A program made the translations under genes and the position numbers. The notes below the pieces were generated by a model. That model was not told the origin of the DNA. It did not search any database and saw nothing but the letters and a program-made list of their open reading frames with translations. DNA of 64,000 nucleotides, taken from NCBI GenBank assembly GCA_051294905.1, contig CM119372.1:26290001-26354000 (forward strand). The letters run 5' to 3'. This document shows, piece by piece, positions 1-64,000 of this stretch (position 1 is its first letter; each line of letters begins with the position of its first letter). The DNA comes from Botryllus schlosseri (taxonomy: Eukaryota).

Positions 1-743
1 ATGACAGAATGATCAATAACTTGTAATATAGGTGTAGAGGTCTAAACATTTTGAATTGTTTAACTGAGAAGTCATACAATAGCTTAGGATATTTAATATA
101 TATATGGTATGTAGCACATTGCATGAATTCATAACACATCAACGTACTGGCACTGGCAGTCATTGTCTCTTAGGCTTAAAAATAGCAGTATCCTATATTG
201 CAATCGATATCAATCATCAAAATGCTGCAATGATTACCAACTACCGCTACAATACAACTATAGTATACTATCCACACCTAACTTAATGCTGCAATAAATA
301 TCACGCAGTCAATGTCCTGCAATGTCGAATTTTGTGTCATAAAATCATAGTTGACTACCAAATAACGGCTACAATGTCGATCATTTTGACGCAAGGAGTT
401 TACATAGTTCATGAATCAAAGACATCCAACATATTTGAATCCTTGCGCATCTCCATGACACTTGCGAACGTTTACAGCCCGAAAACAATAATATACTGTA
501 TCCGAAATACGGCTACGTTAACGACGGATTTCTGCGTAATTCTCACGGTATCATTCTATGTGCTTTGTACATGATTGACATCTAGCATAGGTAAATCTCT
601 GATGACTTCTACAACAAATTTCCGAAACGTTTACAACCAGAAATCAACAGTACACTATGCGATATTTAGCACTGAAGCAGGTGCGCGAGAAAGTAGCTTG
701 CTAACCAATTTGTTGTTGCTATGCGTATCTAGTCCACTGAGCT

Positions 744-2290
744 ATATAAACACTGGAGTGCGCTACTCGCGATATTTACGTTGTCACTAGAAACAGTTGC
801 ATTGTGGGGAATAGGCTGGACGATTTAGTACAGAAGCTTATGGAAAAACGTCCAGTTTTAAAATATATTTGATTCGTATTGGGTTTGTAGTATTTTATAC
901 GAATGGAGCTTTGAATGAATAATCATCGTAACATTCAGGATTTGTTTCAGCCCAATATCTCGTGTTTATATCTGTGTTATCTGTGTATTTCGACATGTCG
1001 AAGATATAAGTGGTTTCGATTGTTCGTGGTAAAATAAGGTTGTCTATGTGTCATCGTATGTATTTTTTTGTGGTTATATTCCTGATGTAGATTGCTTTAC
1101 TCGTTGTATCCAGCATATTTTACGTGTACAGAAATAACCAATCTGTCAAAAGATGTATAATGCCAGTTCAGTTATCTTTCAGATATATGTATCTATAGGA
1201 AGTAAAAGCATCTACGATTGCCAGCTTGAAGTTATTATCGGAGCGTGCCTCAGAATTACCTAGCCTGGATTCAAAATCTTCATACTGCAATGGAGCTGAT
1301 GTGAATGCTGTAACTGCCAGCTACGTGGTGGCTGTGAATATTGCCGATGGAGAAAATTCAGCATCATGGGACATATCAAAAGGCACTGCTGAAATCAATT
1401 GAATGCCATTGTGGTTATTCTACGTATTTATTGGTTCAGCGTATTTAAATAAATTTAAAAAAGAGAAAGTAAAGATATGTCTGCTATGTGTAGCGATGGG
1501 GTAGTGATTTCTGTAGAAGTGACTGAATGAGTTCATTGAATGAGAGAAACAAGAAATGCATGGGTCCTTATTCAGATGTAGCTAGAATTGCCCAATTCAC
1601 AGTGAAATTGAGGCTATGTTGGTTACAGCAATCTGTGCACTGTGGGAGTTCATAATAAATATTAATTTTATCGAATCAATACGGCACAAGATACAATCTA
1701 AATGGCGTACATGTATTTGATCATAATTACACCTACAGCTACCCATATACGTGTGTACATGAAGCTTGGCTCGTTTTGCACTTTCATGAAACCAGAAATT
1801 AGATTAGATTCAAAACTAACTGGAGATGTGAACATTTCAACTCAGTTTTTCTGCCCACGATACTTGCCTACCCTACTAGATGAAGCACTCGAACCTGGCT
1901 TTAGATCAACCATTTCTGTGGTCACACGCAATAACGCGCTGTACTGCCTCGTCACACGAAATACCGCGCTGTACTGTCTCGCACAAAAATGCTGAACTTT
2001 CGTTTTCATAAACACCAGCTTCGGTTATGAGAAACATATTTTTCTATTGAAATAACAACATAAAAAAATAAAAACAGAAATAAATTAATTAATTGTGATC
2101 GACTTTACGTCGCCTTCGGCGTAATCAACGGTGATCTGAAAGTCAAATGTGGGATAAGTTAGGGCTTAATATCTGCGAACGAGGTATAATAAACGAACCG
2201 ATTCTGATCTTAGTTCCAATTTAATGGAATTTCTTCTCTTACGCAGCACAGGCACAGTCACATTGAAGGCCACCCCACTGCGGGGCCTAC
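744..2290 (+). mobile_element. Decayed relic of the P/THAP element family (5' region, + orientation)
   Basis: ~773-1005 is an inverted copy of ~4925-5160, including the transposase ATG context GACATGTCGAAGA. 744-2290 also matches ~51120-52257 plus ~56896-57120. Confidence 0.6.
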
Positions 2291-2864
2291 GACGACGACG
2301 ACGTCGTTTTGAGGCACTGTTCAAGATAAATGAACTAACATATGAGAAATTGTTCACTTGAAGACACATTGATTGACATACCTTGATGTCACGACAACGT
2401 CTTTATACCAAAATGCGTATAAAATAGTAAAGAAAGTGTGTTAGCCGGTGTCTTCTACGGGTTTGAAGTATGCGTTGGCTAGACTTGCTCGTCCTTGCTC
2501 CCTTCTTTGTTTTCTTATTATCTGTAAAGATACCAAAAACGGTTAGTACAGAATTAAAATAATGAAAATTCTACGGCATACGAAGAAAGTGGCCTCACCG
2601 CATTCAGTGGGTTAGCTGGTGTCTTCAGTGGGTTTGAAGTAAGAGTTGGGTATGTAAATATTCTCTCTGGCGACGCAGGGTTGGCTTTACAGCTTAACGA
2701 TGGTCGATTCCAGAACCTTTGAATGGAAAAGATAACAGCCAGGAGCAAGTATGGAATAAAGCGATAGTTACATCTGTGTACAAGAGCATATATCATATAA
2801 ATTATATATTCACAGTTTATATATTCACAGTATTGGACACTGAATGCAGCCTAATGATAAAAGG

Positions 2865-3050
2865 ATGACAGATGTAACAAAATTGTTATCCATCTTCTCA
2901 ACGACAACATCGGAAAACGGTAACGAATTGTCATTTTCTTTTTCAATGGAAGGGTGAAGGTAATTCAACAAATGAATCACCTTGAGCCTCATTATTGAAC
3001 ATATGGCAAAGGTGTCAATCGCCGTAACAGAACCAGCTTAATGAAATAAC
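2865..3050 (-). pseudogene. Penelope-like RT fragment
   Basis: Minus strand reads ...KENDNSLPFSDVVVEKMDNNFVTSV, matching the thumb region of the Penelope RTs at 8214-8330 and ~13690-13770; frameshifted. Confidence 0.6.
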
Positions 3051-3085
3051 ATTAATGCCCAATCTGTGCTAGTAGAGAATATATT

Positions 3086-4935
3086 TTAATGGAAGCCATC
3101 CCAAAAAACCTGTTTGCGGATCGACATTTCATCCATCATTATGGAGCATATTACAGGATTTGCTGTTGCCTCTACTTTTCCTCTGATAGCAGAAAAGGCA
3201 ATACTAGTAAAGCCAGACTCAGCGGGAAGTTTTCCATACCAGCGTCTTATCACACTTGGATGGGGAAGAGCAAGTTGAAAATTCTGACGCACAAAATTGT
3301 ATGCCTTAGTGGAATAATACTGAAGCGTCATTGCAAATGATTGCAATTCCTTAGAGTATTTGACTCCTCTTCCACCAGCTTGTAGCTTCATACGTTGCAA
3401 GAGCTCACTTGGTAGACCACTGAATTTTTGTGACATTACCTCTACACACGAATCGCTTATCAAATTGTTCTTCTTAAGAGATGCAATGACCTCATCCATA
3501 GTTTTCACTTTTTTTTGCAGACGGTATGTTCTCATTCTGGCTGCAACCAACCTCTTATTAATTTCTGCCACCCTACGGCGTTGCTGTTGAACGACTTTTC
3601 GAGGAGACGTGTGCGCACAGTAGCTGTGGTCGTGAAGAACTACTTCAGGTTCAGCGGTTTGTGCTTCATAATGCCGTTTCTTATCTGGAACTGCAGAAGG
3701 TCTCACTCGTCGGTTGTTCGAAGCCTGAAATTTGTGAATTTTATGTTAACTAGGGCTAAAATCAAGGTATAGTAATTGGAACTCAAACTTCATAAATATA
3801 TAGTCACTGTCTAGTGTCTACCGTACCTTTGGCCTCATATATTTTGGAAAATTCAGAAATCTTGTCGGCACCGCATTCGTCCTTAAACGAATTCTCCCGC
3901 CAACACGGTAAATATCACTTTCTGAAAAATGATCAGAGCAGATGACTGACGATCTTGCTGGCTCCCAGTCTTTTCTTCTAATACATTCTATCCATCTTTC
4001 TTTCAGGGAATCATTGGTAGGAAAGCTGCGTTGTAGAGAACATTGTATCAGTTCACAAGTAATTCTATGATACAAAGCACACCAAATTGACCATTCTTTG
4101 TTATGAACGATGATAAAAGTAGCAGGAACATATGTGAAATTATCTTGTTTGATTTAGATATATCTGTTACTTTCTACCCCAGAAGGATAAACTATTAGGT
4201 AACCTTTTAAATCTAAAGCCAAAGGTAAACCAAAAAAAACATCTTACGAGACAAATCGAACGTCTCGCACGCACAAAGCTATAATGAGCTCGACCACGGA
4301 ATTAGCAATTTGAACTTTAGTGTGAGCATCTGGCACCAGAAATATAGAATTATTACTCAACTATGCTGGACAAAACCGTGTGGCCCTCAATTATACCTTT
4401 CCTTCTAGTCCTACCTCCAACCTTCACGACAATTTTAAGCAAGGATTGAGTACTAAGCTAGTTATTGGCTGAACTGCCCATACAGAATACAAACAGTGAC
4501 CTGGCTGGTCATGCTATTACAGGTATACTGATGAACTGACATGGTGCTGAGACTGCTGATATAGTCTGCCCTGATCATACCAACATCCATATACTTGTGA
4601 CAAAATGTTCTGGTATAATGACACTTTAACATGGCCTATTCATTAATGCTGTGGCTTATCTGGACATTGATTGTCATTGATTGTCATTGACATTGATGGT
4701 CAGGAGATATTAAAAATAGAAACTGATTCTTCAAAGATAGTCTTGCAGCCCTGCATATTCTGCCATTCACTCACCGGTGGAATGTTCTTGGATGCCGACG
4801 CTTTACCAAAGATTCTTCATCGCTACTACCATCGCTATTACTTCTCATATATGACTCCGTGAATATCTTTTTCTGCCTTTTACTGCACCCATAGGCGCAA
4901 CAAACACTACCACCAAAACGAGATGTCTTCGACAT
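3086..4935 (-). pseudogene. Spliced THAP-domain P-element (THAP9-like) transposase, 3'-truncated; exons 4935-4775, 4025-3827, 3724-3086
   Basis: Donors CG|GTGAGT (4774) and AAG|GTACGG (3826); acceptors CGCAG| (4026) and TTTCAG| (3725). Splicing gives CCAYGC...TFHRFP...W...ICSDHF...AVPT (THAP), then DHSY, a coiled coil, FAMTLQYYSTKAYNFVR..LPHPSVIRRW and MDEMSIRK (first catalytic D). Stops after WDGFH. Confidence 0.85.
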
Positions 4936-5194
4936 GTCGAAATACACAGTTAACACAGATATAAACACGAGATATTGGGCTGAAACAAATCCTGAATGTT
5001 ACGATGATTATTCATTCAAAGCTCCATTCGTATAAAATACTACAAACCCAATACGAATCAAATATATTTTAAAACTGGACGTTTTTCCATAAGCGCCTGT
5101 ACTAAGTCATCCAGCCTATTCCCCACAATGCAACTGTAACATGGTGACAACGCAAATTTGCTTTGCCGGAGATGGCAGTAGTTCGGGGCTTGAT

Positions 5195-5231
5195 CTAGTC
5201 ACGTGATCGAAGTCCTGCAAAAGGCCTATTG
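5195..5231 (-). mobile_element. Probable 5' terminus of the P-like element (CAATAGGCCTTTTGCAGG on minus)
   Basis: CA-initiated terminus ~300 bp upstream of the transposase ATG; no partner TIR found. Confidence 0.4.
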
Positions 5232-6164
5232 AGGCCTTGGCTATGCAGCTTATTATGTGGTAAAAGAATCGATTTTTATATGGTATCGAAAAGCAATATG
5301 CAATTTGCGTATTTTTGGGCATATGGCGGAAAGCAAAAACTTGACGTGATGAAAGAAAACCAAGGGCATTTTTGGAATCAGCACGCCTAAATTAACCTGA
5401 ATCAAGTGCAAAATCAAAGTCAAAAAAATTCTCGTTCGAAATTGTCGCCCAGTGTGATCTTATGGATGACATGTGTTCTATTTTAGCTGCACCTTTATTC
5501 TCAGGCAGCGGACATCGCAATAGTAAGATGATTGGGCGGCCGAATACAGTTATAAACCGATAAAGCAGTCGCTCCAACGATGATATAAGTTGGAATATTT
5601 CTATGCTACCTACGTTTCAGTTATATATCGGCATCAACCCTGCGTATTGGTTGTGAGGAATGCAAAATATTTAACTGTAAACGAGAACGTTGTAATTTGT
5701 TTCAAATTATTATATCGCATTTTCGGTTTCTCTCGAGGCTGGAGAATGGAGATCTATCAGTGATGAGCGGATAGTGCTTTTCGAGAATCCGAATCCCTCC
5801 GACAACTTTAATATCTGAGGAAAACTTCCTCCGACTCCGAAGAGCTCAATGCCAGACTCCGACATACTCAGAAGAATCTCGTCAAGTATCCGAAACATCC
5901 ATATCGGTAGAGTTAGGCTATTCAATAACATTGTCGAAGAATTCCAAATAAACCGCTTCGCTGAGAATAGTTATGCACTGGAATATCCCTTTAGTTGTAT
6001 CTCTGAAACAGAACGAAAGAAAAATAAATCGAAGATTGTACTGGCAAGAATTAAGAAGGAACTAGCGAGGGTAGCACACAGGGAGAACACCGTTAACGTG
6101 AAGCAGTGTAAAAGAAGTTCATCTCACTTGGGAGGTATTGCATCTAAGACCGAAGGCAAATGAC

Positions 6165-6400
6165 AAAAAAAAGATTATTAAAACAGCAATTCAAATCCCA
6201 GAGATTATTATAACAACAATGACAAACCATAGACAATATTGAAAAAAAAATACAAAACAATATACAAACCACATAAATCATTAGAATAGTAATGACAATC
6301 ATAGATTAACAGCAATACAAAGCACGGAGATTATTAAAACAAAAATGCAAATCACAGACAGTATTAGAGCAGCAACAAAAAATCACAGATATCATAGGAA
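6165..6400. repeat. Degenerate A-rich minisatellite (motif ~CAGAGATTATTAAAACAGCAATACAAA)
   Basis: Motif recurs several times with many mismatches. Confidence 0.5.
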
Positions 6401-6660
6401 CTGAGATTGAAGCGATGAACGGCAAGCTCGAAAAGCAATAAACATGAAAAATACTTGAAAGTTAGTCGAAATCAATTTTCTGATCAACGTCAACAAAAAT
6501 TGAGTGTTGCCAGTGTAATGAACAGCCGTAAACGAATTATCGGTTCAAGTTATTTAGCTTAAGGTTTTAGACCACGCCTCAACATTGAAAAGTAGGTTAT
6601 ATGTCTGAATTCCAAGAAACTTTTCGTGGGTCGCTCAGAATAGCTCCGCGGGCCGCATTT

Positions 6661-7020
6661 GGGGGAGCTAGCGTAATGGCGACGATAAGCGCCTGCTACC
6701 CGGGCCGTTCGGGCTCGATTCCGAGTCGGGAGTTTACCTGGTCTCCTCTACCCCCGCGTCACTGTTCTTACGACGATGAAAAGGACCCGATGAACGAACG
6801 CACTCACATAGAATGGAAAGAGCAAGAAAGAGGGGCGTAATAGAGATTACCATTGAAAAAAGAACTGCATCATCCACCACTATAGTTCCAGGTGGCTGCC
6901 CGGTCAAGAGATCGCTAATGGTCGTTTGGCATCCTCCTATCAGTTCAATACATCGCATTGTGTGTGTCTTGATGAGATTTTTGCTCCGCAGCGGCTTTGG
7001 CCAGGAATAAGCCAATGCGT
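6661..7020 (+). mobile_element. tRNA-derived SINE
   Basis: Head has an A-box-like TAGCGTAATGG and a B-box-like GGCTCGATTCC at tRNA-like spacing, but no clean cloverleaf. 3' boundary approximate. Confidence 0.6.
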
Positions 7021-7653
7021 GCATATGAAGTAACTCTTGGAGTTATACAATCTGATATACTTGACACTCAGCTATCAGCCTACGGGAACCTGGAGGAACT
7101 TTGTTTTTGAAAATTATTGTATACCATAAAAATCATCATTTCGGCAAATATCTCCGCAACAGCTTTATCCAGGAATAAGCCAATGCATGCATATGATGCA
7201 ACTCTTGGAGTTATATAATCTGATACTTGAAACTTATCTGTCAGCCCACGGGAACCTGAAAAATAAAACTGTTTTTGAAAATTTTTCTACAGTCCAGGCT
7301 CTGGGGGCTCCTCCAGGCTCCAGGCTCCTCTGGGGTGATTTGGACACAATTTATTACTAAAAAACGTTGCGGTACCGTTTACCAGACTTGATTTGGGGTC
7401 ATAGTCTATTAAATAAATCCGAATATTTACGGTTGGTACTCGTCAAGGGTAATAGTCAGCAGCTTGTCAATACAGTGTACAATTGACAAACAAATGTCTG
7501 CGGATGCTGGTCCTAACCTATTTTTTCAAACTCCGTGAGTGCTTTTCCAGATTGTTCATTTTATACTTCAACAAATAGAATTTAATATACAATTGACTAA
7601 CAAACGTCTGCAAAGTTTGGTCCTAACCTTCTTTATAAACTACTTGAGTACAG

Positions 7654-9270
7654 TGAGACCTATACTTTCCATGATCCGGTCTGCTCAACATCAGCTGGCA
7701 AAATGGCTTATTGACATTTTGGAAGCCGTTCGGGAATTGTACGGCACGGAATGTGATCGCGATTCGTTCACGTTCGCTGGTGAAATTCGAAACCTGGATT
7801 TGCCGAATCCAGACGTGTTTCTTAGCTCATTTGATATCTCTAGTCTTTTTACGAACGTTCCGCTGCATGAGACTATTGATATTTGTGCCAACGCGCTGTA
7901 CGGTGGTAAGTTACCAACACCATCAATCCCGCGAAACGTCTTTGTTGAACTTTTACACGCGGCAACCTGTTCCGTGGAGTTTAGCTTTAACGAGGTCATG
8001 TTTCGCCAAATAGACGGCGTGGCAATGGGTAGTCCCCTGGGACCTATTTTGGCCAACATTTTCGTAGGATATTATGAGGGCGAGCTTCTCTCCCAGCGTG
8101 AGTCCGTCAAACCACTGTTGTACCGCCGATATGTAGATGACACTTTTGTCATATTCAGGAATGAGTAGGAGTGTGATCAATTTCTCATTCGCTTAAGCTC
8201 GCTTCACCCGGCCTTGCAATTCACAATTGAAAAAGAACGCAATAACTCATTATCATGTCTGGACGTTTTAGCCGAAAAGCGCAATACCAACAAATTTGAA
8301 ACGTCTGTCTTCAGGAAACCGACATTCACAGGCCAATACCTTCGCTGGAATTCATTTAGTCCTCGACGCAGAAAACTTAACCTCATAGGCCCCCTCGTGG
8401 ATAGAGCGTTGATGATATGTTCGGGTGACAAACTGAGTTTAGAGCTTGACAACATCCGAAAAATCTTACTTGATAACGGTTTCCCTGAACACGTCCTCAG
8501 CCGTGGCATAGAGAGGAAATTAACGCAATTCAACGCAGAAAAACAAACAGAGCCCACCAAACGAACAATAAAAGATGTTTATATCCATCTACCTTGGATT
8601 GGCCCCATTTCCACCCGCTTTGAAAAACAAATGATTTCTGCGGTCAGTAATCAGTAAGTGTTACGACACAGTCAAAACCAATGTGATTTTTACAACGACA
8701 CAACTGCTCCCTTCAACACGCAAAGACGTTCTCCCTGCACTTCAACAAAGTAATGTAGTGTACGAATATAAGTGCCACTGTGATTGTGGCTACGTGGGAA
8801 GAACGTCAGAACGTCTGCAGGAACGCATAAACCAAGATGTCCTCAGATTTATCAGAACACGTGCATCACGCTCAATAAAAAGCTCACCCTTAACTTATCG
8901 GCTTAAGATTGATGCTGATCGATCAAAGGCCATTAATTCTGCCATTGGCAAACATCTGTTAGATAATCCGATTTGTGCGAATAATTATCGAGACAACCAA
9001 TTTCGAATTGTTGGGCGGGGCCATTCACAATTCCATTTGTGTGCCTTGGAGTCGACTTTTATCAATATACACCAACCAAAACTCTGTCAACAAAAGGAGT
9101 TCGTGTATCACCTAACAATAGTACTTTGAACGCTCTGTCATTCGAAAGTTCATGCTGGTGACGTCATATTTTGTGATACGATTGTTGATATACAATGTTC
9201 TTTCCAATTCTCTACTAGTTGCTGACGATTACCCCTGACGAGTGTCAGCCGAAAATATTCGGGTTCATCT
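7654..9270 (+). mobile_element. Penelope-like retroelement (RT + GIY-YIG endonuclease), 5'-truncated pseudogene
   Basis: RPILS, SFDISSLFTNVP, QIDGVAMGSPLGPILANIF, RYVDD, FRKPT; EN VVYEYKCHCDCGYVGRT...SAIGKHL...LESTFI..QPKLC. In-frame stop at 8166-8168 and frameshift near 8657. Confidence 0.92.
9221..9264 (+). ncRNA. Minimal type I hammerhead ribozyme in the Penelope 3' region
   Basis: ACCC-CTGACGA-G(TGTCAGC)C-GAAA-ATAT-TC-GGGT. Core CUGANGA/GAAA/UH, stem I ACCC:GGGT, palindromic stem III, loop II complementary to upstream GCTGAC. Confidence 0.75.
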
Positions 9271-10091
9271 CAATATGAATATACTATTCAATTGTACTTG
9301 AGTACAATGTATCATGATGTGATGGTATATCTTATAAGTGTGTGTGTGCGTAAGAGCGACCCACAATAGGTAGAAAGTTCCTGCCACTGTCCATTTCAGG
9401 TTTGATCTATTTGGGCACAGCCAATGATATATTAATAATAAATAAATGCTTATCCTTTGCATAGCCATTTAATTTTAATGTTGGCCAGTTTGTCAACCCT
9501 TACAGTCATAGTTCACTTGCAAGACGGTGACTTCGAAGAAGTGGACAAAATGGATGCAGTCCAACTTTCTCATTCACTCACCAAATTTCCAGACTCACAC
9601 ATCACCACCTATTCCTTCGACAGTCGGGGTGATCATGGAAGAAGGTGATCAAATCCGAGCGTGATAACAATGTGTCATCATATGGCAGGTGTCCGGAATC
9701 TATGGCTTGCGAGCCATATATGGCCCTATTGGGTAAAAGCTACGGCTCTTTGCCAATTTTTATTTGTATACAGAATTCATCAATATTGCATCAAGTTGTT
9801 AGTAAATTTCCATCACTGCCAGAATAATTATTCTCGTGGCAGTATCAACACGTCTTTTACAGGTAACGACAATGCCGTATCCAGGGTTATGGGCTCGGGA
9901 CTCCTTTTCAAAATCCTCAAATTTAAGTTGCCAATATCACTCGCGAACTAGATGTACCCGACTCGAAATCTTGTATTGCATGATACGTTGATGGATCAAA
10001 GAGAATAGCATACATGGCGACGCCTTTAAAACAATGCAATTTTCAAACACGCATCGTCTTCCTGGTCTACGGCGCGTAATAAACTGCCGTA

Positions 10092-11188
10092 TCGGGTTGC
10101 CATACGTCCGGAATTTCCTGGAAATGTCCGGAATTCCTCCGTAAAAACTGTATCCTGGTGGAAAGTGTAAAATCTGCTTGAATGTCCGGTATTTTGAAGG
10201 CTTGAACTCATTTTTTTTCGTAAATAAACAAAACTAATATAAGTTTTATGCAAATTTATGTATTGAAATTTTTTCTTCGCGATGCGCGCGATTCAATACA
10301 ACGTCTGTTGATATGAATATAGGGACCACGCACCACCCTCGCAAAAATGCAATCGAAAACAAGTAAAAATAACCATCATTTACGGAATGAAGTGTAATTG
10401 TAATCAAAATTATATTCCTAGAGTTGGTTAAGGCCGATTGGATGCTTTAATTTAGCCAAAGACAGTGTCCCTAAACCTGGGGGTCGTTTGCTTTTATTCT
10501 GGAGATCGCAAAGACGTTGGACGTCATCAGCTTCCAAAATAGGCCGAGAGTAAGTCTGGGCAAGCTGACTTTTTTATTAATCAGCCTATCATTTTTTGAG
10601 CTGGACCACGAAACATTTTCAAATTGGAAATGAGCTCGCGGCCATAAAAGGTTGGAAACAACCGGATGTGCAATCTACTGGTGTATTTTCATACTAATAT
10701 ATGGAAGAACCAATATTAATGACAGAATTCATTCATAAATTTTACCAAACAGATGCATTTACTAAGTCCGCAAGAAGTTGCATCGATTATCGTATGGTGG
10801 GCCCAAGATTAGTGCCATTTTTGGACATAAGATGCTGAAAAAATGTTTTTTCGGACCTTGCTACAACACACCACCAGACAACCACACAGACCTAACAGTA
10901 TAGCAGGGCTGTCAAACACACAGCCGGCGGACCGGATAAGGTCCATCAGAAGATTTCAGCCGGCCCGTGAAGAAATCTGTTGCAGACCCAAGCAATCCCC
11001 ACAACTCACGTTAGAGATGGCCCAATCCAGAACCTATGTTCCACTCCACTCCTGTATACAGTTGATAGACGAAGCTTTGCTAGTGTGACGTCATATTGAC
11101 TGACAATGTGTTCATTCCTCATTGTAAAATCTGCTAGTGGGCGCCAAAGAGTGTCCGGAATTTGATCCACAGAAATATGGTAAACCTG
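10092..11188. mobile_element. hAT (Blackjack-like) MITE
   Basis: Ends ..GGGTTGCCATA / TATGGTAAACCTG with TGTCCGGAA motifs; TSD CTGCCGTA both sides; paralog at 49015-50209. Confidence 0.8.
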
Positions 11189-11940
11189 CTGCCGTAGAAG
11201 TGACACTAACAATTGCGAACTCAAATTACAAACAACGCCATTGCTATCCACTTTCTTGATTGATCTGAGCTTTGTAGTACCGGCGATAAATGTAGGCGTT
11301 TGATAAAATTGGTAGCAATTGAAAGCTACCTTGGTACTGATTGCTAAAATATATATTTTATTTTATGCGTGGTCCTGGAGCGTCGAATTTTGCATCGTAA
11401 TGGAGTTAGGTATTGTGACGCAACAATGGCATCTGCAAGCTGGCGAGGAGCATCACCGAGCACATGCTCCTGAGCTGAGCCATATTATTTCAGATGGCGT
11501 TGTAGCGTCACAGTACCAAAGTCCGTTACAATGCAGAATTCTAGGCTGATTTTTTTGGCAAGGGGGGGGGGGTTCCAGGACCATGAGCTGATTAATATTC
11601 ATATTTTCGCAATCACTACCGCGGTAGCTTTCGATGGATACCAATTTTATCAATTTTCGTGCTTGGCAAGCCGGTAAAAAATTAAAGTCAAATTGCCTTT
11701 GGCAAAATGGAAATATGTGACGGGACCCGATCGCAGTGAGCCGTGTGATTTTCTTGTGTCCGCAACATTGTAGGACGCTATGGTAATACGATTACAAAGA
11801 TGTAACGTGCCAAACATCTATGTAACTCAGGTTTCGCCTGCTCAAATAAGGCAACCAGCATGATTAGTACGAATTTTTACAGAGAAAATGTGTCGCACAC
11901 GATGAATCCCATGTATAAGTGTGTTCGAAATAGTGCGACC

Positions 11941-13009
11941 TAGCGTTGGGACTTCGGGATCAAATTTGAAATCCCGGGATCGGGATTTCCCGGGATTTGC
12001 GCTTCTCAATCCCGGGATTTCCCGGGATTAGCAAAGTAGTAAAATACACATACAAGCTACACACACAACATTTATTCCTTGTAATATTGACGAAAAAACA
12101 TGCTCCCGTGAATACGAATGAAACCCAGCCACCAAAGGCCACCCGGATAATGAGCGTTTAAATTCATGTACCGCCTGTTTCGTGTAGAAAATGATTCGTC
12201 AAACGTGATCGAAAAACGTCCAATGCTGCGTTTCATTGCCATAAGCTCTTCTTCCACACACTTACGGATTTATTTACTGTGTTCGATCACCAAGTCACGA
12301 ACCCGTTTGTGACATCTTGACAAGTCATAGCCATCAGCCTTGAAGGCCCGACGAATTCGCTCACTTTGGGTAATTGAATAAATGTTAACCTGTCAACAGC
12401 AGTTAACTGGTTAAGAAGTTCATCGAGGCGAGGCTTAGGCTATGCGACTTATTTTATAGGAATCGATCTTCCTCATCTTCATTTTTAGCTGATGTTGCTT
12501 TGACGTGTCCGATTGAATCATGCATGATTTAATTACTATCATTTGTACGGAGCATTATTATAGTCCCTTTGTGCTAGACACTGAAGCTTTCAAAACGTCT
12601 TGACACAAGTTGCATTTGACTTTTTATGTAGATTTATAAAACAAACAGTTTCGCTGAACATGTGATTTTCTCTTTGTATTGACATCTTCGAAATTCGCCA
12701 TTATTCGACCTGTATTTCACCTCCACAGCACCGTCCTTGTGACTTTCCGATACTCAGCTACACTGCTACGATTCGTAGACTACGACGGAAGTGATTGTGT
12801 AGTACATTGTTATGCCATAGCTGGCTTTAATATCAAATAATTCTGAATTGTTTTAAACTATCAGCAGAGTTTGTGACATTGCTTTATTACCAAAATAAGA
12901 GATATGGCGCTATACGTAAACCTTGGAAAATGCTCTTAACAAATCCCGGGATTTCATTGGGAGTAATCCCGGGATCCCGGGATCGGGATTTCCCGGGGTC
13001 CCAACGCTA
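11941..13009 (-). mobile_element. Internally deleted hAT transposon (BED finger and first catalytic D remnants)
   Basis: TIR TAGCGTTGGGA; TSD GTGCGACC/GTGCTACC; ATCCCGGGA subterminal motifs; minus-strand KVKCNLCQD..STKGL and RFSITFDE..RNRRYMNLNAH. Confidence 0.85.
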
Positions 13010-16000
13010 GTGCTACCATGACCTCACGAATTTTCACTTGTGACGTAACAGTTGATTGACATGTATGGCTCTTTGGGAGTTGAAATGTAAAAAATAGCGC
13101 CAATATGGCTCTTCGGACGAAAAAGGCTCCCGACCTCTGTCATATGGGTATTACAGAGGCAGGATTAAATACCTCACCTCTTCAAGGACTCTCAAATGCG
13201 CTGATACTACTCGTGACTGATTTCAATCAGGATACCAATACCATAATATCATTGAGACTTTTATGCATGGTGGGTATAGATATTTCATTATCTATAACAC
13301 TTAAAAACGGTATAACACATCACCTACTTACTAGAAAACATCAGTTCAAGAGACTATACAGATTTGTGCCAATGAACTGCATGGTGGCGTACTTCCGTTG
13401 CCTCAATTTTCAAGGTCTTATTTCAATAAATTAATGTCATGCTAAATTTAGTTTCAATACCACCATATATAAGCGAATTGATTGTGTTGCAATGGGATCG
13501 CCTCCTGGACCCATTCTGGCTAACATTTTTGTGGGGTATTACGACAAACGATTATTCGATGATATTGATCGACCATTAATTTATCAACGATATGTTGATG
13601 ACGCCTTCGTCATATTTGAGAACGAATGCCAGTGTGATTTGTTTCTGAGCAAATTGAATGGTCTTCACCCGTCACTAAAATTCACCATGAAAAAAGAGGT
13701 TAATAAATCATTAGCATTCCTTGATATTTTTGTTGAAAAGACGGGTGCTAATTTTGCTACATCAGTTCACCGTAAGCCTACATTCAGGGAACGATACATA
13801 TCGTGGAATTATTTCTGTCCAGTAAGAGGTAAAGTTATTTTGATAAGAATTGTGGTGCACAGGACTCTGATGATATGTAGTAGTGTCAAACTTAATTCTG
13901 TATTGGAGAACATTTGGTCAAACGTTCCGTCAAATGGTCATCCCGATCATATCAATAAAAAATTCTCTCATCCACTTCGCGAGTTTATTATAAGCCGATC
14001 CAACCATCGATAATATTGGGCGAAGGGGTGCGTCCGACTTGCGGATTTTCGGAAGACCATACATTCGTGGACGGAGTGAACCAGTCGGTCTGACTTCATC
14101 ATACGTCGCCGATGAAATCTTTCCAGCCCTATATATATACAAGATTTCCATAAAGATAAACCGTTTGGACCGAGAAGGGGCCCAGTTTATTTGCATCTTC
14201 CGTGGTTAGGCACTGCTTGTAACAGGTTTGAAAAACAAATTAAGTCCTTCTTGAGTCTTTGTTTTTCACAAGTGGAACCCCGTGTCATATTTACTACGAA
14301 ATTTTTACTACCAGCAACACGCAAGGATGTGCTTCCTGCGATTGATCGGAGTAACATAACACTGGTCTACAACTTCAAAAAATTTTCTGAGCCGAAAATT
14401 ATAATATTTTATTTACGCTAATTTTAGGTTGCTGAATCCGATTCTGTGCTCCGAATTTCTCTATCACGTCAGTTTTTTTTGGAATTAATTTTTCTCATTT
14501 TCATAAATGAATCAAATTTCGGCGTTCGTTAGTGACATTACGGTTAGCGTACAACGGCAACAGATCAAATATTGTTATTGAAATCATGTATCACGAAACC
14601 TGGGTTGCTTCAGTACAGAACGAGTGAGTTTTCGGTGAACTTGAATCCAGTGGTTCTCTCACTTCTTTCAAGCAGTAGCTCTTTTCGACCCATAAAATTA
14701 CACCGGTCTACAAATTTCAAAAGAAAAATTTGCCCCAAATATTTTAGTGATTGATTTAGGCCAGTGGTTCCCAACCTTTTTCCATCCACGTCCACTTCGA
14801 GCTTTTATGCAGTGCTCGCGTACCACCTACATAAGTTACGCGCGCCGTGTATAAAGGCGGTCAAAATGTTTCCACCGTTTATGACGTCATAATCACGTGT
14901 CTGATCTATGTGGGGTGTAACTAAGGCGATTTTTTAACCTAAAAACGGAGGATTTTGACCTGAAATAAAAATTTTGAGATTTTTTCACCTAAAAAAAATT
15001 TAATTCTGACCTCAGGAGTGCAAATTAGGTGTTTTCGTACATAATGTTAAAATTGTACTACTTATATTCATTTCAGGATGGGACTGTCTGTCCTTACGAA
15101 GTAGTTTAACCTGACAAAGCGTTTTTGACTTACAAATTGACAAATCTTAAATGAGAAAACTTTATTTTAACGATATTTGGTCCAATGAAGAATTCCAGTA
15201 CTTACACCACGTATGATGGTAAAGCATGGCCAACTAAAACAATGTGCAATGTAATATGCCGTATGTTCTTACTAGGTCATAGGTAGCCTACATTTATTTT
15301 AAAAAATATGTAGTTCAACGAAAGATACTTTCCTACGTTCTCGGGTAGAAAGTGTCTGTCCACACTAAGTAGCTTGCCAAGAATGAAGTAAGAACGTTCC
15401 ACAGTAACAGTTGTTGATAGACAACACTGAAGTTGTGCGTACACTGCTGGTGACACACCGTGTTGCCTCATTTCGACAACGTTGTCTACATCACAATTTT
15501 TCATCATGCGCTTCTTGATATAAGAACCATGCAATGCCCAAGCAGTCTTGTTTCAGTTAGGATATTGCGATACGTTTACCATAACATGTGAATTGTCCTC
15601 CTATTTGTTTGGTTTGACTGTTTATGATTCACGATAAGCAAGCAATGGGCCGTCTACAACGGTAGGCCTATAAAGTAGGCTACAGGCTGTTGAATACCAA
15701 ATGATAAGTTCACCAACAGTGCAAAATCTATGATACAAACGAAATGCAGGGATCAAAAAATTTTTGACTTTGCGAACAATTTTGACAAGTTTTTGACCTA
15801 ACGCTTCAATTTTGACAAAATTTGTCAAATGTCAAAATAATCGCCGTAGTAATAACAAATTCTAATAAGCTAGGCATCATCAGTCAGGGCTGTTGGGATG
15901 CATGGAATTGTTTTTCACCACTAGTCAAAAAACTTCAAAAAATTTAAAATCAACGCCACCTGAACTAATAACTAGGGCTGAGACTTCGAGATCAAATTTG

Positions 16001-16838
16001 AAATCAAGGGATTGGTATTTCCCGGGATTAGAAAAGTACACATACAATTCACAAACAACATTTTCCCCCGTAATATTGACGGAAAAACTTGCTACCGTGA
16101 ATACGAATGAAACCCAGCGAACTAAAGTCACCCGGATAATGAGCGTTTAAATTCTTGTAGGCTACCGCCTGTTTCCTGTAGGAGTTGATTCGTCCAACGT
16201 GATCGAAAAACATCCATTATTCAGTTTCATTGCAATAAGTCTTCTTCAACAAACTTGCGGAATTTTTGCTGTGCTCGATGACCAAGTCCCAAACCAGTTT
16301 GTGACATCTTTGCAAGTCATGGCCGTCAGCCTTGAAAGGCCGACGAATTCACTCATATCGGGAAATTTGATTATATGTTAGCACGTCCACAGCAGTTAAC
16401 GGGCTAAGAATTTCATCGAGGCGAGGCTTATGCGATTTATAAAAGGAATCGATCTTCCACACCTTCATTTTTGGCGGGTCATTCTTTAACGTTGAGTCAT
16501 GCATGATTTAATTACTACAATATGTGTACGGACCTTAAATGCGTTATCAGTCCCTTTTGCTAGACCAGGGGCGAGCAACTTATTCGGTCGGCGGGCCTAA
16601 TATGGGTAAAGTAAGTATACTTGACAGGCCGGATTACAGAATCGATACATTAATCGCGTATTTAGCCACCTATACAAGGAATAAGTCGTAGCCTATTCAA
16701 GTAAACTTATTAGTTTTAAAGCATTAGAGACCCAAAACATTATTTAATTTAGCAACTTGATGCACTTCAATAGTTGTTGAAGTCAATGAGATATATGTAG
16801 TCGATCAAATTCGTCAACAATTTCTTTTAACTCTAGTG

Positions 16839-17810
16839 CAGTGGTCGGGAACCTATGGCTCGCGAGCCATATATGGCTCTTTTGGGTATAAGATATGGCT
16901 CTTTTCCAAATATTTATTTTTGTGCTGAATTGATCAATATTGCAGCGACTTGTTGGTAAATTTTCATCACGGCCAGAATAATTATTCTCGTGGCAGTATA
17001 AACGTGTCTTTTACAGGTAAAGACAATGCGGTCTTCAGGTATAGGGGATCGGACCCCCTCTTTTCAAAATCATCAAATTTAAGTGACTGTCACGCCGGCG
17101 GCCAATATCACTCGCGAATTAATGTACCCGACTCGAAATCTTGATTTGTGCGATACGTTGATTAGTCAAAGAGCATAGCAGACATGGCGACGCCCATTTA
17201 AAAACGCAGTTTTCAAATACATATTGTCGTTCTGAGCTCCGGCGCGAAATGAGCTGTTGTGGATGTGACATTCACAATTACAAACTCGAATTACAAACAA
17301 CGCCTTTGCTAAGCTATCCACGTTCTTGATTGGTAAGTATATAATATAGTTCTATGTACCGGCGATAAAATGTATGCGTGTAGCCCAACGTTACTTACCG
17401 CCGAATGCTTTGAGAATTGAGAAGTCGATAAGTATTTAGATTTTCAGAATCAGTCTGACAGTCACATTTGATTAATATCAGTTATAATAAATTCCAGGGA
17501 TATCTAAGCAACTTGCGATGAATTGCGTTATCAATGGTGAGACTTGGTCCGTCTGTGCCTTACCTCTCGTTTCGAGCTTTATTTTTGAACGATAAATATC
17601 AGTATATACAGAAAAAATACGGCGCACACGAGGAATCCCATGTATTGAGTTCGAATTTGTGCTAGCATGACGTCACAATTGAATTCCAGGACTTCATGAA
17701 TTTTCAATTGTGACGTAACAGTTGATTGGCATGTATGGCTCTTTGGGAATTGAGATGGGAAAAAATAGGGCCAATATGGCTCTTCGGACAAAAAAGGTTC
17801 CCGACCACTG
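16839..17810. mobile_element. hAT MITE
   Basis: TIR CAGTGGTCGGGAACCT; perfect TSD CTCTAGTG. Confidence 0.9.
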
Positions 17811-17935
17811 CTCTAGTGGCATGCCGCATGTGGAAACCCGTAGTAAAGACTGCAGGCGAACATCAGTTACATTGGGAACGCAGCCTTGTCTTGTTAATCT
17901 TCATGGTCGAAAATGTTTGCTCGCAAAGGTACGTG

Positions 17936-20516
17936 CGGGGCCTACGATACTTACGGCCTAATATGGCACATTACAGTTGCAGGATATAAGAGGCCGACAC
18001 TCCCAAACACACATCACGATTGACTCAGCGATTGTTTTGACTTTGCCAGTCGACAATACTAGATGCCTCCCATCTTGAAGCAAAATGCACTCATTTCACT
18101 CGGCGAGATCTAGCTAGACGGCTGCATCTGGTTATATGGTGCTGTATTGACCGTCTTATACTTGTAATACAAGGTAGGCTACTGTAACTGTGAAGTTGCG
18201 ATTGCACTGCTCACATTTTGAGGCAAGGTTTTTGAGCTAGTCGCTAAGTTAGAATTATTATTTTATGATGTCACCATCAGCTAATACCGTAGTAACAACT
18301 CTGTACGATTGCAGTGAAGATATGTTTAGGAGCCGTTTTGGCCATCCGGTAGCATCTAGGTAGTATTATTATGTAGTTGGAAATAATACTTCGTGTTGCA
18401 CTAGTTGCAGTATTAAACACACTAATATCGGCTTGAATTCATGGTGGTGGTTCATGCGGCATTTATGACAGTGAATCTTGACATATTGTATGTATGCTTA
18501 TCGATTTGGGCTTGGCTAAATGTATAATTGACCGATAATGGTCAACAAATGTTGTGTTTATGGCTGTAAAACTGGATATTTAACTACTGAAATAAAGTCT
18601 CGTCGTTTCACTTTCCCTTTGACGATGCGGAGTTACAAAAGAAATGGATATCTTTTGTGAATAGGCGCGATTGGAAGCCAACTATCAATTCTGTAATCTG
18701 CGAATTGCGTTTTGAATCAAAGTACATCAACGACTCTGGCTTGCGAAAACGACTACGTTTGGACAAAAAACCAGTCCTGGGGAAGGCGCTGCAAGAGACC
18801 GAAATTACAGGAACTTGGTTAGCAGAGGAATTGCTGGATTGTATTGCTACTCTCAATCGCCATGGATTTGCTGTTCGAGGACTTGTGTCGGATAATCATC
18901 CTTCCAATGTAAAAGCATTTGAATTAATGGGAAAAACGCCCCGGAAATGATGAGTTCTCTTTTCATCATACATCCTGCCTCAAGAAAGCGTATCTATTTT
19001 TCGAAACTGTAAAGAACATACGAAACAATTTACTCCGAGCCAAGAAATTTGTTTTTCCTCCATTCTCATTCACCATTGATTCTTCAAGTATATCATCACC
19101 TGGTGGATTCGTTGCATGGAGCGATCTTCACAAAATCAGGGAATGTGATGATAAGCTGGATTCAAATTTGCGTAAAGCACCAAACTTGAAATTTGCCCCA
19201 TTGCATCCAAGCAATAACAAACAGAATGTCAACTTGGCTCCTGCTCCATTCCATGATTGAGCTATATTGCAGCTTGCAAATGTTACTTGCCTCACAGGGA
19301 AGATATGGCTTCATTTTTGAGTCTTATTAATGCTTGGTGGACAATCGTCAATTGCTGTCAGAGATTTTCAGCAAACCCATTGGCCAAAGCAGTGGTCCCA
19401 GAAAATGCAAAAATTGATTTTTACAAAACTTTGCTAATTGGCTTATAAAATGGAATGGATATCCCCCAGAACTAGTGACTGTCAAAGCAAACCTTCAAAG
19501 CTCTGATTGAAACCTGCAGTCTCAGTCACTGCTTATGCATGATTTGTAAGTAGAGGGGTATGAATATGTGAAGCATGATATTGGTGTATTTTGATCATTT
19601 CGAACAAGTCATTGAAGATGTGGCGATTGAAATTACCGAATCAGTTCTATCTCCTGACAGCGGGGAGGTGTAGTATGTTGTGGCTGGGTACATTGGTAAG
19701 AAGGTCCTCGAAAAATTGTCTTGTAAAATTTTTGAAGAGTCCTGTGGCTCAAGTCCACGTTATTTCGACTTACTCGGACGTGGGGGACTGCTTGCTCCCG
19801 CAGAACCACTCGCCAAGTTTGTTGCATTCATTTTTTCAATCCTAGATGATTCTGATCAAATCACCTGCTCTCACCCCAAGTCGCAGTGAGGGAAGCTGGG
19901 GCTGGTCAATTAGTTTCGCATCGTTTTGGGGGGACCTCAAGTTTTGCATGTTGTGATCTTTGAGATCGAGCTTTAAAATTGGCGAGCAAAATCATTGTGA
20001 ACATATATTATAATACCAAGTAGAAGCCGGTAAACGGCTCGGTGAGAAAAGATGCTGTGACGGACTTTAAAAAACTGCAGTTAAGCAAGACGTAGTTTGC
20101 TTACTGCAGTAATTCATTTCACTTGCTATACTTCTATGGCTAAGCTTCATGTATGTTTTTCAGAGTAGTTCCAAGTGAATAAATTTCACTTTCACGTGAT
20201 TGAATTCGTTTTACCATGCAATAAAATACTTTTACATGCCCAAGTTGGGGATTCTCGTTACATTGTCTTCTTCTGCGTTGGTGGATAAATACATTGCGAC
20301 GCTGTCACTTGGCTCTTAATTGGGTTGTTTCATCTAAAAGTACTAATTTTGCCTGTTATACGACTTCATTAGACTTGTATGGCGAGGCGTCTGATATCGA
20401 GAAGTGAGATCGCAAGCAATCATTGAGTTAGTCGTGATGTCTGTTTTGTAAGCGTCGGCCTCGTATATCCTGCAAGTGTAGTGTGCCATATTAGGCCGTA
20501 AGTATCGTAGGCCCCG
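17936..20516 (+). mobile_element. P-superfamily transposon, internally deleted; decayed THAP transposase ~18538-20095
   Basis: ~100-bp TIR starting CGGGGCCTACGATACTTACGGCC; 7-bp TSD GTACGTG/GTACATG; MVNKCCVYGCKTGY..FHFP..KKWISFVNRRDW..ICE, VSDNHPSN, KNIRNNLL, NNKQNVNLA. Confidence 0.88.
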
Positions 20517-23301
20517 GTACATGTATGAACCCGAACTCAGCAAGTACTTTCATGGCCATCTTTCTCAGGTTGGCAAACTTGGATTCATTCTGTGACGCAT
20601 AACATTTGTCAATACTTTCAGATTGGAATATTACTTTCAGGGTAGAAACTCTCTGCGGGCCGCTCAAAAACCCGTCACGGCCGAAAGTTCCCTGCCTTTG
20701 TCCTAAATCCTGAAGCTTTCAAAACTCCTTGACACAAGTTGGATTCGACTTTTTCTGTAGATTTACCAAACCAAAAAGTTTTGCCACACATCTGATTTTC
20801 TCTTCGCTCTGACATCTTCGAAATTCACAATTATCCCCACCTGTATTTCACCTCCACAGCACCGTATTTGCAACGCTCAGATACTCAGTTACACTGCTAC
20901 GATCAGTAGACTAGACGGAAGTGATTGTGTAGTTCATTCATAGCCGTAGTTGGTATTATTATCACATATTTATGAATTGTTTTAGATAATCAACCGAGTT
21001 TAGACACTGCTTTATTACCAAAATAAAAGATATGGCGCTAGGTAAGCCTGCGAGTAAATGCTGTTTACCAATCCCGGGGGGATTTTATGGGGATCGGGAT
21101 TTCCCGGAGTCCCACCGCTACTAATAACTCCCTTCGGTCGAAAAAACACAAAATCTACTCGCGTACCACCTGGAAGACCTTCGCGTACCGCTAGTGGTAT
21201 GCGTACCACAGGTTGGGAACCACTGATTTAGGCTAATATTAGGATGCTGAATCGGACTCTGTGCTCAGAATTTCTCTATCGCGTCAGTTTTTACGGCATG
21301 CCTCTTTTCTTATTTCCATAAATTCATCAAATTTCGGGTTTCGTTAGTGACATTACGGTGTGCGTACAACAGCAAGAAATTAGATATTGGTAACGAAGTC
21401 ATCTATAATGATGAAACCAGGCTTGTTGTAGAACAGAATGATTGAGTTTTTGGTGAACTTGAATCCAGTGGTTCTTTATCTTCTTTTAATCTGGACCTAT
21501 TTTTTGACCCATAAAAGTATATGAGGACGCGACCATTTTTAGTCGGTAGCAGTTATCATCTTTATATACCACTCTTCGTTTAAAGATTGTGATTAGTAGC
21601 TCCATGCTTAATTTAGTTCCCTACGTTATCTTTATACATCTGTCCTGCAGACTTCATCGGGCAATCAATTTTGTGATAGCTCACTGATCTTTCGTAATAC
21701 GTTAAGTTTAACCAATAAATTGTTCGTATAATATGTAGAAGAGAATTGCTCGCTCCGGCAGATATGTGACCCTTAAGCTTGTTTTGAAACAATAAAAGAC
21801 ACAGGTTGCCTGCTTTTCCAAGGAAAAATTGCTTATCGTGCTAACTTGAAAGAATTTATCATCATTATTCTTCGTCTGAATTTATCAGGCTAATTCTTCT
21901 CCTGTTTCCATATACTGTCGGAATCGAGCAGAGCTGGTTCCGAACTGGTTTTTTTTTTTGGTTTATTGGCATGATATAAAGGGATTTTTGTCTATTATAG
22001 ACAGCCAGATGAATGGAGACTGCTTACTAATACTTAAAACGAAACCTGAAGTGCGTGTTACTTCACAATAGAACTAAATATGCATCGGTTCTAATACAGT
22101 CGATCCGTCTCGACATAGGACATTCTGGGGCCTACGCCAGACAGCATGTTTTCTGTGCTGGAACAGAGCCAGAGATATGCCTTGGTTAATTTCTGGTCAT
22201 GTTTTTAAATGGTTTCGAGGCTTTGTGTTTGGGTATTGTACGATTAAACGCCAATTCTGAATATATAAAGTTTTACACTTTTGGCCGTTTCTGATTTGCC
22301 GTATTATTTTACTATGAAACAGAGTTGATGGAAGTGATCAGCGTTGCTACTCAAGTAGCACAAGTAACGCTTTAAATTCTACTCAATCACAAGTAGAAGT
22401 AGTAATTTTTAAGACATGTCAAAACTACTTCAAATCTAAGGCGAAATGAAAAGTCTGGAAATTTCAGTAGATATCTATAAGTATACTTGGTCGGGGGTTG
22501 GGTGGTCGTATACTTTTAATAATTAGTCGGAGGTGGCTCCAAACGAAATCGCAAGATGTGCTTTCTTGGCCAACGCACAATGTATATAATGACACTACCC
22601 GTTGGTATGATATTTGAAAAATATATTCAGTTACCGTGCTTTAAGGGATATGTCACGCTGTTCTAATTCTCATGTAACTCATGAGAGTGGTGCAATCTTT
22701 TCCTAAAACTACTTTCTACTTTTTAAAACCTAAATTGCGAAAGTTTATCCAAAATACTGTTCAGGTAGAAGTGCAAGTAGTCTGAAAACATATCAACTTG
22801 ACTAAGTACTTCAAGTAGGACAAATCTACTTGACTACCCCGAAAAAGTAATACACATCGACACAGATGTTATCTCCCAAACGTGACGTGGTAGAACAAAA
22901 ATAACGCCAGATTCGTACTCAGCGCCCCCAAATTAGGTAAAGATGAATTAAAGGAATCCTGGCATAAAAATCGTGTCGACCAATGTAACTTACCAATATA
23001 CGTGCCGATTCGACAGTCGGTATGTGGGTCGCACACAGGGCTGTGGAGTCGGTAAATTTTACCACCGACTCCAACTCCGACTCCACACATTTTCAATGGG
23101 CCGACGCCGACTCCGACGCCGACTCTGACTCCGACTCCTGAGTCATTAAACATACCGACTCCGACTCCGACAGTATTGCCAATTTACTTCGAAAAGTATA
23201 TGCCACAGTGACGGTTAAATGACTATATATATAGGCTATATATCGGCTTTCAATTAAATAAAAGTGCAAAAGAAAACAGGAAACAAAGGAACATCAAGAT
23301 A

Positions 23302-23550
23302 TCAGTTTTGGGCCCTTATCAAGCGCCTCCAGCGTGGGCGGTCGTGGGCGTCTTCGAGCGATAGCCCGCGTTGCGCTAGCTCGGTCTCTATTGTTGAGCG
23401 CCATGTGGTTCTATTCCAGCCACCTCTGCGCCATGGCTCTGTCGGAATGTGGTTGATGATGGCGGCGGCTGGTTGATCGTCTTGATGCCGCACTAGATGA
23501 CCGATTAAGCGTAAGCGTCGTTCAGCAGCCAGCAAACGGCATGGGACTGT
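23302..23550 (-). pseudogene. 3' end of an RTE-type non-LTR retrotransposon ORF, inverted relative to the 5' part
   Basis: ERRLRLIGHLVRH...RRGG..RTTW...AHDRPRWRRL* is the typical RTE-like C-terminus. Confidence 0.75.
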
Positions 23551-23624
23551 TTTTGTGAGTTTGCGCAGAGCATTGGTGGATATGTGCTCCGGGTGGTGGA
23601 TGCCGAGTGCGTAGCGGAGGAGTA

Positions 23625-24586
23625 GGGGAGATGTGGTACCGATGGATCAAAAATTGGAAAATGATCGCTGGCCCCAAAATGTTCAGCCGAAAAGAGCAGA
23701 TCTTTTGCTGGCTCAGCACTTTGATACAAGCTCTACCTATCGCGCACATATACATGAATATCCGTTTTCTCAATAAATATTTATGGACGTTTAAAATTTG
23801 TTGCTCGAACGTTTCATCGGTCCCCACCCGGTGGGTCCAATGGCACACGACCCGGGGACCTATGACACATATACCCTAAAAAACTCAGATGTGACAACTT
23901 TTTTTGCTCAGTATTATAATCTAAGCTACAGCAAGCCAAAGAAGAATTTTCGGTTGCAACCGTCTAAAAATAGATTAGATATTGACTCAAATGTTGTCAT
24001 AAAATCACGTTTCGATTTAGGCTCGGACTTATAAATTTGAGGGTACATACATATTGCTCGAAAATCGACAGTGTGACTTCCAAAGACCTCGTTATAGCGA
24101 TAAAACATCATATGCAATTATTACATAAAGATTTTCTGTACGTAGTCATGTTTCATTTGTTTCATGATTAGTATTCTTGATTATTTTGCTTGATTTGGCT
24201 ATTGTATCATCGGTCCACACCCTACTAATTTTGTACATGAATCGAAAAAAATTCCACTCAAGGAAAGTACTGAAAAAAATAATAGGTTCCATTATATAGC
24301 CTGATACAAGCCCTAGACTTCACAATAAAAATGATTGCTGGTTTGTTCGTGTTGAAGGTTACAAAGAAAAATGTATATGTCGATCCAAATTTAGTTTACA
24401 CCCCCCAAAACCAAAAACATCTGTGAGAGACCCCATAGTTCGCGCACGTCGAATTTTTTTGTATGTGAGGAAAGATGTTGCCAGCATGCAATTGTAGACA
24501 AGTTCACGGAGTGTAATCATGGAATTATCATAGAGAATTTTCAAAGTATTTTCGGTCCCAGTGATCCATCGGTACCACATCTCCCC
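23625..24586. mobile_element. Tc1/mariner-pogo-type MITE
   Basis: Perfect 25-bp TIR GGGGAGATGTGGTACCGATGGATCA flanked by TA on both sides. Confidence 0.85.
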
Positions 24587-24731
24587 TACATCGTAGTTGG
24601 CGTTGAGTGTCTTAGCCAGCTTTTCTGTCAGCGTGAGTGCTTCTATTCCGTAAAGAAGAACCTGCTAGTCTAGTCTAGTCAGTCGCCGAGTGCAGACGTG
24701 TATCTCTCGCTCCGCTAGCTGATTGCTTGTA

Positions 24732-27730
24732 ATGATTACGTACAGCTCGGACGTGCTGCGCAGTATAGGCAGTAAGCAGAGTAGACCAAGTCGCAAAGTA
24801 CGACGAAGACTCTACTACCTCAAGTTACTGCGTACTCGCCGAGGGGTACAATATCAACAAAAAGACTGGGATCTGCCGGGTGGCGCCGGGGACCCGAAGC
24901 CTCAACCAAGATCCCTGAGGATTAGCCTAAAAGCAACAGTTAAACTTGGAACTCTGAACACAAGAACTCTGAACTCTGCGTGGCGCCAGGAAGAAGCTGC
25001 CGCACTTGTGACTGACCTCAAGCTTGATGTGTTGGCAATATAAGAACATCGCCAGCACTTCACCGAACCATTCCGCGAAAAAGACCTAGGCGCAGGCATT
25101 ATCATGGTCCAGTCACCTGCCAACCAAGGCGGAGTTGGAGGCGTCGGTATAATCATGTCCCGGCGTTTTCACGATGAGGCAAAGATTTGCGTTATAAACA
25201 GCGGGATTATTGCAGCTAGCATTCAACTCCGTCGCCGCAAACTGCATCTCGTGTGCGCGTATGGACCTACATCTCCGAACACCACTGCCTTCCCAGCTGA
25301 TACGCTCGCCTTCTACGACCAACTAGAACAGTGGTTCTCAACCGCCGGTCCGCGGACCGGTGCCGGTCCGCGAGGAATATTACAATTTCATACTTTAATT
25401 TCAAGATGCAATGTTGAAGGCTTGTCCTTTGATAAAATAAATAAAACATCTAATTTTAAACTGAATCAAAACTTCGTGAGGTAACATTAGGGCTAGAAAC
25501 ATGTTCGATTTGACTTAAAGTACAAGACGTTTCATTTGAGGACATGCGAACGACAAATACAGAACAGATACGAGCTCAATCATCGCTAAGCAGCGCAGTT
25601 TGATCATTGGATTTCGATTCATTTATTTTGAGCAGGACCGTAACTGGGGCACCCCAAACCGCCCAATTGGAGAGGGGCCGAGCTTGAAAACGGCCCCAAA
25701 TTATTTCACAAATGAATATAAATCATAGCGTTTTATTTGAAACTTTTCCCAACATTTTTCAATTTCTTTTCGGGCTTTGCACGATTTAGTGTCCCTAAAT
25801 GTCTTGCTTATTAGGTGCCCTTCTCCGAGAAATACGCATGATTTATAGGCATTTCGGCGTCAGTCATTGCCGCACCACGACGTATCCACACATAATGAAG
25901 TTTAGGTTAACATATGGGACTCCAAAATTTAGGCCTTAAATTCGACCGCGAGAAAAGCACTTCAGTCGTGAATGATCGAAAATTGTCGCCATTGTCGCGA
26001 TAAGCTACGTAAACTATCTGCTTACGCTGAGTAGAATGGATTTGATCACAAGTACAGGTGAAAACATCCACCCAAGTGTAGGGTCTTGGGGCGAAGCCCC
26101 CGGAAGTTTGGCTTATCGCCCTGTGGAGGCCCCAAGACCAACGTTTTTTAGGGTGGGCTGACGAAGTGCTTTTTCGGCCCGGATTTGTGGATGGCCGGTA
26201 TAGCTGCTGTAATGTGTTTTCTTGCGACACGCACTGTAGTCGCAGTTGCCGGAGTAGCCTGAGTCTGGTGGCAGTGGGCAATGAGCAAGGTAGCACGACA
26301 AGGTTCTTGGTTCGACTCCGATACGCTTCTATTCTTGATATTGTCGGTCGGTATTGAGTTGGCATGGCCGTTTAAACCCACGACCTTTGGCGCGAAAGAA
26401 TGTAAACGACTCTCAGCGGTAGCACGTTTACCTGGACAAGGCAATTTTACCTCGACTTGGCAGACTCGCTACCATAAAATCACATAGATGCCATCATGAA
26501 TATTATTAAATACGATCAAAACCCTCCAAATGTCACTCTCTAGCATCATATAATTGCCAAAAACGGTTGCATACTTCACATTTTGGCTTCATTTCAATTT
26601 TGACAGTTCACCGGTCCGCCAGACATTTTTTGAAATTTTACCGGTCCGCGAGGTGAAAAAGGTTGAGAACCACTGAACTAGAAGGTATTATCTCCACCTA
26701 CCCGCAGTGCGACATAACCATGCCACTCGGGGACATGAATGCCACGTTGGCCGAGCGCTCACAGCGAGTTCGCTTCCCAGTTGGCAACGAAAATAGCAAC
26801 TCTGAACATTTCACCAATCTACTCGACCGCTGCGACCTCATTCCTCTCAACGCCAACTTCTCTATGAAGCCGAAACGCAGGACAACATTTGACGGTATGC
26901 GCCAACGCAAGACACGGCTGGATTATATCTGCTGCAAAGCTCCCGCACGGCGCCACTTCACGAACTGTCGAACGGTGCGCATGCTAACGATGAGGAGTGA
27001 CCATCGAATGGTGTTGGCCACGCTTCGTGAAAGCCTCCCGTTCGTCCCGAAGCGTACACCGAACGAGCCCCTACCAAATTGGCTTGATCTCAAGGACGCA
27101 AATAAGATGAAAGACTTTACCATGCACACAGTCGACGCCCTCGAGATCCAAAATACTATACCGACCGCCTTTGCGCCACTTGTGGCAGCAGTCAAGAACG
27201 CAGCCCGTGAAACGCTCGGTGAGGCACAAAGCAAGTCACGGCTAATATTAGCCTGGGAGTCCGACCCAGCGGTGCTCACTGCACGCCAGAACCTCAAGAC
27301 TCTCAGACGTGCCGCGTACACCTCTGGAACACTGGACGCACATAGCGATGCTAACGAGGCCGCTCTGCACTTGACTAACGTTTACAACGCTGCTCGCAAG
27401 GAACGAGTCGAAGCTATTGCTCTTTCCGTGGAAAACGAGTTGGAAGCAGGCCGGTCAAGAGCAGCCTGGAAAGCCATCGGTGAACTAGTCGGCTCCAAGA
27501 GGACCCGCGTGAAGGCCTGTACGCAAGACCTCGCATCACACTTCGAGACCCTCTTATCTACGCCTTCACCGGACATCGATGTGCTCGTTGCACCGCCTTC
27601 ATTAGCAGCAATTCCTCTCGCGATCAATACAAACCTGATCACGCTAGCTGAGCTCAGGATAGCCATGCGTGATGTTCCAAAATTCAAGGCCACCGGTACG
27701 GACGGCATCCCAACGGCTGCGTACACCTCG
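24732..27730 (+). pseudogene. Non-LTR retrotransposon ORF (APE endonuclease to start of RT), split by a MITE
   Basis: GTLNTRTL, DVLAI*E, GGVGII, CAYGPT, FYDQLE|GIIS..LGDMNA, RLDYI, SDHRMV, KATGTDGIP. Rejoins in frame after removing 25329-26675 and one TSD. Confidence 0.88.
25329..26675. mobile_element. hAT (Charlie-like) MITE
   Basis: TIR CAGTGGTTCTCAACC; perfect TSD AACTAGAA; CCGGTCCGCG subterminal motifs. Confidence 0.92.
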
Positions 27731-28415
27731 GGTGTTGCACCTTTTCCTAAATGACTATCATATAACCATTAAACATATGCAAACATATGACTAACGATGG
27801 CATGCAAAATTGTTTTAATGTGGCACAGCTCGAATTATTCACTATGCATGAAAGATTGCCTTTCTAAATATCCTTTCTTTTTTCATATTTTATCAGTTTT
27901 TATAACATGAACTCTCTAATAACCAAATATGTATGCATCATTCAAACACGACATATATCCCCTCCTGTATAAGCAAAATTTAGATAAAAGAATCTTACTA
28001 ATTTTCTCATTATACTCACAGTACTGATAACAAGCACACACACTCTCACCAGCAATAGACATTGGTCATAAACGGAAATTTAGTAAGTAGTCAAATAGCA
28101 TATGTCTAGTCTACATGAACTTAGTCAAGTAGTCAAGGACTAGGACTTGCAGTCATTCTTAATCATTTGTTCGATCCAAGCAGCTAAGCTACATTACAAA
28201 TATTTTTAATTTTGTCAATGGGAAGGAGCGTTTGGTTAATGGTTATATTTACATCAATTTTACCACCAGACGATATGTTTGCTCTGTAACAATATCATGG
28301 TATAATTCCTAAAATTGCATGAATTTGTGACTCCATCGCGAAAATGCATATTGCTTCTTTCTTCCTCTATGCAACTGAATTGTAATTTGCAAATAATGCC
28401 TAATTTTATCTATGT

Positions 28416-29250
28416 CAGGGGTGGCCAGCCTTTTCGGCCCAAGGGCCACATGAGATTTAATAACCATTGCACGGGCAACTTGAATGTTGATAACTTCTTT
28501 TTTAGTCGTCCGACAGGAACGAACCGAATTCGGTGAAATTGAAAACAAGACTCATATGACTACGCTTTAAAATTGATAACAATTATGTCATGAAAACACT
28601 TTGTGCAACGGTACAATGTGCAGTCAAGCCCTGGTTGCGCGAAGCACGAAATTTTTTCGAAGGTAATGAAGGAATTCGATCAATAAATATATTGCTTGGA
28701 TATATTGGAGGTCGCCTCATAGCAATGGGCTCATTTGGCAAGGACAGGATTATTTGGCGTTTTAGACATATAAATAGCGAATGTTTCGGTGAATATGTCT
28801 CTGTTAGTTTGTGCAAATGTTTCATCGTCGACGATCACGCTTCGAGTGCACAAGCAGACTCGCATGTTGGGCGACACGTTGCTAGTATAGTTGGACTCAA
28901 TTCAGTATTTATAATTTCCAGGAGGGGTTCCAATACTAAATGCAAGAAATGTGACAATAAATCATGCGAAGAGCTAAGAAAAAATCCAAGTCAAATAAAT
29001 CTGGTACGGAATATTTTACTTTATGATCATGTACGAATATCTGCGGTGATTGTGGATGGCCCCTGGTTACACCAATGCGTCGAAACTGATGTTTTAGTCA
29101 TCATCAAATTTCGCGGACAGGCTGATCAAATTTTGGTTGGCCTTGCAATTTACCTGATGTTATATCTAATTTCGAGAATTACCTCGCAGGCCACACAAAA
29201 CCTTCTCGCGAAGCACATTTAGCCTGCGGGAGACGGTTTGGCCGCCCCTG
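28416..29250. mobile_element. hAT MITE
   Basis: Ends CAGGGGTGGCCAGCC / GTTTGGCCGCCCCTG; TSD ATCTATGT/ATCTGTAT (2 mismatches). Confidence 0.7.
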
Positions 29251-29626
29251 ATCTGTATCGTTACTAATAACAGCGATTGATGATACGTAAAAATCCCATT
29301 ACAGTTATTATATTAGTAATTTAGAGATACCATTGAAAGCAATTGTTTTTATGATAAAAAACAAAGAGTCGTAGTCGGAGTGGACGTCAGGGTCATTTTC
29401 ACTAACTCCGACTCCAGTAAGTATTTTTTCCACGACTCCGACTCCGACTCCAGCCACTACAGTTTTCACGACTCCGACTCCATCAAGCGAAAATTAGTCA
29501 AACTTCGACTCCGACTCCACAGCCCTGGTCGTACATCTCAGCGCTTGCAACAAAGAATTCGTGAACACGTCCCCCGTCAAATTAGGAAACCGTAGGGTGA
29601 TGCCATGTCTTCTTCATCATCACAGT

Positions 29627-32600
29627 AGTAGTTATATAGATCGGTCGTGATTTGCCTGGGGCTCTTATGGGCCCGCTGGTGACCTGCCGCGAAACTCGTG
29701 TTGGTGACCCCACCCTTTTGACCCCCCCTTCCGCTGGTGACCTGCCATGTGTTCTTATGGGATCTCTGGTGACCCCACCCTTTCAGGTATAGGGCTCGCT
29801 GATGACCTGCCGTGAAAACTCGTGTTGGTGACTCCACCCTTTTCGAGTCTCTATCGCTGATGACCTGCCGTCTCGTCGGTGATACCACCCTTTCAGGTAT
29901 ACGTTGTGTCGATGACCCGCCTGATAACGTTACGGGTATAGGGATCTCTGGTGAAGTGGTGTTGAATATCAAGTATAGTAAACAGTGACGCCATTACCTA
30001 ACGTGTATATTCAAAATTATTAAATATGACCAATTTGAAGTAATCCCAACGTTTACGGTGAGTGCGACAATGATATATCGTTATTCTTATGGATGCGGTG
30101 ACACGGTGACGTAGCTGATATAGACGCAACATGATAACGTTACAGGTATAGCGTTCGCTCACACGGTTCTACATGAAGATATCGTAGTTCAGGCGTGACA
30201 AATGACCGATCGTGTTCTAAGTCTTTCCTCGCTATTGATTCCTACGTAACCTGAATAATACTTCAGATCGGATTATTCGCACCTTCCGTACCGCTGTTTC
30301 GCACCTACAAAATAGTCTGCTGTTCACAGTCGCAACTTCATCGCGATAGCACAATTTTCGCACCGCGATCAGTAGAACAACACCGCGCTAACCCAGTTGT
30401 CGAATCACATAGGCTAAACATTTCTTGTGAATGGAAATATTGTATTACAGGGTACAAATACGCAAACTATTCTTTCAATTCAACAAGTCTAGTTAACTGA
30501 TCGATTTTCAATCTGCCGACACAGTTTTTAACACGAGTGAGTTGATATTTCTTCCCGCGTACGAGCGAGGTAATAAGAATATTACCTATTAAGTAATAAG
30601 CACCGAATAACAGAACCGTCGCAGACGGTGACTTGAATATCCAAGATTTGATACTTTTCGCGATCGCTATATGTTTCACGTTGACTTTGGTTGCGTGATG
30701 CGAATCATGAGAATATTCAATCAATGTGTCAATTTATCAACTTGAAATGAAACTCACTACACAAACCAAGTTGATTCGTATTTGAATGTGTTGATCCGGT
30801 ACAACTCTAATCCTTTGAGAAATCCATTTACCGCGATCAGTTGATTCGAACGTAACTTGAATATTGCTGACTCCAACTTCAGTCGCATCGAATTATTCAC
30901 ACATTCCACGCTGCTGTTTCACACCTATAGAATCAATACCAACTAACTAAACAAGAATCAAGAATCACAAGTATGCACATACAATAATTGTATTTATTAC
31001 TGAGAAATCAAACGCTTAACAAAAACACGCAACTTATCATTTACCAACTCAAGCATTACCAAAAAAAAAATTCAGGTATTGTTGATTGAAAATCCTTGAG
31101 TCCTTATTATCAAAAATGTTATAGTGCGGCATCGGAATCCATTCGCGGGATGTACTAAAGTTAAATTCAGACATTCCAAAATGAAATGTCTCGACTTTAA
31201 CATAGTCTGAATTGAAATAGATTGACAAACATGACTACCATCTTTCCAAGTACCATTTCGATATTATACGCACATTGATTTGAAACAAGTAATGAAACAT
31301 TACAACTCTATTCACGATCTGGCTTTCCGTTTGTCAAAGAGAAATTTTAACATCTTACCATACTCAAAAGAATTATTCATAACATTAACCGGTGTTAAAA
31401 ATATAGTTTTCACTTACTTGATTATAACACTACAACTCGCAAACTTGAATTAATTCGTCCTGGTTGTATTCATATGACCGATAATTTTTATTCAACGGTA
31501 AAGGTCGTTACTATTCTGTAAGACAAAGTATTTACTAATCGGTGCATATACGCGATTTGACATAAACCTATTATATTTTGAGTATACGAGATTTGAATGT
31601 CTGAACAATAACTGAGAATTAAATTATCACAATTGAATCCATATATGACAGCGTAAAAGATATTGGAATGTCAGCAACTCTGTACGGTCATAGTTACTAC
31701 CGCTAATTTACCCGGCCAACTCGTCATGATCATTCCTGAAATCAACACAAACGCGACCACTGACTTGAGTTAACCACAAAACGGCATCAAGTTTTTAATC
31801 AGCTTGCAGCTGACAGATTATTCGAATGCATCGATGGGGAATATTATTGAACTCGTCGATATTGTTACTTCAACAAATTATCGCTTACGTCGACTGCGAA
31901 AGTTAATATCGAATGGTAAGACTTGATCGCATATTTGTTGAACACAGACATGACAAAAAACATTACCGAGATTTTATAAACTAGTCATATTACTTTTCAC
32001 ATCTATCAATATCAGAATACAAGTCATCAAACTTTTTGTTAAATGTAACATAGCACTCTTGGAATCGGCTTCGTTATAGTCATACAAATTGTATTAAACC
32101 CAACACCAAAACAAAAGAACTTTCAAGCTCATTGAAATCAAATCATTCATCTTCGACTTGCGCTTTATTAGATTGCACGCAACAATTCGTTACGAATGAG
32201 CTGTAACCAAAGTTAAGAAATCTTTGTGCCCACAGATATGGAAGATGAATATAGCTAACACAATCACGAATCGACGTTTCAGAGTATTTCACGGATGTAA
32301 TAAACTTGTTAGTGTCGCCTATCTAAAATTATGCATGCGTTCGATTTCCATACCGACTGTTGCGATGTTTAGGATTCGCTTACAATGACCAAGAGTGAGG
32401 ATTTAACATCAATGTCGTTACTGTCGGTATTCACAACAGAGAATCGAAACATTACACAGTGTGAAAATATATCTTTGATATCAAAGCACTATCCCAAGTA
32501 CACGATTAATACTCAACTCCGTTCACACTTTCCATAGAACGTGCTAAATGTAAAATATCGCGAGGAGACTTTGATCATTACAAAAGTAAATTGGGGTATG

Positions 32601-35600
32601 TTTGCTAGACGCATCCAATTCAGTTAGAAATTTCTGGTGCACAACAATCGTAATATCAAGGAAGTACTTGCTACACTGTAATTCACTAAACGCGTTTTGC
32701 ATTGTTGGTTGTTTGTAGTATTGATTGAAATTGTTTTTCAACCCTCAAATAATAATTCCCGACATGAGACCAAGCCGCTGAAAGTCATTACCATCACAAA
32801 GAAACAATTTGTACGATGTTTGCCAAATGTGTCCTATAGTTAGGTGTACTAGAATTATTTGTGTAACCCACCGATAATGCAATCAAAAATTTTTCCGTTG
32901 TCATTCACTAAAGTAAATGTCATCACAATACTCTGTCACTAAAAGACGTTACTTGTATGTGATTGAACCCCTAGCGATTAACTCACTAAACCGAACTCCA
33001 AAGAAATTTTACTCACTCGACGGATATGAAACAGCGTCGCTTAATCGGTCTACATCGTTTTTCTAAATGTAAATCATATCCACCCAGCAGAAAACCATTT
33101 TCACTCGCTTGGTGATGAAACCAAAGTCCCCATTTGATATTTTATTTTTGGTCAAATACTTTGCAATGAACACATTTGAGTGGCTGAGCTTTACATCATC
33201 AAGCTGTCATCTGTAAATCAAGATTACATCCAACTTGTAACTGTATCGTTTAACTACCGGGTTGCATCAGTTTGCTATTTTTGTCATTTAGTGACTGCTG
33301 AACATACCAAACGATACACATTCACTTACGAAATACTGTGTTGATCGTAATTTCCATCATCGTGACAATCGAAGTACATTTGTTTCGAGTTCATAACAAC
33401 CGACTTTTCTATGACATGATGAATTTTTGAAAAGTTTAGAAGATTGGTGCACCTCGCGAAAAATAATATACTACTCACATTGATACTGTTACTCCATTGA
33501 CCGGTATTTTCAAACGAGTCGATTTTCAACCGAGCAAAATTTATTACTTGAGTTGTCCCGCTTACTATATTTAAATGTAAACTCGCCCGTCTTGCAAAAC
33601 CACAACAAACAATGATAAAAAGTACACAAGCAAACACAACAAGTTTTACTTTTGTAGGACACTAATTATTATTCCACGCATCTCATTTCATACTAAGTGT
33701 ATATGAAAGATATTCATGGTACACGAAAATATTCGATATTCCTTGCTACGAACATACGCAATGATTGGTGACGCTTTCACACTATTTCGATTTAGTGTAA
33801 CAAAAACAACAACAACAATTTTCACTCTCTTGACTTATGAAAACAACAGACGAACCTTCATTCAATATTTTGTTTTTGTCAACTAGTTACTTTTTCATGA
33901 GACCGCCACAACTCTTACAAAAGTACGAAAGATATTTACATCACACAAAGTAATCAACTTTACTCGATATTTTCACATTACGAAACTAAAGAATGGTTGG
34001 TTTGACTCTACAAACTGTTTCGTTACCTCAAGACCTTTATTGTCTGAATGGTTGTTCATGTGTCTTAAGAACCAAATAGTTCAACACAGCACTAGTACCA
34101 ACAGTAACATCAGAGTTGTTTACACAAAAGTTTGTATGTGCGCAGTATGCGAATACCACGTGTAAGTCCAGCACAATTGTAGTATCCAGCTGAGATTAGT
34201 TAACACCAATTTATTACAACGGAGCCACGTAAACTTTCGTGAATGTAAGGCATACTCACTTCTCGATATTCTGTCAATGTCATAGCAATAAACCAACTAC
34301 TCCAAAAACAGAGTACATATGTTTTCTAGTTACGGTGCTTACATCTTACACACAAATCTATCTACTTTGCTAACGAAAAGCGCTGTGTCATCACATGATT
34401 ATCCTCACAACAACCAGTAGATGGAGCTGTATTAAAATGTTCCTAACCCCTTGCACACCAGTGACAAATTGTTGTTCAGCGTCAAGTCCCCATGTTGAAG
34501 CGTACATTAAAACAGCGCAATTCAATTAAAACCACGAATCTATTTTCATTTCCTCACAAACTGCCACATACAGAAAAGTAAATTTTATTTTCCCAACACA
34601 TACTTGTAACCAATCGCTTTCATTAAACACACAACTCCATAAAAGTATTTACTTTCTGCAACATAGACATTCCGATGTAATCAAGAAATATTTTTATTAT
34701 TCAAAATCATCGACTTCTGTTTACGGCGTTAGTGTGTGCATGTCATACATTAAGGTCCGTATTAAAATGCAAACGACACGACTGAATGTCAGGAGATAGA
34801 AGTCTATCGCATAGGTTTACATGTGGTCTTCGCTACGGTTTCAAAAAACGAATCATCTCTTTTGCATTGATCGAGACCGAGCAAGTTAGTTAATGGCAAT
34901 GATTGTGTTTGTCATATGTGAATAATAGGGTTACTGTCAAATCTACATACAACAACCTTCTGGCACTCATAATAGCAATTTCATTCTCTCCCTTCGTAAT
35001 TGTATACTCACGACAAGTATATTGTACAACTCGACAGCTACGTTTAACAAGACCAACGACACTGAGCCCACGACGTTTACCTGTGTAAAATTACCACTTT
35101 CACTTGACAGTCCATCGTTTACCTGACTAAACATATCACTTTCCTTTGGAGATCTGACGTTTACCCAGAGTAACAAACCTTTTTCACTTGGAAATATATT
35201 TTTTCCCTGGGTTACAAACCTTTTTCACTTGGAAATATATTTTTTCTCTGATCAACAAACCATTTTAACTCGGTAGTCCGTCGTTTACCTGAGTAAAAAT
35301 ATCATTTTCACTTGGAAAAATACTTTTACCTAGAGTAACTAATCATTTTCTTTTAGAAATATATTTTCTCCCTGGGTAACAAACTCTTTTCGTTTGGAAA
35401 ACTATCATTTACCTGAGTACCAATACAGTTTTCACTTGGAAATCTATCTTTTACCTGGGTAACAATACCATTTTCATTTTGAAATCTGACAAACACACCT
35501 GACAATTTGATATTTTTGTATATTGTTACAACGGATAGCGACAAAATGTACACCAACAACAACTCCAATACATTTGTGTAATCGCATATTCACTTGTGCT

Positions 35601-36218
35601 GATGCAACTCATCAAAATCATCGGTTACCCACATGCAATGTGCTGTTGTACATCGACGTTTATGTTTTTGGAAAATTGGACAATAGACTTCGATAGTTCT
35701 GTGATGTCCGGGCTCGTGCTTTGGATTTTCCAGAGTCAAAATGTCTGAATAAAACACCTCCTTGACGATAGTTGGTATGTGGATAACGGTGTTCGGAAAA
35801 CGGTTGGATTTATGTCACCCATCGCGATAACAATTCCAGGTCGAGTTTTCCCCCGCGTGTTTACTATATTGTGTCTTTATTGGTCATGTATGTCTCGACA
35901 TTCAGTTTGAAATCGGAAACCCTGATAAAGTATGTAACCGGATCCGGATATCAGCTCTGAATCGATAAACCAATGAACAATATTCAAAGTAAACATGTTA
36001 CACCCTGTGTTTCCACGAAAAAATACCATCCAGACATACGTCGCGCTTGTTTGCCCACATCAGTATACGCGTAAATGGAGGTGTGTGACATTGCATGCAA
36101 TGTGTTGGTATACAAACATCGATCCACAGACATTATCATAGCCGGTAGTTTTGATGTAGATCGAATGTCATCACACCCGATAACAATGTCATACCAATAA
36201 GCCACATTGCAATGACTC
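29627..36218 (+). repeat. Left arm (6592 bp) of giant inverted repeat
   Basis: Reverse complement of 37145-43736; mirrored ORF coordinates sum to 73363 (e.g. 30467+42896, 35353+38010). Confidence 0.97.
35075..35490 (-). repeat. Degenerate ~42-nt tandem repeat, 14-aa period (mirror copy ~37873-38288)
   Basis: Unit ~TTTACCTGGGTAACAAACCATTTTCACTTGGAAATATA; translates as FPSENxxxTQVxDx; frameshifted. Confidence 0.75.
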
Positions 36219-36324
36219 TGAGTCAATCTGAAGCATGACATACAGACACACAAACATGGAACCGTAACATGGGTTATTCGCACGACGGTGAAAGTGAACT
36301 ATACAGCGTATACCAATAGAGCGT

Positions 36325-36627
36325 TCACAGTCGAATATGCGAACCACGCACAATCACATACCCTGGTTTTTGTTGGATATGTACGAAACCAATAAATCGA
36401 TACATTTCTGTTCCTTCTACGTCAATAATACAAGCGTCATTCCAATGCATCGTTCGAATGTAAGGTTCGTCGGGTGTAAAACCCATGTCAAATAACACCA
36501 AAGTGTGCTTTCCGTGTTTTATTATTTCCACCGACGCTTCTTGTCTGTGTCGTAACACTATGGTGTGGGGAGTTGAAAAACGGTGGATTGTGAAACGGAT
36601 TGACATGACCAACAGAATCGACGTCAA
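36325..36627 (-). CDS. Hypothetical ~100-aa protein in the unique spacer of the palindrome
   Basis: Longest ORF wholly within the spacer, with protein-like composition; no family recognised; start uncertain. Confidence 0.25.
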   Translation of the reverse strand: MTSILLVMSIRFTIHRFSTPHTIVLRHRQEASVEIIKHGKHTLVLFDMGFTPDEPYIRTMHWNDACIIDVEGTEMYRFIGFVHIQQKPGYVIVRGSHIRL

Positions 36628-37144
36628 TAGACTTGTGACGATGTCGTTTCAAAATGATACCGATCTCTTGTGGCGACGACCGTTTCGAAATGTCACCGGA
36701 CGAACTGGACCCTTACGATGATGTGTTTTATGATTGCGTGTGAAATCGCGAGGTAGTGTTCTATTGTGGTGTACGATTGCAGTCTTCATTCCACAGAAAC
36801 ACACCTTATTGGATCACAGTATCAGTCCGAGATTTGCAGAATCACTGTTCACGATATTTATCTGGAGTCGTTACGTGGGAGTAGTGACATCCATGCATCG
36901 TGTGAAAGACTGATCGCAATCATTTCGAGCACCCGTGATTCGATAGTTCACCTTGGTCAAACGCTGCAGTCTCAGCAGAAAACTTCGGTGTCGACAACAC
37001 GATGGATATTGACCGATGTATCCAATTGGTCTGGGTGGTCTGTCCGGAGATAGGGCCATGACTATCTTGTAATGTTACAACACGATAACACCATCGAGTA
37101 AATCAGTGAACGGTGCCGAAATATCGATGTAATAGCGCGGACTC

Positions 37145-40100
37145 GAGTCATTGCAATGTGGCTTATTGATATGACATTGTTATCGGGTGTGATGACATTC
37201 GATCTACATCAAAACTACCGGCTATGATAATGTCTGTGGATCGATGTTTGTATACCAACACATTGCATGCAATGTCACACACCTCCATTTACGCGTATAC
37301 TGATGTGGGCAAACAAGCGCGACGTATGTCTGGATGGTATTTTTTCGTGGAAACACAGGGTGTAACATGTTTACTTTGAATATTGTTCATTGGTTTATCG
37401 ATTCAGAGCTGATATCCGGATCCGGTTACATACTTTATCAGGGTTTCCGATTTCAAACTGAATGTCGAGACATACATGACCAATAAAGACACAATATAGT
37501 AAACACGCGGGGGAAAACTCGACCTGGAATTGTTATCGCGATGGGTGACATAAATCCAACCGTTTTCCGAACACCGTTATCCACATACCAACTATCGTCA
37601 AGGAGGTGTTTTATTCAGACATTTTGACTCTGGAAAATCCAAAGCACGAGCCCGGACATCACAGAACTATCGAAGTCTATTGTCCAATTTTCCAAAAACA
37701 TAAACGTCGATGTACAACAGCACATTGCATGTGGGTAACCGATGATTTTGATGAGTTGCATCAGCACAAGTGAATATGCGATTACACAAATGTATTGGAG
37801 TTGTTGTTGGTGTACATTTTGTCGCTATCCGTTGTAACAATATACAAAAATATCAAATTGTCAGGTGTGTTTGTCAGATTTCAAAATGAAAATGGTATTG
37901 TTACCCAGGTAAAAGATAGATTTCCAAGTGAAAACTGTATTGGTACTCAGGTAAATGATAGTTTTCCAAACGAAAAGAGTTTGTTACCCAGGGAGAAAAT
38001 ATATTTCTAAAAGAAAATGATTAGTTACTCTAGGTAAAAGTATTTTTCCAAGTGAAAATGATATTTTTACTCAGGTAAACGACGGACTACCGAGTTAAAA
38101 TGGTTTGTTGATCAGAGAAAAAATATATTTCCAAGTGAAAAAGGTTTGTAACCCAGGGAAAAAATATATTTCCAAGTGAAAAAGGTTTGTTACTCTGGGT
38201 AAACGTCAGATCTCCAAAGGAAAGTGATATGTTTAGTCAGGTAAACGATGGACTGTCAAGTGAAAGTGGTAATTTTACACAGGTAAACGTCGTGGGCTCA
38301 GTGTCGTTGGTCTTGTTAAACGTAGCTGTCGAGTTGTACAATATACTTGTCGTGAGTATACAATTACGAAGGGAGAGAATGAAATTGCTATTATGAGTGC
38401 CAGAAGGTTGTTGTATGTAGATTTTACAGTAACCCTATTATTCACATATGACAAACACAATCATTGCCATTAACTAACTTGCTCGGTCTCGATCAATGCA
38501 AAAGAGATGATTCGTTTTTTGAAACCGTAGCGAAGACCACATGTAAACCTATGCGATAGACTTCTATCTCCTGACATTCAGTCGTGTCGTTTGCATTTTA
38601 ATACGGACCTTAATGTATGACATGCACACACTAACGCCGTAAACAGAAGTCGATGATTTTGAATAATAAAAATATTTCTTGATTACATCGGAATGTCTAT
38701 GTTGCAGAAAGTAAATACTTTTATGGAGTTGTGTGTTTAATGAAAGCGATTGGTTACAAGTATGTGTTGGGAAAATAAAATTTACTTTTCTGTATGTGGC
38801 AGTTTGTGAGGAAATGAAAATAGATTCGTGGTTTTAATTGAATTGCGCTGTTTTAATGTACGCTTCAACATGGGGACTTGACGCTGAACAACAATTTGTC
38901 ACTGGTGTGCAAGGGGTTAGGAACATTTTAATACAGCTCCATCTACTGGTTGTTGTGAGGATAATCATGTGATGACACAGCGCTTTTCGTTAGCAAAGTA
39001 GATAGATTTGTGTGTAAGATGTAAGCACCGTAACTAGAAAACATATGTACTCTGTTTTTGGAGTAGTTGGTTTATTGCTATGACATTGACAGAATATCGA
39101 GAAGTGAGTATGCCTTACATTCACGAAAGTTTACGTGGCTCCGTTGTAATAAATTGGTGTTAACTAATCTCAGCTGGATACTACAATTGTGCTGGACTTA
39201 CACGTGGTATTCGCATACTGCGCACATACAAACTTTTGTGTAAACAACTCTGATGTTACTGTTGGTACTAGTGCTGTGTTGAACTATTTGGTTCTTAAGA
39301 CACATGAACAACCATTCAGACAATAAAGGTCTTGAGGTAACGAAACAGTTTGTAGAGTCAAACCAACCATTCTTTAGTTTCGTAATGTGAAAATATCGAG
39401 TAAAGTTGATTACTTTGTGTGATGTAAATATCTTTCGTACTTTTGTAAGAGTTGTGGGGGTCTCATGAAAAAGTAACTAGTTGACAAAAACAAAATATTG
39501 AATGAAGGTTCGTCTGTTGTTTTCATAAGTCAAGAGAGTGAAAATTGTTGTTGTTGTTTTTGTTACACTAAATCGAAATAGTGTGAAAGCGTCACCAATC
39601 ATTGCGTATGTTCGTAGCAAGGAATATCGAATATTTTCGTGTACCATGAATATCTTTCATATACACTTAGTATGAAATGAGATGCGTGGAATAATAATTA
39701 GTGTCCTACAAAAGTAAAACTTGTTGTGTTTGCTTGTGTACTTTTTATCATTGTTTGTTGTGGTTTTGCAAGACGGGCGAGTTTACATTTAAATATAGTA
39801 AGCGGGACAACTCAAGTAATAAATTTTACTCGGTTGAAAATCGACTCGTTTGAAAATACCGGTCAATGGAGTAACAGTATCAATGTGAGTAGTATATTAT
39901 TTTTCGCGAGGTGCACCAATCTTCTAAACTTTTCAAAAATTCATCATGTCATAGAAAAGTCGGTTGTTATGAACTCGAAACAAATGTACTTCGATTGTCA
40001 CGATGATGGAAATTACGATCAACAGTATTTCGTAAGTGAATGTGTATCGTTTGGTATGTTCAGCAGTCACTAAATGACAAAAATAGCAAACTGATGCAAC

Positions 40101-43100
40101 CCGGTAGTTAAACGATACAGTTACAAGTTGGATGTAATCTTGATTTACAGATGACAGCTTGATGATGTAAAGCTCAGCCACTCAAATGTGTTCATTGCAA
40201 AGTATTTGACCAAAAATAAAATATCAAATGGGGACTTTGGTTTCATCACCAAGCGAGTGAAAATGGTTTTCTGCTGGGTGGATATGATTTACATTTAGAA
40301 AAACGATGTAGACCGATTAAGCGACGCTGTTTCATATCCGTCGAGTGAGTAAAATTTCTTTGGAGTTCGGTTTAGTGAGTTAATCGCTAGGGGTTCAATC
40401 ACATACAAGTAACGTCTTTTAGTGACAGAGTATTGTGATGACATTTACTTTAGTGAATGACAACGGAAAAATTTTTGATTGCATTGTCGGTGGGTTACAC
40501 AAATAATTCTAGTACACCTAACTATAGGACACATTTGGCAAACATCGTACAAATTGTTTCTTTGTGATGGTAATGACTTTCAGCGGCTTGGTCTCATGTC
40601 GGGAATTATTATTTGAGGGTTGAAAAACAATTTCAATCAATACTACAAACAACCAACAATGCAAAACGCGTTTAGTGAATTACAGTGTAGCAAGAACTTC
40701 CTTGATATTACGATTGTTGTGCACCAGAAATTTCTAACTTAATTGGATGCGTCTAGCAAACATACCCCAATTTACTTTTGTAATGATCAAAGTCTCCTCG
40801 CGATATTTTACATTTAGCACGTTCTATGGAAAGTGTGAACGGGGTTGAGTATTAATCGTGTACTTGGGATAGTGCTTTGATATCAAAGATATATTTTCAC
40901 ACTGTGTAATGTTTCGATTCTCTGTTGTGAATACCGACAGTAACGACATTGATGTTAAATCCTCACTCTTGGTCATTGTAAGCGAATCCTAAACATCGCA
41001 ACAGTCGGTATGGAAATCGAACGCATGCATAATTTTAGATAGGCGACACTAACAAGTTTATTACATCCGTGAAATACTCTGAAACGTCGATTCGTGATTG
41101 TGTTAGCTATATTCATCTTCCATATCTGTGGGCACAAAGATTTCTTAACTTTGGTTACAGCTCATTCGTAACGAATTGTTGCGTGCAATCTAATAAAGCG
41201 CAAGTCGAAGATGAATGATTTGATTTCAATGAGCTTGAAAGTTCTTTTGTTTTGGTGTTGGGTTTAATACAATTTGTATGACTATAACGAAGCCGATTCC
41301 AAGAGTGCTATGTTACATTTAACAAAAAGTTTGATGACTTGTATTCTGATATTGATAGATGTGAAAAGTAATATGACTAGTTTATAAAATCTCGGTAATG
41401 TTCTTTGTCATGTCTGTGTTCAACAAATATGCGATCAAGTCTTACCATTCGATATTAACTTTCGCAGTCGACGTAAGCGATAATTTGTTGAAGTAACAAT
41501 ATCGACGAGTTCAATAATATTCCCCATCGATGCATTCGAATAATCTGTCAGCTGCAAGCTGATTAAAAACTTGATGCCGTTTTGTGGTTAACTCAAGTCA
41601 GTGGTCGCGTTTGTGTTGATTTCAGGAATGATCATGACGAGTTGGCCGGGTAAATTAGCGGTAGTAACTATGACCGTACAGAGTTGCTGACATTCCAATA
41701 TCTTTTACGCTGTCATATATGGATTCAATTGTGATAATTTAATTCTCAGTTATTGTTCAGACATTCAAATCTCGTATACTCAAAATATAATAGGTTTATG
41801 TCAAATCGCGTATATGCACCGATTAGTAAATACTTTGTCTTACAGAATAGTAACGACCTTTACCGTTGAATAAAAATTATCGGTCATATGAATACAACCA
41901 GGACGAATTAATTCAAGTTTGCGAGTTGTAGTGTTATAATCAAGTAAGTGAAAACTATATTTTTAACACCGGTTAATGTTATGAATAATTCTTTTGAGTA
42001 TGGTAAGATGTTAAAATTTCTCTTTGACAAACGGAAAGCCAGATCGTGAATAGAGTTGTAATGTTTCATTACTTGTTTCAAATCAATGTGCGTATAATAT
42101 CGAAATGGTACTTGGAAAGATGGTAGTCATGTTTGTCAATCTATTTCAATTCAGACTATGTTAAAGTCGAGACATTTCATTTTGGAATGTCTGAATTTAA
42201 CTTTAGTACATCCCGCGAATGGATTCCGATGCCGCACTATAACATTTTTGATAATAAGGACTCAAGGATTTTCAATCAACAATACCTGAATTTTTTTTTT
42301 TTGGTAATGCTTGAGTTGGTAAATGATAAGTTGCGTGTTTTTGTTAAGCGTTTGATTTCTCAGTAATAAATACAATTATTGTATGTGCATACTTGTGATT
42401 CTTGATTCTTGTTTAGTTAGTTGGTATTGATTCTATAGGTGTGAAACAGCAGCGTGGAATGTGTGAATAATTCGATGCGACTGAAGTTGGAGTCAGCAAT
42501 ATTCAAGTTACGTTCGAATCAACTGATCGCGGTAAATGGATTTCTCAAAGGATTAGAGTTGTACCGGATCAACACATTCAAATACGAATCAACTTGGTTT
42601 GTGTAGTGAGTTTCATTTCAAGTTGATAAATTGACACATTGATAGAATATTCTCATGATTCGCATCACGCAACCAAAGTCAACGTGAAACATATAGCGAT
42701 CGCGAAAAGTATCAAATCTTGGATATTCAAGTCACCGTCTGCGACGGTTCTGTTATTCGGTGCTTATTACTTAATAGGTAATATTCTTATTACCTCGCTC
42801 GTACGCGGGAAGAAATATCAACTCACTCGTGTTAAAAACTGTGTCGGCAGATTGAAAATCGATCAGTTAACTAGACTTGTTGAATTGAAAGAATAGTTTG
42901 CGTATTTGTACCCTGTAATACAATATTTCCATTCACAAGAAATGTTTAGCCTATGTGATTCGACAACTGGGTTAGCGCGGTGTTGTTCTACTGATCGCGG
43001 TGCGAAAATTGTGCTATCGCGATGAAGTTGCGACTGTGAACAGCAGACTATTCTGTAGGTGCGAAACAGCGGTACGGAAGGTGCGAATAATCCGATCTGA

Positions 43101-43736
43101 AGTATTATTCAGGTTACGTAGGAATCAATAGCGAGGAAAGACTTAGAACACGATCGGTCATTTGTCACGCCTGAACTACGATATCTTCATGTAGAACCGT
43201 GTGAGCGAACGCTATACCTGTAACGTTATCATGTTGCGTCTATATCAGCTACGTCACCGTGTCACCGCATCCATAAGAATAACGATATATCATTGTCGCA
43301 CTCACCGTAAACGTTGGGATTACTTCAAATTGGTCATATTTAATAATTTTGAATATACACGCTAGGTAATGGCGTCACTGTTTACTATACTTGATATTCA
43401 ACACCACTTCACCAGAGATCCCTATACCCGTAACGTTATCAGGCGGGTCATCGACACAACGTATACCTGAAAGGGTGGTATCACCGACGAGACGGCAGGT
43501 CATCAGCGATAGAGACTCGAAAAGGGTGGAGTCACCAACACGAGTTTTCACGGCAGGTCATCAGCGAGCCCTATACCTGAAAGGGTGGGGTCACCAGAGA
43601 TCCCATAAGAACACATGGCAGGTCACCAGCGGAAGGGGGGGTCAAAAGGGTGGGGTCACCAACACGAGTTTCGCGGCAGGTCACCAGCGGGCCCATAAGA
43701 GCCCCAGGCAAATCACGACCGATCTATATAACTACT
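37145..43736 (-). repeat. Right arm (6592 bp) of giant inverted repeat
   Basis: Matches the left arm except about a dozen substitutions and two compensating 2-bp indels seen by eye. Confidence 0.97.
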
Positions 43737-45490
43737 CACAGTCTCTAGTTACCATGCGTGATTATGACCAAGTAACAGCATGTAATTCTGCCAACGGATA
43801 GCCCCTCTTGAAACACCGAGAGTGTGCAAAACATTACAATAACAATCACTTCTCCATAGTTGCTCGCAGTCGTTCTCTTTTTCATTTGAAGGTCTTTGAA
43901 TCAATGATTATAAAGCTGCCAAAGCCGATCCTCTGTCGCCAGAAGGAACATCTCTTCACGCTGGAATAGTTCCTTCAGTGTTGTTTTGTCATACAGCTGT
44001 TTTACAGCTGATTTTGTGTGTGTCGCACCATAGTGTCCTATATGGTGTGGACACAAGCAAATCTCACGGGTCAGTGAAATTGGTTTAAGTCACACTTTCC
44101 ATTTGGTCAAAGGCAACGTTACGGCCATTATTGACCGGCTTGCCGAGCGCTAAATTCGATAAAACAGATTTTAACGCTTTTAAAATCTTAGGCTTTTTTT
44201 GCAGAACTGACCATCACTTTTCAAATTCATACCGTGACCTCACCGGGACTAGAATCTGAGCTGTTCCAATTTAAAAGCGGGCGGGGTGGAGCGTTCTACC
44301 GTTTCCGTCCCCTATTAACACTCCAAGACATGTCTAGGGTTTTTTGTAAGACTAAATAAACAAACTTTTTTTCTAAAAAATCTCTTTCTCTCTTTCATTT
44401 TTCAAGACTGACCCCCGGGATGGCGTCAGAGAGTTGAAAATGATGCATCCGTGCGTAGCCACCGTTGCCTGGTTTCGAACAAGCCGCCAACAATGGCCGT
44501 AAACCGCGCGACTCGTCAGATATCGAAAAATCAAAATACATAAAAATGTGAATATGGGCGTGGTCAGTGAGTGGTCATAATGGTCAAGTTCAAGATGAAT
44601 ACCGAATCGTATCCCTGCCGCCCATTTAATGGGATGAAACAACGTGGTATACTTTCTCCTGTCGTATCCAACCATTTGCAGGCAGAGTAAACCAGTTTAT
44701 GACTCATATTCGGTCACGAACTTGGATTTTAACTTGACTATGTCCTTGGAAATCACCGAAGCGTGACCACAATTAACAAACTCCCTCAGAATACATCTCA
44801 CAACAAGGTTTGATGGTTGAAACGTTGAAAAATTACACCAGCGTGTACTCAAAGATGGTGTGGACACTCGAAAAAAATCACGTGACCGTCATGCCCTGAT
44901 ACCTTTTCTGACTTAGTTATTGTCGATTCGTCAGCAGCACTAATTAAAGATAGAGTCGTTGTTGGTCTTTGTTGATTTTGACTGTGTTCCATATCGAGTT
45001 GGGTGACAGGATTTAGTATGGTATATTTTGATGCTGTCATCTAGTACTGCACCAAGTTTCAAGGCTGTGACTCAATGTTTAGCGTAGTAATTTCGCTGTC
45101 AAAATCGAGTATTTAGTAGACGAGCGCGCACCGATATATTGCAGACTTTGAACGGAATTACCATGCTAATCATTGAGTGACAATCCTGAAACTTACTGCG
45201 AAGTTAGATAACACAACCAAGATGTACCGTACCAAATTTCGTCATCCATCTCGGTATGGAACACTTTCAAAATTCACATATACCAATATCAAATTTTGCG
45301 AAAATTCCCTTACGCGGTAGGCTGAAAGCCAAATCAGCGCATCAGACACTGGATACTCGACTTTGTTAACGTAGTTACTGCTGTAATTATTAGGTCACAG
45401 CCTTTAAACTTGGTACAGTGTTAGATTCCGTCATCAAGGTATATAATACGAAATTTTGTTATCCATCGCCGTATAGAACACAATCTAACT

Positions 45491-46739
45491 CAGAGGTCTC
45501 AAACACGCGGCCCGCGAGACCATTTTTTGCGGCCCGCGACGGCATTTCGGATTTCGCAGTATTCGACAATATTTAACTACCAATTTTCTTTTTTTAATTT
45601 GAGAACTTTAAATTTGCTTTGAAACTACTCCAGAAGCCTGAAGCTACTCATCTAACTTCAATATTACATCACTTTCAAAAGTTACCACGCAGTGGAAGAT
45701 CAACTATTATGTGACATTACTTGTTTATGATGGTAAAACATGACCCGTTGATGATTCGTTACTGAAAATTGTGATTTGGACTTATGAGCGACCTTCTGTA
45801 GAATTACTCGTACTCGTACTCGTCGCGTCAAACGTTACAATCAGAGGACTTTTGTGACTCGGAATGACGTGACTTGCTACAACCATGGACGCAACAAACT
45901 ATCAAACTGGTATGAGAAATAGTAAAATATCAAAAGGTCGTAGCTGGCGTTGCGTAGCTTATTTAGATATCCAAGCAGGTCGGTAAGACAACCACCATTG
46001 GTATTATGTTGCCCCTTTGATGTATATGGTTGGTTACATCCTGTGTCATCTTTGGTACCTTTATATATGTTATTATCGCCAACTAAATGGCGAGTATTTA
46101 GTAGTCGTAGCCTACGCGTCACAGCTGTAACAAGTAACACCAATGGATTCTTCAACGATTGCACATTTCTATCGCTATGGCACAGTATTCATTACGTTCA
46201 AGTTGTTATTGACCTGTTCCAATATTCGAAGGTAAATCTAACGCTGATTCTATTTGACTTTGGTAATGATATGATCAATATAGCCTAGTTATCAGTAGGG
46301 CAATGCGAGAAACCTGTTTTAGGCTGTACTGATCCAATGCTCTGATATCAGTTCAATCTTATTTAATTATTAAATTGAATTCCTAAATTCTACCTATAAT
46401 TGTGGCACGTCAAATGTCCGCGCTTCCTGCAAAATTATAACCGAACTGCTTTTACGATGTCCGGATGCATTTGCACTCTCGCATTGTGTCTACAGTTAAT
46501 TACAGCAACAATTTTATTCAAATATTTTATAATGTGATATTTGTTCTTGCAAGGCTTGAATTCACAATGGTAGGCTACATCACATTTTCACGATGCGTGT
46601 GGAATGTCAGTCTGCAATGTCCCGTCAAATAAAGCCTACTTGAAAATACTCTGAATTCCCCTTTTATCGGTGCTGCGGCCCGCGGCGCCATCAAAAGTAG
46701 GAAATTGGCCCGCGAGCACATTTGAGTTTGAGACCTCTG
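45491..46739. mobile_element. hAT MITE
   Basis: TIR CAGAGGTCTCAAAC; perfect TSD ATCTAACT; GGCCCGCG motifs. Confidence 0.9.
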
Positions 46740-47307
46740 ATCTAACTCTACACATATTAGTCCTGTCTTTCGCGAAAAATCTGTTATGCGGTTGGCTGAA
46801 GACCAGATGATTGCATCTTACACTGAACCAGTTTTTACGGGTGTGACTCGATGACTAGGATATATTAATTTCGTTATCATAGTCGACTAGGCTATATCAG
46901 GTTGAGCGCTGATCTGGCATCCAGCCTACCGCATGACAGAATTTTCACAAAAGCCGGAATTTTTATATGTAGGTTATGAATGTGTTTTATTCCGCGATGG
47001 ATAACAAAATTTCGTATTATGTATCTTGATGAAGACATCTGACACTGTATCGACTTTCAAGGCTTTAACTCAAGGATTACGATAGCAATTTCGTTATCAA
47101 AGTCGAGTATGTCAGAGTACGCGCTGATGTGGCATTCAGCCTACCGCAGAGCAGATTTTTCGCAAAAGCCAGTATTGGTATTTGTACAATTTGAATGAAT
47201 TTTATACGGCGATGATTAACAAAATTTCGAATTATATACCTTGATGAGGGAATCTAACACTGTACCAAGTTTGAAGGCTGTGACTCAATAATTACAGTAG
47301 TAAGTAC

Positions 47308-48225
47308 CAGTGTTGGGATGACTCGAGTCACCTTTTTCGTATGACTTGACTTGACTCGAGTCACTTTGCTAAAATGACTTGACTTGACTTGACTTGACTC
47401 GGCGTATCGGAAATGAGGATTGACTCGTGACTCGGAGCAAAATTCACGAGTCAATTTCAAGTCATAAATTTATCGGTGTCGATAAAAATCATTGTATCTT
47501 GCATATGCTCGGATTGTTCGCGAAACGCTGGTGAACCGTGAAATCAACCAATTATTCAATCAACATGCGTTTTACTGAGCCCCCATTGTTCTCTCACAAA
47601 TAAATTGACCGCAAACGAAGTGATCGAAGCTGACAGCTTACGTTGTCATAAGTAGTGGTAAAGTAATTTAATAGCAATATGTATATTTCTGTTCTCCGTT
47701 CTTACCTTAACCAAAACTCTTGTTTTATTGAAATTGAATATAGTTTATGTAGACCTCGACCATAGGCGCAGGCTCGTACTGCATCATATCAATTTGTATA
47801 TGTGTAATGTATTGCATCTTATTAATTCGTTTCGCTATTCTCTATTTGGCTGGTAACTATAAACTGAGGATATGCAATTACTTACGTAGTTTAGCAGTTC
47901 TGCGTATATGGGAGCGATCCAGCGCCTTCTTGCGTGTACATTTAACTTCATATTCGTTCATCGTTTCAAAATCAATGACCACTCAATCTGTATTTTACAC
48001 AGCTAGCAGAATGCAATGACGTAACCATGCCTCATACCTCAAAAAGGCAACTTGACTTGAATTGTGACTTGACTCGTGACTTGACTTGTGACCTCCAAAA
48101 ATCGAGTGACTTGACTTGACTCGAGTCATCTTCGAAAATCGATTGACTTGACTTGACTCGAGTCAAAATGTGCAATGACTCGAAATGACTCGTGACTCGA
48201 AGGTGGTGACTTGATCCCAACACTG
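47308..48225. mobile_element. hAT MITE with (GACTT/GACTC)n subterminal arrays
   Basis: TIR CAGTGTTGGGAT; perfect TSD GTAAGTAC. Confidence 0.9.
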
Positions 48226-49014
48226 GTAAGTACGTTATCAAAGTCGAGTATCCAAGGTCTGCGTGCGCTGATTTGGCTTTGAGCCTACCACATAAATGAA
48301 TTTTCGCAAAATTTGATATTGGTATATGTGAATATTGAAAGTGTTCCATGACGAGATGGATGACGAAATTCGGTATAGTATATCGTGGTTGTGTTATCTA
48401 ACTTCGCAGCAAGTTTCAAGATTGTCACTCAATGATTAGCATAGCAATTCCGTTATCAAAGTCGGCGATATATTGGTGCGCGCTCATCTACCAAATACTC
48501 GACTTCGACATCGAAATTACTACACTAATCATTGATTCACAGCCTTGAAACTTGGTACAGTGCTAGATGACAGCATCAAAATATACCATACTAAATCTTG
48601 TCACCCAACTCGATATGGAACACAGTCAAAATCAACAAAGACCAATAGCGACTCTGCCTTTAATTAGTGCTGCAGACGGATCGACAAAAGCAAAGTCAGA
48701 AAAGGTATCAGGGCGTGACGGTCACGTGATTTTTCGAGTGTCCACACCACCTTTGAGTACACGCTGATTACACAGAATACCGTACAAGTCTACTTCTGAT
48801 GTTCTGGCAGAATTTCTGATTATATTTAACACTCTGGAAATATCTGGAAATTTGGGGTGATAACCACTTTTTTAGGCATGCGTATTTTCGGCTGAACTAT
48901 TCATGTAAGATCGTCGGTACTCGAAAATTGTCATGCATTATACCTTCGAATTAGGTATCATATAAATCAGAAGATTGCTAGCTTTTCGTACAGCCCAGTA
49001 TGAGGCCTCTAGGA

Positions 49015-50209
49015 TAGGGTTGCCATACGTCCGGAATTTCCCGGACATGTCCGGAATTTCACTGTTCAAACTAGCGTCCGGGAGGAATTTCCAAAATATG
49101 CCAAATGTCCGGAATTTTTAAGACTTGCCGTAGGCTCATAATTTTTTCGTAAATAACTCAAAACATTATTTTTGGGGATATTTATGCTGATCGCGATTTA
49201 CTATCACATTTATTGATTTCATTGTGAAGACTACCGCCCTCGCAAAAATTGCAATAAATATAAATAAAAACAACCTTCATTTACTGGAATTAGCCTAATT
49301 GTAATCGTAATTATAGGAGAACGGTATATTACTACAAATCGCTAAGGCCGTTTAAAGGCTTTATTCAAAGACTGTGGTTCGTTCCAAACGTGGGGTCGTT
49401 TGCCTTTGTTCTGGGGTTCGCGAATATGTTGAACGAACAGGGGGTTAACATATTTTAGAATCGGGAATGGAGGACATTAATTTTCAAACACAGAATACCA
49501 GTGGGAAATCCTGAAAAATGGTGGTAAATTTCTTCCACTTCGTAGTCGGTTGACTAAAAAAATAAAAAAAAGGTCATCTTTCTCGCTCGGCGCCCAAAAT
49601 ACAGTTTTTTCCTTTCACATTGTCGGGTGGTTGACTAAAAAAAGGTCAACTTTCGCTCAGCTCCCGAAATACCCGCTAAAATCTCAAAAAGGAGGACATT
49701 TAGGCGTCCTCGAAGGACATTTTCAAAAACCCGAAAAAGGAGCACAAATCCTTCGAAAGGAGGACGCATGGTAACCCTATGCACACACCCAAAAACTTAT
49801 TGCGCAGGCCCTTAGACCGCTAACTCTGATCATGTGGGCGGAGAGTAGTAACTATCTAGTAATATATGGAAGAACCAATATTATTGATGGAATTCATTCA
49901 AAAAATTAAACGACCAGATGCATATAGAAACCAAATTCATATAGCAAGCCCGCCCCCCCCCCCTAGAAGTTGCATCGATTACCCGATTGTGGACTCAAAA
50001 TCATTGTGTATTTGGGCGGGAAAGGGCGGAAAACATGTGCTTTCGGTCCCGGTTACACAACACACAACCACATACTCCTGAACCGCATCGTGACCACCTC
50101 TGCTCTATCAGCAAGGCTTCGCTAGTGTGACGTCATAACTCATTTTGAAATCCACTAGTGGGCGCTACAGAGTGTCCGGAATTTGGGTCACAGAAATATG
50201 GTAACCCTA
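49015..50209. mobile_element. hAT (Blackjack-like) MITE with a related MITE nested at ~49440-49778
   Basis: Ends TAGGGTTGCCATA / TATGGTAACCCTA; perfect TSD CTCTAGGA; paralog of 10092-11188. Another hAT end (CAGTGGTTCCCAACC) starts at 50218, directly after the TSD. Confidence 0.88.
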
Positions 50210-53200
50210 CTCTAGGACAGTGGTTCCCAACCTCTTTGTCTTCATTCTCCACTTCAGATTTATTTCGAGCCTTCATTCCCCACCAAGACCGTAAGCACTT
50301 CGTCAGCCCCCCAAAAAAAACGTTGGTCTTGGCCCCCCACAGGGTGATAAACCAAACAAAAAAAACCTTGAGCCTGTAGGCTTTCCCCCGTTACTTTTCA
50401 GCTGCATTTGGTCTATTATTTAGTAAGTCGCCTTATTTTGCGCGAAGCGCGAAAAATTTATAGAATTCATGTTTGAATCGGTCAATATGATCGGGAATTG
50501 CATATATTTTGCCATGTATTTTTTATCCCCTCTCTGCTCACTTCGTTACATTATGCTATTTCGTGACCTCCTATATCTGCTATGTCAAAAGATATGGAAA
50601 TCGCCAAAACTAAAAGGCACACACGATTTCCAATTGGTATTGATTAACTGGCAAATAATTTTTCTCTGCGGGATGGCATTTGTTCTGTGGGGCTCATATC
50701 GCCAGGACGGGAACATTCGGCGCCAGCCATTTATCCGCCTATGGACAATTCAACATATATGTATATTGTAAATGTATCGGAGTTTTCGGTCAGCACAAGG
50801 GCATTCCTTCTCGGCCAAGCTCGTCTCGCTGCTGATCGTTCTCGCAACCTTCTCGTAGTCGCCTTCATATGTCTTGGGGCGTCGAGGTGCAGTAATGGCC
50901 GACGCCGAAATCTCCATTTCTATGAAATCTACGTATTTTCGTGGGGGAAGAGTACCCAATAATCAATATATTCGGCAATATTAAATCGCACTACCAGCGG
51001 GAAAAATGTTTGAAAAAGTGGCATAAATTCGACAAAAAATACTCAATAATTTATGTTAATTCACGAAATAATTTTGGGCCCCGTCAAGCTCGCTCCCCAG
51101 TGCGGTAGTGAGCACTGACCTATATAAACACTGGAGTGCGCTACTCGCGATATTTGCGTGATCACTAGAAGCAGTTGCATTGTGGGTAGTAAGCTGGACG
51201 ATTTAGTACAGGAGCTTAAGGAAAAGCATCCAGTGTTTAAATATATTTGATTCCTGATGGGTTTGTAGTATTTTATAAGAACGGAGCTTTGAATGAATAA
51301 TTATCGTAACATTCAGGATTTGTTTCAGCCCAATATCTCGCTATTATATCTGTGTGATCGTGTAGTTCGACATGTCAAAGATATCTCGTTCTGGCGGTAG
51401 TGTTTGCTGCGTCTATATGGGTGCACTAAAAGGGTTGCAGGTATCGATTTCGACTGTTCGTTGTAAAATAAGGTTACCTATGTGTCACAGTATGTGTTTA
51501 TTTGCGACTATATTCCTGATGTAGGTTGCTATACTCTTTTATTACAAATGTTAGATAGCAACAAAGGGGAATATTTTACTTGTAGAGAAATAACCAAGCC
51601 GTCAATAGATTGGAATAGATAATGCCAGTTCAGCTATCTTTCAGATATATGTATCGAGGAAGTAAGAGCATACGATTGCCAGCTGGAAGTTATTACCGGA
51701 GACTGCCTCCGAATTTCTCTAGCTTGTATTCAAAGTCTTCTTACTACAATGGTGCTGATGTGAATGCTGCAACTGCTAGCTACTTGGTGGCTGTGAATAA
51801 TGCTGATGGAGAAAATTCGACATCATGTGACATATTGAAAGGCACTGCTGCAATCAATTGAATACCACCTCTACGTATTCATTGTTTCAACGTATTTGAA
51901 TAAATCCCAGAAAGTGAAAGTAAGGATATGTCAGCTATGTGCAGCAATATGGGGTAGCGATTTCTGCATAAGTGATCAAATGAGATCATTGAATGAGAGA
52001 AACAAGCTAAGTGAAGTACTCGCTTCGGCGGTAGGCTACACCATTTCTGGGATCACGCAGTTGCTGCCTGCCTGATTCCTTCCTTCCCTACTAGATGAAG
52101 CATTTCAACCTAGAGTTTTTCTTCAATCAAACATTTTGGGTGGGGATTGCACGAAACACGGCGCTGTTACTGTTCGGAACTATCAGTTATGAGAAACGCA
52201 AATGCCATGTTTGTGGATGATTAATATATTAAAACGAAATAAATAGCAAAAATAAAAGGCAGTGGCTACTCGTCCGGTACCGGACGAATAATTTTCTCAG
52301 GCTATTCGTCCGGCACCGTCTGACGTAGGCCCGTTACTATGGAGACTGTATGCGTTTTTGACAGGCTTCGGTTTTGTACATTATTTATTCGCATTTCTGG
52401 TTACTGATTTGAATGGTTACTGTTACTGATTTGTATGCTCATAATTATAGCTCCGAGGGAAAGTTTACGCCATACTAATAATTGCAAATTGCTGTCGTGA
52501 AAGTACCAGAACTTGACGCCCACCTTTACCTTTACAAGATATGTTCACCTACGCTTAATGAAGTAAGAACAAGTAGGATACTGATTTGTATGCTCATAAT
52601 TGGAGCTCCGAGGGAATGTTTGCGCCATACGGAGAGTTCCAAAGTGCTATCGATAAATAACCGGATGCAGTCAGAACACGACCGATTCGCTGAAATTCTT
52701 GCTGCCTCCACCTATTTCTGAACTCATGCAAGCGTCGTTGACCTAACCAATTGTACGTGAACTTGTACAGCTAAGACGGAATTGTCACCTCTGCTGTACT
52801 ACGAGTACTCATACTTGATGTTGCTGCGCAGTAATGATTGGAATACCAACTGAGAGAGACTGTGCGTCTTTATTTTCATGCAACAGAAATACAGAACAAA
52901 TGGACAGCAGCAATGATCATACAGAAAACATGTGCATGCACAGTATTTGGTGTCGGTTGTCGGATAGGAGAGATCGATACAGCATTGGAAGTCAAGTGGT
53001 CTGATAAAACCCGCATGAAACAAGTATATGCCTACATTGTCTCTGCATCATCCGTCTGTAACGAATTGTAGTTGAAAAGATGAAGAAAAATTAAATGATA
53101 GCAAACGAATGAATGAAGCAATGTCTGGGTGAAGAAAAATTAAATGATAGCAAATGAATGAATGAAGCAATGTCTGGGCGAAGTAGGGCAAAAGTGTTAA

Positions 53201-53767
53201 TACGACTATCAGAGGTAATCAGGTAGGTCAAGAGTGTTAATAGGACTATCAGAGGTAATCAGGTATGGCAAGAGTGTTATTACGGCGACAAGAGGTAATG
53301 AGGTATTTTTTTATAATCTGCCATACAGCAAAGCAATTCACAGATGGTAATCCATTCAAAATGATAGGTCAGTCGATAGATCTCTTGGTTAGGTAGCTAT
53401 TAAATGGGCCCAAGTAGATATTTACCTTCGACGAGGGTCTTGTATCAAGGGAGTGAACAACTTAAGCAGGTATGAAAAAGTCATCGAACACATACGACAA
53501 ACTGTTCGAAAAATATTTGTGTATAACTTTCAATGTATATATGATCATTGGGTGTTGATCTGGTATGCATGCTGGGCCAGCATTGCTGGCATTTCCGCAC
53601 ATTCCATATTGCAAGTGACAGTAAATGCTGTGCACACAATTTGCTGCTTCCAAGATATTTAAGCATTAATAGCGTGTTTTCACTGGGAAGATCAATCATG
53701 AAAACTAACATTGAAGTACTTTCAATGTCAAAGTTGCCGCTACATATTTTTCAAACAGAGGCACCTA

Positions 53768-54290
53768 TTATTTTTTGCAGCGGCCACAGAACCATTTATT
53801 TTGTTTCGGGGAAGTGCTTAGTCCAACAGATAGGAGATGATCCCGGTTGAGACAGGAGTCACAACGAATTGAATTGCTCTTTGTAAGTTGAAGGTCGCAT
53901 ACTCCACAGTACCAGTCCTTCTGACTATATTTACTTTGGAATGCCTTCATCACAGCAGCCCATCCATCATATGCGAAGTAATTCTTGATGTGGAGTATAT
54001 TCACAGTCTCATCAAGGCAGCTGTTGGGGATGAGACGAGTGTCAGACGTGACAGACTTACTGCCCAATTTCTTTCCATCCACTGCTTCATTAGTGTCCGA
54101 TGGTGATACAAACCATGATAGCATCACTGTGAATGAGGCAGAAGTGAAATTTGCTGAGGTTCTGCATGGGTCTCTGTCTTTGGGATGTCTTTTTTTAAAT
54201 GGAACTGGAGCGTCACATTTCTTCTTCTTCAGAAGGCCAACCACAGTTTGTTCCAAGCCTTTTGGGCGTCCTCTTTTTTCAGTTTTGATG
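53768..54290 (-). pseudogene. MULE C-terminal region with PHD finger
   Basis: GRPKG motif, then WYCGVC..IRCDSC..H..VGL..KWFCGRC (C4HC3-like with one Cys lost). Confidence 0.8.
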
Positions 54291-54864
54291 GCAGATGAAT
54301 GTTGGAAAGATCTGAAACAGCAAGATCAGTTTTATTATAGTGTAGCAAGATAAAGTTTGGATTAATTTGACACCAACCCGTGAACTTGTCTGGTGTCATG
54401 GTGATTTTGCTACAGACTACGGACACTGCTGGGGTCTATTTTCTGCATCACAGACTTCGGACACTGCTATAGCGCAATTGACCAACCAATTTGAAATCGT
54501 GTGCGTCTTTTAGTTTAGTACGTATGGGCGATTTGAATATCTTTTGACATAGCAGACAGGCCACGAAATGTCATTACGTAACGAAGTCATTATACCCACG
54601 GGTCCGCCCGAATATGTTCAATTATTATTTACGGGCCCTACATTTTTCCAAGACACCTCACTCAGCTTTACCGGTAAATCTGAATACATGAGCAGAGAGA
54701 GGATAAAAAATTGACAGCAATATTCATGCAATTCTCAATCATATTGACCGATTCAATCATGAATAGTAGAAATTCGTAGGCAACCTGCAATAAATTCCAA
54801 TAATATAACGGTGATTATGCATTCGTTGTCATTTATTGATTCAATAGTGATAATCGCATATTAC

Positions 54865-56816
54865 CTTGCTCAACCCGTGGATATGCTGTTCATTCATACT
54901 CTTCACTATGAGATACTGCCCATCCTCTGATGTACCAAACCTGATATGAGCTTGGCACTCTTTACGGAAAGTGCTGCAATGAAATCGTGATACGTTACCC
55001 TGTGTTTCAAGCGTAATGCACAGCATGTGTGGCAGTGCCGCTGCTCGTAGTCCAGTAGCGAGCTAAAAAAGGGGCACTTCTTCATTATTCTCCACACATC
55101 GAGAAGTGATCCCCATGAAACCAATGCTTCTCATGAACATGTGGGGTGGGGGATATTAGGGTCGGGTGGGTTAGGATTGGGGTGGCGGGGTTGCGGTTGC
55201 ATGTGTGGGGTTAGGATTGGGGTGGCGGTTGCATGTGTGGGGTTAGGATTGGGGTGTCGGCACGCGTGGGGTTAGGATTAGGGTGTCGTAAGATGTGGTG
55301 GTGGGGTTGCAGTTGCATGTGTGGGGTTGCGTATGCGTAAGATGAGGTGGTGGGGTTGCAGTTGCATGTGTGGGGTTGCGTATGATGAGGTGGTGGGGTT
55401 GCAGTTGCATGTGTGGGGTTGCGTATGCGTAAGATGAGGTGGTGGGGTTGCGTATGCGTAAGATGAGGTGGTGGGGTTGCAGTTGCATGTGCGGGGTTAG
55501 GATAGGGGTGGCAGGGTTGCGGTTGCATGTGTGGGGTTAGAATTGGGGTGGCGGTTGCATGTGTGGGGTTAGGATTGGGGTGTCGGCACGCGTGGGGTTA
55601 GGATTAGGGTGTCGTAAGATGTGGTGGTGGGGTTGCAGTTGCATGTGTGGGGTTGCGTATGCGTAAGATGAGGTGGTGGGGTTGCAGTTGCATGTGTGGG
55701 GTTGCGTATGATGAGGTGGTGGGGTTGCAGTTGCATGTGTGGGGTTGCGTATGCGTAAGATGAGGTGGTGGGGTTGCGTATGCGTAAGATGAGGTGGTGG
55801 GGTTGCAGTTGCATGTGCGGGGTTAGGATAGGGGTGGCAGGGTTGCGGTTGCATGTGTGGGGTTAGAATTGGGGTGTCGGCACGCGTGGGGTTAGGATTA
55901 GGGTGTCGTAAGATGAGGCTGCATGTGTGGGGTTAGGATTGGGGTGTCGGCACGCGTGGGGTTAGGATTAGGGTGTCGTAAGATGAGGTGGTGGGGTTGC
56001 AGTTGCATGTGTGGGGTGAGGTGGTGGGGTTGCAGTTGCATGTGTGGGGTGAGGTGGTGGGGTTGCAGTTGCATGTGCGGGGTTAGGATAGGGGTGGCAG
56101 GGTTGCGGTTGCACGTGTGGGGCTAGAATTGGGGTGTCGGCACACATGGGGTTAGGATTAGGGTGTCGTAAGATGAGGTTGCATGTGTGGGGTTAGGATT
56201 GGGGTGTCGGCACGCGTGGGGTTAGGATTAGGGTGTCGTAAGATGAGGAGGTGGGGTTGCAGTTGCATGTGCGGGGTTAGGATAGGGGTGGCAGGGTTGC
56301 GGTTGCATGTGTGGGGTTAGGATTGGGGTGTCGGCACGCGTGGGGTTAGGATTAGGGTGTCGTAAGATGAGGTGGTGGGGTGTCATAGGAATGGGTTGGG
56401 GTTTAGGCTGAGGCTAATCCAACCCTAATTTCACGATACCAAGACTACAAAATGCTCATGGGGAACATTGCTTCTTGATGTTCATGTGGTTGTGGACCCG
56501 GTGGAAATTCCGTATCATACGTAAAGCTTACTTACCGTTGGTTAGGTCGAAGACCCTTAGATAAGCTCTGAAATGTGCGGCCGCCGTGGATGCAGTGAAA
56601 AGATATCTGGCCATACTTGAGCGCATCATTGAAATTTCGCCGAGTGATTCGCTTTCTTACTGCATCGAGCGTACGTGAATCTCTCTTGTAGAGCTGGACG
56701 TAATTTTCTTTCTGGTATTTCTCGAAAGCACTTTTTAAGTCTTCGTAAGAGGCGAACTTACTCTCGGAATCCATGCCGCAGTTACAGCCCACAGTTCCGG
56801 AAATCCCGGTACCCAT
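54865..56816 (-). pseudogene. MULE N-terminal ZSWIM3/FAR1(WRKY)-like DNA-binding domain; exons ~56816-56536 and 54973-54865
   Basis: Donor CG|GTAAGT (56535), acceptor TTGCAG| (54974), donor AAG|GTAATA. Spliced FASYEDL..KYQKENYVQL..LKY..FHCIHGG..GLRPNQR-TFRKECQAHIR..SEDGQYLIV..EQHIH. Confidence 0.8.
55141..56410 (+). repeat. G-rich complex tandem repeat in the MULE intron
   Basis: Modules GGGGTTAGGATT(A/G)GGG, GTGGTGGGGTTGCAGTTGCATGTGT, CGTAAGATGAG; higher-order 326-bp duplication (ORFs 55211-55528 and 55537-55854). Confidence 0.92.
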
Positions 56817-57898
56817 TCTGCAGTTGCGGCATGCTTACGCCGGACGAATAGCCTGAGGAACTTAATTCGTCCGGTACCGGACGAGTAGACACTTCAAAAA
56901 TAAAATGGATATAAATTACTGAATTAATCGATAGTCAGGCTTTTTATCTCTCCCGCGTTGAACTTGACGGTTATCTGATAGAAAAATGTGGGATAACTTA
57001 GGGCTAATATCTGCGAACAAGGTGTATCAAACAAACCGATTCAGATATTGCAATTGTACTGAATAGACCTTTTTCGAGGCACTATCACATTGAAAGCTAC
57101 CCCCTGCAGAGCCTATACGACGTGAATTTTACGTCAACACGGGCTAAACTAAAGGTATAGTAATTGGAACTCAAACTTCATAAATACATTGCCACTGTCT
57201 ACCGTACCTTTGGCCTCATATATTTAGGAAAGTTCAGAAATCTTGTCGGCACGGCATTCTTCCTCAAACGAATTCTCCCGCCAACCCGGTAAATAGCACT
57301 TTGTGGAAAATGATCAGAGCAGATGACCAACGATTCTGCTGGCACACAGTCTTTTCTTCTTACACATTCTATCAATCTTTCTTTCAGGGATTCATTGGTA
57401 GGAAAGCTGCATTGTACGGAACATTCTATAAGTTCACAAGCATAAAGCAAAGCACGCCAAATTGACCATTCTTTGTTATAGCGATGATAAAAGTAGCAGG
57501 GACATAAGTGAAATTATTTTGTTTGATTCAATTATATCTGTTACTTTGTACCCCATAAGGATATGCCATTAGGTAACCTTCTAAATCCAAAGCCAAAGTT
57601 AAACCTAGAAAAACAATTGTTTAAACAAATCGAACGTCTCGCACACACAGAGGTATAATTACCTCAACTACGGAATTTGCAATTTGAACAGTACCGTATT
57701 GTGCGGCGTCTGGTATCAGAAAAAGACATTCATTTCTTAACTATATGCTGGACAAAACCCATAGGCCGCTAGTTATACCTTTCCCTCTAGTCCTACCTCC
57801 TACCCACACAGCAATTTTAAGCAAGGATTGAGTAGGCTACTAACTAATTATCAGCTGAACTGCCCATACAGAATACAAACAGTGAGCTAGGTGGACAT

Positions 57899-60800
57899 TA
57901 GGGTTGTTCAGAATTGACCGACTCTAGCGTTGATGACGCGCCAGGCACGGCAGTGAAATGGGGATCATTGATTACTCAGGTGTTTTGCTGCTTTGTTGTT
58001 GAAGAACTGTGTTTACGAGTGAGGTGCAGGACTTACCAGGTAGCTTTTTAACTCATGCTGTTAGCGAGTCTAGCGCAGGATTAGTGGTTATAGTCTTGTA
58101 GCAGTATTGAATTATTCGATCTAACGGACCTGATACTCTTTCTTGTCTACTGAGATAGAAAACAAAGCTTGTAAATGTCTTTTCCAGTGACTGTGGAAAA
58201 CAGCCAATCGGTTGCTCTGAATTTTATGTTATTTCCTAAGATAGCAATATACTGGTCGGAGTATTTCCAATTTAGGAATTATTATCTTCCAGAATCAATA
58301 ACTGGATCTAATCCGACTATTCTTGCTCAAGTTGTGCAGTATGTGTTTGACGTTAGAGAACTGAAATGTTTCCAACTATTCTTTGTTGCTTGACTGAGTT
58401 GATGTATATTTATTTTTCTAGGATTAGCTCTAGTGCGAAATGTCTGAAAAAAAAGAAAATTGCCATCTAGTGATATAGTATCAAAGAAAACTAGAAGATC
58501 ACGGTCGCAGACACAGCATTTCCTAACTGGGCCATCTGAGGAAACATTACGAGCTCGAAGCTGCTTACTCTTAGGAAAGTTATGCACTATGTGTTACACC
58601 TAAGAGAGCATTCATATGCGAAAAATGAACCAGTAAAGTTACACATCCAGGACGTAGGAGATGAAGTACGGTAATAGGTTTTTGGTTCCTGGCTGCCACA
58701 AAGACCATCACACAAGTCAATGCCATTGAAAGATTAGAGACAGTGTGAAAACAGAAACCAAATGCCTGTCACTAAAGGCCAGCAATATGTCTCAAGAAAA
58801 CAAAGTGACTTTGAAGCCAAGTTGAGTAAGCTATGGGCATAGAGGAACTCCTGACGCGATGACGACAATTGAAGCAAGTACACTTCTCTCCGGCGATAAG
58901 AAACATCAATACAAAACATTTTATCAGGATCAAAGGGGTCCGTGATTAGCAACGATTGGTGGCAAAGATACAGTGTTGAAAGTGAAAACCATGCAACAAA
59001 AGAGACGGACCATGAGTGCGAGAGAGTGCACCAGCTTCAAGTAGCGAAGGTGAATTTACAAAGAGCTCATCTATGTCTTCGCAGGTAGCTGACACTTCCC
59101 ACAGCAGTGATTTTGAAGTGGCGCAGTCGACATCGGGTCATTGCTTTAAATTTGTGACTCTAAAAGCGCCTGTAAACCTGTTCAACGACAAAGACATATG
59201 CCAGGTTTCCAAACGCTTGAAAGTCAGCGATAATGCTGCTACCATGATAACTGCAGCACTGATTAAAGCTTGCGATGGTGACCCTAATGACTTTCATCTT
59301 TCAAGATCTGGAACCTATCGACGACGCATTGCAAATCGTTTTAAAATTTCTGAGTCTATTGTTGAAAAAATAGCAAACGATCCACCAAAGCACATCACAT
59401 TGCACTGGAATGGAAAGCTCACTGGGAGTCGTTTAGGAGAGCAATTTGAGGCCTTGGCAGTGCTGGCATCGTCTACGTGACTGCCGGCATCGTCTACGTG
59501 TTGTAACGCATTTGAGAAGGGCAAACTTCTTGGCATTCGAACTCTGGAGAGTGCTACAGGAAAAGCACTGGCTGATCCGTCATTTGAACTGCTGGAACTA
59601 TATAATTTAACAAAAAATGTCGGAGCTCTTGTGTTTGACACAACATCCTCAAACAATGGAAAAAATTGTTCTGTTACTTGAAGAATTGGTAAACAGGAAA
59701 GTTTTCTACAGTCTTGTCGCCATCATATTCATGAACTAGTCATCCGGGAGATTTGGAAGTGAAGTGTGTATTTGGATCGGCGACCACAGGCCCTGAAAAC
59801 ACAGATTTTAATACCTTCCAAGAAGTGGAATGATATTGATCAATTAAGAAGCTCTAAAACACTTCAGTTTGATGAAGGCAGCGGGTTGGCGATGAAAGCT
59901 GATGAAGCAAAGCAAGAATAATTCCACTGATTAAGCCATATAATGGAAAGCAGAAAGAAGTATTGATAAGAGATGACTACAGAGACTGTGCAACAGGCGC
60001 CTTGGTGATTTTAGATGACCAATATGTTGATAATCGTTTTCGCAAGCCTGGTGCTACTATAGCACTGGATGGACGAGTCAAGTGCTGTACTGTCAAAAAA
60101 TGTTTATGTGGAGTGAGCAAATGGGCTATTCTGAAGAGTTCATTAGAAAGTTGGTACGAATAAATATTGCCCAGTTTTCTGTCCCAGCTTAAAACTAATA
60201 TTGCATGTGACGCACAGAGTAATGATCTCAAATTTCTTCATGACATGACAGACTTTACATCATGCGATTTCACAGTTGCTGATGTGGCATATAAAAAGAT
60301 GTGAAAACATCATTGGCATCTCACCGAGGAAACGGTGGTATCTACAATGTTCTCGGCTAAACCAAAGATTCCTGACAAAGTGAAGGAAGCAATGGCTGCT
60401 AAATTGCTGCAAATGCCGATTCTTGAACAATTTCGCAGAGGTATACCTCTGAGTCTAATCTCTTACTCTGTCTCTGAGTCGATGAGTATGGTTGCTTTAA
60501 TTGGACCGGAATCATGGTTTCTATTCGATGCTATACATGCCGAACATGATTAGTTGAGTCTTCCAGTTTCGGAATGGCATACAGATCCGCATTTTGTGAC
60601 TGCTCAAGAATTTGTGAGTAGTGTTGAAGTAGTTAAAGACGCAGCAAAGCGTTTGGTAAAATTGAATACCGACTTTGATGCTTTAAAAACAGATGACAAA
60701 GAACAGCGGACGAGCCTCTTACAAGCCGTGGAAGATCACGGGAACAGATATGCCGATTTCTCTAAAGCAACCATTTCATCCACCTGATTTAAGTAGTATT

Positions 60801-61329
60801 TGCCAAGTTGATCTATTTCTTTTCCTTATTGTTTCGTTTCCTTTGAACAATGTGATGTTTAAAATGTGGCTGTGAGTGAATGATACATTCACAGTTGTAT
60901 TCTTGCACATGGTGATCCCGGAAATTGATGGACAATCTCAGGTAGGGTTGAGGAGTGTAGGATATGTGATCCAACAAAATGACTATCAGTCTTAGGCAGT
61001 TTTGAGGAGTTCTAAGGGAGTGTAGGACATGAAAATGGTCTCCTGAACCGGCAATACTTTCTATGATAAGGTTATGTAGCACTCCAAACCGCAATAGCTG
61101 CATAAACCCAGCTTATATATGACGTTTGCTAGCCTGGTCCGAATGACGACACTCAAATTTTAGGGGAATCCCCTATTTTTAGCCGATAATTTTCCAGCTC
61201 AAAATGCACACGGATGCAAGGGATGAATTACGAAAAAAAGTAGCTAGAATATGTTTTTATGGTATAAGGCATGGGAATCGGACTGAAAACCACGACTTTT
61301 TGAAAGTCGGTCAATTCTGAACAACCCTA
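57899..61329 (+). mobile_element. hATm-like DNA transposon with decayed transposase (~58440-60790)
   Basis: Perfect 25-bp TIR TAGGGTTGTTCAGAATTGACCGACT; motifs LHWNGKL, LLGI..ESATG, VFDTTSSN, CRHHIHELV, KPGA, VVKDAAKRLVKL; many stops and frameshifts; no direct TSD. Confidence 0.8.
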
Positions 61330-62739
61330 ATGACCACGCAAGAATACAGTTGGTAGCAGCATTCAAACCCACACGAGCTGCAATTAAAATTTTTAAGTCA
61401 GCAGTATAGCAAGATATCACAGGGCAAGCAAAAGCAAGTGTATTTCAACATTTACCAGGGCGCGCTAACAGAGCACATGAATAAAATTATCACTACGGGC
61501 TAAGGTGGCATAAAGCAACAATCATAAGGATTCCCTGTGAAGTTTTCTCTAATCCACACTTTGAACACTACATGCTGACCATGAGAAACACTAATTGGTG
61601 GTGGACGTCGAAGTAACTCTCAATGTTTACAAGCAGATCAAACCACAAAAGCGACAGCAATTGCTTTGAAGTGTCGTACATGCTACATCGATTTCTAAAC
61701 CGATCAGGATTCGTAAGTCTAATTTAACAAAGCTTGCGTGCATGAAGTCAAACTTAATGATTTTTACGTCGTTGAAGCAAATGTTTTCCCAAGCCAATCT
61801 CTGCTATCAAAAATGGGCAGAGACAACAGCATATTGTTAACGAAATATTATTTTAACTACATACTAAATTATGCTTTCCACATTAATAGAATACAACTTC
61901 AAAATGACAAACTCAAAACTACAATTGGCGGGCGGTAACATTTAATCCCACACAAAATACATTGAAAATTATACTGCGCAGTATAATGATGTTACTTAAA
62001 GTCAAACATATTCAAGTGTATTTCAACTTTTACCATGGACAGCTGCTGCTGATTACATGAATAGAATCATCACTGACGGCAGAATTACTATGTACTGTAA
62101 GCACTCTCCGCAAAGTGATAATTTTAAGGATTGTTAATTCAGATTTTGCTAATCCAGACTTCTTGCACAACATGTTCACGGTGAACACTGAATCGTCATG
62201 CGATAACCTGTCGATGTTGTTAACCATACCCCGAAAATGACATTATTAACCTTCAAATCTGCGCTCTCCTTGCCTGCCATGATGTCGTATCGCGATACAA
62301 CCAGCAACGGATTTCGAAATTCACCAGGGTTGCCAGATATCTTCTGAGAAAAAGGGCCAAACAGCGACGGATAAGGGGACATATTGTTCAATACCGTAAC
62401 GTTGATAAAGTTCCACAACTATACACTGGATCCAACTACAATACCTGTTACTATTTCAAGCCTTTTCCAACTGAATATAAAATCGTAAAATAAAACTTTT
62501 TGTGCAATACTTTTTCGACCACCTGTTCACAAATCTGTATTTACAATTACAACACAGTCTACATACTACAAAAACAAATCTTCATCTTCTCCAGTGGTTC
62601 TCAACCTTTTAGTCTTCGCGGAACCCTTTCGGAACGTCACGGAAATCCCCCAAGTTTTACTTCAAATCGTGCAATCGTCATCTCTGATTTGTGCAATAGG
62701 CCTAAACAAGCTGCTAACCACCTACTAAAAGACGGACCT

Positions 62740-62823
62740 ACGGGGCTCGTTCACTTTCGGACCAAAAACACATTTTCTCCGTAAGGCTGCAGTCAGTTTG
62801 GTCCGAAAGTGAACGAGCCCCGT
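62740..62823. repeat. 84-bp hairpin / micro-MITE
   Basis: Perfect ~27-bp inverted repeat ACGGGGCTCGTTCACTTTCGGACCAAA; CCT on both flanks. Confidence 0.7.
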
Positions 62824-63029
62824 CCTGTTCCGGTTTCGTCAAATTCCGATTTGAGATTACGCTGCATGATTCGCAAAATACCTATTTTGAAATGTTAGTA
62901 ACCTTCATAGCTGTCATAAAAATGCACAGATACCTCAAATATGTGACTGGCGTACTCAACTTGAATAGTGCTTTCAGAACTACATTCATTGCAGTAGAAT
63001 TTATTACCTCGGTGACGGTGACGGGTTTC

Positions 63030-64000
63030 CTCTGAAAGTTAGACCGATTGCACGCAATAACTTTTCCCTGACTGTTGTACTTAGAGAGATATTGGCAAAT
63101 TTTGACATTTTGGGGGGTATGAAATTGACCTCGATTTCTCCATGTTCCCGAAGGCCTAGAACTACAATTCCGGTATCAGAGTGTCTAACTCTGAAAGTTA
63201 GACCGATTGCACGCAATAACTTTTCCCTGACTGTTGTACTTAGAGAGATATTGGCAAATTTTGACATTTTGGGGGGTATGAAATTGACCTCGATTTCTCC
63301 ATGTTCCCGAAGGCCTAGAACTACAATTCCGGTATCAGAGTGTCTAACTCTGAAAGTTAGACCGATTGCACGCAATAACTTTTCCCTGACTGTTGTACTT
63401 AGAGAGATATTGGCAAATTTTGACATTTTGGGGGGTATGAAATTGACCTCGATTTCTCCATGTTCCCGAAGGCCTAGAACTACAATTCCGGTATCAGAGT
63501 GTCTAACTCTGAAAGTTAGACCGATTGCACGCAATAACTTTTCCCTGACTGTTGTACTTAGAGAGATATTGGCAAATTTTGACATTTTGGGGGGTATGAA
63601 ATTGACCTCGATTTCTCCATGTTCCCGAAGGCCTAGAACTACAATTCCGGTATCAGAGTGTCTAACTCTGAAAGTTAGACCGATTGCACGCAATAACTTT
63701 TCCCTGACTGTTGTACTTAGAGAGATATTGGCAAATTTTGACATTTTGGGGGGTATGAAATTGACCTCGATTTCTCCATGTTCCCGAAGGCCTAGAACTA
63801 CAATTCCGGTATCAGAGTGTCTAACTCTGAAAGTTAGACCGATTGCACGCAATAACTTTTCCCTGACTGTTGTACTTAGAGAGATATTGGCAAATTTTGA
63901 CATTTTGGGGGGTATGAAATTGACCTCGATTTCTCCATGTTCCCGAAGGCCTAGAACTACAATTCCGGTATCAGAGTGTCTAACTCTGAAAGTTAGACCG
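63030..64000. repeat. 159-bp tandem array, at least 6 apparently identical copies, continuing beyond the window
   Basis: TCTGAAAGTTAGACCG recurs at 63031, 63190, 63349 etc.; the minus-strand ORF shows an exact 53-aa period. Confidence 0.97.

Follow-up and report, generated by a model that had tools for sequence, protein, structure and literature searches.

Does the large palindrome inserted in this region of the Botryllus schlosseri genome represent a Polinton end copied back on itself at this site, as proposed in the preliminary description, or is it one copy of something that moves? The window (the whole 64,000-bp stretch of DNA that was analysed) contains the following features.

29627-43736: whole insertion, 14,110 bp, with AGTAGT..ACTACT ends
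29621..29626, no strand: left copy of the CACAGT target-site duplication
43737..43742, no strand: right copy of the CACAGT target-site duplication
29627..36218, + strand: left arm, 6,592 bp, from the inverted-repeat comparison
37145..43736, - strand: right arm, 6,592 bp, reverse complement of the left arm, from the inverted-repeat comparison
36219..37144, no strand: unique loop of 926 bp between the arms
29627..29670, + strand: terminal tip beginning with AGTAGT, from the tip comparison with gene-bearing Polintons
29678..29894, + strand: subterminal array of direct repeats, GRTGACCTGCC (4 copies) alternating with GGTGAYNCCACCCTTT (4 copies)
29627..30570, + strand: stretch alignable with the left end of the gene-bearing copy C9 (87%), mirrored at 42793-43736
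35160..35485, no strand: array of 41-bp tandem repeats in the inner arm, with a mirror array at 37876-38287
36328..36606, - strand: 93-codon ORF counted from Met, with the stop at 36325-36327

Arm alignment and reading of the junctions confirmed the termini, the duplication, the two 6,592-bp arms and the 926-bp loop as originally described. The left junction reads CACAGT/AGTAGTTATATAG and the right one CTATATAACTACT/CACAGT, a perfect 6-bp duplication. The arms pair over 2880, 2279 and 1444 nt in three blocks of 100% complementarity and stand 926 nt apart, so that 93% of the element is palindromic; tandem arrays take up only ~330-410 bp of each 6.6-kb arm. The subterminal repeats are spaced by ~58-65 bp, and their mirror array lies at 43469-43685. 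The arms differ by 2 bp in length at two simple runs, A10 vs A12 (near 31061 / 42302) and TGTG vs TG (near 33337 / 40024), and have no substitutions. Eleven ORFs of at least 80 aa were found in 29627-37200, none of them exceeding 138 aa from stop to stop. The Polinton genes (pPolB, rve integrase, ATPase, capsid and protease) are absent from the element according to ORF scan, tblastn and tblastx: the 15 ORFs of C9 gave by tblastn a sole match of 23 aa in the subterminal region, and just 1 of 87 tblastx HSPs against Polinton DNA, a short one, falls past element position 1600.

The ends, on the other hand, are shared with gene-bearing Polintons of the same genome. Over its first 44 bp, the tip of the element matches that of the gene-bearing Polinton C8 with 87% identity, and five more gene-bearing copies (C9 and L054-L057) also start with AGTAGT. 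C9 has 23.9 kb and TIRs of 746 bp, matches element positions 1-944 at 87%, and carries the same subterminal repeats as the window element (TGACCTGCC in four copies and CCACCCTTT in three), being the only fully read gene-bearing copy with this repeat type. It contains a DNA_pol_B_2 polymerase (27.6 bits, cut-off 25.8), an rve domain split in two (24.6 and 27.8 bits, both under the cut-off of 32.6), an ATPase-like ORF and another ORF resembling capsid-protein clusters, the latter a lead only. C9 is decayed, with TIRs 95.6% alike and fragmented polymerase and integrase, and the subterminal repeats of five other gene-bearing copies are of other kinds; both observations count against the explanation that we favor below. 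The termini of L022 and L030 have window-type repeats followed by Polinton interior at 92%. In C8 (16,496 bp) the polymerase frame is open over 1300 codons, and there is an 85% match to element positions 552-944. Its TIRs are only 98% alike, a further point against that explanation, since it indicates that Polinton propagation does not always equalise the ends. A C8-type terminus (82-97%) is also present in the four sampled palindromes, whose arms are 71-87% like those of the window element. The assignment of the ends to Polinton/Maverick stands on the (AGT)2...(ACT)2 motif, present as AGTAGT ... ACTACT, on the 6-bp duplication, and on the common tip and subterminal repeats. The likeness is restricted to the outer ~0.95-1.5 kb of each 6.6-kb arm: past ~1.5 kb, the arms are unrelated to Polinton DNA in a comparison that took in C9 in its entirety and the leftmost 5.6 kb of C8.

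The palindromic architecture was found in twelve other elements, read fully or by sampling, and a thirteenth (C15) is a complex nested inverted-repeat set. In the palindromes C18, C7, C10 and C2b, the arms are collinear, 5.9-6.35 kb long and 99.1-99.95% identical; C5 and C16 are built likewise, each with one nested insertion, and C10b has arms of 3,627 bp that are 99.945% alike. Arm collinearity holds in the 7 fully read copies (7/7), while all four sampled elements of 12.9-14.4 kb are reverse-complementary at 99.8-100% over 4-5 kb inward from each end. Perfect 6-bp duplications, all different from one another, flank 10 of 10 paired copies, and the mobile palindromic class envisaged earlier is borne out by these pairs and by palindromes at other loci. 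For the loop, the best 40 of 1033 first-look candidates elsewhere in the genome were scored as full-length or near full-length matches with 94-100% identity, and for the terminus the best 40 of 1565 first-look candidates were scored; all such figures for the family are either minimum values or loose counts from a first look. Native palindromes have 12.1-14.4 kb vs 15.6-17.4 kb in three uninterrupted gene-bearing copies (~73-88%), in agreement with the near-normal length claimed for the window copy.

Arm substitutions per kb are 0 in the window copy and 0.55, 0.94, 0.95, 1.49, 1.90, 2.36 and 7.46 in other copies. Two transposon insertions of ~6 kb, one of them with an 8-bp duplication (ACAACGAT), each occupy a single arm; the large structural differences among subfamilies are all mirrored in both arms. 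The arm/loop borders of C18 and C7 coincide in element positions (~6597 and 7511-7518). Since axis and loop are common to subfamilies whose arms are 65-90% alike, in a patchy way, the palindrome was inherited and not formed at this locus. The window insertion belongs, as a young copy, to an abundant family and is not a one-off copy-back.

The preliminary description recognised no pPolB, integrase, ATPase, protease or capsid ORF in the element, which is correct for Polinton genes, but the loop contains the conserved ORF of 93 codons. In representatives of 7 subfamilies, its Met and stop are at identical positions and no frameshift occurs. All 21 pairs among these subfamilies have dN/dS of 0.17-0.44 (21/21), pooled pN/pS is 0.37, whereas the two remaining frames give 0.85 and 1.16, and the synonymous excess is significant (p = 4e-6 to 2e-3). 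The ORF is also the best-conserved segment of the loop across 5 subfamilies, and 143 of the 150 scored genomic matches are free of stops. Judging from these substitution patterns, the ORF is under purifying selection across the 7 subfamilies. The protein belongs to no Pfam family and gave no firm fold, neither C9 nor the leftmost 5.6 kb of C8 was found to contain the ORF, and no read of the loop was present in the ~6% of one RNA run that was read. As a guess, the 93-aa protein could be a factor for using, or competing for, the replication or packaging machinery of a helper.

We consider it probable that the window insertion is a very young copy from an abundant family of palindromic, helper-dependent Polinton/Maverick derivatives in this genome. 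That the element has such termini and a 6-bp duplication, and that the family has inserted many times independently, suggests that the integrase of a resident Polinton would insert the element, and the protein-primed polymerase of the same Polinton would replicate it. Owing to the palindromic structure, the end recognised by the helper would be present on both sides. The palindrome probably had a single ancient origin and was inherited from then on, its arms presumably being re-equalised in every round of propagation and decaying independently after insertion. A displaced single strand with self-complementary arms of 6.6 kb could fold into a hairpin and then be repaired or completed on itself. 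Such hairpin snap-back, an extreme form of the adenovirus-type panhandle, appears to be the most likely route of arm equalisation, although we propose it at slightly less than even chances. The narrow native length, around four fifths of that of the helper, may fit a packaging constraint and hence a satellite-like family, which we suggest more tentatively still. The idea of a Polinton end copied back at this locus had to be abandoned, with only ~0.95-1.5 kb of each arm Polinton-like and with axis and loop inherited across subfamilies. A copy-back or defective-interfering genome was rejected on similar grounds: in the comparison with the whole of C9 and the leftmost 5.6 kb of C8, the arms are not helper sequence past ~1.5 kb, and the architecture does not arise anew. 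Like a satellite, as in the other half of the original proposal, the element has a selected gene of its own and neither replication nor capsid genes.

These copies could instead be ordinary non-autonomous DNA transposons, moved by the same helper integrase, with arms kept alike in place by gene conversion and with neither hairpin intermediate nor packaging. High arm identity in every copy is what conversion would produce between inverted repeats around a loop of less than 1 kb, the widely separated TIRs of C8 (98%) and C9 (95.6%) are less alike, and even a 6-kb insertion in a single arm is compatible with it. What conversion in place explains poorly is that structural differences among subfamilies are mirrored, with collinear arms in 7/7 copies, whereas events after insertion are not (the two insertions of ~6 kb and the substitutions, which reach 7.5 per kb). 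A selected gene and a narrow length range would also be unexpected in a passive transposon. For these reasons, we regard this alternative as possible but rather unlikely.

Much less probable is that the family persists mainly by benefit to the host, with dsRNA from read-through of the palindrome feeding small-RNA silencing of the Polintons that share its terminus. Transcription would indeed give a hairpin RNA of 6.6 kb, with ~1 kb in common with Polinton ends, but the ~6% of one RNA run that was read yielded just 98 reads, all partial matches, and hundreds of dispersed recent insertions together with a selected ORF are a better fit to a selfish element. A foldback transposon of another superfamily, with an unrelated transposase and ends that resemble Polintons by chance, is very improbable: long inverted arms with internal tandem repeats and no transposase are typical of foldback elements as generally known, but elements encoding pPolB and rve have the 44-bp tip and the subterminal repeats in common with the family, along with homology over as much as 944 bp, the duplications are of 6 bp in 10/10 pairs, and the (AGT)2/(ACT)2 motif is that given for Mavericks in PMC8097293.

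A fold-back assembly or read artefact is scarcely credible, even with arms identical save for two simple-run lengths and public-run contigs too short to bridge any junction at the locus, given that the DNA on the two sides is unique and not the same, yet has the matching duplication, that the same architecture is found at no fewer than 12 other loci with different sequence and duplications, and that some copies have insertions in a single arm. The intact duplication on both flanks, already invoked against an artefact, keeps its value. This is not the case for the arm-to-arm differences, which are typical of sequencing or polishing error and therefore uninformative here, nor for the host Penelope frame said to continue across the insertion: no frame of more than 43 codons is open at either junction on either strand, and the 8 flanking ORFs have no Pfam family.

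Returning to the helper-dependent family, a stronger version of it would be a true polintovirus satellite in an animal. Its linear genome, shaped as a hairpin and holding a single gene, would copy one end of a Polinton to gain two origins and two integrase sites, regenerate the second arm from the first by snap-back in each round, be limited in length by the helper capsid, and have subterminal repeats that switch or co-evolve with helper lineages. We consider this version rather unlikely as a whole. The question addressed is whether in animals Polintons/Mavericks continue to live as viruses do, with genomes that replicate in free form and are packaged; a Polinton parasite would give a handle on it if it shares only the ends, has about four fifths of the length, keeps a selected gene over deep divergence and outnumbers the Polintons. 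If the satellite reading were true, the narrow size and the selected gene would for the first time provide genomic evidence that animal Polintons still pass through a packaged virus-like phase. Searches of the full-text literature, extended to tunicates and ascidians and with Repbase and subscription journals outside their scope, revealed no description of a non-autonomous, defective, palindromic or foldback Polinton/Maverick. Arm divergence serves as a built-in insertion clock, akin to LTR dating, and the family is a natural instance of inverted repeats evolving in concert on the kilobase scale.

Among known systems, foldback transposons (Drosophila FB and relatives) have arms of short tandem repeats and a duplication other than 6 bp. 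The window element resembles them in its short loop, in its very long inverted arms, which contain tandem repeats and evolve in step, and in its high copy number, and differs from them in its Polinton termini and duplication, mostly unique-sequence arms and conserved loop ORF. Polinton/Maverick elements are reportedly the subject of work by Kapitonov and Jurka from 2006. The window element has a 93-aa ORF of its own, absent from the Polinton DNA examined for it (C9 and the leftmost 5.6 kb of C8). According to Barreat and Katzourakis 2021 (PMC8097293), Mavericks have the end motif (AGT)2...(ACT)2 or (AG)3...(CT)3, a 6-bp target duplication, lengths of 12.7-24.6 kb and, in vertebrates, inverted termini of 46-1,447 bp. 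The window element has this motif, duplication and inverted termini, with a length inside the reported range, but lacks the defining genes, and its inverted termini of 6,592 bp, well beyond TIRs of tens to ~1,400 bp, are 4.5 times the vertebrate maximum given there.

Butterfly polintons (10.1101/2025.02.07.637071) have TIRs of ~2 kb holding hexon and adenain genes, which shows that Polinton lineages can stretch their TIRs to kilobases and still insert. Those elements are gene-bearing, with Polinton genes in the TIRs, whereas the window arms are non-coding, are non-Polinton past ~1.5 kb and account for almost all of the element. Helper-dependent adenovirus genomes and tail-to-tail dimers (PMC3186006 and PMC2518115) are gene-less protein-primed replicons that need terminal sequences only, and genomes shorter than about three quarters of the helper length rearrange to larger ones. 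They are laboratory constructs, unintegrated and with no gene of their own, and for the palindrome family replication and packaging of this kind are putative. Satellite viruses and nucleic acids and the transpovirons (compare PMC3671162) differ from the palindrome family in that the latter is known solely as integrated copies in an animal genome, with a putative helper dependence and encapsidation. In common, they have neither replication nor capsid genes, resemble the helper mainly at the ends, carry a small gene of their own and exceed the helper in copy number.

The insertion of 14,110 bp at window 29627-43736 is a real and very young copy of a palindromic, one-gene Polinton derivative, predicted to be helper-dependent. 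A repeat search divides it into three abutting inverted blocks (2880, 2279 and 1444 nt, each 100% complementary) with 926 unique bases, the loop, between them. The left junction reads CACAGT followed by AGTAGTTATATAG..., and the right one ...CTATATAACTACT followed by CACAGT. The two 6,592-bp arms show no substitutions, the sole differences being A10 vs A12 and TGTG vs TG. Both are of the kind produced by sequencing and therefore give no argument against an assembly artefact, contrary to the use made of them in the preliminary description. It was also not possible to confirm the host Penelope frame said to continue across the insertion, since no open frame adjoining either junction exceeds 43 codons and none of 8 flanking ORFs has a Pfam family. 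Rfam gave no matches in window 29000-44400. The following features lie in and beside the insertion:

29405-29481: left flank just beyond the insertion, 36-bp tandem repeat, 2.1 copies
35160-35485: inner part of the left arm, 41-bp tandem array
37876-38287: inner part of the right arm, 41-bp tandem array (both arrays with ~8-10 units, 68-71% matches)
36328-36606, minus strand: loop ORF, 93 codons from Met
36909-37151: loop segment on the upstream side of the ORF, a possible subfamily-specific promoter or leader

The genome (495 Mb, 219 contigs; the window is C2:26290001-26354000) was searched by scoring the best 40-150 candidates, and the family counts are those of such samples, not of a full census. 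With the first 400 bp of the element, 50 matches of 89-100% identity were found (best 40 of 1565 first-look candidates). Eight paired elements were read, labelled C18, C7, C10, C2b, C5, C16, C15 and C9. The first four are palindromic: their arms are collinear and 5.9-6.35 kb long, and their loops measure 275-929 bp. C5 and C16 have this form too, each with a foreign insertion of ~6 kb in one arm only: 6.3 kb in the left arm of C5, with an 8-bp duplication ACAACGAT (L031:5281 to L032:1616, L-numbers being stretches of genome), and ~6 kb in the right arm of C16 (L035:2474-8434). C15 is a complex nest, and C9 is the sole case among the eight with ordinary TIRs (746 bp at 95.6%). Another copy, C10b, closely related by its loop, has arms of 3,627 bp at 99.945%, the left one being truncated. 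A perfect 6-bp duplication was found in 10 of 10 pairs, every one different (CACAGT, GACGTC, GACGAC, TACAAC, TAGGTC, CACATG, CACCTT, GGCATC, ATCGAA and ATCGTG). Since many loci have unique flanks and matching duplications, a fold-back assembly artefact is ruled out.

C9 extends over 23.9 kb between the same type of termini and aligns with element positions 1-944 (coordinates within the window element) at 87%. Its subterminal repeats alternate as in the window element (TGACCTGCC four times, CCACCCTTT three times). Two of its ORFs match DNA_pol_B_2, one at 27.6 bits (cut-off 25.8) and the other at 16.8 bits; two match rve integrase, at 24.6 and 27.8 bits (both under the 32.6 cut-off), and one ORF is ATPase-like. 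A 400-aa ORF resembles Atlas clusters named major capsid protein, as a lead only. Two C9 ORFs, L047:8800-9999 and L047:6487-7392, resemble clusters of this name, with a DJR-like domain in 14-16% of members, and also unnamed clusters partly from Preplasmiviricota, again as leads only. Two termini with TGACCTGCC/CCACCCTTT-type repeats (L022 and L030) continue into a Polinton interior at 92%, and seven other single termini lead into palindrome arms.

A search with the Polinton polymerase (91 scored of 349 candidates) gave many frames open over 1200-1300 codons. One such copy, C8 (16,496 bp, TIRs of 644 bp at 98%), starts with AGTAGTTAGTATGATCGGTCGTGACC, a tip common with the window element (87% across 44 bp), and matches element positions 552-944 at 85%. 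Its subterminal repeats differ from the window type (GAYTCGTA, ten times). Four more gene-bearing copies start with AGTAGT and have a third repeat type, GAYTCGCC. Gene-bearing Polintons with the AGTAGT tip (L053:1427-2026, L054-L057 and L046:301-900) have at least three subterminal repeat types in all, which look like candidate lineage-specific protein-binding sites.

The preliminary description took the element for a candidate case of one Polinton end copied back on itself. Palindromic copies elsewhere with different 6-bp TSDs, which its mobile class would require, exist, and the terminus is present on C9 (pPolB, rve), with the tip on C8. The copying-back itself is not borne out, the likeness to the Polinton DNA compared being limited to the outer ~1-1.5 kb. 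None of the 15 C9 ORFs was found in the window or in seven other elements, except for a 23-aa subterminal match, and among 87 tblastx HSPs against C9 and the left 5.6 kb of C8 only one, a short one, lies past element position 1600. We therefore reject the arms as a copied-back Polinton half. By comparison with these two sequences, they appear to be composed of a Polinton end of ~1-1.5 kb and ~5 kb of non-coding DNA.

From one copy to another, arm identity is only 65-90%, in a patchy way and with large blocks replaced, yet in each of the 7 fully read copies, including the window element, one arm is collinear with the other at 99.0-100% identity. In C18 and C7, arm passes into loop at element positions identical to those of the window element. 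This points to a palindrome architecture that is old and has been passed on, and a one-off copy-back at the window locus is rejected with it. Differences between lineages are always mirrored in both arms, and events after insertion are not. Arm substitutions per kb are 0, 0.55, 0.94, 0.95, 1.49, 1.90, 2.36 and 7.46. In the inner region with the 41-bp arrays, arm differences of other copies tend to cluster more densely. In-place conversion between close inverted repeats, which would keep the arms alike, is the main rival explanation for their identity; the TIRs of C8 are 98% alike, so Polinton propagation does not always equalise the ends. We suggest that the arms would become identical in propagation and then decay after insertion, and we tentatively take the snapping back of a displaced single strand as the likely route to identical arms.

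Elements of 12.9-14.4 kb were also sampled. In 4 of 4 the terminus is of the C8 type (82-97% identity) and the element is palindromic at 99.8-100%, with arms 71-87% like the window arms. One palindromic body is thus combined with two or more types of subterminal repeats, and gene-bearing copies have each of these types as well.

Native lengths, computed from element coordinates
Fully read palindromes: 14,110; 13,569; 13,338; 12,147; ~13,356
C5 and C16, minus their insertions: ~13.7 and ~13.9 kb
Four sampled palindromes: 14,437; 13,561; 13,545; 12,946
Gene-bearing copies: 16,496; 17,381; ~15.6 kb; decayed C9, 23.9 kb

The loop ORF is also found in the loops of C18, C7, C2b, C16 and C10b, and is missing in C10 and C5, whose loops are short, in C9 and in the left part of C8. 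Among 7 subfamily representatives, Met and stop positions are identical with no frameshifts, pS reaches 0.66, and every one of the 21 pairs has a dN/dS of 0.17-0.44. The pooled pN/pS is 0.37, vs 0.85 and 1.16 in the other two frames of the same alignment, and four pairs have a significant excess of synonymous differences (p = 4e-6 to 2e-3). In the loop of five subfamilies, the ORF is the most conserved portion. Judged by its codons, the ORF is a gene under selection. From 23 copies, 18 are fully open, 3 have a stop two or three codons early and 2 are frameshifted; 21 are open over at least 105 codons, which at 96-99% identity is, taken alone, about the neutral expectation. Conservation of the upstream loop segment is 90-97% when the window, C18 and C7 are compared, and only ~40% across five subfamilies.

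No Pfam family matches the loop ORF protein at E values up to 10. A word-indexed protein search gave one near-identical protein, and an exhaustive profile search gave P0002 (66% identical) and, weakly, two multi-repeat WD40 proteins (E 1e-7 and 6e-6), the latter taken as a blade-like resemblance and given no weight. Two protein libraries contained no relatives beyond these, and a cluster look-up returned no names. Of 5 models, only one had a pLDDT as high as 72, and four were at 38-42. The top matches were small-heat-shock/CS-type sandwiches (Foldseek E 0.03 in PDB and 0.009 in BFVD; Z 4.8), every one below the noise level of its tool, and no fold is firm.

When P0002 was searched against the genome, 143 of 150 scored matches (from 1195 candidates) had no stop, and many among the matches listed are in inverted pairs with 4.7-14 kb between. 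One inverted ORF pair consists of perfect reverse complements of 1,001 bp each:

C3:16032000-16033000 (L089)
C3:16036973-16037973 (L090)

Their likeness to the window is confined to the ORF part (76% across 285 bp), which points to a second palindromic family with the ORF of the 66%-identical protein placed in both arms.

In public runs, the family word depth is very high in three samples, and no RNA run is among the holders listed. The Logan contigs, listed at 60-130 bases, are too short to bridge the junctions of the window locus, and among 15 listed of 84 joints none skips the whole element. One RNA run gave 98 reads, with partial matches only, and none on the loop; these run data are given no weight in either direction. 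Loose read ends were seen in RNA run X23 at window 42380-42413, where poly(A) follows 42413 in five reads, and in the right flank, where 12-14 reads are broken off at 44029 and 44066. A flanking gene may have a transcript end and splice sites there.

Full-text searches, extended to tunicates and ascidians, turned up no account of Polinton derivatives like these, whether palindromic or non-autonomous; one source mentions "non-autonomous polintons" for Tlr1 only (PMC5499653). Butterfly polintons have TIRs of ~2 kb containing genes, according to a preprint (10.1101/2025.02.07.637071). The replication and packaging steps of the palindromic derivative are proposed ones. In adenovirus, with a full length of 36 kb, gene-less genomes shorter than ~27 kb are reported to rearrange to bigger sizes (PMC3186006), a parallel in size that is suggestive and is not taken as evidence. 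Vertebrate Mavericks are reported to have TIRs of 46-1,447 bp and sizes of 12.7-24.6 kb (PMC8097293), and their (AGT)2/(ACT)2 motif and perfect 6-bp duplication are both shared by the window element.
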